A stretch of 64,000 nt of DNA from Octopus sinensis (taxonomy: Eukaryota), in assembly GCF_006345805.1 (NCBI RefSeq), contig NW_021833065.1, forward strand, positions 248,001-312,000, read 5' to 3'. Below the pieces are notes generated by a model. It was not told the DNA's origin. It worked only from the letters and a program-made list of their open reading frames with translations, and searched no databases. The first letter of the stretch is position 1. Each line of letters begins with the position of its first letter. This document shows positions 1-64,000 of the stretch, piece after piece. The position numbers and the translations under genes are program-made.

Positions 1-189
1 GGCATGACGGAAAAATATCAGGAAAATATTCACAATATCGAACAATAAAAGTATTACAGAATGAAAGTAATCAGTTGAAAAAAGTCCTTTCCTACGTATT
101 GATCCTTATTTTCGTCTGTTATTTTATCGATTGCTCGTCGAACAGCTAAGTTTCAAGCACATAAAGGGACACGAGAATGGTCACAAATA

Positions 190-590
190 TACGAGGAGTG
201 AGCTTATAATCCTTAATAGGGTTACAAACAATTTGTTGCAAAGAGCAAGAGATACTAATATGAATCGTATATCCAATAATGATGTATGAATGCTAAAACA
301 GGACAGTTTAACTTAAGATAGAAGAAAAATTGATGTATTCGAAATGTGATGCTGGAGAAAAACAATTTTGTGGACGGAAAGAACACAGATCACTATGACA
401 GCAAATGTAACTTAAGAATACTGTGGAAGCGTTGATTGCCAAGAGGAGGGAAAGCCCTGGATACGAGCGTTATTGGCGAAGTGGCGAGCGGAATGATATC
501 TATGAATCAACTCTTGATGTGTGTGAGGTACCTGTTGAAATCGTAAGTAGTCGAGCATAGGCTACCAACTGGTGACAGGTTTTCACTGTA
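190..590 (+). mobile_element. Degenerate RTE/BovB-type LINE fragment (C-terminal end of ORF)
   Basis: Manual translation with stops and a frameshift gives IVYPIMMYEC*N.TV...DRRKIDVFEM*CWRKTILWTERT. This matches the RTE motif LVFPVVMYGCESWT...RIDAFELWCWRR; a KRRESPG..RW-like remnant follows. Boundaries approximate. Confidence 0.7.
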
Positions 591-1000
591 TTGAATCCCA
601 CTTACAAAAGGATTTAGTCAAACTCAATGCTACGGTAGAATTGTTACAGATAGAATGGAACCTGGAACATTTCTTGTCTTAATTATTCGTTCAGTTTACT
701 TACGGATTTAATGTGAAATAAAATATTGTTTTTTCAATATCATGTATTAAGAACATGAGCATTCTAAAGTGCTTTTTCAAGTCTTCGTATAAATCAAAAA
801 GTAAAATAATATATAAATAAATAGTTGAAAATGGTAAAATTAAGCATGTTTTTTAATTCGTTTTTTTTTTCCTTGTGGTCAGCGATCTTATATCTTTAAG
901 ACTATTCTTTTTATTTATCTTTAACTTTTACTTGTTTGTCATTAGGAGATGTCTATGCTAGGGTTCCCCTTTGAACTTCCTAGTACTTTAAAAAAAAAAA

Positions 1001-1243
1001 CTTGGTACTTGTTCTATTGGTCTCTTGCAGAACAGTCACATTACAGGGGATGTAAACAAACGAACACTGGTTATCAGGTGGTAAGATGGGGACGAACACA
1101 AGCACAAAAGCACTCACACATATACATGATAAACTTCTTTCAGTTTCCGTCTACCAAATCTGCTCACAAGGCTTTGGTCAGTTCGAAGCTATAGCAGATG
1201 CTTGCCCAAGGTTTCATACAGTGAGACTGAAACCATAGCCATG
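1001..1243 (-). mobile_element. tRNA-derived SINE (octopus OK-like family), degraded
   Basis: Reverse complement of the ...ccttgggcaag...gccttgtgag...tttggtagacggaaactgaaagaag core seen in the better copies at 49721-50108 and 56301-56682. Confidence 0.7.
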
Positions 1244-1661
1244 TATTTTTATGTTCCACAATCATTTTAAAGGGCTGAAACTTGGTTACAAATCACAAAA
1301 TTGAGAATGGATGTAGTGTTCAGTAGATTTTTAGAAAATATTAAGAATAAGGAAACTTGAAAGAATTTCTTATACTGGATTAGGTTTAAAAAAGCAGTGG
1401 TTGTCCAAATATGACTTTCTAAACAAGATCAAGTGCTTAATGGTGAAAATAGTCTAATATTGTCCTTTAGATAGGTTTCTGACATTTTCATATTTCTACT
1501 GCTCATTTGCCATCTAGAACCTAAAATAGCTATTTTAGTTAAATGCAATGAAGTGTAATTTAATGTGGGAATCAGTTCATTTAGTTTCTCTTTTTTGCCA
1601 AGACAGTCTGTTTTTTTTTTTTTTTTTTGCTTTTTTAGATGTATTGCTTCTTGGTTTACTT

Positions 1662-1850
1662 AGGCATGGCTGTATGGTTAAGAAGCTTGCTTTGCAACCA
1701 TATGATTTTGGGGCAAATTCATTTTGCTATAGTGCTAGACCAACCAATACCTTGTGAGTGAAATTAGTAGATGGAAACTGAAAGCCCATTGTGTGTGTGT
1801 CTTTTATGTTTGTCTCCTGTTCCTTCAACTGCGTGACAGCCCATGTTGGC
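1662..1850 (+). mobile_element. tRNA-derived SINE 5' part
   Basis: Head ggcatggctgtatggttaagaagcttgctttgcaaccatatg, then the ccttgtgagtgaaattagtagatggaaactgaaag core. Confidence 0.7.
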
Positions 1851-1907
1851 TTTTTTGCATCCCCATAAAATTGGCAGTTCATCAAAAAAGACCTGTAGAA
1901 TAAATAC

Positions 1908-2075
1908 CATACCATCATCATCCATCCATTTTCCATTCTGGTGTGGGTTGACCAGAGCTGGCATGCTGGAGAGGTGCAGGTTCCAGTCTGATTTGGCTTG
2001 GTTTCTACAGTGGGATGCTTTTCCTACTGCCAACTATATTACAGAGTGTACTGGGTGCTCTTTTCATGGACTAGC
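1908..2075 (-). mobile_element. RTE-LINE-type 3' tail (SINE or short LINE 3' end)
   Basis: (CAT)n followed by ttccattctggtgtgggttg...gtttctacagtgggatgcttttcctactgccaac, homologous to the LINE 3' end at 24449-24620. Confidence 0.65.
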
Positions 2076-4419
2076 ATGGGTACTTTTTACCAATAAGAAA
2101 ATATTGGGGTCAGTTTGCTAGACTAAATTCTTCTAGGTTGTGACTCTGCATGGCTAGAGTTCAGTAACTAAAACAAGTAAAAATATATAAAAGAAAAAAA
2201 AAAAGATGTATTTTAAACTAAATCTGAATGTAGAGAGGACATATGAAAGAAGAAAAATAGTCAAGTGTAGAGTTGCTCAAACCACATTCAGTTAAAAAGC
2301 GCCTCAGTGTAATCAGAGTATTCAGTGAACATCATTATCATCATCATCATCATCATATAGTTAGATAAATTTCAAGGAAGTAATTATGTCCTTGATTCAG
2401 TTTTTAAGATAATATACATCTTATTTGAATGATCTTTAAATTTTCATAATTAAGTTCATTTTAAAATAGAATTACAAATCAGCTTTCTTCCTACTTATTA
2501 AATGGTTATTGTTATAGTTAAAAATCATCAAAGCCAACATAATGATTTCATTTAATAGGATTATCTTTATAATCTGTCTTTTTATATCAGACAATACAAT
2601 TGTTTCTGTAGATTTGGATAAAACTTATATTTATTTAATCTTTAGAAATATTGTTGCTTTGTTTCTTCATTAATATAGTGTTGCAAATAAGAATATTGGT
2701 GATCCAGAAAAAGTTCACACTCAAAATTTATACAAAACTGTTCTCTTTATTTTCCTAATGAATCTCTTAATGCATACTAAAAAGACAGTGAAAGATGTAT
2801 TTTGGAAGTTTTTTTTGTTAATGTTCTCAGTATAAAATTATGGTGTTAGTGAAAGTTGTATATAGGATTAGGATTTAAGCTGGCGTGATCCTTCATCAAG
2901 TGTTTATCAAGTTAATCTTTGGGTGGAAATACTCAAATATTTAGAAAAAGTTATCTTTTTCTTACAATTTACTATTCCTTGAGCCTGTCAACTCCATCTT
3001 GATTATTTTATCCTTGCTTCTATATAAACTGTTGATACTTGTTGAGGAAATAGTAATTTAAGCCCAACATACTTTGCACTTGTTATATTTTAGTCTAAAC
3101 TACATTTCCTCTCACTTTATTGCTAAAAGCAAAACACAGTATGTGCCTAGTTGGAATGGAAGGGGGAAAAAAAGGAAGTTGTTTATATTCTACCTTTGTT
3201 TAAATGTTGAACCTATTTAGTGTGAATGTTTAGAGGTGTGTTGGTGTATTTATTTAGAGTGTGATCTTCTAAAAATCATCTGAAATTCTTCCCAAACTGA
3301 TTTTTAATTAATTAAATTGGATTTTGGTTTGTTGAAAGTTCTATTTTTATCTTTAAAAATGCTGAAATTTTAATGTAGTATGAAATCTTTTGTTTTGTTC
3401 ATTTATGGAATTAATGCAGAAGAGAGCTTAATCACTTCCTAAAGTATTTTAAGAATTTTGTCATGAAAGTTCCTTTGTCCTCCTTAAGATATATAATTTA
3501 GCAGGCTGTATGAATACTTGTCATTATGGCTGATAAAGAGCAACAATACATTACTACTTTTGATAATGTAATCGCAGTTAAAGACTTAGAATTTGGAGAC
3601 AGCCTTGATGTAAGCTTTAATTTTTTTTTTTTTTTTTTTTCAGTATTTTATTTTGGAAAATATTAATTTTAAATCAGTCATGTTAATTTTGTTAAATAGA
3701 TATCTTGATGTTATATTTTTATACTTAAGCTCATACAGATGTCTTGTCAAGAGACACTTCAGTGTGAGAGGTTGGAGTAGACAAAATCATGTGATAAATC
3801 AACATTTTAGAAACAATTAGGTTTTTGTATTCAAGACATCTGAAGATTCCATATTTCTGCTAAAAAAAAAAACAAAAAAAAATGTAAGAAAATCTTCCTT
3901 AAATTTTTTTAAAAGTCACCTTCTTTGTTAGTCACTATTCACTCCAGAAAATACTAATATAGTCTTTACTGATAATACTGCTGATGTTTAGCTCACATTT
4001 GATGTTTACATATAGCTCTGTTTTCAATGTTTACTGATTTTAGTTTTAGTTTCTCAGTACAGAAATTCAAGATTTCTTAATAGATTGTTTTAATAAGCAG
4101 ATCATCACCTCATCAGTAATATTCTTAAGTCTGTTTTTCTATGTTGGTATCAAGTGAATTTCACTCACAGCACATTGGTCAGCCCAAGACTGAAGAAGAG
4201 ACTTGCCCAGGGTACTATACTGTGAGAGCAAATCTGAAACCATATGGTTGTGAAAAACTTCTTAACTCCACAGCCATGCCTGTGCCTGCATCTATTATAT
4301 AAGAAAATCATATATAAAAAAAAAAAAGAATTAAAATGTGAAAATTATATTATTTGAGTTTTAGCTATACTTGAAGTGATGTCTCACTTTAGTCCTAACA
4401 GGAAGGCATATTTATTCCT

Positions 4420-4802
4420 CCATCATCATTTTTTACATCATCTTTTAGCATTATATTTTACGTACTTGTATGGTTAGATGGAATTCACTGAGGCAGATTT
4501 TCTATGGTCTGACACCCTTCCTATTGCCAATCGTCACCTGTTTCCAAGCAAGGCAATATTTCCCCTTGGCCAAACATTCACATGTATGATGACAATGTCC
4601 ATTTGGTACACAAACACACACATACATCAATTTATATATGATTGGCTTCTTTCAGTTTCCTTGTCCATTCACAAGGCCTTAGTCAGCCTGTGGCTTTAGT
4701 AGAAGACATGCTTACGGTGTTGTGCAGTGGGATTGAACCTGAAACCACATGGTTAGAAAATAGGCCTCTCAACCACCTTAACCACACAGCCACATCTGCA
4801 CC
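4420..4802 (-). mobile_element. tRNA-derived SINE with RTE-like tail
   Basis: Head (rc of acacagccacatctgcacc) at about 4785-4802, core ttcagtttcc...cacaaggcc, and tail element gacacccttcctattgccaa. Confidence 0.65.
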
Positions 4803-6259
4803 TATTTAGAAAATAGCAACTCAATACAAAGGAGACCATACAAATTGAATGAATACAAATGTCATACAGTGGCTCTTCAGGTATTCCAAATGAGAACTGT
4901 TATTTCCAGTACATCAAAATCATTACTGCAAAATGTATGTTCTGTGTTTAAATATTTGGGACAGTAGTTCATTTGTAAAAAGAATGATATTTAAGTGACC
5001 CGTATTAAGGCTGATTCCAGGGGCGTGGAACTTATATAGTGCTTTAATTTGAAGAATGTAGTTACTTAAAATTGTGTTATAGGTCATGAAAAATTTGAGA
5101 CTGAATAAGTATTTTCACCCTCTCTAACCAACAGAATGATTATGTAATATAAAGATTTGTTTTTTCAAGAACCCTGTTTTAGAATAATGATAGTCAATTA
5201 GCATAACACTTTCCTCTAAAAAGTAAGAAAAAGATAATTCAAAAAGAGCATTGTTTTTCAAACAATGAAACCTTTGCTCAGTATACTATCATACCTCAAC
5301 TGTGGGGCGTTCTGAAGACCAGCTATGGAAAGATGCTTGATGCATTCAACATGCAGATGCTATTGTAATATACCAGCTGTCCAATGGAGGGACTGTCTCA
5401 TGGAGTTGGGAAGGAAGAGAAGATAGTCGAACAACAATCAGTGTTTGCAGCTGAATGCAAATAGCATCTCACATGCTTAGCTATGCTGCATAATAGTCTC
5501 TAACCAAACACACAAAGTAAGCCCTTTTGTGGGACTCAAAGGAATAAAAAAAATCCACTCAAAAATGAATTATTAACAGATGATAATTAGGGGTACCTGG
5601 TTGGTAAACAAGCCCTAAAATGTTGCAATGTGGATTAGCACTGGCTGAGCTAGAAATCTTAGATTGCTTCCTGCATCACACAAGTGTGGAATCTGCTAAT
5701 ACAAATGCTAAATCAAAGCTGTTCTATATAAGTTACTGCTTAAACATTATAGATAGTTTATGTATATTAAATTTGCTTGCAATTGCTTCAGACATTTTGA
5801 GAAAAATAGTTTTCAGTTAAAATATACCTTTTTACAACTATGCATACAAAATTGTCAATATCAGAAATATAATTCTTTTCTCAGTTAAAACTTCTCAATT
5901 TAATTTTGTTTTCTTGTTCTACTCCTCTCAAAATCTTTTATTTATTTATCTTCTAAAATATCTTTCTTGGTGCTCAGTTGCATGATTTTTGTGTACTTCA
6001 GTTTTCCGTTTCCTGATATACACCACCATTGTTTTTAGTTAAACCTTTGCTTTGTTCTCAAGTTTTATATTTTGATATAAAAGATTCTGAAAGTCTTGAA
6101 AGGAGAAGTCTTGATACATAGAATGTGTGATTATTTATTGGTTCTAGTTTAATACATTCACAGATTGCTTCACAGAGAACTTTGAAAATATACCTGATAC
6201 TTTTTTTTTTTATCCTAAGTAAACTAAAGAAAGTATGTTTACCCAGTCTTGTGGTACAC

Positions 6260-6440
6260 AAACAAACTCATCATTAAATATCTGTCTTTTGGGGTCTTCC
6301 TCTTCCATAAGTTCCATCCACATTAAGCAGTCAGCACTTCTTTATACAGCTGCTCTCACCCCATATCTATATATCCTTCTCTCTTGCACACATCTGATTC
6401 CTCTTATGTCCAGATTTTACTATTTTGCCTCCAGAGGCAG
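6260..6440 (-). mobile_element. Old RTE LINE C-terminal fragment
   Basis: ggggtcttcctcttcca read on the minus strand gives GRGRP. tcttgcacacatctgattcctctt resembles the young LINE near 25230. Confidence 0.45.
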
Positions 6441-7624
6441 CTTGTATTTAAGTCATATGAACATTTTCTTTAGTTCTATAAACAATCTTAAAATCAGTTT
6501 TCATATAAATAGGTAATTTTGGGGAATGCAATATAAACAGATGTATAGACTTTTATCTAGTATCCAATATATTTGAAAATCCCGATAGATTGATTACTAA
6601 TCTATAGCTTCATAGTTAGACTCTTACAAATTTATTACTTTTCGCTGAGAAAATGCTTTCCATCAAAAATTTAAGGAAGTTGTCCCTGAAACATCCAAAA
6701 TGTACTTACTAGAAGTCTTTGAATAAACAAAAAGAAAATTATAGAAGACCAATCTCTAGTTTCATAATTTTATTTGTCAATATCATCATCATTGTATTAA
6801 TTTTATTATGCATGGTACTGCAAGAAACTAGGCTACTTTTATTTGAAATTAGTTACGCTTATCAAATGACCTTTCAAAAATTGATCATATTGAATTTGCA
6901 ATTATAGAAATATTTATATTAAGTGTGTCTTACCATAATGAGAATGAATAAAATGTTGGATTAAGACCAAAAGTAATTAATGAATAAACAATATATTGGT
7001 ATAACCAGGTACACAACTAACCAATGTAAAACACATGTCAAAGCACCATTACTACTTGTAGATTAATAAAGAATAATGATTTTTTTTTTTAAATTGGACC
7101 TCTGAAAAGAATTCTTAGCATCAACCAAATACCAAGATTCTCTAAGAAATATGACAATGCAGTATTTTTTTTAAAGAGTTTATAAAGAGCATAGTGTTTC
7201 CCTGTGTATTGCATTGTGTTAGTAATTTCCACCAAGTCACCATGATTTTAAAAACTTCAGATTGAATTGTACTATGGAGGAGTGCATTTTTGTAGTGAAG
7301 TTTTGTGGAGGTCATTGAACTGTTTAGTCTCAGAGAAGATAAATGATAGCATTCTTTCCTGTTTTTTTTTTATTCATTACCTCCACAAAACATCACTACA
7401 AAAATATTTTTGTCTTTTAATTTAAGTTTTTCAAGCACTTCTCCATGATTCAGTCTGAAGTCTGAAGGCAATACATAGGGAAACACTATGGTTTTTATAA
7501 ATTTTTAAAAGACTTTATTGATTCTAAGTGGAATATTAATGCCTACAGCCTACTAATATCTTTCAAGAGGAAAGTAAGAAATTTGGGTGAGATTAATTAT
7601 TACTATTTTGTGAGCGAGTGTACA

Positions 7625-7850
7625 TAGCCTATTTGCTAGTAATGATTGTGAGATCATGGTTTTGATTCCTGGCTTGAACAGTGTGTTGTATTCTTGAGCA
7701 AAATACTTCATCTAATGTTGCTCTATGATCACTTTAACATCTGATATGTGGCACATCATGCACCTATACAGAAAGTGCCTATTTGATGGAGAGAGTGAGC
7801 TTGTGTGCAGTACAAAAATTTCATCACTATAAGCAAATCAACTAGGCAGG
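7625..7850 (+). mobile_element. Degraded tRNA-derived SINE (second family)
   Basis: B-box-like ggttttgattcctgg followed by gtgttgtattcttgagcaaaatacttcatctaatgttgctc; similar to 35695-35910. Confidence 0.55.
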
Positions 7851-9289
7851 TTGTTATTGTAAATGTAGTTATTGTAAAATTAGGTGAAGTGTTTCATTAT
7901 TGTTGTTTACACACAGTCCTATGATCAACAATACTACAACCATAACTATCTCTTGTTTCATATATCTAGAATTAAACTGTGCAATGTCTTTTTCTGTTTT
8001 CAAGATGGTTAGTGTTGACTAAGGAAGATTCGGCTGCTATTTCTAGCCAGTCGTGTGACCATATAGAAACTGCCTTGTTGGTTCATTATGAAAGTATAGC
8101 TGGATAAATAGTGATGGATTGCTTCCAGAATATATTTTTTGTTATCAATGAAATTGATGTGTCTAGCGATAATCCTAATTTAAAATTATCTTTGTATGAT
8201 TACCAACATACACACGGATTTTAGCTGCTTTGTTTGTACTGGACAGAATGAAAATATGTATTCTTTATTAGCTGTAGTTAACCGTAGGTTTCCATGTGTA
8301 AGTTTTCAATGTTTTATGAAATAATGATCGATTCACTATCATAATGAATTGAGGATACAAATATTAGCTTCATGTTTCTAAACAGCAGCAATATATTAAG
8401 TAGGGATGTTGATTAACAAAACAAAAAAAAAAAGGCCTCAATAATTTATTCTGGTAACAAATACTTCATCATGATATTGATAAATAAATGCTACTTTTTC
8501 TGCCTTGAATATTTTTTTAAGCATTTCATGATGAGGAACAGCTTGTATGAGAAAAGACTACTGTGATCTAAATTATTTTACTCTGTTCAGTGGGTTGACT
8601 GAAAATTTGTTAATGATGTATGTAGCTTTATTGAGGAAGGATTGTACATACTCCCTAGTGTGAGACCTACAGAATGAAAAAGTGTAGGTGGTGCGGAAGC
8701 AGAAAGCCAGAAGTGGCAAGTAGTTTAAAAGTGGGTGTGGGATGGTGTAAACTCTTAAGATCAACAACTAAATAAATAAAACTAAACTCATGTGAGTATT
8801 TATCTAGCCAATCTTGTCAAAATAATATTTCAGGATGACAATAATACAATTTGCAGTTGTTTATTAATTTTAAAGGTTTAATTCTACTAGTAAGCTAGTA
8901 AAAATTGTGTCGGCTTCAAGTTAGATGTCCTTATTTAGTGGTTTTGTCGAAAATCCCTTGGTATATTGTTACATGCCATTTATCATTTTTTTTTCTGTTC
9001 TATAAACTATTAAGCACTTGCTTCCTTCCTCAAAACTAAATAATGTAAAAGAAAGCATTATTATTATTTATCATCATTTAACGTCCACTTTCCATACTGG
9101 CATTATCATTACTAGCAAACTTATCCATCTGCGATGGTTAGTAAGAGCAGAGTGCGAACCGAGACAATTTAAGTTGTACTTATTTTTATTCTTTATATTT
9201 GATGGTGTCAAACTATATAGTGTACCTTATTGAACAATGTATATGTAAACATTTACATAACTCATTCATGGTGCTATCTTTACAAAACC

Positions 9290-9380
9290 TCTTTGTAAAC
9301 AAAGTTTCATGCCGGTTGACCCAACCGTTTGGCCGTGATGTGAGTACAGACAGACGGACATTACGCCTATTATAGTATGA
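9290..9380 (+). mobile_element. 3' remnant of a non-autonomous Helitron-like element
   Basis: aagtttcatgccggttgacccaaccgtttggccgtg...acagacagacggacatt...tatagtatgat resembles the end of the element at 52874-53252. CpGs are retained. Confidence 0.4.
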
Positions 9381-11680
9381 TTTTTTTTGATCCTGATGAT
9401 ATTTGATTTATGAATTAAAATTCTTAAACAGTTTATGCCATCATTTCTGGAAGTTTCTACTTGTCCTTAACTTCATAGTTCTTTACTGTTTGTATTTGAA
9501 TTTCATCTGCCAGCAATAAAGCAGATTTTATAACACTTGAGGAATATTGAAAACTATAAATGTTAACTGATACAATTAAACAAGTTATTTGCACAATTCA
9601 AACAATATTTGTGAAAAACTACATGAAAGATTTTTTTTTTCACAGAATTATGTTGACTTGAAACAAAACAAAAATGTAAGGCAATGCCTGATGTGTTTGG
9701 AAAAATCAGTTGGGTTTTATAATAAAGTTGAAAATTTTGAAGTAATTTATTAAAAAGCAATAAAATCACAACATAATTAACTGCTTATCTTAAAACTTTT
9801 TTTTTTCTTTACTTGCTGTTTTAACCAGGCTAGAGTTTATGTAGTGTATTACATAAAGACATCATTGTAAGTTTATTATTTGTATATTTTAGTTAATTAA
9901 TGAGAGGATGTCCTTGTTGAAAATGCTTCACAGATCTTTGTATTTTCTTACTTCCTTTTTCTTTTAATGTGTAACTTTCAATGTGGCTGAGTAGACATTT
10001 GTTTTGCTTTTTCATGATCTGACATTTCTTGCTGGTTTCTGTATTAAAACTTGTCTGCAAGTTATATTCTTTGTCAGACAAAAATAATTGAATTCAGATA
10101 GGAAAAAAACTGTCTCATCTATTCCAATCCTACAATTCTGACTAGATTTTTGTCACAGATTTGTTGCTCAAGTGTGTGAACAACATGTTAGAACATTTTA
10201 TACAAACATTCTGCTTACTGTTGCTTTGAAATTTAAAAATGCTGTTAAAACTAAATATAATGATATAAATATTTGTCTTGAAGATTGTATAGAATATTAG
10301 CTTTAATACCACTTATCTTTCTCTTTACAAAGGTAAATGTATGAGCTAAAATTAATATTAATCTACATTACTTGATATCTAAATTATTTCTTGTACTGAG
10401 AGTTGGCTATTTATCAGTCTAAGCATCAAGTTATTTTAAATAGGAAACTTTAAGGAATGGCTTTAAATATATTTTTGCCAGATGTTGTGTGCTGAATATT
10501 TTGTTGGCACAACTGAGAAGATATCAGTTTTTGTGTTGAGCTAGCATGAAAAGGGATAAATTTTTTAGTTTTTTTTTTTATTGATTGAGGGTTAGAATAG
10601 TTAGGTCTCTGCTTTCAAGAAATAAAAAATACAACTTAATTCAGATATGCTTCTTCTGTCTGAAAAGTTATATAAATTTTAGTCTTTTTTTTTTTTTTTT
10701 TAAGTAACTTCTTTTCCCACTGCATTATTATTTTGATTTCTGCATTAAATATGTTCACCACTACTTAACTATAAATTTTTATGTACATAATGTTTAATTT
10801 TCCATGCCTATTTGGATTACAGTACTGTACTTCAAACTTGTTCTCTTATTACCAGTTTGGCACTACATTGAGGTCTATGCTTTGCTGAAATATATTCAAT
10901 ATTGTCTCCTACATTTGTGAAAATTATTAAAATAATTTTAGCCATTTAACTAATGTTTATTTCTGTTCACTACACTAATATTTCCAATGAAATTTTTGAT
11001 GTTTGGCTTTAAATATGTTCACCCACTTTTAAAGTTAGCAAGTACTGTGTCTTTTCCACAGATACACATCACTATCACTAAAGAATTTGATCCATCAAGT
11101 CATTGTAATTTAGTCAAGATCAAGATTTAAATTTTGTTTACAATTAAATGTTTATTTCAATGTTTTTTAATTATTGTTGTATGCTTTTCAAACATAGATA
11201 GTAAGCAAATGAATAATCTTGCAAGTAATACTAAATCTAATTTGAATAGCTCCCATTTATCATATTTCTGTTGAAATACACTGCTCTTATTTCAATTAAT
11301 TTTGAGAATAATGAATAATTTACTAAAATAACTCTACTATATTAAGTAACATGAAATTTTGATGAAAACTTTTAATTTAGATCACTTTAAATCGAGAAGT
11401 TTGTATATCATAGAACCAGGAGCAGTTTCAAGCAGATTGGTATCAAAGAATTAAATACTTATTCTTATTTCTTTGGGTTAATTCAACCAATGTACAAAAT
11501 GAATTGACTTCAATTCTATGAGAATTTTTTTTTAATAATTTTCTCTTTATTTTAAAATAAAATCAATTTATATATTTTAGGATACAAATCCCATTCTGTA
11601 TTTGAGGTAATTTTGTTACATTTATTGTTTTCTTTACATTTAAATACATACTTATTTCTCCTTTTCTTTTCTTTTTTAAG

Positions 11681-11939
11681 CTTAATGCTGCCAAAAGGGA
11701 TGCTTTTTTTAAAAATGAAGCAGCACCCAAATTTGACCCTAGTGCAAGGTTCGGAATGGAAAGGGAGCGTACACGAGAACGGGAAATAATTACAAAGGAT
11801 GTTGACAATGATCGTAATGAGAAGCACCATCGAGAGGGTCATAAAGAACTGGAGAACTATGTAGGCTTTGCTAACTTACCAAATCAAGTTTACCGAAAAT
11901 CTGTCAAAAGAGGGTTTGAATTTAACTTAATGGTAGTTG
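11681..11939 (+). CDS. SEPT7: Septin-7 coding exon (N-terminal extension to start of G1)
   Basis: Polypyrimidine tract plus AG at 11651-11680. The frame is open: [10 protein letters not shown]...MERER...[30 protein letters not shown]. Donor G|gtaagt, phase 1. The [22 protein letters not shown] motif is diagnostic of SEPT7/Pnut. The 5' boundary is less certain than the 3'. Confidence 0.9.
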
Positions 11940-12542
11940 GTAAGTATCTTATTTTAAATACATTTTAATTTTACCTTTATTCTTTATTGAGAAAACTTAC
12001 GAAAAATGAAATAAAACATGTAATTGCATCTTTCATGTGGCTTTCATAAAAGAAAGTACTTTATATTTTAAGTTATTTAAATGAGAAAATCTTTGGTCTT
12101 CTCATAAACTATCTTAAAATAATTTTTCGTATCAATATTAGATATATAGGCATATGTATATGCCCATATACATATAGCCAATTATTACATATATAGCTTT
12201 TTTATAGCTCACTTCCAATATATTTGAAAATTCCGCTGTCTCACTCCTGAACCCTGGCTCTTCCAAATTCATTATGTTTAACTGAGAAATGATTTGTGGA
12301 TGTTAACCCTGAGACATCCAAACTGTGCTTTATTTATTTATTTTTATTTTATCTTGCAATTTGTGAACAATATTATCATTAGCTATAGGTTTCCAATGGG
12401 CCAATTACTAGTTCATGTCATTTCTGACAGTGGAAATGATGAAGAGGTATAAGTAACTTATTGCAGGACAAAAATCACACTTGTTAGAATCTTTGTATAA
12501 ACAAAGAAACAAAATGATAGAACACATGTCAATAATAGTGCG

Positions 12543-12920
12543 GGTATGGCTGGGTGTTTAAAAAGTTCACTTTCCAACCATATGGTTTTAGTTTCAGTTC
12601 ACTGTGTGGCACACCTTGGGCAAATGTCTTGTACTATAGCTCAGAGCTAACCAAAACCTGAGAGGATTTGGTCGATGGAAGCTGAAAAAGCCAATGTATA
12701 GGTGTGCTTGTTTACGTCTCTTGCCTTGATGTCATGGGATAGTTATAAACAAGCGTCACTGTCATACAAGACAGAAGATCGCACATTCCCAGTCGTCCAT
12801 GAAAACATGTTACTTGGAAACAGGTGAGGTGACAAGAATGCATCTGGCTGTAGAAAACCTACTTCAATGAATTCTATCTGACTCAGGCAAGCATGAAAAA
12901 ATTGGACATTAAATTTATGA
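12543..12920 (+). mobile_element. tRNA-derived SINE with RTE-like tail
   Basis: Head ggtatggctgggtgtttaaaaagttcactttccaaccatatgg, core ccttgggcaaatgtctt, and tail gcatctggctgtagaaa...gcaagcatgaaaaattggacattaaa. Confidence 0.7.
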
Positions 12921-13289
12921 AAAACTTGTCTCTGATTACATATTTTGTTTAACTTGTATTAGTTTTAATATATGTTGATTATCTTGTGGAAGAGATAGAA
13001 TTATTTCTAAGTTAAAAAGTCTTCAGTTGACCACTTAAAGCACTTTATTTAATTGTCAATAATAATTGATTGCCTTTTAATTTGTTACAAAGTAACATTT
13101 GACATTCTGAAAAAATAATTATGATGCAGAATACCAAAACAAATCATTTTTCCTGACAATAATGAGATAGTCATCCATATACATCATTTTAAATACAGAA
13201 AGACCAAAAAATTTTGAGGTTATGTTGGACATTTTTATGTCTTTATAGAATTGAAGTAATTATCTAAGTAATGCCTGTGGTGTTTGTAC

Positions 13290-13420
13290 TCTGTCCAAAT
13301 ACTGCAGAAGTCAACTTTGCCTTTGACCCTTCTGGTGTAGATAAAATAAGTACTAGTCAAGTACTGAGGTCAATATAAGAAATTCTGCACTCCTCCAAAA
13401 TGCGAAGCTTTGTGCCAAAT
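13290..13420 (+). mobile_element. SINE central-domain fragment
   Basis: gtcaactttgcctttgacccttctggtgtagataaaataagtact; the same domain recurs at about 33150, 47860 (minus) and 48850. Confidence 0.55.
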
Positions 13421-16400
13421 AATAAAGTTATAACTATTGAACAAACCTTGACAGTTATAATTCTTAACTGATGAGTTGGCTTCAATTCAAAATGAGGAAG
13501 CATTAATTTCTTACTGCAAAATCTAGAATTTAAATCTGATAATTATATCAAACTACCCCATGTATTTTTTCTATTAGTACCTTATTAACTGGAGTATTCA
13601 GACAAAAGTCTCTGCCACCACATCATTAACTAAAGGGTATTTGATCATGAGAATAAAACTTCTCTGTTACAAATGAGTAATTTTGACATTGAGAGGATAA
13701 ATCCATTAACATAGTTTTAATGTATGATTTTGGGTGAATAAAATACATAAATTGAAGAATATAACAGGTCAACTAAGGAAAAATATTTTTAGGATTGAAA
13801 AATTAGGTTATAGGGCAAGTAGATAATGTGGATGGTAAGAATTAATGCAATAGTTGAATAAACTGGAACTTGTACTTGTGTGGAACCACAAAGTCCTTAT
13901 TTCTGTTTTCTGTGCTTAGAAGAAAAGTCATTAAGAACAAACTTCATATTCATTGATCTAAATATGTTTTAAGACTATTATTGAGTTGCTTTTTAGTCTG
14001 TGGCTCATTGTAGACCATCATGCATTATTGTAAATGGTGTGTTGTAAACAGCTGTTTTTTTGGGGGGTGGGGTTCTGTATACAGATCAAGTTTCTGGTGA
14101 TAGTTACAGCAAAAATGGTTTAGTGAAGCCAGCGAATGTCTAACAACTTACATTACTCAGCATTTAGTAAATTCACTTGATACAGCTCAGCAATTTAGAG
14201 CTAATAAATCCATTGATATTGAAATTGTTTTTCTGTACATGGATTTTGTACTTATATGAGTCAGATAAGATGGTTAAGAAAATGATTTTTGAATATGAGT
14301 GCTACTGGTATTTGCAGGTTTTACTTGTGTTGTATGAGCTCCAGTTCATACAACAGTTCAACTGGAGCAAACTATAATCATAGACTAAAGAGATCTTACA
14401 TGTTTTAAGTGGTCTTTTAGTTTTATTATTTTCCTTTTCCTGTGTACACTGCCTGTGTGTTACTTGTTAAATTACATAGGCACTGTGTAGGCTGATTTAT
14501 AATTTGTAGAAAAGTGGTTGAAACCTCAGGAAGTCTAGGTATTGTTTGTAAATTAGTGTCAAAAACATTTTTAATTAACTTTTCTTTACTGAATATGACA
14601 CTTGTTTACATTATTTTAAATTTTTCTTTCATATTGTCGTTTAAGTGTAGTTAATAGGGTGTATGTCGTGTGAATATGAAGGATGTTAGTTTTGAATGAG
14701 ATGTGATTTAGAAAATAATGTTCATGTGTTACACTGAGAATTCTTCATTGTTGTAATAAGTATTGTTTTGGGTCAGATTGGCTCAAGGACCTCAGGAAAA
14801 TGGTTAAGCCTTTTGGAACAATTTATTAATATATCCAAGATGATGTCTATGATAGTTGATTTTTGCTTTTTTTTTTTTTTTTTTTTTGTCTCCTATGAAA
14901 TCTAACATTACTGTGTCTTGATGAACTAAGGTGATAAATTGTAAAAGTAGTTTCATTTGAAATAGAATAAGCTCTTATGAATTGAAAATTATAGATTGTT
15001 TTGATAAGTTATTTGAGGTTATAGATAAATTTCATGATGAGATACACCTGTTTATTTAAAGGAAATAAGTGGGAAAAAAACATATGTAACTACTGATTTT
15101 ATTAGTGACAAAATTAAACAGAAGTACAGCTTTCTGTGTTAATCAGAACAGATAGCCTGCAGTGATAAAAGAAGAGTAAGTTAAATATCACCAGCTGGAT
15201 AATCTCATCATCTAGGTCATCTCATAGGACACCCCTTTTTTAGGGGTTTCGGTTGCACATACTATAGGAGTCACAGAGTACTGCTCCATGTGGTCCTGCA
15301 GTTTCCATCTAACTAGGAATATTAAGGTCTCATCCATTGGCTTGCATTGAAGATCCTCTGCATGATATCCTTCTAGTTCAAAGCCAGGAATTTCATGTTA
15401 AGTCCTGCCAATAACTAAATCCATGCCCTGCTGCTAACACTTTGAAAGTTGGATAAGCAGTGTTAATTTGAGGGTCATAGCGAGTGTAAGTTAAGAAAGC
15501 AGGTGGATGGATATCAGATAAATATATTGGTTTTCACTTGAAAAACAGCTATCGATATTGATATGTGCATATATGGCTGTGTTGTTAAAATGTTTGTGTC
15601 GTAGTTCTGAGCCTACCACACAGTAACTTCAGCAACAGTTTTCTATTATGGCCTTGGATTAACCAATACTTTGTGAATGAAATTTGGAAGAAAGAAACAG
15701 CAAATCATACATAAGCATGTGTTTGTGTCTTCACAACTCAGCTCACAAGGAAACTATATTGCATATTATATAGTTAGTAAATTGTGAAGCACTGGAGCAG
15801 CAAAATTCTCTGATAACCTCAAAATTGGTATTACAAGCAAAAGACCTACAACATATAATGGTAGTTCCACAAAAAGATTTAATGACTGTTAATAGAATAT
15901 CAGTGAAATAATGAAATGGTAATAGTGAGAGTTGCAATACATATGGTAAAACTTTGGAACATGCTGTTAAAGGAAATGTTCAAGATGAATGGAATTATCC
16001 TGTTCTGCTGAATAAAATCATGTTATGAAACAATGATAATAAGATGATTAAACAACTAACTTTTGGCATGTATTATGTATGTATGGTTGACTTATGAAAC
16101 AAATGCATCAGGTACGTTTTGAGAAATCTTGTGGATATTCTATGGATCAGGGGTCTGAGAATGAGAAACATTGATTATAGTAAAAAGTTGGTACATAGCT
16201 CTTATACAGAAATACATTTATGTAACGGAAAAAAAAGCCGAAATAAATTATTTGTGCTCTCAATTATGGAACATTTTAAAATTAATAAGTTGGTTCTTAA
16301 CTAATTCTTCAGTGGGATATTTATTGTCATAAAAGGCTGCCAGTGCATTCCATATAGGAGAGCAGCAGTCCATAACATGTTGTTCTGTATTCTCAAAACT

Positions 16401-17399
16401 AATATATTTATTTTTTGACTGTCTTAGTTTGTGCAATACCAAGAATTCTTAAAGAATTGTTCACAAGAATTTGAATGTGTGGTAATATTTTTCTATAATA
16501 TAAGTTGCATCCTAATGGAACTTGAAATTAACTTAAGTCAAGTGAAGGCTCATAATATTAACAGATGAATGGCCTTTTATGAAAGAGAATGTCAAAACTA
16601 TAAATTTATATGTATTATTTCTATCTAAGTGGAGTAATTAATGTGAGAACTTGTCAAACCAACTAATCAGTTTGAAGTGTATTAAGTGCTCCTTATGCCA
16701 AGCCATATCAAAGGTTTATTGGTGCATATTGCAGTTTATTGGAATCTGTATCAGCATAGTTGGAAACCCAAGCAAAGCTGGTTAAGCATATGAAACATTC
16801 TATTGTGTACCCTGGGCTTATGAAAATTGAGATGAATATGTGATGCCTCCAGTTTTTGTCTTTCATGTTTGTTACTCTTGTCATACATCAAACTCAACAT
16901 TATTAAAATGTTCTGGTAAGCTAAGATTACATTTTGTAACTGTATACTTAGAATTGGTGTGTAGCATTTTCATTTAGAAATAAATGAAACATAAGGACTA
17001 AAAATTACAGACTGTGTTGATGGTTCAATGACTACCACCTATTTTCTTCAACTTCAGAGGGATGGAAACCTTTAAGGTAAAGAAGATACATGAGTAAATA
17101 TCATGAAGCACTTAGTCTAGTACTTTTACCTGTTTCTGTAACCCAGCAGCTAGTCTTGTACTTTACAGTTTCTGCAACTCAATGGCCATCAATAGTAAGA
17201 ACAATAAAAGTTATCTGCAAAAGCCTTTCCCTTTTCTGAAAATATCTTCCATTTGGAGATAAATTTCTGGAAAAAAAGAATGTGAAATATTTTATGAGTT
17301 TATTTGGTGGAAAGTTGGCTTCAGATAGGTTGCCTTATGTTCCTAGTTCTGGCTTTTAGTGCTCTGAGTTCAAATCCTTCCAAAGTCAAGCTTACTTTT

Positions 17400-18200
17400 C
17401 ATTTTTGTAATGTCACACTTTAGCCATCACTAACTAAGTGAAACCCTTTGATGTGAATTGTGGTAATAGCTCTCTCCCTAATCTCTTCCTACACTGGCCT
17501 TAATCAGCTACCATGCTTTTGCATCATCCACCTTCACTGCTGGCTGATTACATCACCTAGGTAACAAAACAGATCTACTTCCAACAAGGCTACTGGGCAC
17601 TTAAGTCTTCACTGCTATCTACTAGTATGGATCTTTTACATATGAAATCTTCTCTATCAGCCTACCTAAGATCCCACTGAATCTTGTACTGTACCCATTT
17701 GGGTTCACAGTATAGAGTACCTCTCTGCTCCCTTTCTGTGTATTGGACATAACCACTTCCTTGTTGATAGTAATGCTTTGTTTGCTTAATTAACAGTTGA
17801 TTCTAAATTCTACTCTTCTGTTAGTAATTTTTTTCTAACATTTCAACAAATTCGGCTCTAAGCACTGGATTGTCTGCATACATGAATTCTTGCTAGCAGC
17901 TGTCTTGGACTCCTCTGTGATGGCTTTGAGGACAATAGCAAACTGGAAATGGTTGCAAATCAAACTCTGATGGGTACCTATTTGCACACTAAACTTTTAC
18001 TGGGCTCATTCTTAACTCTTACTTTCCTGAAATTACTTTGGTACATGACTTGCACAATTCTCACAAACCATTTTTCTTCTCCCAATGTTCTTATTGACTA
18101 CCAGATATCTGGTGTGATATCTTTCTCCCAAGTCATTGAATACTAAGTATAGGATTTGTTCTCCAAGACTTGCCACTTTCATGATTTGGTCATCTGTTGA
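17400..18200 (-). mobile_element. Old RTE LINE RT fragment
   Basis: Minus-strand translation near 17870-17990 gives GTHQSLICNHFQFAIVLKAITEESKT, a decayed version of GVHQGSVLSPLLFIIVLQAITEEFKT. catcacctaggtaac resembles the YLGD region. Boundaries approximate. Confidence 0.6.
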
Positions 18201-19089
18201 ATACTTCTGTAATTACTTCTCTAGAAAACATTAATTCAACCAAATGTGTAAACTGAGTAACTATATGATGTTATTTATAGTAACAGCATGAGGATATATA
18301 TTCTCTGCTTGTCAATAAATTAATATGACTATGACAGGCCTGTTCAGCAAGAAGATTAATAGTACATATAAAATGTCTTTAAGTTCCAATGCCAAGAATA
18401 TATGAAAAACATTGAAAATTTATTGAATACAGAAAGGAAGAAAGCATTCTACAAAGTTAGTCAATGAAGAGTGTATGTGTACATGCAAGTAATTCTGCAG
18501 TGGTATTTCCATTTTAAAGTATGCAGAATTTATATTCTTATTACCATATGCTTCAAATGAAAGCTAAACTAGGAAGTAAATAGTTTGTTGCTGCAAGTTC
18601 TAACTGCAAACTGTGGCTGCAAAAAGCCATCTGTCACTGTAGTTGATTTAATACATAACTACAGTTAAAGCAATTTTGTCTTTGAGCTGGTTGTTATAAT
18701 AGCTCACTACATGGTTCTGACTGGAATTTCTGCATAATTCTGTGGGGAAAAGTCACCACATAGTTTTATGTGGAGTTACCATTTGAGTTGGTCAAGAATC
18801 TAGGTTGTTGATAAAAGCAAGCCAGTCACTCTAGTTGGTATTGCATAACTGATTTATTGTCTGTATCACTACTACTACTGGCATTCTCTCTAGTGACTAG
18901 GCATGCTTGTTAATATAACCTGGTACTAAGCACTGACTGTTAGAAATGGTTGGCATAGAATCACTGCTAACAGCAAAAAGGTATATCTACAGATTTATTT
19001 GACAGCTGTGAATTAAACTTGTAGGTGTAAGTTCACATCATTGGCACACCACAAATATAGTCTTCCTTTTGTCATGACAGATTTGCTAC

Positions 19090-19560
19090 ATTTCCTTGTC
19101 AACCATCTTTTCTCTTGTAGTTTACAAAACTGCTTCCAGTCATTAGAGATAATTCCATGCACTACATGATTTGACTAGATATTTTTAATATCTCAGTTAT
19201 TATCTCTGGTGAGCCAGCTGCCTTCCCAACCTTGATATCATTAATTCCTACTACATTGTAATTAACTTCAGTAGCAACTTTCTCTGTTCAATTCAACCAA
19301 GGTAACCCCGCTTATTCCTGCTCAATCTCCTCGTTCAGTAACTATTTATCTCATTTCCCTGCCTCTTTCATCTTGCTGATATTAAGGGCAAATATGATGC
19401 ATCATTCTATACACACATTTCACCAATGATGGCCTGATTTACTCCAATACATTATCTCACAATCTGGAAAACCTCACGCCTCTAGTGCTCACACTATAGA
19501 CAGACAATTAGCTTCTCTCATAAATACTTAGTAATGTTCTTTGCTCCCCAGTTTCCTCTA
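19090..19560 (-). mobile_element. Old RTE LINE fragment (pre-RT/RT start)
   Basis: ttccagtcattagagataattcc...gatatttttaatatctcagttatt...gccagctgccttccc aligns by eye to 26490-26630 of the young LINE. Confidence 0.55.
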
Positions 19561-21169
19561 TTTTTTTCAGGTTTGTCCTTTTGCTTTTATGGTTCTATCT
19601 ACTATTTTATCATCATGTCATCCTCCACATGTGTTGTGCTGAACCTTGCTCCATCCTCCTTGATGTAGTTCAATGGAAGACTGTATAGTAACAAACATAA
19701 CTATGCCTGTTACATTCTGAGTTGAAATTTTATTCAAGTCAACTCTACCATCATACCTCAAGAGTCAATAAATATCAACTATACACTGAGACATTGGGCT
19801 AATTTCAATTAATTAACCCTCAAAATGATTACCTTGTGCCTATATAAGAAGCTAATTGTAACAGCCCATAAAGTATTCTTTATACTTCACAATTTTTTTT
19901 TTTTCGTGTGTAAGGTCTATGTATAAATTCATGTTGGCTGGTTTATTGTACTTCTTTAATAAAACTCATGCTTGCTATACTAAACCGTTAACTTTACAAC
20001 TTGAATCATAGTACATAAATGCACAAGCCATAGATGATGAGCATGAATAACTGTTCTGCAGTCTGATAACAGGGTTTATTTGTATATTTTGCTTCATTAT
20101 CAGTGTTCTTAAATATTGAAGTAAAATGATCATTTTGTTAAGTGGAATAAATTCTTCATTATTATTTGTCTTAAATTCTTTGTGTATTTTGTTAAATTCT
20201 TCATGCATGAAATGTAGCAGTGAAGTTATGGTGTACTGACAACATGGTCATCAATTAATATTTTATTACTGTCATTTTGTTATAGTTCACCCGTAAGCTG
20301 GTGTCTATGATTACTGAACAAAAACATATAGTTAACCATAGGAAGAGCATTTAACTGTTAAAATGGCTCCAATAACTAAATCACTTTACTCAAAAGTATG
20401 GAAAAATGAATTTAATACAAAATCTTACAAATTAGTTTACGGTTGAGTAATATTACTTAGTGGTATTTAAAAAATGGACTCATACAGTTTTATCAATTTA
20501 TCACTTTTTATTGATTTATTGAAAAAGTTTCTACTAAGGGTTAAGATTTTAATATGTTAATCTTTAATCACCCAAGACTAAATAGACATGGGAACTTTTG
20601 AAAGCAAATGATCTCTTGTTCAGTTATTAAGATTCTCTATTATAAGTTTATACAAGAACCAGTTTTTAAATTACTCTTTAGTCAGATCAAGTTTTGTTGT
20701 TTTGACTTCAAATTATTTGAATGAATGAAAAATACTGAATTGGGCATCATGACCTTTTAGTTTGCTGTAAAAGTAATTAATTGCTAAAAATATATTTATG
20801 GACTGAAAATGGGTCATTTCAATGTATTCAGTTCCAGTCTTCATATAGAGACTGGAATATATAAACAGAATCCAAGTAATTCTCACCAATGAAATCTAAC
20901 GTCATGGAATACTAATTCATCAAATAATAGATTTCTTCCCCCTTTTTTTTCAGGTGGGGAAGGGCTCTCTTAGATATATTTTTGTGCCAAGAATTATAGT
21001 AGCTTGATATAATGTTACATTCTTTTAGTTTTGAAACCACGCATCAATATGCTAACAATTAGGTGCTTCATTAAAAATGTTCTATGAATATGAAATGTTC
21101 CAGTAATGCTAATCTTCAAAGTTATTTGCATTTTGCTCTCAAGTTCACTATTCATCCACCTCCTCCTCA

Positions 21170-22400
21170 TCATCATCATCATTGGGGTTTTTTTTTGTTT
21201 TGTTTTTTCATGCTTGCATGAACAAGCTAGATAGGCTTTCTCCAGAACAGGATCTTTCCACTTGTCTCAGTCATGCATCTTCTCCTTTATGAAGTTTAGC
21301 ATCTTCATCAGTTTCCACCACTTCTGCCCATGTCTTTTTCAGCTTTCCATTTGGATCATTTGGCATTTCTCTACTTAACTATCATCTTCTATGTGTAGCA
21401 CATTTCAATTCTGGCTCCATTGTTCCATCTTGCATACTGTATCTGATTCCTCTTGTACTCAGTTTTTCTTTCAATTCATTTGTTCTCCATCATTCATACA
21501 CAGTTCTACCCATCTAGTGGAGTATGTTAACATTATTCTTTCATGCATCTTTCACATTTAATGCCTGTGTTTCACTACTATGCATTGTTGCACTTCATAT
21601 CACTTTTTCATGATATAACCTTTTGTTACCAGCTGAGGCAACAGTTCCTTAAATTTTTTCCATCTGTTCTTATTCTGGTTGCTAAATGTTTGAAGCATCC
21701 ACCGCTACTCTTAATTAGATCACCATGTAAGGGAAGCTGTCAACTACTTTAGGTACCACTGATGCTCTTATTACTAACTACTCTGGTACATTTGATGCAT
21801 ATGCATTTTGTGTGTGTGTGTGTGTGTGTGTGGTGGGGCTGCGATTACTGTCAATCTACCTATGATTCCCTTACATTCTTGTGTACACATAATTTACATT
21901 AGGCGTAGTGTTTGAAATTCCTTTCACCATGTTTTCTGTATTCTCAGCACAGCTATTTCTTAGATGGTTGTAGAATCTTGCCTTGTTTCCTGCTAAAGAT
22001 TTTGTCGCTGCCAGATTTACTTTGAGACCTCTCACTTCTAGACTTTTCTCCCACATTTTGAATTTCTTCTCAAGATACAGTTCTGAATATTAGATCATTG
22101 GCATGCAAGAGTTCCCACTGACATATTATTGTGAACTCCTCTGATATTGCTTGGCAAATCTTAACAAACAGGAGAGGTCTAAGAGCTAAGTCCTGATGAG
22201 CATCCGTCTACAATAGTAAATTCCTCTCACCTTGCAGGGGACATTTTTATATATGGTTTCAACAACTCCCTAGGCATTCATCTGCCGATAGTTTTCATAG
22301 CAACTATGAGACTTCAGACCATAGAACCCTATTAAAGACCCCTTCAGATTGACAAATGTTGAGCTTTCTTACTCTTACTTTTCATGCTGAAACAGAGCTT
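21170..22400 (-). mobile_element. Old RTE LINE RT/C-terminal fragment
   Basis: ORF 21871-22056 reads WEKSLEVRGLKVNLAATK (cf. WKEGLESRGLRVNLAKTK), with upstream remnants QAISEEF...WELLHANDL. Ends in (CAT)n near 21170. Confidence 0.7.
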
Positions 22401-22469
22401 CAGTAGTAAATATTGTTTGATCAATTATTTTTATGATTATTATTAAATATAATAGATAATTTTATATAT

Positions 22470-22539
22470 AAAGAGAAAATAAATTTCAGAAGTCAGTGTT
22501 CTTAATCACACAATATATTTCACAGCATACATAGGTGCA

Positions 22540-22541
<2 letters not shown>
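22470..22541 (+). repeat. Left arm of an inverted repeat enclosing an RTE fragment
   Basis: aagagaaaataaatttcagaagtcagtgttcttaatcacacaatatatttcacagcatacataggtgcact is the reverse complement of 24268-24356, apart from an 18-nt insertion and a few mismatches. Confidence 0.85.

Positions 22542-22577
<36 letters not shown>
22542..22577. repeat. (TA)n microsatellite
   Basis: Visible dinucleotide run. Confidence 0.95.
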
Positions 22578-22579
<2 letters not shown>

Positions 22580-22746
22580 GATATAGCAATAATACATGTA
22601 AATCATAACTGTACTTACAGGAGATCTTGTGTGATAGTTTATCCGTATTAGAAATCAATGAGAATATTAAAAGATGCACACAGCGAATGTAATCCAATTA
22701 TTTTACTTAAAATTTTGGATATCATAATTCTTTGAAGACATAAATA

Positions 22747-24218
22747 CACAACTGATGCTTCTTAGGCCCAACATTTCTCTCAAGGTACTAACACTCTGTC
22801 GAGTATGCACACTAACATTACACATCCATCGGAGCATACTGGCTTCATTCCTCGCGAGCTTACGCATGTCCTCAGCAGTCACGGCCCATGTTTCACTGCC
22901 ATGTAGCATGGCTGTTCGTACACATGCATCATACAGTCTGCCTTTTACTCTGAGCGAGAGGCCAGCAGAAGTAAGAGCTCCCTGAACTTTGCCCAGGCTA
23001 TTCTTACTCTAGCAGTTACACTTTCAGCGCACCCACCCCCACTACTGACTTGGTCACCTAGATAACGAAAGCTATCAACTACTTCTAGTTTTTCCCCCTG
23101 GAAAGTGACAGAAGTTGTTTTCTGCTGATTTTCAGAGTTTATTGCTCCTGAGCATCTGCCACATACAAAAACTATCTTCCCAGTTAGCCTTCCTTTGACA
23201 TTGCTGCACCCACCTCTTATGTGTCTATAGCTTACACTGGGTACATCTTATAGAGTTTCTACAGATCGAGCAGGGCCATCTTCCTGAAGACATTTGTGGT
23301 TTGTCTTCCTTCCTACTTATTAGTACTTTGGTTTTAGCTAGGTTGATTCTAAGGCCCCTCGATTCTAATCCCTCCTTCCACACCTGGAACTTCTCCTCCA
23401 GTTCTGATAGTGACTCAGCAATTAGAGCGAGGTCGTCAGCATAAAGGAGCTCCCAGGGGCAACCTGTCTTGAATTCCTCCGTAATTGCCTGGAGGACTAT
23501 GATAAATAGGAGGGGGCTGAGGACTGAACCCTGGTGGACCCCAACCTCTACTTTGAATTCTTCTGTGTACATGTTGCCAACCCTAACCTTACTTACCGCA
23601 TCCCTGTACATGGCTTGCACAGCTCTCACCAGCCATTCATCTATCCCTAGTTTCCTCATTGACCACCAGATGAGGGATCGGGGGACCCTGTCAAAGGCTT
23701 TCTCCATGTCAACGAAAGCCAGGTACAGGGGCTTATCTTTGGCTAGGTATTTCTCCTGCAGCTGTCTCACCAGAAATATGGCATCAGTGGTGCTTTTCCC
23801 TGGCATGAAACCAAACTGCATCTCGTCCAAGTTGACTCTCTCCCTAATCAGTTGGGCTATGACCCTCTCTGTAACCTTCATTACCTGATCCAACAGCTTG
23901 ATACCTCTGTAATTATTTGTATCCAGGGCATCACCTTTACCTTTGTAGCAGTTGACTATTATGCTGCTACACCAGTCATTGGGTATGACTCCTTCGTGTA
24001 TCACCTGGTTGACTATACGGGTGACTAGGTTATAGCCGACACTGCCAGATATTTTGAGCATCTCTGCAGTAATTCCTGATGGGCCTGGGGCTTTCTCTGT
24101 CTTCATGCTTCTAATTGCCTTAGCTACCAAGAACTATCAACTCTGATAGCTGGTCCCTCTGTTGGGTCAACATTCAGCAGACTCTCTTTATCCCATTCAT
24201 TTTCTTTATTCAACAACC

Positions 24219-24225
<7 letters not shown>
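22747..24225 (-). pseudogene. Internal RTE LINE fragment (reverse transcriptase pseudogene)
   Basis: ORF 23225-24130 has RT motifs (QFGF, DMEKAFDRVP, GVHQGSVLSPLLF, YADD). It corresponds to 25238-26738 of the neighbouring copy but carries a 15-nt and a 10-nt deletion, a 4-nt insertion and a 1-nt deletion. Both ends are missing. Confidence 0.92.

Positions 24226-24254
<29 letters not shown>
24223..24254. repeat. (TA)n microsatellite at the 5' break of the LINE fragment
   Basis: Visible dinucleotide run. Confidence 0.95.
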
Positions 24255-24262
<8 letters not shown>

Positions 24263-24267
24263 ATGTG

Positions 24268-24356
24268 AGTGCACCTATGTATGCTGTGAAGTATTCCAAT
24301 GCTGTGAAATATATTGAGTGATTAAGAACATGACTTCTGAAATTTATTCTCTCTTT
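24268..24356 (-). repeat. Right arm of the inverted repeat enclosing an RTE fragment
   Basis: agtgcacctatgtatgctgtgaa[gtattccaatgctgtgaa]atatattgagtgattaagaacatgacttctgaaatttattctctc pairs with 22470-22541. Confidence 0.85.
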
Positions 24357-24620
24357 TTTGGTCTTATATTCCTGATACTCAGTTAGAGCGCTAATTAGTT
24401 GTGCTGTATTAGGAGATAATTATCCTAGTTTTTCTTCATTATATATATCATCATCATCATCATCATCGTTTAACGTCCGCTTTCCATGCTAGCATGGGTT
24501 GGACGGTTCAACTGGGGTCTGGCAAGCCCGAAGGCTGCACCAGGCCAGTCAGATCTGGCAGTGTTTCTACAGCTGGATGCCCTTCCTAACGCCAACCACT
24601 CCGAGAGTGTAGTGGGTGAT

Positions 24621-24835
24621 TTTATGTGCCACCGACACAGGTGCCAGACGAGGCTGGCAGACGGCCACGCTCGGATGGTGTTTTTTATGTGCCACCGACA
24701 CAGGTGCCAGACGAGGCTGGCTGACGGCCACGCTCGGATGGTGTTTGTTACGTGCCCTCAGCACGGAGGCCAGTCGTTGCGGTACTGGCTACGGTCACGT
24801 TCGGATGGTTTTCTTATGTGCCACCGGCACTGGTA
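24621..24835. repeat. 63-bp tandem repeat in the LINE 3' UTR (2 near-identical units, 1 diverged unit, 1 partial)
   Basis: Units start at 24621, 24684, 24747 and 24813 with (t/g/c)tta(t/c)gtgcc. Confidence 0.9.
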
Positions 24836-25001
24836 CCACAAGGATACAAATTCCATTGATGTTCATCTATTTTGATTTGGTTCGATTTGATTCGATTCGA
24901 TTCTCACTTGCCTCAGCAGGTCTTCACAAGTGTCACAAGAAGGAAGGTATGCACAGGTGGACTGACTACGTCCCAGGTAGGGGCCACGGATTATGGCTTC
25001 A

Positions 25002-27287
25002 CTAGTCTTGCCGGGTCTTCTCACGCACAGCATACTTCCATAGGTCTCGGTCTCTAGTCATTTCCATGGTGAGACCTAACGTCCGAAGGTCGTGCTTCAC
25101 CACCTCGTCCCAGGTTTTCCTGGGTCTACCTCTTCCACGGGTTCCCTCAACTGCTAGGGATTGGCACTTTCTCACACACCTATCTTCATCCATTCTCGCC
25201 ACATGACCATACCAGCGCAATCGTCTCTCTTGCACACAACAACTGATGCTTCTTAGGTACAACATTTCTCTCAAGGTACTAACGCTCTGTCGAGTAAGTA
25301 CACTGACATTACACATCCATCGGAGCATACTGGCTTCATTCCTCACGAGCTTACACATGTCCTCAGCAGTCACGGCCCATGTTTCACTGCCATGTAGCAT
25401 AGCTGTTCGTACACATGCATCATACAGTCTGCCTTTTACTCTGAGCGAGAGGCCTTTAGTCACCAGCAGAGGCAAGAGCTCCCTAAACTTTGCCCAGGCT
25501 ATTCTTATTCTAGCAGTTACACTTTCAGCGCACCCACCCCCACTACTGACTTGGTCACCTAGATAGCGGAAGCTATCAACTACTTCTAGTTTTTCCCACC
25601 GGAAAGTGACGGAAGTTGTTTTCTGCAGATTTTCGGAGGTCAATGCTCCAGAGCATCTGCCACATACAAAAACTATCTTCCCAGTTAGCCTACCTTTGAC
25701 ATTGCTGCACCTCTTATGTGTCCATAGCTTACACTGGGTACATCTTATAGAGTTTCTACCTACACCTTTTCTACAGATCGAGCAGGGCCATCTTCCTGAG
25801 GATATTTGTGGATTTTCTACCTTTCTACTTATTAGTACTTTGGTTTTAGCTAGGTTGACTCTAAGGCCCCTCGATTCTAAACCCTCCTTCCACACCTGGA
25901 ACTTCTCCTCCAGTTCTGATAGTGACTCAGCGATTAGAGCGAGGTCGTCAGCATAGAGGAGCTCCCAGGGGCAACCTGTCTTGAATTCCTCCACAATTGC
26001 CTGGAGGACTATGATAAATAGGAGGGGGCTGAGTACTGAACCCTGGTGGACCCCAACCTCTACTTTGAATTCTTCTGTGTACATGTTGCCAACTCTAACC
26101 TTACTTACGGCATCTCTGTACATGGCTTGCACAGCCCTCACCAGCCATTCATCTATCCCTAGTTTCCTCATTGACCACCAGATGAGGGATCGGGGGACCC
26201 TATCAAAGGCTTTCTCCATGTCAACGAAAGCCAGGTACAGGGGCTTATCTTTGGCTAGGTATTTCTCCTGCAGCTGCCTTACCAGGAATATAGCATCAGT
26301 GGTGCTTTTCCCTGGGACAAACCCAAACTGCATCTCATCTAAACTAACTCTCTCTCTAATTAGTTGGGCTATGACCCTCTCCGTAACCTTCATTACCTGA
26401 TCCAACAGTTTGATACCTCTGTAATTATTTGTATCCAGGGCATCACCTTTACCTTTGTAGCAGTTGACTAGTATGCTGCTACACCAGTCATTGGGTATGA
26501 CTCCTTCGTGTATCACCTGGTTGACTATACGGGTGACTAGGTTATAGCCGACACTGCCAGATATTTTGAGCATCTCTGCAGTAATTCCTGATGGGCCTGG
26601 GGCTTTCTCTGTCTTCATGCTTCTAATTGCCTTAGCTACCACGGAACTATCAACTCTGATAGCTGGTCCCTCTGTTGGGTCAACATTCGGCAGACTCTCT
26701 TTATCCCATTCATTTTCTTTATTCAGTAGCCTTTCATAGTGGCATCTCCAAACCTCTCTCTTTGCCTCCTCATTTAGCGCAAGTGAACCATCATCCATGC
26801 GAACACACTTCTCTCCTACCACATCACGATTCTCTCTCACACACTGTCTTGCAACACGAAATACCTCAAGTCTTTCATCCTCACGGCTCAGAACATTGGC
26901 AAATTTTTTCTTATCCGCTTCCCCTCTGGCTAAATAAACCTGTCTCCTAGCTTCCCTTTTGGCTGTCTGATACAATTCCCTGCTACCACCGTTCTTCCAG
27001 TCCTTCCAAGCCTGTCTCTTTTGTCTAATAGCCCTGTCAACCACAGTGTTCCACCACCATGTTACTCTGGGTCGAGATGGTACTTTGCTCCATCCACAGA
27101 TCTGGTCAGTGGCTGTCAGCAGATTGTCCCGTAGGAATCTCCAGTTGTCTTCCACATTAAGTGAAGCTATATCCCCTTCTATTTCGTCAGAGGCTTCGAG
27201 TAGTATGTCTCTAAATCTCTGTCCATTTGCAGGATCTTTAAGCTTCCAGACCCTTCTCCTCCAAGCTGGTCTTCTTCTGGGCAACCA
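25002..27287 (-). CDS. RTE ORF, linker plus reverse transcriptase with an embedded C4HC3 finger; endonuclease missing
   Basis: No stop across about 760 codons (ORF track). Motifs: PGPSGI, NYRGIKL, QFGFVPGKSTTDAI, FVDMEKAFDRVP, GVHQGSVLSP, LLYADD, FRYLG, HGSETW, GRGRPRKTW. The ORF-track N-terminus (27288-27389) is spurious read-through of (TA)n and flank. Confidence 0.93.
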   Translation of the reverse strand, partial: WLPRRRPAWRRRVWKLKDPANGQRFRDILLEASDEIEGDIASLNVEDNWRFLRDNLLTATDQICGWSKVPSRPRVTWWWNTVVDRAIRQKRQAWKDWKNGGSRELYQTAKREARRQVYLARGEADKKKFANVLSREDERLEVFRVARQCVRENRDVVGEKCVRMDDGSLALNEEAKREVWRCHYERLLNKENEWDKESLPNVDPTEGPAIRVDSSVVAKAIRSMKTEKAPGPSGITAEMLKISGSVGYNLVTRIVNQVIHEGVIPNDWCSSILVNCYKGKGDALDTNNYRGIKLLDQVMKVTERVIAQLIRERVSLDEMQFGFVPGKSTTDAIFLVRQLQEKYLAKDKPLYLAFVDMEKAFDRVPRSLIWWSMRKLGIDEWLVRAVQAMYRDAVSKVRVGNMYTEEFKVEVGVHQGSVLSPLLFIIVLQAIVEEFKTGCPWELLYADDLALIAESLSELEEKFQVWKEGLESRGLRVNLAKTKVLISRKVENPQISSGRWPCSICRKGVGRNSIRCTQCKLWTHKRCSNVKGRLTGKIVFVCGRCSGALTSENLQKTTSVTFRWEKLEVVDSFRYLGDQVSSGGGCAESVTARIRIAWAKFRELLPLLVTKGLSLRVKGRLYDACVRTAMLHGSETWAVTAEDMCKLVRNEASMLRWMCNVSVLTRQSVSTLREMLYLRSISCCVQERRLRWYGHVARMDEDRCVRKCQSLAVEGTRGRGRPRKTWDEVVKHDLRTLGLTMEMTRDRDLWKYAVREKTRQD

Positions 27288-27419
27288 TATATATATATAT
27301 ATATATATATATTTTATTTTATTAGTGCATGTGCATTTATATGTAAGGAAGATATTCTTGCTCAGTAATTTTATTAACATTTTACACAATTTGTAATTAT
27401 TCTCTATGTTGCTTTTAAC

Positions 27420-27647
27420 CAGTGGTTCTCAAGGATTTTTTTTACCTATAAATTCCTTTGATTCTTATTTTACTTGGCTGGACTCCCATAGCCATTCAAT
27501 GTTTTAAAAATCCTATAATATTTTTATAATTAAATTTTATTAGGTATTGTATAGAAAATTAAGATATTTTGTAAAAATGTAACAATTTTATCAACAAAAT
27601 CTTATGCAGACCCCCAAAGTCATATGGATCCTGGTTGAAAACTACTG
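27420..27647. mobile_element. hAT/Charlie-like MITE (228 bp)
   Basis: TIRs CAGTGGTTCTCAA and rc CAGTAGTTTTCAA. Flanking 8-mers cttttaac / ctttaaat match at 6 of 8, consistent with a decayed 8-bp TSD. Confidence 0.7.
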
Positions 27648-27731
27648 CTTTAAATCATCAACTAGCATCTCTGATTTTGGTTTCCTTTTCAGTTCTAGAG
27701 ATTTTCCTTTTTATCTATTACCCCCATCAGA

Positions 27732-28556
27732 TCTTTTCCATTTGGCTGCCAGCATTTCAAAAATTAAAGTTTATTAAAAATTTCAAAATTTGGCACATTA
27801 ATGTACTTTTCCAAGCTGAACTGCTGGAGTTATTTCACTTTTTCCAGAAAAAATGTTTTTAAAAAGTTGTAGAGGTTTAAAGTTTGATCATTTTTCACCC
27901 AGTTAGGAAACAGGATTTGGAAGTTGTCATTTTGTGCATGATGCACATTTTGTCGTCAGCATCCTGAAAATAGTACATGTTGTCAATATTTGTATTCTAT
28001 ACATGGAAAACAAGTAAACAACACGTCTTTTGTTGTTTGAAGCATTCAATATGCATTTAATGTGATAGCATGAACTTAAAAGATTTATCCAAAAACGTTA
28101 TTTAGCTGTTATTTTTAGCATACCTCACAACCACCTCAAAGACAAAAACAAAAGGAAAGAGTAAAACATGTTTTTTGTAGTTTTAAGCATTCAATCAATT
28201 TCTCGAACAAATCACAATTTTCGTATCTCCTGCGCCACATAAATTCACAAGCTCAGTTGTCAACAGATAGATAAAACAAGTGGTTTCAATATATTTGTCA
28301 ACATGTGCTTTCTCACAGACAAAAGAGTTCTCATGTTCTACCTGTTACTATGGAAACAGGCATGGATGCATCTGTAGTTTACCATTGGCTAAAATTGCTC
28401 AAAATTTTCAAACTTTAATTGCTAATAACTCCTTATTTATTGATTTATAACAAAAATGATTTTCATGTCATTCATTAGCCTATAAAAGTGTATCATTACA
28501 CTGAATATGAAATCAATTCGAAGAGAAATTGACACTGGCAGCCAAAACGGAAAAGA
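27732..28556. mobile_element. Putative non-autonomous DNA transposon (MITE-like, about 825 bp)
   Basis: Imperfect TIRs tcttttccatttggctgccag (27732-27752) and ctggcagccaaaacggaaaaga (28535-28556). No clear TSD; superfamily not assigned. Confidence 0.45.
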
Positions 28557-29984
28557 CCCCCCTCCCCATCATGTCAAAGTGGTAATATATATTGTTTGTA
28601 TTTAATTTTTAGTTATTTCGTCTTTTATCTTATTTCAGTCATGCTGTGGCCATGCTGGTATTTTTTTTTTTTTTTACACTGACATTTTTAGTCCTCTCCC
28701 TTTTCCCTTGCTGCTGGTTAGATAGCTAGCCTAAACCCAAATATCAAAAGAAACATATCTGCCTGGACTATATCTACTATGCAATATTGTCCTTAGCACT
28801 CTACCCTTCTTTCAGTTTCTCATTCCCTAGTTTTTGTCCTGTCTCACTCATCACCCATATAATATTTCTTCTTTCTCAAGGGTCATGTTATTCAGCCCTT
28901 CTTGATGGAATTTTGGTTATCTTCTCATTTCAGTACCATTGTCAAATTGTAATTTCCCTCTTTAAGCTATCATGAAGGCAATTTTGTTTCTGCTAATATA
29001 TTTCCTGCAGATATCAACTACAATTGTTCAAATTGAACATTCATCTCACCAGTTTCTTGGAGGGTATGCTAAGGTTGTAGGTGCTGTCACTTTTTCTCTA
29101 AACATTTTTTTTAAATGGAAAAGGAAATATAAGAAGGAACAAAATAACATCATTTGGTGAACACACATGAGTCTAAGAGTACAAGCTTACTGTGTTAGTA
29201 CCACAGTAAATAAATAAATCTATTAATTGAAGTGTAATAGAGATGAGTTTCTGGTGATAAAATCTACTTTGACCAGAATTGTATCCACTATTTAGTCTCT
29301 TAGAAAGTTACAGAAAATGTTTGTTCTTATATTTTGGTTTACAGCAACCTGATATACATTAATACAATATTGGTCTCTAAATTCCTAATGATGAGAGTTT
29401 ATAGGAATTTTGAATGTTGATCAACTTCGCCTTGCAAATCATTCCTTTCAGTACTGGAATATACTGTCAGAAACTAGGCCATATATGTACATAATCTGGT
29501 ACATTTCTGCATAATCCCTATTGGCCACTCCTAAACTATTGGTTTACTTCATCTCCAGTATTATAAAAATGTCCAACACTAACATTGAAAATATTACCTA
29601 CCAGTGCTAGAAATTTGTCATAGCCAGTAAATTACATCAAAAGCTTATTCATCTCTTATATGGGCTTGCCTGCTACATTCTTTTGACTTAACATTACTGC
29701 TACTTTTGTTCACTAAATTTTTTTTTTTTTTTGTCTTAAATTCTGTTGACATCAAAATTGTTTTCTCATTCCATTTTGGTTATCATTTAAAATTTGTTCT
29801 ATATTAATTTATATTATTTGTAGAAATTGAAAAAGCTCTGTCTTAAATACTACAATATTTTTTTATGAGTTTATTGAAAGTGTCTTCCCAATATCTAAAT
29901 GAGTACAATTCTTTCATTCTTCATGACATTTATTTGGGGATTTTTTGTGATAACATTTTTTAAATATTTTAAAAGCTTACAGTG

Positions 29985-30360
29985 TAGGCATAGGCATGGT
30001 TTTGTAGTTAAGAAGCATGCTTTGCAACCACATGATTTCAGATTCAGTCCCACCACACAGCACTGTGAATAAGTATCTTCTATAACTCCAAACTAACCAA
30101 TGCCTTGAGAGTGAATTTAGTAGGTAGAAATTATGTGGAAGCCTGGTGTATTTGCCTTTTCCATGACCACTACTTGACAACTAGTGTTAGTTTGTTTACA
30201 TCCTCATAACTTAGCAATTTGGCAAGTTCAGCAAAAAAGGCCTATAGAATAAGTACTAGACTCACAAAATAGTACTGGGGTTGATCGCTTTGATTACTAC
30301 TCTTCAAGGTGGTGCCCCAACATGACCACAGTCTAATGACTGAAACAAATAAAAGAATAT
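29985..30360 (+). mobile_element. tRNA-derived SINE (OK-like), full length, degraded
   Basis: Head ggcataggcatggttttgtagttaagaagc, core, and tail ggtggtgccccaacatgaccacagtctaatgactgaaacaaataaaaga. Confidence 0.75.
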
Positions 30361-32417
30361 ATTTTTCGTTCTAAGAAACCAGTCTTGAGACTGGCCAAAT
30401 TTGATTACTATCTCAGTCATTTATATTTGACTGATACTTATTAACATCAAATTATATTGTATGTTTTCTCCAAATGAATTTGGGAGCAAATAAAATTACT
30501 TGTTCCAATTTACTTCCAGTGAAGTAGCATTGATGCAAAACCAAACTGCATATCTCCTATTAATTCTTCATTCATTTTAAGTATACATAAAAATGAAAGA
30601 AATCCTTGTACTTATGTGTCGTCTTTGCTAGTGTAATGATATACTTTTTCTTTTATGATTTTACATTCTGACATAGATTGGTTGAGTAGATAAAGCTTTG
30701 GTAGGGTCCTTGTCGTTTATTGTCCATAGCTGTGTTTCTTAACAGTGCTTGCATTCACATGTCTTGTTCCACAATATAATGAACAGTGTACTTTGATATG
30801 TTTGTTGATCCTCTCTACTAACAAAATTTTATCTTATGTGTAACTACCACTATTTGAAATTATCAAACAACATGAATGTTTATCACATTAACCTAAATAA
30901 CTTTTATAACAACACTGCAGCAGCAGTATTTTTTCATTGAATATTTTTATTTTACATTTATATTTAGAAGAAATATGTCAAGATTTTAGTTCTAGGAAAT
31001 TTGTAGAAATTAGCATTACCAACAAACAGCACTCAGTCATTTGTAATTAGTTACATGTCACTGAACTCAGCAGCATTTCGATAAAAACTAAGCTAAATAA
31101 TCATGTTGTATTATTTACATTTTGTTGGAATATAGTTAGAAAATATGCTCAAGTTTGTTCAATGAAATTTGTAGAAATTTTACACACTGCCAACAAAAAT
31201 AAATGCAAGTGATTTTGTCTACTTTAAATTATTATCTATTTTAAATTGTTTAAAAATTCTGTTGAGAGAAGTGTCCAGCTGACAATTTTTATACATACTG
31301 TCCTTGACAATCATTTATACCCACTCTCCCATTCCTTCTTGTCAGTCATGGCTCTCTCCCCCCAATAGCTAAACACCTTACTTCCCTCACTATCTAAATA
31401 ATGGAGCCAGCTTTGGTCTACTCTTTCCTTGTGTGTGCATAGCTATGCTTATCATCTTGACTGGCAACTGCTGATCACTATTGCAGTTCTCTCTTATTGA
31501 ACTCTTTGATCTGAACAAAGCACTACCATAACCCATGGACCCTAACAGTTGGTATATCAACCCAACCCCCATTAGTCTAGGACAATTAGTTCCTTTGATA
31601 TCTAACCCTACTGTTTTATCTAAAAACAATAAGTTGTACTGTTGAGTATTCCTCCCCACCACCATCTACTTATTTCATACCCAGCTGCCACAGAAAAGCA
31701 CTGTAATGTCCTTTGCTCTGTCCACATAGCAAAAACATTATCTAGTGAAAATTCCCACAGAGACCCAAAGACATTTGAATGTAGTCCCTCTAGGATGGCA
31801 GTAACTCCCGATACTGAATTGGATGCAATGGGATACATTTAACTCTTCCATGGAAAAACATACAAAATAATGATGATTTGATATATATCTTCCGTAGTAA
31901 ATTTTTATTGACTATATTAAAGACTTAAGAATATATATATATAAACACAAATGTTCTTAGTTAAGTTGGTGTTAACAAATTGAATATTGTGGCCATTAAA
32001 AGTTAATTAAATTATTCAATGAGGAAAAGACAATATTAGTTAGTGACTGACATATTAATTATTCTGGTTGTACAGCCCCCCCCCCCCCCACGTGTTCTGG
32101 TGATATTAGATGTCATCAGTGAAACATAGATGTCACTATACTGCCATACTGGCTGAATCATTAAGAGACTCTTTAAGTAAGTGTATAATTTGTAGATATT
32201 TTAGAGAATAAATTTATATCAAGTTCTTTTTTTTACTGTAAGTTTATGATTTTTACTTGATTGTTTTTGGTATTTTAAAATCAGTTTATTCCAATATTAT
32301 CTAAATATTTGTCAGAGCTTTTGAAGTTCTATAGTTTTTCTTTTGTTTTTTTTTTAACTGATACTCTCATCATTACTATCCAGCCAACATCAATATTTTC
32401 TTTTTGTGTACTTTCAG

Positions 32418-32524
32418 GTGAATCTGGTTTGGGAAAATCTACATTGATAAATTCTCTATTTCTAACGGATTTATATTCTTCTGAGTATCCTGGACCATCA
32501 CTAAGAATTCAAAAGACTGTCAAG
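32418..32524 (+). CDS. SEPT7: Septin-7 coding exon (G1/P-loop)
   Basis: tttcag|GT GAA TCT GGT completes the phase-1 Gly and reads [35 protein letters not shown]. 107 nt; donor AAG|gttgac, phase 0. Confidence 0.95.
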
Positions 32525-33084
32525 GTTGACAAGCATTATTTATTTTTATTATTTCTATTTAAATGACAAAAAATGTTTTATGTATTTTTCACAGTGTAAT
32601 ATTTGTGTTTGATTGTCTTTTCTGAGAAAGTGCAAAGAACAAATCCCTAGTTTTTACTGATCTAGAGTATCTCATGTTTTGTTTGATAAATAATAGAAAC
32701 AAACTAAATGTGAAAGAATGACACTTTAAACAAATGTAAAGTTAGGTTTTTATGTTACATTCACTAAGAATTAACTGAAGTATTAACATGATTCATTTCT
32801 TAACCAAAAGCTATTTTAAAGAATCTCAAGAATATATTTCCATAGGAGCTTTTATATGTACATGGTTCATTTTTCATTGCATAATCAGTATACGTGCAAT
32901 AGGATAAATTTAAATATTGGAAGGATGGAATTATATCTTGTTCATCCTTCATTTCAAATATAACTCTCTGCAGAAGGAGATTAGATGCAGTGTGATAAGT
33001 TAATTATACCAATAAGAACCTGAAAATGTTTGCTGCATGCAAAATATATAACTTTTTTTTCTTTGTATTATTATTCTTATTGTT

Positions 33085-33345
33085 AAGGCTGTGAGCTGGC
33101 AAAATGCTTAGTATCATTTTGTCAATCTTTACATTCTGAGTTCAAATTCCTCTGAGACTGACTTTGCCTTTCATTTTGATGAAATAAGTACCAGTTGCAT
33201 ATTGGAAGCAATGTAATTGACTTGCCACTGTCCCCAAAAAATTTCAGGCCTTGTGCCTGTAGTAGAAAGGAACATTTTTGTAATCGACTAAGCTTGTTCC
33301 CCTAAAATTGCTGGCCTTGTAACAGAATTTGAAAGCATTATTATT
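33085..33345 (+). mobile_element. SINE (third family, aaggctgtgagctggca head)
   Basis: ctgagttcaaattcc B-box-like motif, gactttgcctttcat...aaataagtaccagttg domain, and tail ggccttgtgcctgtagtagaaagg. Confidence 0.6.
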
Positions 33346-33725
33346 ATTATTATTGAGTGAGAGAGCAGTGAATACCATCTAAGTGACACTGGGGTACAAC
33401 CATATGAAACCCTATATACCCATCATGACTACCTGCCTAATAAGGGTACACCAGGCACATGCATTACAACTATATGTGCATGTCATGGTAATCTCATATC
33501 GAAATAAACAGCACATGACCTTGCAGATGGGGCCTGGTTAGAATTTTCTTTGAGCTGGGTAGCACATCCCACTCAAAAGGTCCCTGAATAAGGGTTGTCC
33601 CACTACTTCTGCTCATGATCAGATATGCACATATCACCGGCCACTAAGGGACATGCTCAGATGGTTATGGTCAAGCAACTGACAAGCAAATCTGTGATAT
33701 TGAGCAGAATATTTGCTGTGGCCCA
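33345..33725 (-). repeat. Interspersed repeat, probably a LINE 3' UTR remnant
   Basis: Starts at an (ATT)n tail-like run, followed by locally GC-richer sequence (gagagagcagtg...gacactgggg...aagggtacaccaggcacatgcat). Class inferred, not shown. Confidence 0.4.
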
Positions 33726-35694
33726 GCTTATAACATTTCCAATCAGTTTAGATCAAAAGTTTTTATGATACTTTTGGGGTATCTTCTGTTATAATTATTC
33801 TATTAATTCAAGGAGCTGGAAATACAAAGAATGAAGTTCTTAGGCAGAGTAAATTCAATAACCGTTCATTCACAGGTGCTTCGTACAAGGGGTTTGCTTT
33901 CAGTAGCCATCTTCATAGCAGTGCATAGTTAGCTTTCTCTCCCATACACGTGAGGCTCAATAACCTCTAGAGACAATGCATATGGTATCATAGCGGGACA
34001 AAAGTCTGCTGTGAACTCCTGGCTTTGATGTCTTGCTCGGCAACAGCGTGAGAAGAATGAGAGGGAAAATGTTGTCTTTTCCTTAAATAAGGGTTGCAGA
34101 CGAGATCTCATTATTTCAAAATGGCACTGGCTTCTTTGAGCCTCGCTACACATAAATGTCTGCATAAGAGGTCGTATAGCAATATTGTGGATTACTGCAT
34201 TTGCTATTTACATTTGTCAAAATGACAATGAAGTCAGTTAAAGATAGTGTCAACTGAAAGTTGTTCTCATACTAGGGCATAGAACAAATTGATATCTTAT
34301 AGATGCGGTCAGGACAGCAGGTCAGAATATGGTTAAGTTACTTGTAGCAGAATGTCAAAGCAAGTTGAAAATGTTTTGGACATTATTATGATTTTTGTTT
34401 TCTTAAATATATATTTTTTTTATTCCCATTTGTTTGTTTGTTGGATACCTTGTAATTATAATTTATGATGTGTATTAATAGTGTAACATTGAATGAAAAA
34501 AATATATACTAAGCAGAAAATATAATGCATATTTAATATTTGTTTATTTCAATTAAAAGTATCACAACTGACTTAGACAATAGAATACCAGACTGCCAAT
34601 TGAGGAGTTGATGGTTTGTGTCATGTTACCATCAAATACTTAATGCCAAGTACCTCAGTCTGTCTAACTTTAGGTACATACTTAAAATGAAGAACATTTC
34701 CCCACCATAGCATTTGCAAGGCTGACAGATATTATGTTACCTTACACCACAGAGTTTCACCTTTCTGTAAGTACCACTTCAAGATCTGTCACATGGTAGG
34801 AGGTAGCAGTGGCAGACTTGGGTGAGACAAAGAAAGATGATGTTCAATCAGATGTATAAAATGGATAGAACTTAAATGTGGATGCCCAGTAGATCATTTC
34901 AACACCTGCTTCTTTGTTAAGCAAATTTGGACAAAATATAAAGAAAGTTGTTGACCTTTTGATTTGGAAACTATTTTTGCTTACAGTTAGCACTTAAGTC
35001 ATACAAAACAAATTGCAAGAAAAATTAATCACATCTGTATTTTTTATTTATGCTTAGGTGTTGCATTAGGTTTGAATTTAAAAAAGCTTTATTGCAACTC
35101 GCTGAAAATTAACAACATTAAGTAAATACATGTTTTCATGCCACTAAAGATATGAGTGTGCTATTTGCCAAAATGTTTTGCTGTTGTGAGAAATTGGAAT
35201 GGTCTTAAACTATTACAGTTTATTTCACTTATCTTTCTGCATCAACTTCTGTTTGGTTTATTCCTATCTCTCATGCCAGCAACTTCTCTTGTACTAGCTA
35301 CTTCTCTGATATCAGACGACTTTCATCCTCCTTTTAGCTGCCACATTGTGTCCTCCTACATGCATACACACATACACACACCCCTAATTTATATACATAC
35401 ATATATATGTGCACACATGGTAAACACTTAAATATCTAGCTCTTAGTCACTAATGTAACTTCACTAATTACAATTTTTTTATCCATTACTTCACTATGCA
35501 TATTCCTGTTTAACATGGCATTTAATAGAATTTATAAACCTAATGACTAGCAAACTAAGATATAGTCCATGATTCAGTTTAGTATTCTTCAGCTCTACTT
35601 CACTCATACGTTTGCTCTACTTAAAATGAATGAAATATATATTCTGTTGAAATAAGGAAATGACATTTCCACATTTGCTGTTAAAAGAAAATAT

Positions 35695-35910
35695 GTTTGT
35701 GACTTAATGGTTAGAGTGTTGCTCTTGTGATTTTGAGAATGTGGTTTTGATTCCTGGGCTGGGTGATTCTTTATGTTCTTAAGCAAAACACTTCATTTTA
35801 CATTGCTCCAGTTCACTCAGCTGGTAAAAATTAGTAATCCTGTGACAGAACAGCACCCCATCCAGAAGGTGAATATGTATGCCACAGAATCAGGGACACT
35901 GGCCTTATGA
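35695..35910 (+). mobile_element. tRNA-derived SINE (second family)
   Basis: A-box-like gtgacttaatggttag, B-box-like ggttttgattcc, then gcaaaacacttcattttacattgctccagttcactcagctgg. Confidence 0.65.
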
Positions 35911-35932
35911 ACATGGAAGCAACCTTTGATTC

Positions 35933-35965
<33 letters not shown>

Positions 35966-37999
35966 TGTTGTCATGAAACATCCACTTTTCCATGCTTCAT
36001 GGGTCAGGCAGAATTTGTTTTAGCAGATTTTCTATTGCTGGATGCTCTTCTTGTTGCTAATCCTCATGTTCCTGTGCAAAGTTATATTTCGTGGCCAGAC
36101 ATGGAATCACTTTTAACAGGATTATTCTTCAACAAAGTTACAAAAAATTTCACACAAAATGTCAAATAAAAAGGGGAAAATTATTTCCACTTTTATCACT
36201 AAATAATTATATTCTAAATTAATACTGAAACCATTCTTTCTAGTTTCAAATTATTTTGGTTTCTTGTTAATTATTGAAAAGTGATATGAAATTTTACTCA
36301 GTTTGTGCAAATGTGTAATAACTTAGGTTATATTGTATTTACATTGTACACAATTATATTGTAGATTATTATATTGCAGATAATTATATTATAATGAATT
36401 ATAACTGTAAAAGAACTTGCATTTTATAGTTTGTTACATCTGCTTTAAATTCATTTATTAATGATTTACTAATTATTTATTTTTTTAAATGTTTTATTAG
36501 TTTCCATTTTGGTCATAAAATGTTATATAAATCTGTCTAGAAAAAGGAAGAGCCTCCAGATGTAGAAATAGTTGCACTAACTGTATTTTATTTATATTCA
36601 AGCTGGTAAAGTCCATTCCACTCTTACTAACATAAAAGATTTAGGAATTGAACTTATATGCTAGTTCTCCCTGTTATCAAGATCAGCAGTCACAGCTTTC
36701 TCAAACTAAATGTAAATAATGGTAATGTTGTTCAAAAAATAAAATTTAAAAATTTGGTGAAAGCTGAGTGATTAGATAAATGAATTGCTCTATCTAGATG
36801 CTGCCATATCAACTTAAAGATATAGAATCTTTATAGAGGATGAAAATATTGTTAACAATAAACAATTTTATACTTAAGAAACATTATTTCAAACATATGT
36901 TTTAAATGGGAAGATATTTAATTATATAATTGACTGTTCATATGTAATAGTTTTAGGTAAATAATTTTATTTTCTTGGATTTACTTAAAGGGAAAAATAA
37001 TATGCTAACTGACATACATACATTTTCTCTACAAGAAACAAACACTAAGAGTGACCTGTTTAGAACTAAGTAGATTTTTAAAATGTGGTTTTCATCAGTT
37101 ATCTCTGACCAATATACTCACTTTTTTTTTCTTTCCTAAGTAACTATTTATGTTATTTCCTAGCTGTTAGCAGGCTCTCCCTCTGAATTTACTCAAAGAA
37201 AATAATTGTTTGCTTATTCACTTGCACAAAAAATTGTATTCCCTCACCACATCTCTTCTGGATTCTTTTTTGCTGATTCATAAATGGCTTGAAGTCACCA
37301 AAGTAAATTCTTTGCATTCACTTTAAGTAGTTCACATCTCTAATACAACATAACTTTACAAGTGCTAGAAACTGTCTTCCTACTGTATATAAAATTTACT
37401 TAATATTCAATAGGAAGAAAATTTTATTTTAACATTTTTTTCTTGTGCTTTAAAAACTAACACCAGTAGAATGTATTTGTTTCTTTATTACAACAGCTAG
37501 TAGAATATCAGAGCCTTGGAAACTAAATCATCTCTGATTTGATTGGGTTAACTTAACCTAGTTGTTTTGTTGTGCATCCCCTATATTAATCATATCCAAA
37601 GATGCATAAAAACAGGTATTGATTGATTTTGAATTTTTTTGGTCATTATGCTCTGCACCTGGTTAACCAACCTATTTTTTTGCCTTTTATATTATCCCTC
37701 CACAGAAATGGTTCTCTGCAAATAACTTCCTAAAACTGTAATTATTAATTACAATGCATCAGTGCCCATTGTTAGGTTCATTATCAGTTTTAATCAGTAA
37801 TAGTTGCTGTTTTAGATCTCTGTAACTTTATGAATTTACATGGAAAGGAAAAAATCCCAGATTGCAGCTTGTCAGTATCAGTGGGGAAAACATCTTAATA
37901 TAGTATCAATTTGATTTTTTTTAAACACCATAATTGGGTGGGTGTAAAAAGGAAAGAGGTGTATAATTTCATTTTGTGAAAATAAAGCTACTCTATATA

Positions 38000-38645
38000 C
38001 AGGGGTTGGACAAAATAATGAAAACATCTTAAAATTTCAAACAAATTTATTTTAATAAGGGGTAGGACCACCTTTGGCAGTAATTACAGCTTGAATTCTA
38101 TGAGATATGGATTCATACAAAGTTTGAATCGTTCCCAAAGGAATTTTTGTCCGTTCTTCAGCTAAAACAGTCTCTAGTTCTTGTGATGATGGTGGAGGGT
38201 ATCAACTCCTTACTTGTTTTTCTAAAATGCACCATAAATGTCCAATAATATTGAGATCTAGTAACTGTGGTGGCCAGATAAGATGTTCAACTTCACTAGA
38301 ATGTTCCTCATGTCATTCAGTAACAACTTTAGCTGTGTGAATTGGTGTATTTATCATCCTGAAAGATTGCATTTCCCTCCAGAAACAGTTCCACAACCAT
38401 AGGATGAATTTGTCCGATTAAATATTTGAATAATCTTGACTATTAATTCTGCCATGAAGGGAAACCATTGCACCAGTGGATTTCCAAGATATAGCCCCCC
38501 CCCCCCTTGATCATCACAGATCCTCCTCCATGTTTAACAGTTTGAAGAAGGCAGTCAGAGTCAAGTGCTTCTTTTGGCTATCTCATGTATAGATAGCTGG
38601 TGGTCAGAAATAAGGTGAAGGATGACTCGCCCAAGAAAATACCTT
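38000..38645 (-). mobile_element. Tc1/mariner remnant: right TIR plus decayed DDE transposase
   Basis: TA|CAGGGGTTGGACAAAATAATG terminal repeat. Minus-strand remnants are VFSWASH (from VIFSDES), TVKHGGGSVMI, PIHTAKVVTEW and WPPQLLDLNIIGHLW (from WPPQSPDLNIIEHLW). Confidence 0.85.
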
Positions 38646-38650
38646 TCTAC

Positions 38651-39450
38651 TTTTTCTTATCTGCTTCCCCTCTGGCTAAATAAACCTGTCTCCTAGCTTC
38701 CCTTCTAGCAATCTGATACAATTCCCTGCTACCACCGTTCTTCCAATCCTGTTTCTTTTCTCTAATAGCCCTGTCAACAACATTGTTCCACGACCACGTT
38801 ATTTTGGGTCAAGAGGGAACTTTGCACCATCCACAAATCTGGTCAGTGGCCCTCAGCAGGTTGTCCCATAGAAACCTCCAGTTGTCTTCTACATCGTGTG
38901 AAGCTATATCCCTTTCTATTTCATCAAAGGCTTCGAGTAATATGTCTCTAAATCTCTGTCCATTCGCAGGATCTTTAAGCTTTCAGACCCTTCTCCTCCA
39001 TGCTGGTCGTTTTCTGGGCATCCATTTAGCCCCGATCCTGAAGTCACTAACTACCAGTCTATGTTGTGGGATACATTCTTTGCCTGGGAAGGTTTTGGCA
39101 TTTATAAGCAGCCATCTTTCCCTTTTTCTGGCAAGGATGTAGTCAATTTGGCTAGTATGTCTGCCAGAATGTTAGGTGACTAGGTGACTGGCAGGTTTCC
39201 TGAAGTTAGTATTGTAAACCATAAGATCATTTGCATTGGAGAACTCCAGCAGCCTGGTTCCCTCTTCATTGCGGGAACCAAAACCATAGTCTCCATGTAC
39301 GCCATGGATGACCCCTGTATGTTGTCCAACATGTCCATTGAAGTCACCAGCCACAAAGAGAAGGTCCCTGTCATTTGTCAACGAGGTAGTCTGCAAGAGG
39401 GTGTCATAAAATCGGTCTTTTTGCCCATCAGGTAGCCCCGGCTGAGGGGC
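38651..39450 (-). pseudogene. RTE LINE fragment, APE endonuclease C-terminal half plus linker
   Basis: APQPGLPDGQKDRFYD...FVAGDFNGHVG...RNEEGTRLLEF...NTNFRKP...T*HSGRHTSQIDYIL...PQHRLVVSDF. The downstream part overlaps 26916-27287 of the young copy. At least one in-frame stop. Confidence 0.9.
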
Positions 39451-42078
39451 AGTTTTTTAATAATATAGAATTCACACATGACTTCCCAGTTTTATTTTTG
39501 ATTTCATAATGAAAGATATTTATGCAATCTTGAATTTTGGTTCCATATGAAATAGGTGGATTTCAGTACCTGTATAAGCTAAATCTTTATCATCATTTTT
39601 TTTTGTTGTGTTTGTCTTATAATGTGGACCTCATTGCACCTTTGGCAAGACTTAAGAGTCCATTCTACTCTGATGATCTTTTGGAGTGGTTTACATAGCA
39701 GATAGTAAGACATGTAGACATGGATGTGCATGCATGCACACAAGTGCAGCATCCATTAGTTTTGTAAGCCTGGTCAAATCAAGGCACAACAAGACTGTGT
39801 TTAGGACATTTCCTTTGCAACTACATGGTTTTTTAGTTTCGCTTCCACTGTACTGTAATTGAGGCAACTGTCTTCTACCATATCCCTCTGGTTGACCAAG
39901 GCCTTATGAGTAAAATTTGTTAGATGACAACTGAAGAAGTGCATTGGAGTGACTGTTTCTGTTTTGGGGTGTTAGACCTAATCCACATCACCATTGAGTA
40001 CCTTTAGCGAAGTCCACTGCACTGCAAGCATTCTGGGCAAGTTTCCTCTTACTGGTCTTGAAGGTCTAAAAGGTTATTCATTCAGCTACCCTTCCTCCTC
40101 TGATTAAACCATTAAAAAAATTTGTATGATCGATGCTCATTGTGAAATTTTGCAGAAAATATGTAAGCAGGGAAAGAATTTCAATAGGTTGGAGTTCTTG
40201 TGGGGGAGAATGGAAGAATATTTACTCCAAGAGGTCCGGGAGAGTGAAATGCCGTATATTTGCAAGGAAGGGTAAGTGTTTGTGGTGGACCAGGTTGGAG
40301 AAGTATGTAGCTTTCTGCTTTAGAGGCTGTTTTAGTAATGATAAGAGAGAAAATAACACAGCTGGCAAGTAGTGGTTGTAATGTAGTGGAGTGAGTATTT
40401 TCTAATCAGCTGGATGGCCTAAGGCAGGTTATAGTCTAGGATGTTCGTGCTTGTAGCAGCACTTCATTGTGAGTCATACTTGGAAGCTGTAGCTGTCTAA
40501 TGACTGATTGGAGATTAAATATTTTCTGGCTCTATGCATGCATCTTGTCATCAAAAGACTGTTTACTACAATTTTATGTGGGTGTTATAAGGGTGTAAAG
40601 TGTTTTTTCATCTAAGCACACACACACCTATACTGAGGTAAACTGCAAAAATATAGGGACAATTAGCATATCTGTAACCATGACTAGAAGACTTTTTTTT
40701 TTTTTGTTATCATTGTTTCCAGTTTCAAACCGATTTGTTCACATCTTATTTCAAGAATTTTGCCTGTTATCACTTAAACTTCTCAGTTGATAAAAACATA
40801 TACCTTTCAACAGCATACTTTAGAGAATTAGTTATGGATCTCATCTGTCCATTCCAAACATAAGAAGTATTAAAGAATTAGGGAGAATTAGCAGAATTAC
40901 TAACATGCTCAACATTTGAAAACTATGGTCAGCTTTAAAAAAATCTTTATTATTCAATCTACTTTCTATTTTGTACAATTATTTCAAAGATAACTTAGTT
41001 TTGATTTCAAGTGGGTATTTCAGTACGTCATGAAAAACAAATATCTCTCTTCTAAATAATTATAGAGGGGAAATATTAACTGGTGATAAAAATAAGAAAT
41101 AATATTGTACTAAGTGGCTACATATATTAGTTAGTGGTTGGTTTTTGTTTCATGGTACCATGAGGAACAGCTGCATGTACTTATATCATTCATAACTTCT
41201 GGCATATCCTCTACGTGTTACTAGTGTAGACAGAAATTGACCAGCTTTACTGTTTTTTAAACTAAAAAGCATAAAAATAAAAGTTTCTTCCTGAGCACCA
41301 TTATGCATAAGTGAATGAATGATAGACATTGATACCTATAATAGTGAAACATTTTTCTTCTTCTTTACATGTAATCATTCTGAAAGAATTTTGAAATTAG
41401 AAACATAAATCATATGATTGCTACCAGAGTACTGCAATTTTTAGTTTTGTTAGAACCATCAACTCCTGTATAGTTTATATGGAAGAGTGTCCCGTCTGAT
41501 TGATAATTTAGAATTTCAGGCTGGAATTCTAAGAACTGATAATGGTGTAAGGTTGCCATTAAGTGAATGCCAAACATGATAGCAAGTGCCACACTTCATT
41601 CACAATATAAAAACTTATTTAATGTCAATGCAAATAAGTTTATTTGGGTTTGAGCTTCCAAAAAGTGTACATCACTCAATATATTTCTTTCTTTCTTTTT
41701 TCTTTTTGCTAATCTTTGTAAATTACCAATTTTATGTACACTGACAGGATATATACCATAGCAAATGTGTATTTAATAGAAAGATTAGTTGTTTTATCAG
41801 GGTTGTAGTTATTGGTCAAGTTGTCTTAACTGTAGGAATTTTGAAAATTTCTTTTAATTACTTAAAATAATTTCCAGTGTGTATTTTATATTTTGTGTAA
41901 TGCAGTAGGAGGTGATCAAACCACAAATAGGGAAAGGTAGTAGAAGAATTAAAATGAGGGCCTTTTTATCACTTTCCCTTACTTACCTGTTACTTAAATG
42001 TAGCTTAACTTGTATTTTGTTGGTTGTTTAAATACCTATCTATCTATCATTCTATCTACTTTTCTCACATCACTGCCA

Positions 42079-42120
<42 letters not shown>

Positions 42121-43327
42121 TCTAGCTAGCTAGTTAGATAGTGATAGATCACTTTTGTTCACATGCATATATGCACATGCACTGAAGTGCATGTATCTCT
42201 AGCTAAGATGCCATTTGCATAAGTGATATTGCTTGTGCATACAAGTGTGTATGCATGCATGCTTGGAAACAAATGAAGGTTGACGTCAAGAAGAGCATCC
42301 AGCCATAAAAATTTCTGCCTCAACAAATCTTATCTGATTCATGCAAGCATGGGTATGATGATAACATACACACAACACACCCATCAATCACATCTACATA
42401 AATTTATGAAAAATTTTACTTTCCCAAAAAAAAGAAAGACTATTTTTTCATGAAATTGTGTTAGCATGCATACTGGAAGGAATGGAATATAAACATTTGA
42501 AAAAAAAATATTCAAAGCTATGAATACCACAGTATGTAAATATCAGTATTTAAAAATAAACTTAATATTTTGTATTTTAACTATATTTCATTATCGGTTT
42601 CAGTACATTTATGTATGACATACATATTAACAGTGTGAGTACTCTGGTGCAAATAGTAAAGAAGCAAAATATATGATGTAATCATATTAATATTTGAATA
42701 TTCAGTATGATGTCATATTGGTGAGAATTTAAGCAATACATTTAGCTTGGGTGAAACTAGGAAGAATTCTGAATTGCAAGTATGCTTACATGAAGCAAAC
42801 TGAAATACATTGAAAATATGTAACCAAAAGGGTAGAGGAGTGTGAGAGGCTGGACTTTCTATAGACCATCAACAAAAGGCAATAGATGATCAAACAGGAT
42901 CATATGATCTGTGCCAGTTGAACATGAAAATGATGATGTAAAGTCTATTTAATTTCTTAGCTGTTATGGTGGAAAATAACTTTGATCTAAATAATTATTA
43001 CATGAGAAATGTTAAGGCATTTAATTAACTTTCATTTTTTTTATTTAAAATTAGGCTGTGGATATGTATTCTTTATTCTCATATGTCTTTAAAACGATAA
43101 TAATAATGATTAACAAGAATAACATTCAGGTCAAGGTTATGATTTCTAGACAAATGCCAATATATTATTACAGAGGGAATTATATATCCCAAGGACCACT
43201 TTAATCATCTCAATGATCCCATTCCTCTTCTCTTTTCCATTCTCACCAAACTCACCTCCTTTTTAAGCTTGCCACTTTCTCTTTGCCCAACTAGCTCTCT
43301 CAATCCTCATCCCTTTTCTCCCAGTCA

Positions 43328-43360
<33 letters not shown>

Positions 43361-46300
43361 AGTCTCTTCTTGAATCTCTCTTTTTTCCTATCCTTCCTCT
43401 TCACCCCACCATCATTTCTTATAACCATTTACTTTCAAGTCTCTCTCTCTCTCAGCACTTTTTTCTCTCCTCGTCAAATTTAATGTTTTATTATAATTTC
43501 CTTAGGAAGGGTAAAATTAATTAAAGAAGAAAAAATGTCTTTTTCAACAAACAAATTTTTCTTAAACATTGTCCCAGAAATACTAAAAACAAAAAGCAAT
43601 GAATTCATTTGGAATCAACCTTGGCTCAATGTTTAGTTTACATAGTAAGATTATTTTTAAAACTGTAGACACTGTTTGCTGTTGTTAATGGTAGCTTAAA
43701 CTGAAGCAGGCAGGGTAAAATGTAGTAGGATTGACATGAGAGGTGAGGGCATAAGAGGAAATGACTAAGAAAGGATATGGGCAGCTGGAAAAGGCTTGTG
43801 TTTTGGGCCAAGATTGAAAAAGAATTTGTGTGTGTGCACAGCCATGATAATAGTCATATGTATCAAATGTACAATATCCAAGTTTGCTGGACGTGTTTGT
43901 CATAAAATAATCTGATTAATAAAAGACAAAAATAGCATTTTTTCTATTGCATTTGGTATTTATTAAATTTTTTTTTTTTTTACAAGAGGAACTGTTAGTC
44001 TAATATGAGACTTGTCTGTATAGTAGGACAGTTCTACTGAACAATAAATATTAGTTTCATCCCTACCAGTTTGAATGAACTACTCTGATGAACAACATCT
44101 AAATAATAAAGCACTATAAAAATATAAGCAGTTGATTTCATGAATTAAAAGAAATATATATTCTTAATTTGAAAATTTTCAGAGCAAAGAATTTTATGAC
44201 ACAAGGCTTAAACAATTATTTAAATGAATATAGGTTAATTAATTGCATTAAATAATGGATGAGCTGTTTTGATGAATTAAATATGGTTTTATTTTGTTTT
44301 TGTTCTTTTTCCCTTTTTTGTGGTGATGGCTATCTATCTGACTTTAATTATTGCATCAAAATATATGACATCAATTTATTGGGTGTTTTGAAAATATTCT
44401 GTGGAACAGCATTTTGAATGTCATACAAACTTCCTACAATATCTTGTAATTCAGACCCCATTCTTGTACCATATGGTTGTTGGGGAAGTTTTGTAATCCT
44501 GGCTTTGTGTATGCAAGCCTCTTCCTTCACCCTTTGGATTTCTTGATACACATACTTTTTAAGATCTGTTTCCATTTCTCCAAACAGACACAATTGTGAA
44601 TTTGTGATGCACAACTAAGGATTAATCTCTTTTCAAGTCATTCTAAAATACATTTATGAGATTCACTAATTCAGAGTTTTGTGGGGGGTTTCTTAATCTC
44701 TAGAAATTTTTAAGGCATGCTGCAGATTGTAGAAATGTTGTTTCCTAGTAATAAATATTTGTGCATCACTTTGTTTTCATTTAAAAGAAAGATGGTGGGA
44801 TTTTATAGATAATATTTTCATCTTTGACTGAAATATGGGTTTGAGCAGTTATAAAGCTGTGTCTAAGTGTGGTGAAAAGACTATAATATTTCATCTACTT
44901 ATGAGGTTGTGCATATATATTATTATTATTATGAGATGAGAAAGATCTTTGCAGTATTCTGCTTAAAAAGGGTTACAGATTCCGGGATTCTATACATGTT
45001 GCTTCTGTACCTTACATAGGCCTAGTGTCATTAACAATAACAGCTCATCAGCCAGCATTTTGTGTTGTTTTTAAGGCAGTGTTTACTATTCAACAGAGTA
45101 CAAGTGGGCAGGGCTGAATGATATCAAAAGGTTTGCTACTGTCAGTAATAGTTAGAATAGGAAGTCTCTCAGCCTGCTAGAATTTAGCTACCAAATCTTC
45201 TCAAACCACCCCCTACTGCTCTTCAAGATAGAAAAAATATGGTGAAAAAAAATCTGTGTTAGTAATAAGTGGATGGTACTGGTAATTTCAGCTCCTTATT
45301 AATTTTTAAGGATTTCATAAAGTACGATTTTAAAAATGAATAATAATTAACAATTAAGAAATGAATCATCTGTGTACAATTTTGATAAAATTTTTGGTGA
45401 AAAGCTGTCTAAACTGTGGAATATGTTTGAAGTAAACTAAGACATAAATGTGGCTAAAGTGTGTCACAGTGTTGGGAAAAGCATTTTACAATGTGTAGCT
45501 TATAGCGCTGGCCTTCAACAAACAGCCATTGTTATTAGTAATTACTCCATTTTCATAAGATACACATGATAACTTTAAGTTACACTGTTGTGGCCTCACC
45601 CTAAATATATTACACTTGTAATTTTATCTTTTCCTTCCTGACAAAAATTTTAATAATCAACTTAGCTTTTTTGCTATTAGTATTGCTGGAGTAGTTTGTG
45701 ATAAATTCTGTTTTTCTTTACTAATACACTTGGGAAAGATATCCATGTGACAGCTTAACATTTTTACTCATCCTAAGATTTGAAATGTCATTCCAATGTT
45801 ATAAATAATACTTATTAATTCCTTTTTAATTTTGCTCCATATTTTCAACTTTTCACAATGTTCAACTTTCTCAGAATATTTATTCTATTCAAAAATGAAT
45901 TTTTCTATTTTGGTATAATGTCAGCAAATGATCCCCTTTTAATGGTATTTAAGTGGAGAAATGGCACTCAGTTACCTCTAGTAGCAGCATTTTACAAAAG
46001 CTTTGCATTCTTCACATTGCAATCCTGTATAATATTCATCTAATCTGTTTTGGAGTGGCTGCTGATTTTTTCTTTATTGATCTGTATATGTTTGTGTGTT
46101 ATACATGCACACACAAGCATACTTATGTACTAAAAATAAAGCCAATGTTTGATAGTAGCATAAAGAATTTATAATCAAATTTTTTTAATTATGTTATATT
46201 CCATCATTGAAGAAATTTATATTATGCAATAGAAAAGTCTGTTGTCTAAATGAGTAAAATATGGCACATGTACTCACAAATGCATTTTCAATTATGTTTA

Positions 46301-46617
46301 CAATACTACTGTAGCTGTTCAACCTTCTGAACTGAAAATAATATATTACTCTTGTTCTGACATACATCAAAAAAAAAAAAAACATTTGTTATAATAATTT
46401 GTACAAAAATCATTAAATTCACCAAAGTTTCAGTAACTTTCTATCTGTCAGTAATAATTTAAGTGTAAGTAAAGTTATAGAATGTACTATAGGCCACTGA
46501 GGAACTACTCAACACTTTCATCTTTATAGTGTCTAATCCTCTCTAAGCTTTACAAATACCCAGAATCTAGTTTCATATTGACATCGTCCAAATAAAATAT
46601 TTTAAGTTCTATAAAAT

Positions 46618-46750
46618 CATCATCATATAATATCTGTGTTCCATGCTAGCATAAATTAGATGTTTGACAGGAATGAATGGGTCCATGGAACACATGCTTT
46701 TGTACTTGTTTGGCATGATTTCTACAGCTAGATGCCTTTCCTAATGCCAA
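46618..46750 (-). mobile_element. RTE-type 3' tail remnant
   Basis: catcatcat...ttccatgctagcat...tttctacagctagatgcctttcctaatgccaa. Confidence 0.6.
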
Positions 46751-47045
46751 AAATATAAAAACATATATAAAATCTTAAATTAAAAAGAAATTACTAATTA
46801 AGATTAAGAATATTTATTTCTGCAGTACAGTACTTCTGCTGGTTTGAGGAATTACTTACTGTTGACAGGACAAGTTGGTTAACTGATGCCATTATTTCAA
46901 CTGCAACTGTTATAGATAATACTTTCATCCATGATTGCAACTTTATATATACTCCATTGAAATACCTGGGCTTTTTTATCAGTATTTTTATAAACTAAAC
47001 TTTGCTTTCAGAAGATCATATTTTTCATTTTTTTTTTCTTTACAG

Positions 47046-47146
47046 GTTGACACAACTCAAGTACTCCTTAAAGAAAATGGTGTTTCATTGCGTTTAACTG
47101 TTGTTGACACACCAGGTTTTGGAGATGCCGTTGACAACAGCAATTG
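47046..47146 (+). CDS. SEPT7: Septin-7 coding exon (G3, DTPG)
   Basis: ttttttttttctttacag|[33 protein letters not shown]+TG|gtatga; 101 nt. Confidence 0.96.
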
Positions 47147-47784
47147 GTATGAATCTATTCCATTTTGTATTTGAAAAACTTTGAATATTTTGGCAAGACT
47201 CTATGAAACATGTGTAAGAAGTGTGATACAGCAGTTGAGATAGGATCATTGACTAGAGAGGATTTGGAGATTAATGATGTAATCATGACCTGTTAGATAT
47301 GTGATGCTAGCTTACATAAAAGGTGAAGCACAAATAACCTTAAAGAATAAATAAACATATAATGCAAATGCACACAGAACTTGTGCTCTTGGTAGAAAGT
47401 ACCATTGGAAAAGGGAAATATAGGAAGGAGTAGTGTGGTCAGATCTCAAGATGCTGGTCTTCATAAAAGTTTGAGTTAAGTGGAGATATGCTATATAGCG
47501 AAACTTTCCATAGTTCATGACAATGAAAAAATAGACTTTAGAATGTTATTGACGACAATGTATCCATGCTATTGTATCATAAGAAAAATAACTTTAGTAA
47601 TTCTAACTTTTGTTGCAATACTCCCAGTGAAATGCTCTGTTTCAATTAATTTTATACGACAATATTTCCATTGACAAACTCTGTTTCACGAATTTTATGA
47701 GATTTAGTAAAATGCATCATGTTTTCAGAATTAAGCTGGTGTTTGGAAAGTGGCTAACAAATTGAAAAATAATTGATTTCAAAT

Positions 47785-47970
47785 TTTGGTGCAGAGCCAG
47801 CGGTTTTTGTGGGAGGGAAAAAGTTCATTACATCAACCCCTGTACTTGACTGGTATTTATTTTATTAATCCTGGAAGGATGAAATGCAAGGTTGACCTTG
47901 GCAAAATTTGAACTCAGGATATACACTAAGCATTTTGTCTGGCATGCTAACAATTTTGCCAGTTTGCCAT
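47785..47970 (-). mobile_element. SINE (third family), antisense
   Basis: Reverse complement of the domain at 33085-33345 (ctggtatttattttatt...gaaatgcaaggttgacc...aatttgaactcag). Confidence 0.6.
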
Positions 47971-48205
47971 CTGAATAAATGAAAATGGTTCTAAGAAAGA
48001 AAGAGTTTAATGTGGGTTTTTAATTCTCTTTCCACTTGAATTGCTAACACTAAAAAGTGTGTATTGCACAACACAATCTTATTTCCCTGCTTTCCAAATC
48101 TATGTAACAGGTTATTATAGAAAGCTTTAGTTTAGTTTCTAGTTTTGTCTTTTTACATTTTTTAATACAAATTTTTTTTTTTTTTTTTTTCAAATTCTTC
48201 AAAAG

Positions 48206-48340
48206 TTGGCAGCCTGTAATTGATTTCATTGACACTAAATATGAGGAATATCTCAACTCAGAATCCAGGGTTAACCGAACCATTATGCCTGACAACAGAG
48301 TCCATTGTTGCTTATATTTCATTGCTCCCACAGGTCATGG
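48206..48340 (+). CDS. SEPT7: Septin-7 coding exon
   Basis: poly-T...caaaag|T TGG... gives (C)[44 protein letters not shown]+GG|gtgagt; 135 nt. Confidence 0.96.
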
Positions 48341-48456
48341 GTGAGTAATAATTTCAACAGTTTAAATTGATAATATATAACATAACATTACTAAATATTT
48401 GTCACAAAGAAGAAAGCTCATCTGTAATAAGATAATTGTTTCTCTAACTCCTTCAG

Positions 48457-48574
48457 ACTGAAACCACTTGATGTTGAATTCATGAAACGTCTTCATGATA
48501 AAGTAAATATTATTCCACTCGTTGCCAAAGCTGACACACTGACACCAGATGAATGCAGAGATTTCAAGAAAACT
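48457..48574 (+). CDS. SEPT7: Septin-7 coding exon (G4, AKAD)
   Basis: ccttcag|A CTG... gives (G)[39 protein letters not shown]|gtaagt; 118 nt. Confidence 0.96.
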
Positions 48575-49720
48575 GTAAGTTTTTTGCATTTATTACTATT
48601 TTCCATGCTGATATGGGTTGGATGAAAGTGTTTTATAACTGGATATGATGTATCTATTCTAAAACTCCAGAAAACACCTGTATAACAATAAAAAAAACCT
48701 AAATTTGATTTTACTATGTTGTTGGACAATATTATGTGGAGCTATGTATATTTGTAATTCATTATAAATATTGAAATACTTTAGAAATAAATAGCCTCTT
48801 CATATCTGTTGAAATTATTCTAGATTTCCACACTCTGAATTCAAATCCTGCTGAGATCAGTTTTGCCTTTCATCCTTCCGGGGTTAAATAAAATACCATT
48901 CCAGAGTTACAGATTGTCAGATTCATTAGAATGTTGAGTGGGATGCTTTGAAGTATCTATTTCAGTTCAGCATGCTCTAAGTTCAAAATCCTGCTTAGAC
49001 CACTATTATAATGAAGTAACCTCTTCCAAGTCAAGTAGACTAATAAAAAGAGCAAAAGGCACCAAACTCTATAGTTTTTGTCCTTATCAAATAGGAGCAA
49101 TCTAAGTGTGCAAAGTGCTCATTAACTATGATGATTTTAGTATTAAAATGTTATCTTAAAAGTGATAATTTGAATATTTTATATAATGCTAAGCTGAATG
49201 TTAACTCTTAAAACCCTATAGTGCTTTCTGTCTCTAAATCTCCCAATCTTAGAAATTAGAGATTTTGATGAAATGCAATTAGTTCAGTTTAAAAATCATA
49301 AAAATATGACAATGGCATGAATTTGGATGACTTTACTGATACAATATAACAACCATTAATTAGTGTGCATTGTAAATGTGGTTTTTACTTAGTCATGTCA
49401 CTGTCACCTGCCAGGATAGGTTGAATACAGTTAAGTTGATCACACATAGGTGTTTTCACATATAGTTACAAGATATTGATATCCTGGGCATTGGTTTCCT
49501 GTTATAGAGCTGAAATTGTGTTCCAGCTAGTCTTTGTAACTTTGAAGCTACACATTCAAAAAAGGGTTCCATTCAAAAAGGATTCCAAGCTATGTCTTCA
49601 TTTCCTCCATTCAGTGATGTTGTAAGGCTCAACAAATGAATGTTGTTCACTTTTATTACAATAATTATGTTCTCTTCATAAGTACAGAAGCTGCACATTT
49701 AAAATATATCAGTACTCTCT

Positions 49721-50108
49721 CTTTTACTCTTTTACTTGTTTCAGTCATTTGACTGCGGTCATGCTGGAGCATCGCCTTTAGTCGAGCAACTCGACCCCGG
49801 GACTTATTCTTTGTAAGCCCAGTACTTATTCTATCGGTCTCTTTTGCCGAACTGCTAAGTGACAGGGACATAAACACACCAGCATCGGTTGTCAAGCAAT
49901 GCTAGGGGGACAAACATACATGCACACACACATATATATATATACATATATACGATGGGCTTCTTTCAGTTTCTGTCTACCAAATCCACTCACAAGGCTT
50001 TGGTCGGCCCGAGGCTATAGTAGAAGACATTTGCCCAAGGTGCCACGCAGTGGGACTGAACCCGGAACCATGTGGTTGGTAAACAAGCTACTTACCACAC
50101 AGCCACTC
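49721..50108 (-). mobile_element. Young full-length tRNA-derived SINE (OK-like)
   Basis: On the minus strand: A box tggctgtgtggtaag, B box gggttcagtccc, internal CA/TA microsatellite, and tail gactgaaacaagtaaaagagtaaa. CpGs are retained. Confidence 0.88.
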
Positions 50109-51189
50109 ATTTTTTTTTTAAATATTACTATCTATTAAGAAAATTATTGAAGCCATATCATTTATGTGGTAACTTCACTCCTGCTCAGAATCAGTAAATT
50201 CCAAAGTCTTTGGTGTTTATAGATGAAACTGAAATATCATTCTAATTCTTTGTGTCCATGTCTAAGCTGTCTTTCTCTAATTAAATTATTAATGGATAAT
50301 GTCACTGAATTCTAATTCACTTGAGGTATTAATTGCCATTATGTTCATAAATTGAAGGAAGCAAAATCCAGAGAAATTCACTTGATTAGATGTGAACAGG
50401 AAACCATGTGACAAGAAATTCTTTATAGAATTCAGAATGAAGCTAAACTTTGTCCCTCATGCAGAAAAGTGATTGGTTGCAGTTTTATGCATTTTAGGAT
50501 TGCAAGAGTTAATATGTTTAAACTGAATTAAGCTAACATTATTCATACAAGATAAAATTGCAACTTGAAGATTGTATCTCTCTCTCCCCTAAAACAAGGG
50601 GGATAATTCTTTTTTTTTTCTGGGGAAAAAAAATTTTAAAAGACAATGGATGATAATTTATATGCAGATAATCTAACAAAGCAGTTCCAAAATTGAGTAA
50701 CAAAAACTTTGGTATTTGTAAGCATTTTAAGTCAAAATATGTAGCTTAAGATGAGAAATTGAGTATGTAATTTAATTAACCTGGGTATTGGATGTTTATG
50801 AATCATAAGTAACTATTGTTGTTGGAGATGAAAAAAAAGTTTTGAAAATTGACGAGATCATATTGTTTATTAGTCATAAAGTGTTGCTTGAAACAAAAGC
50901 CTTTGTGAATATGAAAAAAAACACCTGATGATTTCAAATGCATGCATAGGAAAATGGATAGAATCTTCACTCTTTATTATTCAATTCATATATTTATTCA
51001 GAGGATGTTTATCTGTTGTCACACTTTTTGAGTGAGTGAGAGAGAGAGAGAAGACACCATCTTTTATTAAATATAATAATTCTATAATGTTAGCTGTATT
51101 ATGTACATTTATAGAATGAATGAAATTATAATGTCAAAGAATATATTCATTGTCTCCATTCCATGATCTCCTCTGACTATTTTATTCAG

Positions 51190-51285
51190 ATTTTAAATGA
51201 AATAGCGCAGCATAAAATCAAAATCTATGAGTTTCCTGAATGTGATGATGAAGAGGAAAACAAACTGCAGAAGAAATTACTAAAG
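51190..51285 (+). CDS. SEPT7: Septin-7 coding exon (polyacidic/alpha5' region)
   Basis: tttattcag|[32 protein letters not shown]|gtttgt; 96 nt, phase 0-0. Confidence 0.95.
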
Positions 51286-52873
51286 GTTTGTTTATTCTAC
51301 ACCTTGTTTCTTTGTTAATAATTGTTTTCTTTGTTTAGATGTTTGTGGTGATTTATTTTGCTCCCCACCTCCATGTCATAAAAGTACTTATTTGAATATG
51401 AGAGTATTTTTTACATATAGTTTATAAAGTTGTTCATATATTTTATTGAAAAAAATCTACCAAAGTTATGTTTTGCAGGTTTTGTATTGCAGGTGGAATT
51501 TTGGGGACTATTTCAAAATTCTGCCACCCTACATACTTCAATATTTTTATATTTAGCTTTATTTTGGTTATTTATTCTTTTAATTATCTAAAACCAATTG
51601 CATATCAAATTGCCTAGGATTGTCTAATATGGTACTACTTTTATCCTCATTTTAATTTATATGAGTGAATTATAAAGTTTATTAATTCCAGAGTCATACT
51701 TATGTTGAAACTGAAACAGCTACATTTTTGCAGAGCTATATTCACTTTCACATTCTTTCATACCACAGTCTGTTTTGAAGTCTCAACACTGCACTTCTCT
51801 GGCCTGCTTCCTGATACAATTGTGCACTGAAATTGTAACAGTGACCAAGTCATAGAAGGGTAACAGAAATTGTTGACATTTCAGAATAAACTGTAGTTTG
51901 AAAAAAGAAATGTAAAATGTTTAAATATAGATTTTTGCATTCATAATAAGCTACGACTCTTCCACAATGTACTTGCTAATATTTACTAAGATACTTCAAA
52001 ATATTTAGTGATGAAACTGGGGGAAATTTATCCAAGTCATTAATTTAACAAAATTATGTCCCTCTTTTAAAACTTTGCCTGAAGTAGCATTCATGAATGC
52101 TTAGTATTTTGTGGCAAATATTTAGCAACCAAACTTTTTTTTTCCCCCTTCATTAGCTTAATTGATTTAATGGGTTTTTAATATATGCTACTCTAGTATA
52201 TTACTTCAAATTTTGCCAACTTTTAAATTATCATCCTGCTTTGCTATTTGTACTAATAACATTAATATAATAGCTTTCTGCCTTATAACTTTCTGCCTTC
52301 CAATAACTCATTTGCTGTTATTGAAATGATGTTGGTGTATTATTAAACATTTTTACACTAACACTGCTAAAAACCACCATTAGTGTTGACTTTTTTTAAA
52401 TATTGTTTTACTATATTTTCAGTTATCTTAGATTCATTTAAATTTAGTTTAAGTTTGTTGTGGTTTTTTTTTTTGTTTTTTTTTTGTTTGTTTTTTTTTT
52501 TTGTTTTTTTTTTTGGATTTTCTTTTACCTTTTCCTTTTGAATGATCAAACTGATTGTCTTCACGCCATATTTCTATAACTTTTATTTTAAGCACACTTT
52601 ATATACTCTTAGCCATTCGGAAGCTTTTATTCAGGACCTTGTGGCTATAGTTTAAAATTGATATATTAAGTTCAAGCCTAACCACAGAATATGTATTGCC
52701 AAAAGGCAATTTGAAAAAATCTCACTTATAGAAATAGTGTCAAAAGTAAGACTGTCCATAATTTTTGTTTCTAACTGCTCTACCATTAATTTATTTTAAA
52801 CATATAGGTCTATAATTAAATTTCAAGTTAGGTAGTTGCAAGACTGAGTTATTGAACTAGTTCTTTATATTTG

Positions 52874-53252
52874 ACTAGCAGTATCGCCCGGCGTTGCTCA
52901 GGTTTGTAAGGGAAATAACTATAAAGCATTTTTAGAGAGTTATAACCAAAAAATAGCAAAAAAATGGGAAAAAATGATGGTAAATTTTTTTTTGAGAGTT
53001 AAAAAGGATGGAGTTGCGTCCCCTAGACAGTTTGTGGTTCGTGTTTCTGATTCTCGACCCCATGTCGAATTTATCGATTTTTTTCAGAACTGGGGAAACT
53101 TTTCAAAATTTTGGCTGCGTTAGTTTTGAATTATGACATTGGGCTATGTGTGTGTCAAGTTTCATCAGAATCGGTTGAAAGCCGTGGTCAGGGTGAGGGT
53201 ACAAGCAAACAGAAACACGCACAGACAAACTGCCGTTTATATATAGAGAGAT
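52874..53252 (+). mobile_element. Non-autonomous Helitron/Helentron-like element (DINE-1/HINE style)
   Basis: Begins actagcagtatcgcccggcgttgctc, contains aagtttcatcagaatcggttgaaagccg, and ends acagacaaactgccgtttatatatagagat. CpG-rich relative to its flanks. Class assigned by remembered resemblance. Confidence 0.5.
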
Positions 53253-53954
53253 TAGTATTCTAGTCCACCTACTATTAATAATTAGATAAATAGAAGTTGG
53301 GTAAGAAAATGTAGCAATGTTTGGAAACATTGATGCTTTTGAATTTCATCTGTATCAGTTCATATCTCTGTATAATAGGGAAATTGTCATTCTTTTTTCT
53401 TTAGTTTTTAGAAGAAAACTCTAACAACTTTTATTAATGTACAATGATTGTAGATGATTAAAGAAATCTTACTATTTAGCTTGATTTTTTATTGAGGTTC
53501 TCATACTAATTGTATTGTAAAATCTTACTTTTGTGCGATACTTGGGTTTCATCTCTATTTATTATTATGACAGAAAAGTTGCATTTCACTGTTATTTAAC
53601 AAACATTTGTCTTCATTTCTTAATATACATTTTGTTTTCATATACTATTCTTGATGAAGTACAGAAATTGTATTATTTATCGATTCAGGAACAGTTTCAT
53701 TTTAATATCATTTAATTATTTAAATCGGTGTGCATGCATATGTGTACAAGTATACATAGACATACACATATACGCAGTAATTCCATTCAACAATATCTAT
53801 ATGCTTAAAAACTTATAGAAGTTGAAAAATCTCCCAAATATTAAGTTGGTTTTCACATTTCTAAAAGTATCTTATCTCATACCTATCTGGGAAGTGGAGA
53901 ATTAGCTGTCTGCTAAGTTGGATCTTGCACACTATTTTATTTTCAACCTTTCAG

Positions 53955-53984
53955 AAAGACTTAAAAGGCGGTAAATTCTTCAAG
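53955..53984 (+). CDS. SEPT7: Candidate 30-nt in-frame alternative microexon of septin-7 (KDLKGGKFFK)
   Basis: ttttattttcaacctttcag|AAAGACTTAAAAGGCGGTAAATTCTTCAAG|gtatgt. Phase 0-0 matches the host intron, there is no stop, and about 35 nt upstream are AG-free. No transcript evidence is available. Confidence 0.65.
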
Positions 53985-55948
53985 GTATGTAATTAAATTA
54001 TTTTCTGCTTTCTGTTTATTATTTTTTTTTTCATGTCTTATAGTGTCTCCATTTGCCTGTTGTTCTTTACCCAAACTCTTCTTTTTCCCTTTATGTCTGT
54101 ATCTAATATAGTATCGCAACGTATGTGTTTTAGTTGTTGCTATTGCAATAGCATTAGGCGTGCTTTAGTTTCTAAATGCAACTTTTATGTTCACTGGCAC
54201 ATTTTATCTCAGTGTTCGTGATAATATATAAATCTAATAATCTAATGTGATTTGGTATGTTAGTCACTCACTATTTGTATGTTTATACAAGGTTATTAAA
54301 AAGTGGTTTATGTTGAAGTCCACTTTCACAGCTCACTCACATCTGAAATTGAGTGTTATTTGACACTGAATGTAAAATAATCATTTCAACTCTCTTTTTT
54401 TTTTATATATATATATTTAATCTGAGCTGCCTATATATGTTAGAAAATACAGCTAATTTTGGGATGTTATACACATTTGAAATCATTCCTGCTGCACTCA
54501 TTTGTATTATAAAAACTAGTTCCTGCTTCATTCATTAGAATTATTTAAAAGTATTTAGTTTTAGTTATTAAATTTTATATTAATTTCTCATAATATCGCT
54601 AACTTGAGCAATACGAGATATTGACTACTGGTTTTAAATAAATCAGATTATTTAGAATTTTGTTCAGAAGAAAGTTTAAAGTAGTTTTTAAAGCTGGTTT
54701 GGATATAATTGAGCATTTTCTGTTAGCCAATTGCATTCTTTTATTCTAAACAAAAAAAATACCTTTCTTCAATTACATTGTAAATGTCTTCTCAATATTT
54801 TCATAAATGTAAGCAGTAATACTTGGAAGAGATAGTTTTCCACTATAAAACTGAAAATAAAATGCTGAACAACAATTTTATTGGTGTTCAGTTTTAAATT
54901 ACATTAGATTATATATTAAAAGGTTGATTACGAAACAATATTGAACTATTGGAGCTAATTTATTCTGAAAAGCAACATCCCCAGGATAAGTCATGTTTTA
55001 GTTATATTTTTGGCATTATTGGTTATTTTTTATAGTTTAGGAGAGATTAAATATTTTGTATTAAAAGATACATAATACAAAAAGTAATATATTTACTTTG
55101 CTATACTAGGCATATCTTTTGATATTTAATTACACTTATAGACTACAATTTTCTGCTCTACCAACTGAGATACAATTCAATTAAATAGCAAACGAAACAA
55201 CCATAATTATTTTTCTCATGTTCTACTCAGTTCTGCATTAGAGTATTTAGGAACTTTAATCTGTGAGTGGAAGATGACGTGCAAGTTCACTTTGTTTTTG
55301 AAACCATTTAAGTAAAAATAAAATGAGGGTTGTCATAAAGTGCTATTTCGAGATATTCTACTTATTTGTAGTGATAGATATTAGCCTAGCTGAATTAGCA
55401 AGTTAATGAAATAGAAACCATAATGGTCGAAATACTAGATTTTATTTGATATTATCTAGTTATGAAATTTAAACTCTTACTACCAATATGAATTCTGTAA
55501 CTTCTGAAATAGAATGTGCTGAATATTCTTATAAAGTATGACCTGAGCATAAATGCCATATGCTTTCTAAAATAAATACCATATGTTTAAATGACAGTAT
55601 ATACTAACTGGATAAATAATGCAGAAAATACTTTTACTGACATTATTGCTCTAATTCTCTAGTTAAGTGTATGAGGGCTAATACTAAAGCACTTCCAGTT
55701 ATGTTATAGTATTTCATTTGGTGCCTTATTCTTCTGATTTCCAGAGCCAACTTTGCTCGTCTCTTTTAGGTCAATAAAATAACAAGAATATACTGAGTTT
55801 ATCTAATCATCTTTCCTGTGTAAATATTGTGATTAATCATTATTTTTCTCAGTCTTAAATAGATCACTAAGTTTATCATAATAATAAATGTATTTGAATT
55901 CAAAGTAACTTTATATTGATAGAGATATCGCAATGAAAAATGTTAATA

Positions 55949-56210
55949 GGCATAGGTGTGGCTGTGTAGTAAGAAGCTTGCTTTCCAACGACATGGTTCT
56001 GGGTTCAGTCCCACTGCGTGGCACCTTGGGCAAGTGTCTTCTAATATAGCCCCGAGCCAACCAAATCCTTGTGAGTGGATTTGGTAGATGGAAACTGAAA
56101 GAAGCCTGTCTTAAATATGTATAAAGTACTGAGGTTAATTCATTCAACTAAAAATTCAAAGGCGGTGCCCCAGCAAGGCCAAGTCTAATGTCTGAAACAA
56201 ATAAAAATAA
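55949..56210 (+). mobile_element. tRNA-derived SINE (OK-like), internally deleted
   Basis: Head ggcataggtgtggctgtgtagtaag, B box gggttcagtccc, tail ggcggtgccccagcaagg...ctgaaacaaataaaa. Confidence 0.85.
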
Positions 56211-56300
56211 AAAATATATTTAAATTCTATGTTATGGTGCAGGGAAAATTGTGCAGATAAGTTATATAACTGAATCTTATTCTTAGTGTTTTATTATTAT

Positions 56301-56682
56301 AGGTACAGGTGTGGCTGTGTGGTAAGAAGCTTGCTTCCAAACCACATGGTTCCAGTTTCAGTCCCACTGCATGGCACCTTGGGGCAAGTGTCTTCTGCTA
56401 TAGCCTCAGGCTGACCAAAGCCTTGTGAGTGGATTTGGTAGACAGAAACTGAAAGAAGCCCATATGTATGTGTGTACGTTTGTGTGTCTGTGTTTGTCCC
56501 CCCACCATTGCTTGACAGCTGATGTTGGTGTGTTTACATCCCCGTAACTTAGCAGTTCAGCAAAAGAGGCCAATAGAATAAGTACTAGGCTTGCAAAGAA
56601 TAAGTCCTGGAGTTGATTTCTTCAACTGAAGATGATGCTCCAGCATGGCTGCAGTCAAATGACTGAAACAAGTAAAAGAGTA
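56301..56682 (+). mobile_element. Full-length tRNA-derived SINE (OK-like)
   Basis: Head aggtacaggtgtggctgtgtggtaag, core, and tail gctccagcatggctgcagtcaaatgactgaaacaagtaaaagagta. Confidence 0.88.
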
Positions 56683-58272
56683 TTATGCCACTTTCATATT
56701 CTGGATTCCTTTTTTTTTTATTACAGTAAATACTAGGAATATTCATCGCTGTGATGAAAATCATTATCCTGTTACCAAATTATCATAACTAGCTTTAACT
56801 TGCTTTCTTTATTCTTCGTTCATTAGTTCCCACCTGTTGGGAATAGGTATCAGAACTTTTGGCAAATTTACTTGCTATAGATTGGCATCTTATCCTATTG
56901 GAGACTTGTCTCTCATCTGCTGAGCAGTCAAATACTGAAACTATGGACTTTTTGAAGTTTACAAAATAATTGTCAGCCAAGAGAAATATGTTAAACTAAT
57001 TAATTAATTTAGAGCAATGAATCAGTGTTGGTTGGTGGTATGCAACTTACCCCATATATATATATATATATATATATATTGTTTATTAACATTTTTAATA
57101 CTAAAAACTAGTTCTTGGTTAAACTCAGAAATATAAAACATTGCTTTTAAATCAACCAGTATGAAAAATGCTGGTTTTATTTTATTAATAATAGTTTTTT
57201 GAAGCTTATTTTTCCTAATCCAAAGCTGCATTGAATTATTAGAAATTATAATTTTAGTTAATTATAAATTAATACTTAACATTCAATATAGGTTCAAAGT
57301 TTGCTTATGTTCTTGTTTTATTGTTGTTTGTCATTTTCTGAGATTCTTTTCAGGACCTTTTATTCAAATCTGCATGTTTTGCTTAATTGTGCTTATTTAC
57401 TTACTTATTTATTATATCTATTTATTTATTTAATTTCTTTTTCTTTTTTCTTTTTTACTATTCTTATAATTTGGCACCATTTGTGCTTTTTTTCCCCCTG
57501 GCACCATTTGTGCTTTTTATTCCCCTCTGCAAATATATTTCCTTATTTTATAATTGAGGTATATCAAAATTAAGCAAACTGAATGTTTGAATTAAATTTG
57601 ATCTTGCTACCACAGTTTATCTTTACTATTATTCTTGATTGGTGGGTGGGGAGCTTTTTTTATTTAAAGAAAACAAACAATTTATAACTTCAACACATTG
57701 TACTTAGTGTTAATTATGTATATCAAAATATTTTTACTGTATTTTTTGCTGATATTTTGAAGTTTCAGATGTTACCTTGTCTCTACTGAGCTATTACTTC
57801 AAGTTTTTATGGTTAATTAACAATTTTGTTTGCATTATCTAAGTTGTTTTCAACCTTTGTCGTGTAACTGCTGTATACAAGAGGATTTATTTTCCTATCT
57901 TATCTGAAATATTTGTTAACATTAATATAATTAACAGTTGTTATTTCACTAAGTAACTTCTATGAATGGTTTTGAGGTTCTGAAAAATGTTTGATTCCAT
58001 TTAAATACCCTATCCTATCTTTACTAAAAGAAGTAAATGTAAAATATTATTACATGTAAATCTTTACTGCAACAAAGTCAAAATACATATCTAAAAAAAC
58101 TATGAATAGGATATTTCAACATGTTAAAGCAAAAGATGATTTAATGCCATTCTTTTCCAGATGACTGAACTCTTGATTCTTGACCAACAATTTTTCTCAT
58201 CCTATGTTTTTATTTGTAAATCATTCTCTTCATGCCTTTGGCATTTATATATGTTTAATTATTACAATTATG

Positions 58273-58273
<1 letters not shown>

Positions 58274-58315
<42 letters not shown>

Positions 58316-58533
58316 GATATTAGGGAATAAATCCAAACTTACAGGGGAAAATGAGATTTAGGATTAAATCCAATTTTATAGTATAAATATATTATATTAT
58401 ATTAAATTAGAGATAAAACCACTATTAGGCAAATCAAACAGTGAAAAACATAAGCCAATACATAAACCAATACATATGTTTTTCACTGTTTGATTTGCCT
58501 AATAGTGGTTTTATCTCTAATTTAATATAATAT

Positions 58534-58582
<49 letters not shown>
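58274..58582. repeat. (TA)n-flanked element with a perfect 60-bp inverted repeat
   Basis: (TA)n at about 58274-58313 and 58531-58582. Arms 58393-58452 and 58475-58534 are exact reverse complements around a 22-nt loop. Confidence 0.92.
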
Positions 58583-58586
<4 letters not shown>

Positions 58587-60289
58587 CAAAAAAATGAAGT
58601 GCATATAATTGGGAATTATGTCAACTCATTCATTCAACATGTGACAATAGTGAGTTTGTAAGGTGTCCTGACTATGTCTTTAATTAGTTTGTGTATTCAC
58701 AGTCCTCATTAACTGTGGTAGGTTTGAAAGACACAATTTATAACTTTGCATTTCAATGGTTGCTTTCAACTGTTTGTTGTAGTTTTGAACATAAATTTTA
58801 GATAGAGAGTTATATTGCGTGATGTATCAATAACTCTTGATAACTCTTCATCTTGTCAGTGAATGTGATATATACTTTCAGTTTCCTACAAAATTCAAGA
58901 TTTTCTAAGATTGTGATTTTATAGATTGTTAACCACTACAGATTTCACAGTATTTGCTTCGGAAATCAAAATGTAAAGTAGATGTAATTATTGAAAAGTC
59001 TTTTATCTGTAGAGATGACATTAATGGTCCAAAATGTTTTTAATCTTATTATTAACTCATTTTAGACAATTAGATATGGTGATTTTGTTTTTTTCTCCCC
59101 AACTCCCTTTTTATAGAGTTGTTGGTTATAAGATTTGAAAAAGTGTTTTATGATTAAAATGTCTGTGTTTAACATTTAGCATCTGTTCATGCCATTAGGA
59201 TTCAATTCATGAAGATAAATGATGACCAGTAACTTTCATAGCTTCAACTGTATAAACACATTGATTTCAGGTACATAATATATAGACACATTGATTTCAG
59301 ATACATAATATATAGACTGGTTGCAGCTAGAATATCCAGGGTCACCACTTTTCTATTTTGCTTTAATAAATAACCATCTCTTAATTAAAAGGAAGCCTAA
59401 GTTTTGAAATGATTTACCTTTTCAAGTATTTGTTCATTCAGTATGACGTCAGAGCCCTAATTTTCATAAAATTGCTTTCCATACTATATGTATTTTCTTT
59501 TCCTATGGATGTAGATGTATGAGGGTCAAGCAAGGAGACCTTGGAAGTATGGATAGTCTATTAAATTCTTTAGTTACTTGAATGATCAACATATATAAAA
59601 TGGTTTTAACTCTGTAAAGTAGAAACACATTTTCACACATTTTAATAGCTCAACTCTGTTTTGGGTTTTTTGTTGTTGATTTTTTTTTACATGGACATGT
59701 ATGTATTTTTAAATCATTTAACATTTCCCAATAATTTTATCATGGCAGTTTTTTCTGGTAAATCATAAACTAAATTAAACCTTAAATATTGATCTGGGAT
59801 TTTTTTTAAATCATCCCTTTCTGTAATTGAAGCATATTCTCTTTTTTCTCTCATCATACAACTGACTGGAAAGAAAAGCAAAAGAAAAAATTGTAATTTT
59901 TGTCTAAAATAATAACTTTTGTGTTAAACTTTATCAATTTTGAAAAATTGGTATTGTATGTTGATTAGACCTTAAGAGTGAACTTCATAGAACAATCAAT
60001 CTCTGAAGTTAGATTTTTAACAAACTGGTCATTTCTACCCTGCTCTTAGCATCCCTGTAGCCTCTCCAAATAATGCAACCCCTCCCAATCCTTCTCACTT
60101 CTCCTACACTCTTGAAAACCCTACCCACTACCACTCTTTTTACATGAGTTGCCACCTAGACACCTCATCACCACTATTTCTTTCTTTGGAGATACCACCA
60201 GTTCATTCTCACTGTCTCTCCTAAATGTGAGTAGTCATGTAACAAAACCTGCTCTACCCCAACCTCTTCCCTCGTACCTTAAACTCCAT

Positions 60290-60545
60290 CTAACGTAAGG
60301 ATGTAGCACACATACCCCCTCCTTAGGTTTGTAGAGTTTTGAGCTACACAGCGACCTCAAATACTGCTGGTAACATGAAGAAAATCTCCCAGTACCCACT
60401 GTAAAGAGGTTGACTTTGGGAAGGGCATCCAGCTGTAGAAACCATCCCAAAGCAGACACTGGAGCACAATGTAGTCCTTTGACTCATTGGATCCTCATGA
60501 AACTGTCCAGTTCATGCCAACATAGAACAAGGACATTAAATGATG
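60290..60545 (+). mobile_element. SINE/LINE 3' part with RTE-type tail
   Basis: gggaagggcatccagctgtagaaacc...catgccaacatagaacaaggacattaaatgatg. Confidence 0.65.
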
Positions 60546-60834
60546 GTATTATAAATATAAAGCTGTTGTAAAAGGATTCACAAACTAGTTGTTCTGATTA
60601 GAAACAATGAATTTGCTTTCAATTTTCATTATATAATTACATTTAATTTTTTTTCTTAATGAATTTTTTTATTTCTTTATATCAATTAACCATTGCAGAA
60701 TTGCTTTTGAAATTATTTTTCTCCTTTATCTTCCACCACCTCTCTCATGTTCAACAAGATAATGCTCAAGTTGTTGTTAATGAAGAGGGATGGTAGCTTT
60801 TCTAATAGTGTGTAATATTCAGAACAAGAAGTTT

Positions 60835-61562
60835 TCTTGTGAACGTGATCTGGGCATTACTGTCAGCAGCAATTTGCACTGGACAAAGCACATCTCTAAA
60901 ATTGTCAAGAAAGCTGAGGATGTCTTGGCATTATTCAGCAAGACCTTTGTCAGCCATTCTCTGGCTGTTTATTTAAGGCTGTATATGGCTATGGTGTGGT
61001 CACACTTGGAATTTGCATCAGCAATCTGGAACATCTATCTTGTTCAGGACAATGACCTTCTGGAAACTGTTCAGAGACATGCAATCAGGCATCTGCCATA
61101 TTCTGAACACCTTGCTTCCCTTAGTATAGATGCATTGAAGCTCCAACATCTGGCAACTGACTTAGTAAACACCCACAAAATTATTAACCATTGCACCAAC
61201 AACCAACTTTTTGAGCTCCATGTGACTCACACACATGGGCACGCCTACAAAGTCAGAAAACAGCACAGCTCCCATGACTTTCAGAAACATTTTTTCACAC
61301 TCAGAGTTGCTGAAGCATGGAACAAACTACTGGCATCAGTTGTTAGTTGCTGAGACATTGCTTCCCTTAAAACCTCCATGCTTCCTGAAATTTGCCAGCA
61401 CTACACCTGATATCCCCACCTCCATATGCATGCACACATGTATATCATGACACATACACTGTTCACTTTCCTGATTTTTATACATAATTGTATGTACTGT
61501 ACATGTACTTTTGATGAGTTGTGCACCTGAGCACTATACACAATAATTTTATTATCATTATT
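60835..61562 (+). pseudogene. CR1/L2-group LINE 3' fragment (RT C-terminus plus 3' UTR)
   Basis: ORF 60790-61353 reads ERDLGI...SHLEFASAIWN...LETVQRHA...HGHAYKV...KHFFTLRVAEAWNKL, the typical CR1-type C-terminus. An AT-rich tail lies near 61550. Confidence 0.85.
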
Positions 61563-62104
61563 ATTTATTATTCTAAAGAGACTAAAATGGGCAGGAACAG
61601 TGTGGGTTTTGAGATATTATGAAAGAAAATGTCTTGCTAATTTTTAAAATATTTTTATTAAGATACATGAATTACTACTGGAGCTACCTTAATAAAATCA
61701 ACATATATATATATATAATGGTGTTGAAATATATATATATATGTGTGTGTGTATATATATAAATATATATATCCACCTCCACTCTCATCTCTAACCATCC
61801 ACTTTCCCCTGATCCTATATTATCTGTATTCCCCTTTATACCCGCCTTCTTGTATTTTGAGAGTATACTCCGGTACCCTGTTGCTACCATCTTTATCTTA
61901 CTTCCAGTTACTCTCGTCCACCTTTATATAATATGGGGTTGCTGTGTATCTCCTATAGCAAGATATCTGTGCCTGTCCCTCTTTCATACTTTAACCTTCA
62001 ACACCTGGATAAAGTCACCTCCCCATCTCTCAAACACATTCCCATTCAGTTGAGGGAACTTTTTCTTTCCATTTTTTTTTCCTTATCTTACAAACTTGGC
62101 AATC

Positions 62105-62300
62105 TCACTAGTGCCAGTGTCACAAAAAAGGCAGCCAGTATCCACTGTAAAGTGGTTGGCAATAGGAAGGGCATCTAACTGTAGAAACCATGGCAAAGCC
62201 AACAGTGGAACCCAACAGAGCCCTGCACCTCATCAGATCTTGTCAACCTGTCCAACCCATACCTACATGTAAAGTGGACAGTCAATGATGATGATGATGA
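62105..62300 (+). mobile_element. RTE-type 3' tail (SINE/LINE end)
   Basis: ggttggcaataggaagggcatctaactgtagaaac...tgtccaacccatacc...gtggacagtcaa(tga)n. Confidence 0.7.
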
Positions 62301-62590
62301 TATATATATATAATATGATATCACACACACACACATATGAGTGATTAGTATCAAAATTGTAAATGCCATCTTTTATTATGAAATTCACAAGGAGTTTACA
62401 ACTTTTTTTTGTAACTATATATTATGTAACTGACATTATAACGACTAAGGTAGCGCCCATGGTAAATAACCTCACATAGGTATCTATACCATTTCTCCCC
62501 GCGTAATTTCAAATAATTAATACATTTTCCAGTGAGTAAATTAAACATTTCTTTTTCCTATTTGTAAAAGTATAACATTTTATGTTTTAG

Positions 62591-62687
62591 GACCGAGTTC
62601 CTTTCGCTGTTGTTGGCAGTAACACTGTGATTGACTGCAATGGAAAGAGAATGCGTGGACGTCAATATCCATGGGGGATTGTTGAAG
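62591..62687 (+). CDS. SEPT7: Septin-7 coding exon (septin unique element)
   Basis: tgttttag|[32 protein letters not shown]+G|gttaga; 97 nt. RGRQYPWG is the septin unique element signature. Confidence 0.96.
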
Positions 62688-63229
62688 GTTAGAATAATAT
62701 TTTTCAAAGATAAAAATAAAATAAAGATGACTTTAGTATAAAATTAAATCTAAGAAATTTTCTTTTTCCAACATTCAATAAATAACTTTTTAACTATTTT
62801 AATGCTCTGGTAATTGATTGACAATAGTAAAGACTAAGTAAAAAAACCTTGTACTCACACCATTGCTAAAAGCATATTGGTTATGACTACAAACTCTGGT
62901 GGGGCGGGGCAATGGGTTTAATAAAACTGGTAAGAATTTCCCTGTTTACTTACCAAAAAAATCAAAATGATAATAATCAATAAATGTTGTGGCTTTTGGG
63001 TTTTTTTAAGACACACAATTTTTTTTTCCCAGTAAACTTTTTGCATTAAATATGTTAACACTATGTTAGCTACTGTTGTTTTTTTCATACTGATGGCATC
63101 AGAATAACTTATTCTGTGAACATTCCTATTTTTCTACACCAATAAGTGCACATACTTGCCTATTTGTAACTTTTATTGGCGTAATTACATAATGATCACT
63201 AATAGATTACTTGTTTATTTTACTTCCAG

Positions 63230-63281
63230 TTGAAAATCTTGAGCATAATGACTTTATTGCTCTTCGAAATATGCTGATTCG
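63230..63281 (+). CDS. SEPT7: Septin-7 coding exon (end of SUE); gene continues beyond the window
   Basis: tttacttccag|TT gives (V)ENLEHNDFIALRNMLI+CG|gtaaga; 52 nt. Confidence 0.95.
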
Positions 63282-63934
63282 GTAAGAAAATGTTTAAAAT
63301 ATTTAAAGAAACCCAATTGAACCCTTTTGTTCTAAATCAGTTACTGGGATGTTTCTTAATTTCTGGTAGCAGTTTATTCAAAATTACGCACCAATAAAAT
63401 AAATTGGAATTGACAAAATACGATACTATACAAATCCTTGCAATTTCAAAAGAATTCTTTTTATGATTTTTATATGTAGACAGTTTGGATATTAAATGAT
63501 GATGTTCTACAGTCTATTCTTGGTGCTAACTATATACTGTTTTATGAGAAGATATTCACATCATTGTCAATACTTTTGACCCTCAAAGAGCACAAGATTT
63601 AATGTTTATAGCATTTAGCTGATATTCCATATTTCAATGGATTCCCCAAGTTATCAATTAGTGCCAAATGAAACTCACTTTATTATTTAAATTTAGTAAA
63701 AGAAGAATATTTTTATTTGGTCTTAAGTTAATTTTTTAAGCCTCTTTTTTTTTTTCTTTGATAAATTATATGCCTATTTGGCTTAAACAAATGTCTCTGT
63801 TGCTTGTACCTTACAATATGATCTTTAAAATTTATGCAATACTTCTTTGAAACTTGAGGTTTAAATTCACTGTCATGCTTCTTTGTTTTACTAAAATTGA
63901 CTTACATATTTGGTAGGTATTAGCTTGTAACTTT

Positions 63935-64000
63935 GGAGGCGCAATGGCCCAGTGGTTAGGGCAGCGGACTCGCGGTCATAGGATCACGGTTTCGATTCCC
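63935..64000 (+). mobile_element. 5' head of a young tRNA-derived SINE, cut by the window edge
   Basis: ggaggcgcaatggcccagtggttagggcagcggactcgcggtcataggatcacggtttcgattccc has a Pol III A box and B box with CpGs intact. Confidence 0.7.

Follow-up and report, generated by a model that had tools for sequence, protein, structure and literature searches.

Two questions are raised by a stretch of 30 nt within an 11-kb intron of Octopus sinensis: whether it is spliced into the transcripts of the surrounding septin gene, and what its ten codons would then add to the protein. The stretch was picked out in a preliminary description made from the nucleotide sequence of the window, i.e., the whole analyzed region of 64,000 nt, which proposed a hidden, frame-preserving microexon extending SEPT7 by a basic and aromatic peptide, possibly in neurons. 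The detection proved to be correct, which validates this kind of scan, as a real exon of 30 nt was found in an intron of 11 kb from raw sequence. The exon is neither hidden nor without parallels, and its interpretation is partly supported.

The host gene is encoded on the forward strand of the window by the exons listed in Table 1. Its translation contains the septin motifs G1 (GESGLGKS), G3 (DTPG) and G4 (AKAD) as well as the C-terminal block of the G domain (RGRQYPWG...VENLEHNDF). The best matches among protein structures are the SEPT7 chains 7m6j_C and 6n0b_C (about 1e-69), and the identity to human septin-7 amounts to about 77%. On these sequence grounds the gene was assigned to the septin-7 (SEPT7/Pnut/Cdc3) group. 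It spans 166 kb in O. sinensis and 153 kb in Sepia pharaonis. Its models begin with at least six alternative N-termini (MNRGSAPPPP..., MADKEQQY..., MDISST..., MDTLSR..., MFHT... and MERERT...) and end with three alternative C-termini (...TKDTKKDKKKSIF, ...TKDAAWSTFFRLKR and ...TKDGFRNLCVLPC), the 3′ exons being located past the end of the window. The septin-7 gene is therefore heavily alternatively spliced beyond the microexon.

The large introns of the gene comprise further features. Positions 22700–27400 of the window are GC-rich (0.40–0.47, compared to about 0.31 elsewhere) and consist of two nearly identical copies, spaced by about 2.5 kb, with long matching open strings (22728–23885 and 25207–26397). 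This block probably represents a repeat or transposon which has been duplicated. Within the host intron of the microexon, an open frame of 189 amino acids (60784–61350, forward strand) lies in a locally GC-richer region and may represent part of a mobile element.

The peptide KDLKGGKFFK is the stop-free translation of the 30 nt in phase 0-0. A spliced model of the window including these codons is 100% identical over 306 amino acids to the O. sinensis septin-7 isoform X6 (XP_029656070.1). Since the peptide is encoded just once in the window, the exon annotated in this isoform is the one described here. Among the O. sinensis isoforms, X1, X2, X3 and X5–X11 (XP_029656066/67/69-73 and XP_036355308-10) include the peptide, and X4 (XP_029656068) skips it. 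The same exon is found at the same junction in the annotated septin-7 isoforms of three further species. In O. vulgaris, it is included in CAI9715008/11/12 and skipped in CAI9715009/10/13. For O. bimaculoides, the first release has the exon, with the peptide KDLKSGKFFK, in X1, X2 and X4–X8 (XP_014776063/64/66-70), while the skipping form is represented by X3 (XP_014776065) and by the original gene model A0A0L8H234. In the cuttlefish Acanthosepion (Sepia) pharaonis, CAE1319371.1 carries the peptide NDLKGSKPLQ and CAE1319369.1 lacks it. The gene models of octopus were predicted automatically, with the naming in O. vulgaris partly derived from O. sinensis, and their RNA support is thus indirect. 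The exon, which the preliminary description took to be hidden, is accordingly already contained in RefSeq and ENA models of all four species, and its existence is known from public gene models. In the literature searched, no paper was found which discusses a septin-7 microexon of cephalopods.

The sequence features named in the preliminary description were all found in place. Upstream of the exon, gctaag (53912–53917) is followed by ttggatct, by TGC and by acactattttattttcaacctttcag/AAAGACTTAAAAGGCGGTAAATTCTTCAAG/gtatgt, in which slashes denote splice sites. The borders are canonical (cag/AAAGACTTAAAAGGCGGTAAATTCTTCAAG/gtatgt, with AAG/gtatgt as donor), and the previous AG upstream of the acceptor occupies positions 53916–53917, which leaves an AG-free zone of 35 nt before the acceptor. 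The size of ten codons and the phase 0-0 of the exon, as well as the phase 0 of the septin-7 intron, were confirmed by the translation and by the phases of the flanking exons. Splice sites were scored with a rough position weight matrix (PWM) from general consensus frequencies, without training on cephalopods, so that all scores are approximate. With values of 8.0 for the 3′ and 9.2 for the 5′ splice site, the microexon equals or exceeds most of the real exons of the septin-7 gene in the window. The constitutive sites bordering the host intron are weaker, with 4.8 for the donor AAG/gtttgt (51283–51291) and 1.8 for the acceptor ...tatgttttag (62570–62590).

Table 1. Features of the septin-7 gene and of the microexon in the window (PWM, splice-site score; slashes mark splice sites).
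Feature	Position	Strand	Properties and evidence
Septin-7 exons upstream	11756?-11939, 32418-32524, 47046-47146, 48206-48340, 48457-48574	+	
Upstream constitutive septin-7 exon	51190-51285	+	phase 0; ends ...KLQKKLLK; CTAAAG/gtttgt, weak donor
Host intron	51286-62590	+	11,305 nt, phase 0; between the two septin-7 exons
Conserved island centred on the microexon	53820-54183	+	77% identity over 388 nt to Argonauta
Branch-point-like ugcuaag	53911-53917	+	includes a second UGC (53911-53913); same in three octopod sequences; presumed branch site
UGC motif	53926-53928	+	27-29 nt 5′ of the acceptor AG; kept in Argonauta and the O. bimaculoides-like contig; no enrichment over intron background
Pyrimidine tract and acceptor cactattttattttcaacctttcag	53930-53954	+	PWM 8.0; 2 differences to Argonauta, 0 to the O. 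bimaculoides-like contig
Alternative cassette microexon of septin-7	53955-53984	+	30 nt; translation, annotated isoforms in three Octopus species, cross-species identity
Internal GT, GCG/gtaaat	53971-53976	+	PWM 6.6; would yield a frameshifting 16-nt exon
Donor AAG/gtatgt	53985-53990	+	PWM 9.2; unchanged in Argonauta and the O. bimaculoides-like contig
Downstream septin-7 exon	62591-62687	+	phase 0; ttttag/GACCGA; begins DRVPF
Septin-7 exon	63230-63281	+	

Long AT-rich introns are rich in AG/GT pairs and automatic models can spread errors among related species, so that a pseudo-exon arising by chance, or an annotation artefact which is never spliced in, had to be considered. However, splice pairs of this quality, in-frame, stop-free and not longer than 60 nt, are expected only 0.005 times per dinucleotide-shuffled copy of the host intron, and in the real intron the microexon is the sole one. 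In the whole window, three such pairs occur on the forward strand, two of which use one common donor within a repeat at 24.9 kb; the reverse strand has none. Furthermore, the orthologous 30 nt, AATGACTTGAAAGGC[G/A]GTAAA[T/C]CTTTGCAG, were recovered from seven RNA-seq runs of cuttlefish, in independent transcript contigs assembled de novo which place them exactly between the two flanking-exon sequences. One of these runs (SRR20545812) is a whole-larva sample of S. esculenta (PMC10466719). Together with the strong nucleotide conservation across genera described below, this leaves practically no room for an artefact.

In the same cuttlefish protein cluster, about 88 contigs skip the exon, with products of 605 and 440 amino acids, against 7 which include it, a crude count of assemblies from bulk samples which does not measure the inclusion level. 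Both forms therefore coexist, and inclusion is the minor one in those bulk samples. The proposed alternative exon, which preserves the frame and adds ten residues, is thus borne out by transcripts with exact junctions in cuttlefish as well as by including and skipping models in all four species.

The preliminary description had called for an alignment of the flanks across cephalopods and molluscs, and conservation of the exon and its splice sites in related species is present. In the genomic locus of Argonauta hians (L008), the microexon is identical in 30 of 30 nt, compared to 89 of 96 and 86 of 97 in the neighbouring exons. Unspliced O. bimaculoides-like genomic contigs (L001–L003) keep both splice sites and match in 29 of 30 nt, the single difference being the change from GGC to AGC (Gly to Ser) which is also seen in the O. 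bimaculoides protein models. The Sepia transcripts are identical to the octopus microexon in 24 of 30 nt. In two further ENA contigs (L004 and L005) with a KKLR-type upstream exon (exon E), a DRVP match of four amino acids, which would have been the next exon after an intron of 1.66 kb, was rejected as wrong, and neither the next exon nor a DLKG-like frame was found within 10 kb. These loci carry no information on non-cephalopods.

The conservation extends into the intron. Only two intron islands can be aligned between Octopus and Argonauta, and one of them, of about 360 nt, is centred on the microexon. The identity to the O. bimaculoides-like contig is 0.94–0.98 over positions 53800–54250, compared to about 0.85 for the whole intron, and peaks at the microexon. 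Apart from a poly-T indel near 54035, where it drops to 0.84–0.86, it equals or exceeds that of the upstream coding exon. Conserved among octopods are ugcuaag and the UGC at −29 as well as the pyrimidine tract and, past the donor, about 30 nt. Hence the exon and its flanking intron are conserved beyond the intron background, as would be expected of a cassette microexon, and strong conservation of flanks is typical of regulated alternative exons.

On the protein level, the insert reads KDLK[GS]GKFFK in the octopods examined and NDLKG[GS]K[SP]LQ in cuttlefish. Shared between both groups are the length of 30 nt and the core xDLKG[GS]K, whereas the tail FFK is present only in the octopods examined and is replaced by SLQ or PLQ in cuttlefish. 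The reality of the exon, its conservation and its alternative use can be regarded as virtually certain. As an overall explanation, a genuine alternative 30-nt cassette exon of septin-7, already annotated and conserved in length, position and core since before the divergence of octopus and cuttlefish, is held with high confidence to be the best one. The conservation of the exon throughout coleoids under an unusually strong nucleotide constraint has apparently not been described before. The same applies to its site directly behind the polyacidic/alpha5′ element, which is involved in the NC interface of septins, and to the unrelated alternative inserts at this position in other phyla.

When the exon is included, ten residues separate ...KLQKKLLK from DRVPF where helix alpha5′ ends on its C-terminal side. 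The polyacidic stretch ECDDEEE comes before this helix, and a strand follows the insert. In the alignment to the human SEPT7 structures (7m6j, 6n0b and 2qag), the insert corresponds to the gap between ...EEENKLVKKI and KDRLPLAVVGS, which agrees with the location at the end of the polyacidic/alpha5′ region given in the preliminary description. AlphaFold2 models of isoform X6, calculated with 58 and then with 130 aligned sequences, have a mean pLDDT of 52–54, with values below 50 for the insert. In both of these low-confidence models, to which little weight can be given, the helix stops at the residue encoded last by the upstream exon (K279), followed by the insert as a coil. Due to the low pLDDT, the geometry of the loop is not established by the models.

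The emphasis on a basic and aromatic peptide did not hold for cuttlefish. The octopus insert has four lysines and one aspartate in ten residues and a net charge of about +3, whereas the cuttlefish insert has two lysines and one aspartate, a net charge of about +1 and no aromatic residue. A conserved basic cluster like that of the septin PB1/PB2 patches was not found, as only xDLKG[GS]K is common to octopods and cuttlefish. Because the FFK tail and the charge differ, a function through basic or aromatic side chains would not be common to the lineages which keep the exon, and the idea of membrane binding through these residues is weakened on comparison of the sequences.

Instead, the insert may form a ten-residue surface loop with the conserved DLKGxK beside the polyacidic region that faces the NC (SEPT6–SEPT7) interface. 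Such a loop could alter the local charge or geometry near the polyacidic element. The altered element might in turn change filament pairing or the NC contact, the handling of the neighbouring polybasic regions or their availability to membranes, or the binding of partners, and inclusion would be regulated via the highly conserved flanking intron sequence. This mechanism is put forward tentatively. Should the exon alter the assembly of filaments or their association with membranes in a tissue-dependent way, it would offer a compact entry point to the regulation of septins in cephalopod cells.

The position of the insert is occupied in other animals as well. The preliminary description knew of no counterpart in vertebrate SEPT7, but the teleost septin 7b models X2 and X3 of Megalobrama bear an alternative insert of 14 amino acids, EEPCVSNALVSKAK, which ends in lysine and lies at the same protein position without sequence similarity. 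In echinoderms (Apostichopus, Patiria, Amphiura and Strongylocentrotus), septin-7 has an insert RRNGPK...NSLK of 16–25 amino acids at this position. Isoforms with and without it are annotated, and the inserts of 16–17 amino acids end in lysine. Like the cephalopod insert, those of echinoderms and teleosts directly precede [DE]R[VL]P[FL]AVV. However, they differ from the cephalopod exon in length and have no sequence similarity to it, so that homology is not demonstrable. No insert at this position was found in representative septin-7 proteins of gastropods, bivalves, annelids, arthropods and mammals, with one protein per cluster, a sampling from which minor isoforms could escape. Among sea-star models without the long insert, Asterias and Acanthaster (P0187 and P0223) differ by one residue, KKLPM/ERVPF compared to KKLPMR/ERVPF, which may be a 3-nt shift of the splice site or a plain species difference. 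The microexons reported for human SEPT7 are located in the 5′-UTR or in the second exon and change the N-terminus (PMC9929638). They are, like the cephalopod exon, very short alternative exons in the same gene family, but lie outside the alpha5′ region.

The most far-reaching reading would be a microexon common to coleoids whose tissue-restricted, possibly neuronal and eMIC-dependent, DLKGxK loop tunes the NC interface or the engagement with membranes, in an intron which gained alternative exons independently in echinoderms and teleosts. This is speculative and considered rather unlikely. If true, the intron position would be a recurrent regulatory site of septin-7 filaments.

It was also weighed whether the real exon is near-neutral, i.e., a tolerated change of loop length without a specific role. 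This would fit a surface position at which other lineages have unrelated inserts of 14–25 residues and a peptide of which half differs between octopods and cuttlefish. Near-neutrality is nevertheless improbable, as the length is fixed at 30 nt and the core DLKG.K is kept across coleoids, the identity of 30 of 30 nt between Octopus and Argonauta exceeds that of the neighbouring constitutive exons, the flanks are conserved and both isoforms are kept in all species examined. The exon might also serve as a switch to unproductive splicing through its internal donor GCG/gtaaat, which would yield a frameshifting form of 16 nt. This site, pointed out in the preliminary description, does exist, with a score of 6.6 compared to 9.2 for the main donor, and its GT is kept in all species. 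However, the GT lies within the conserved G-G/S-K codons, so that its conservation is explained by coding, and the site is not used in any of the protein models or transcripts examined. A role as such a switch is therefore very improbable.

For the regulation of the exon, the preliminary description invoked the neural SRRM4/eMIC programme. On the corresponding reading of a Srrm234/eMIC microexon, inclusion would occur mainly in neurons through the upstream UGC. The programme dates back to the ancestor of bilaterians. A UGC near the 3′ splice site and CUAAY branch sites are described for its targets, together with long AG-exclusion zones and with UCUC-rich tracts and branch points shifted upstream (PMC8797185; bioRxiv 10.1101/2024.09.17.613571). 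The microexon resembles the neural microexons of vertebrates and flies which depend on SRRM3/4 or Srrm234 in being short and frame-preserving, with conserved flanks, a strong 5′ splice site and a UGC between branch site and AG, as well as in adding residues to a probable surface loop of a protein associated with the cytoskeleton or with membranes. Three octopods share the strong 5′ splice site and the UGC located between AG and branch-like site, and the minority of including contigs in the cuttlefish bulk assemblies (7 compared to about 88) is compatible with a tissue-restricted use. However, the UGC is at chance level, since a TGC is found within 50 nt upstream of 46% of the AGs in the host intron and at least two for 8%. 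The AG-free zone of 35 nt is ordinary as well, as 17% of the AG-to-AG gaps in this intron have at least 37 nt. In addition, the pyrimidine tract ctattttattttcaacctttcag abuts the AG downstream of the UGC and is not located upstream of it as in the eMIC architecture. The order of a UCUC-rich element, UGC and AG with a long AG-exclusion zone was thus not found at the microexon. Moreover, most of the annotated octopus isoforms include the exon, unlike a rare neuron-only form. The octopus exon differs from the SRRM3/4 and Srrm234 microexons in the tract adjoining the AG and in a UGC which is not above background. Control by SRRM4/eMIC is not supported by this analysis beyond the resemblance, and a neural microexon of this type seems a possible but doubtful interpretation.

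The RNA of positions 53860–54120 folds no more stably than shuffled sequences (z = +0.71), so that an RNA duplex of the editing type is unsupported as reason for the conserved flanks. In its minimum-energy fold, the branch-site region (53897–53918) pairs with positions 53957–53982 of the microexon in a stem of about 22 bp, and the changes of Argonauta in the upstream arm of this stem are without compensation in the exon.

Finally, the second intron island which can be aligned to Argonauta is located at positions 52205–52416 of the window. Its identity to Argonauta amounts to 74% (L008:55598–55790), and it forms a peak of 0.94–0.96 in the identity to the O. bimaculoides-like contig. No frame on the forward strand is open throughout this island. 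It contains the branch-site-like sequence ACTAACACTGCTAA and may act in splicing regulation or as another kind of non-coding element.
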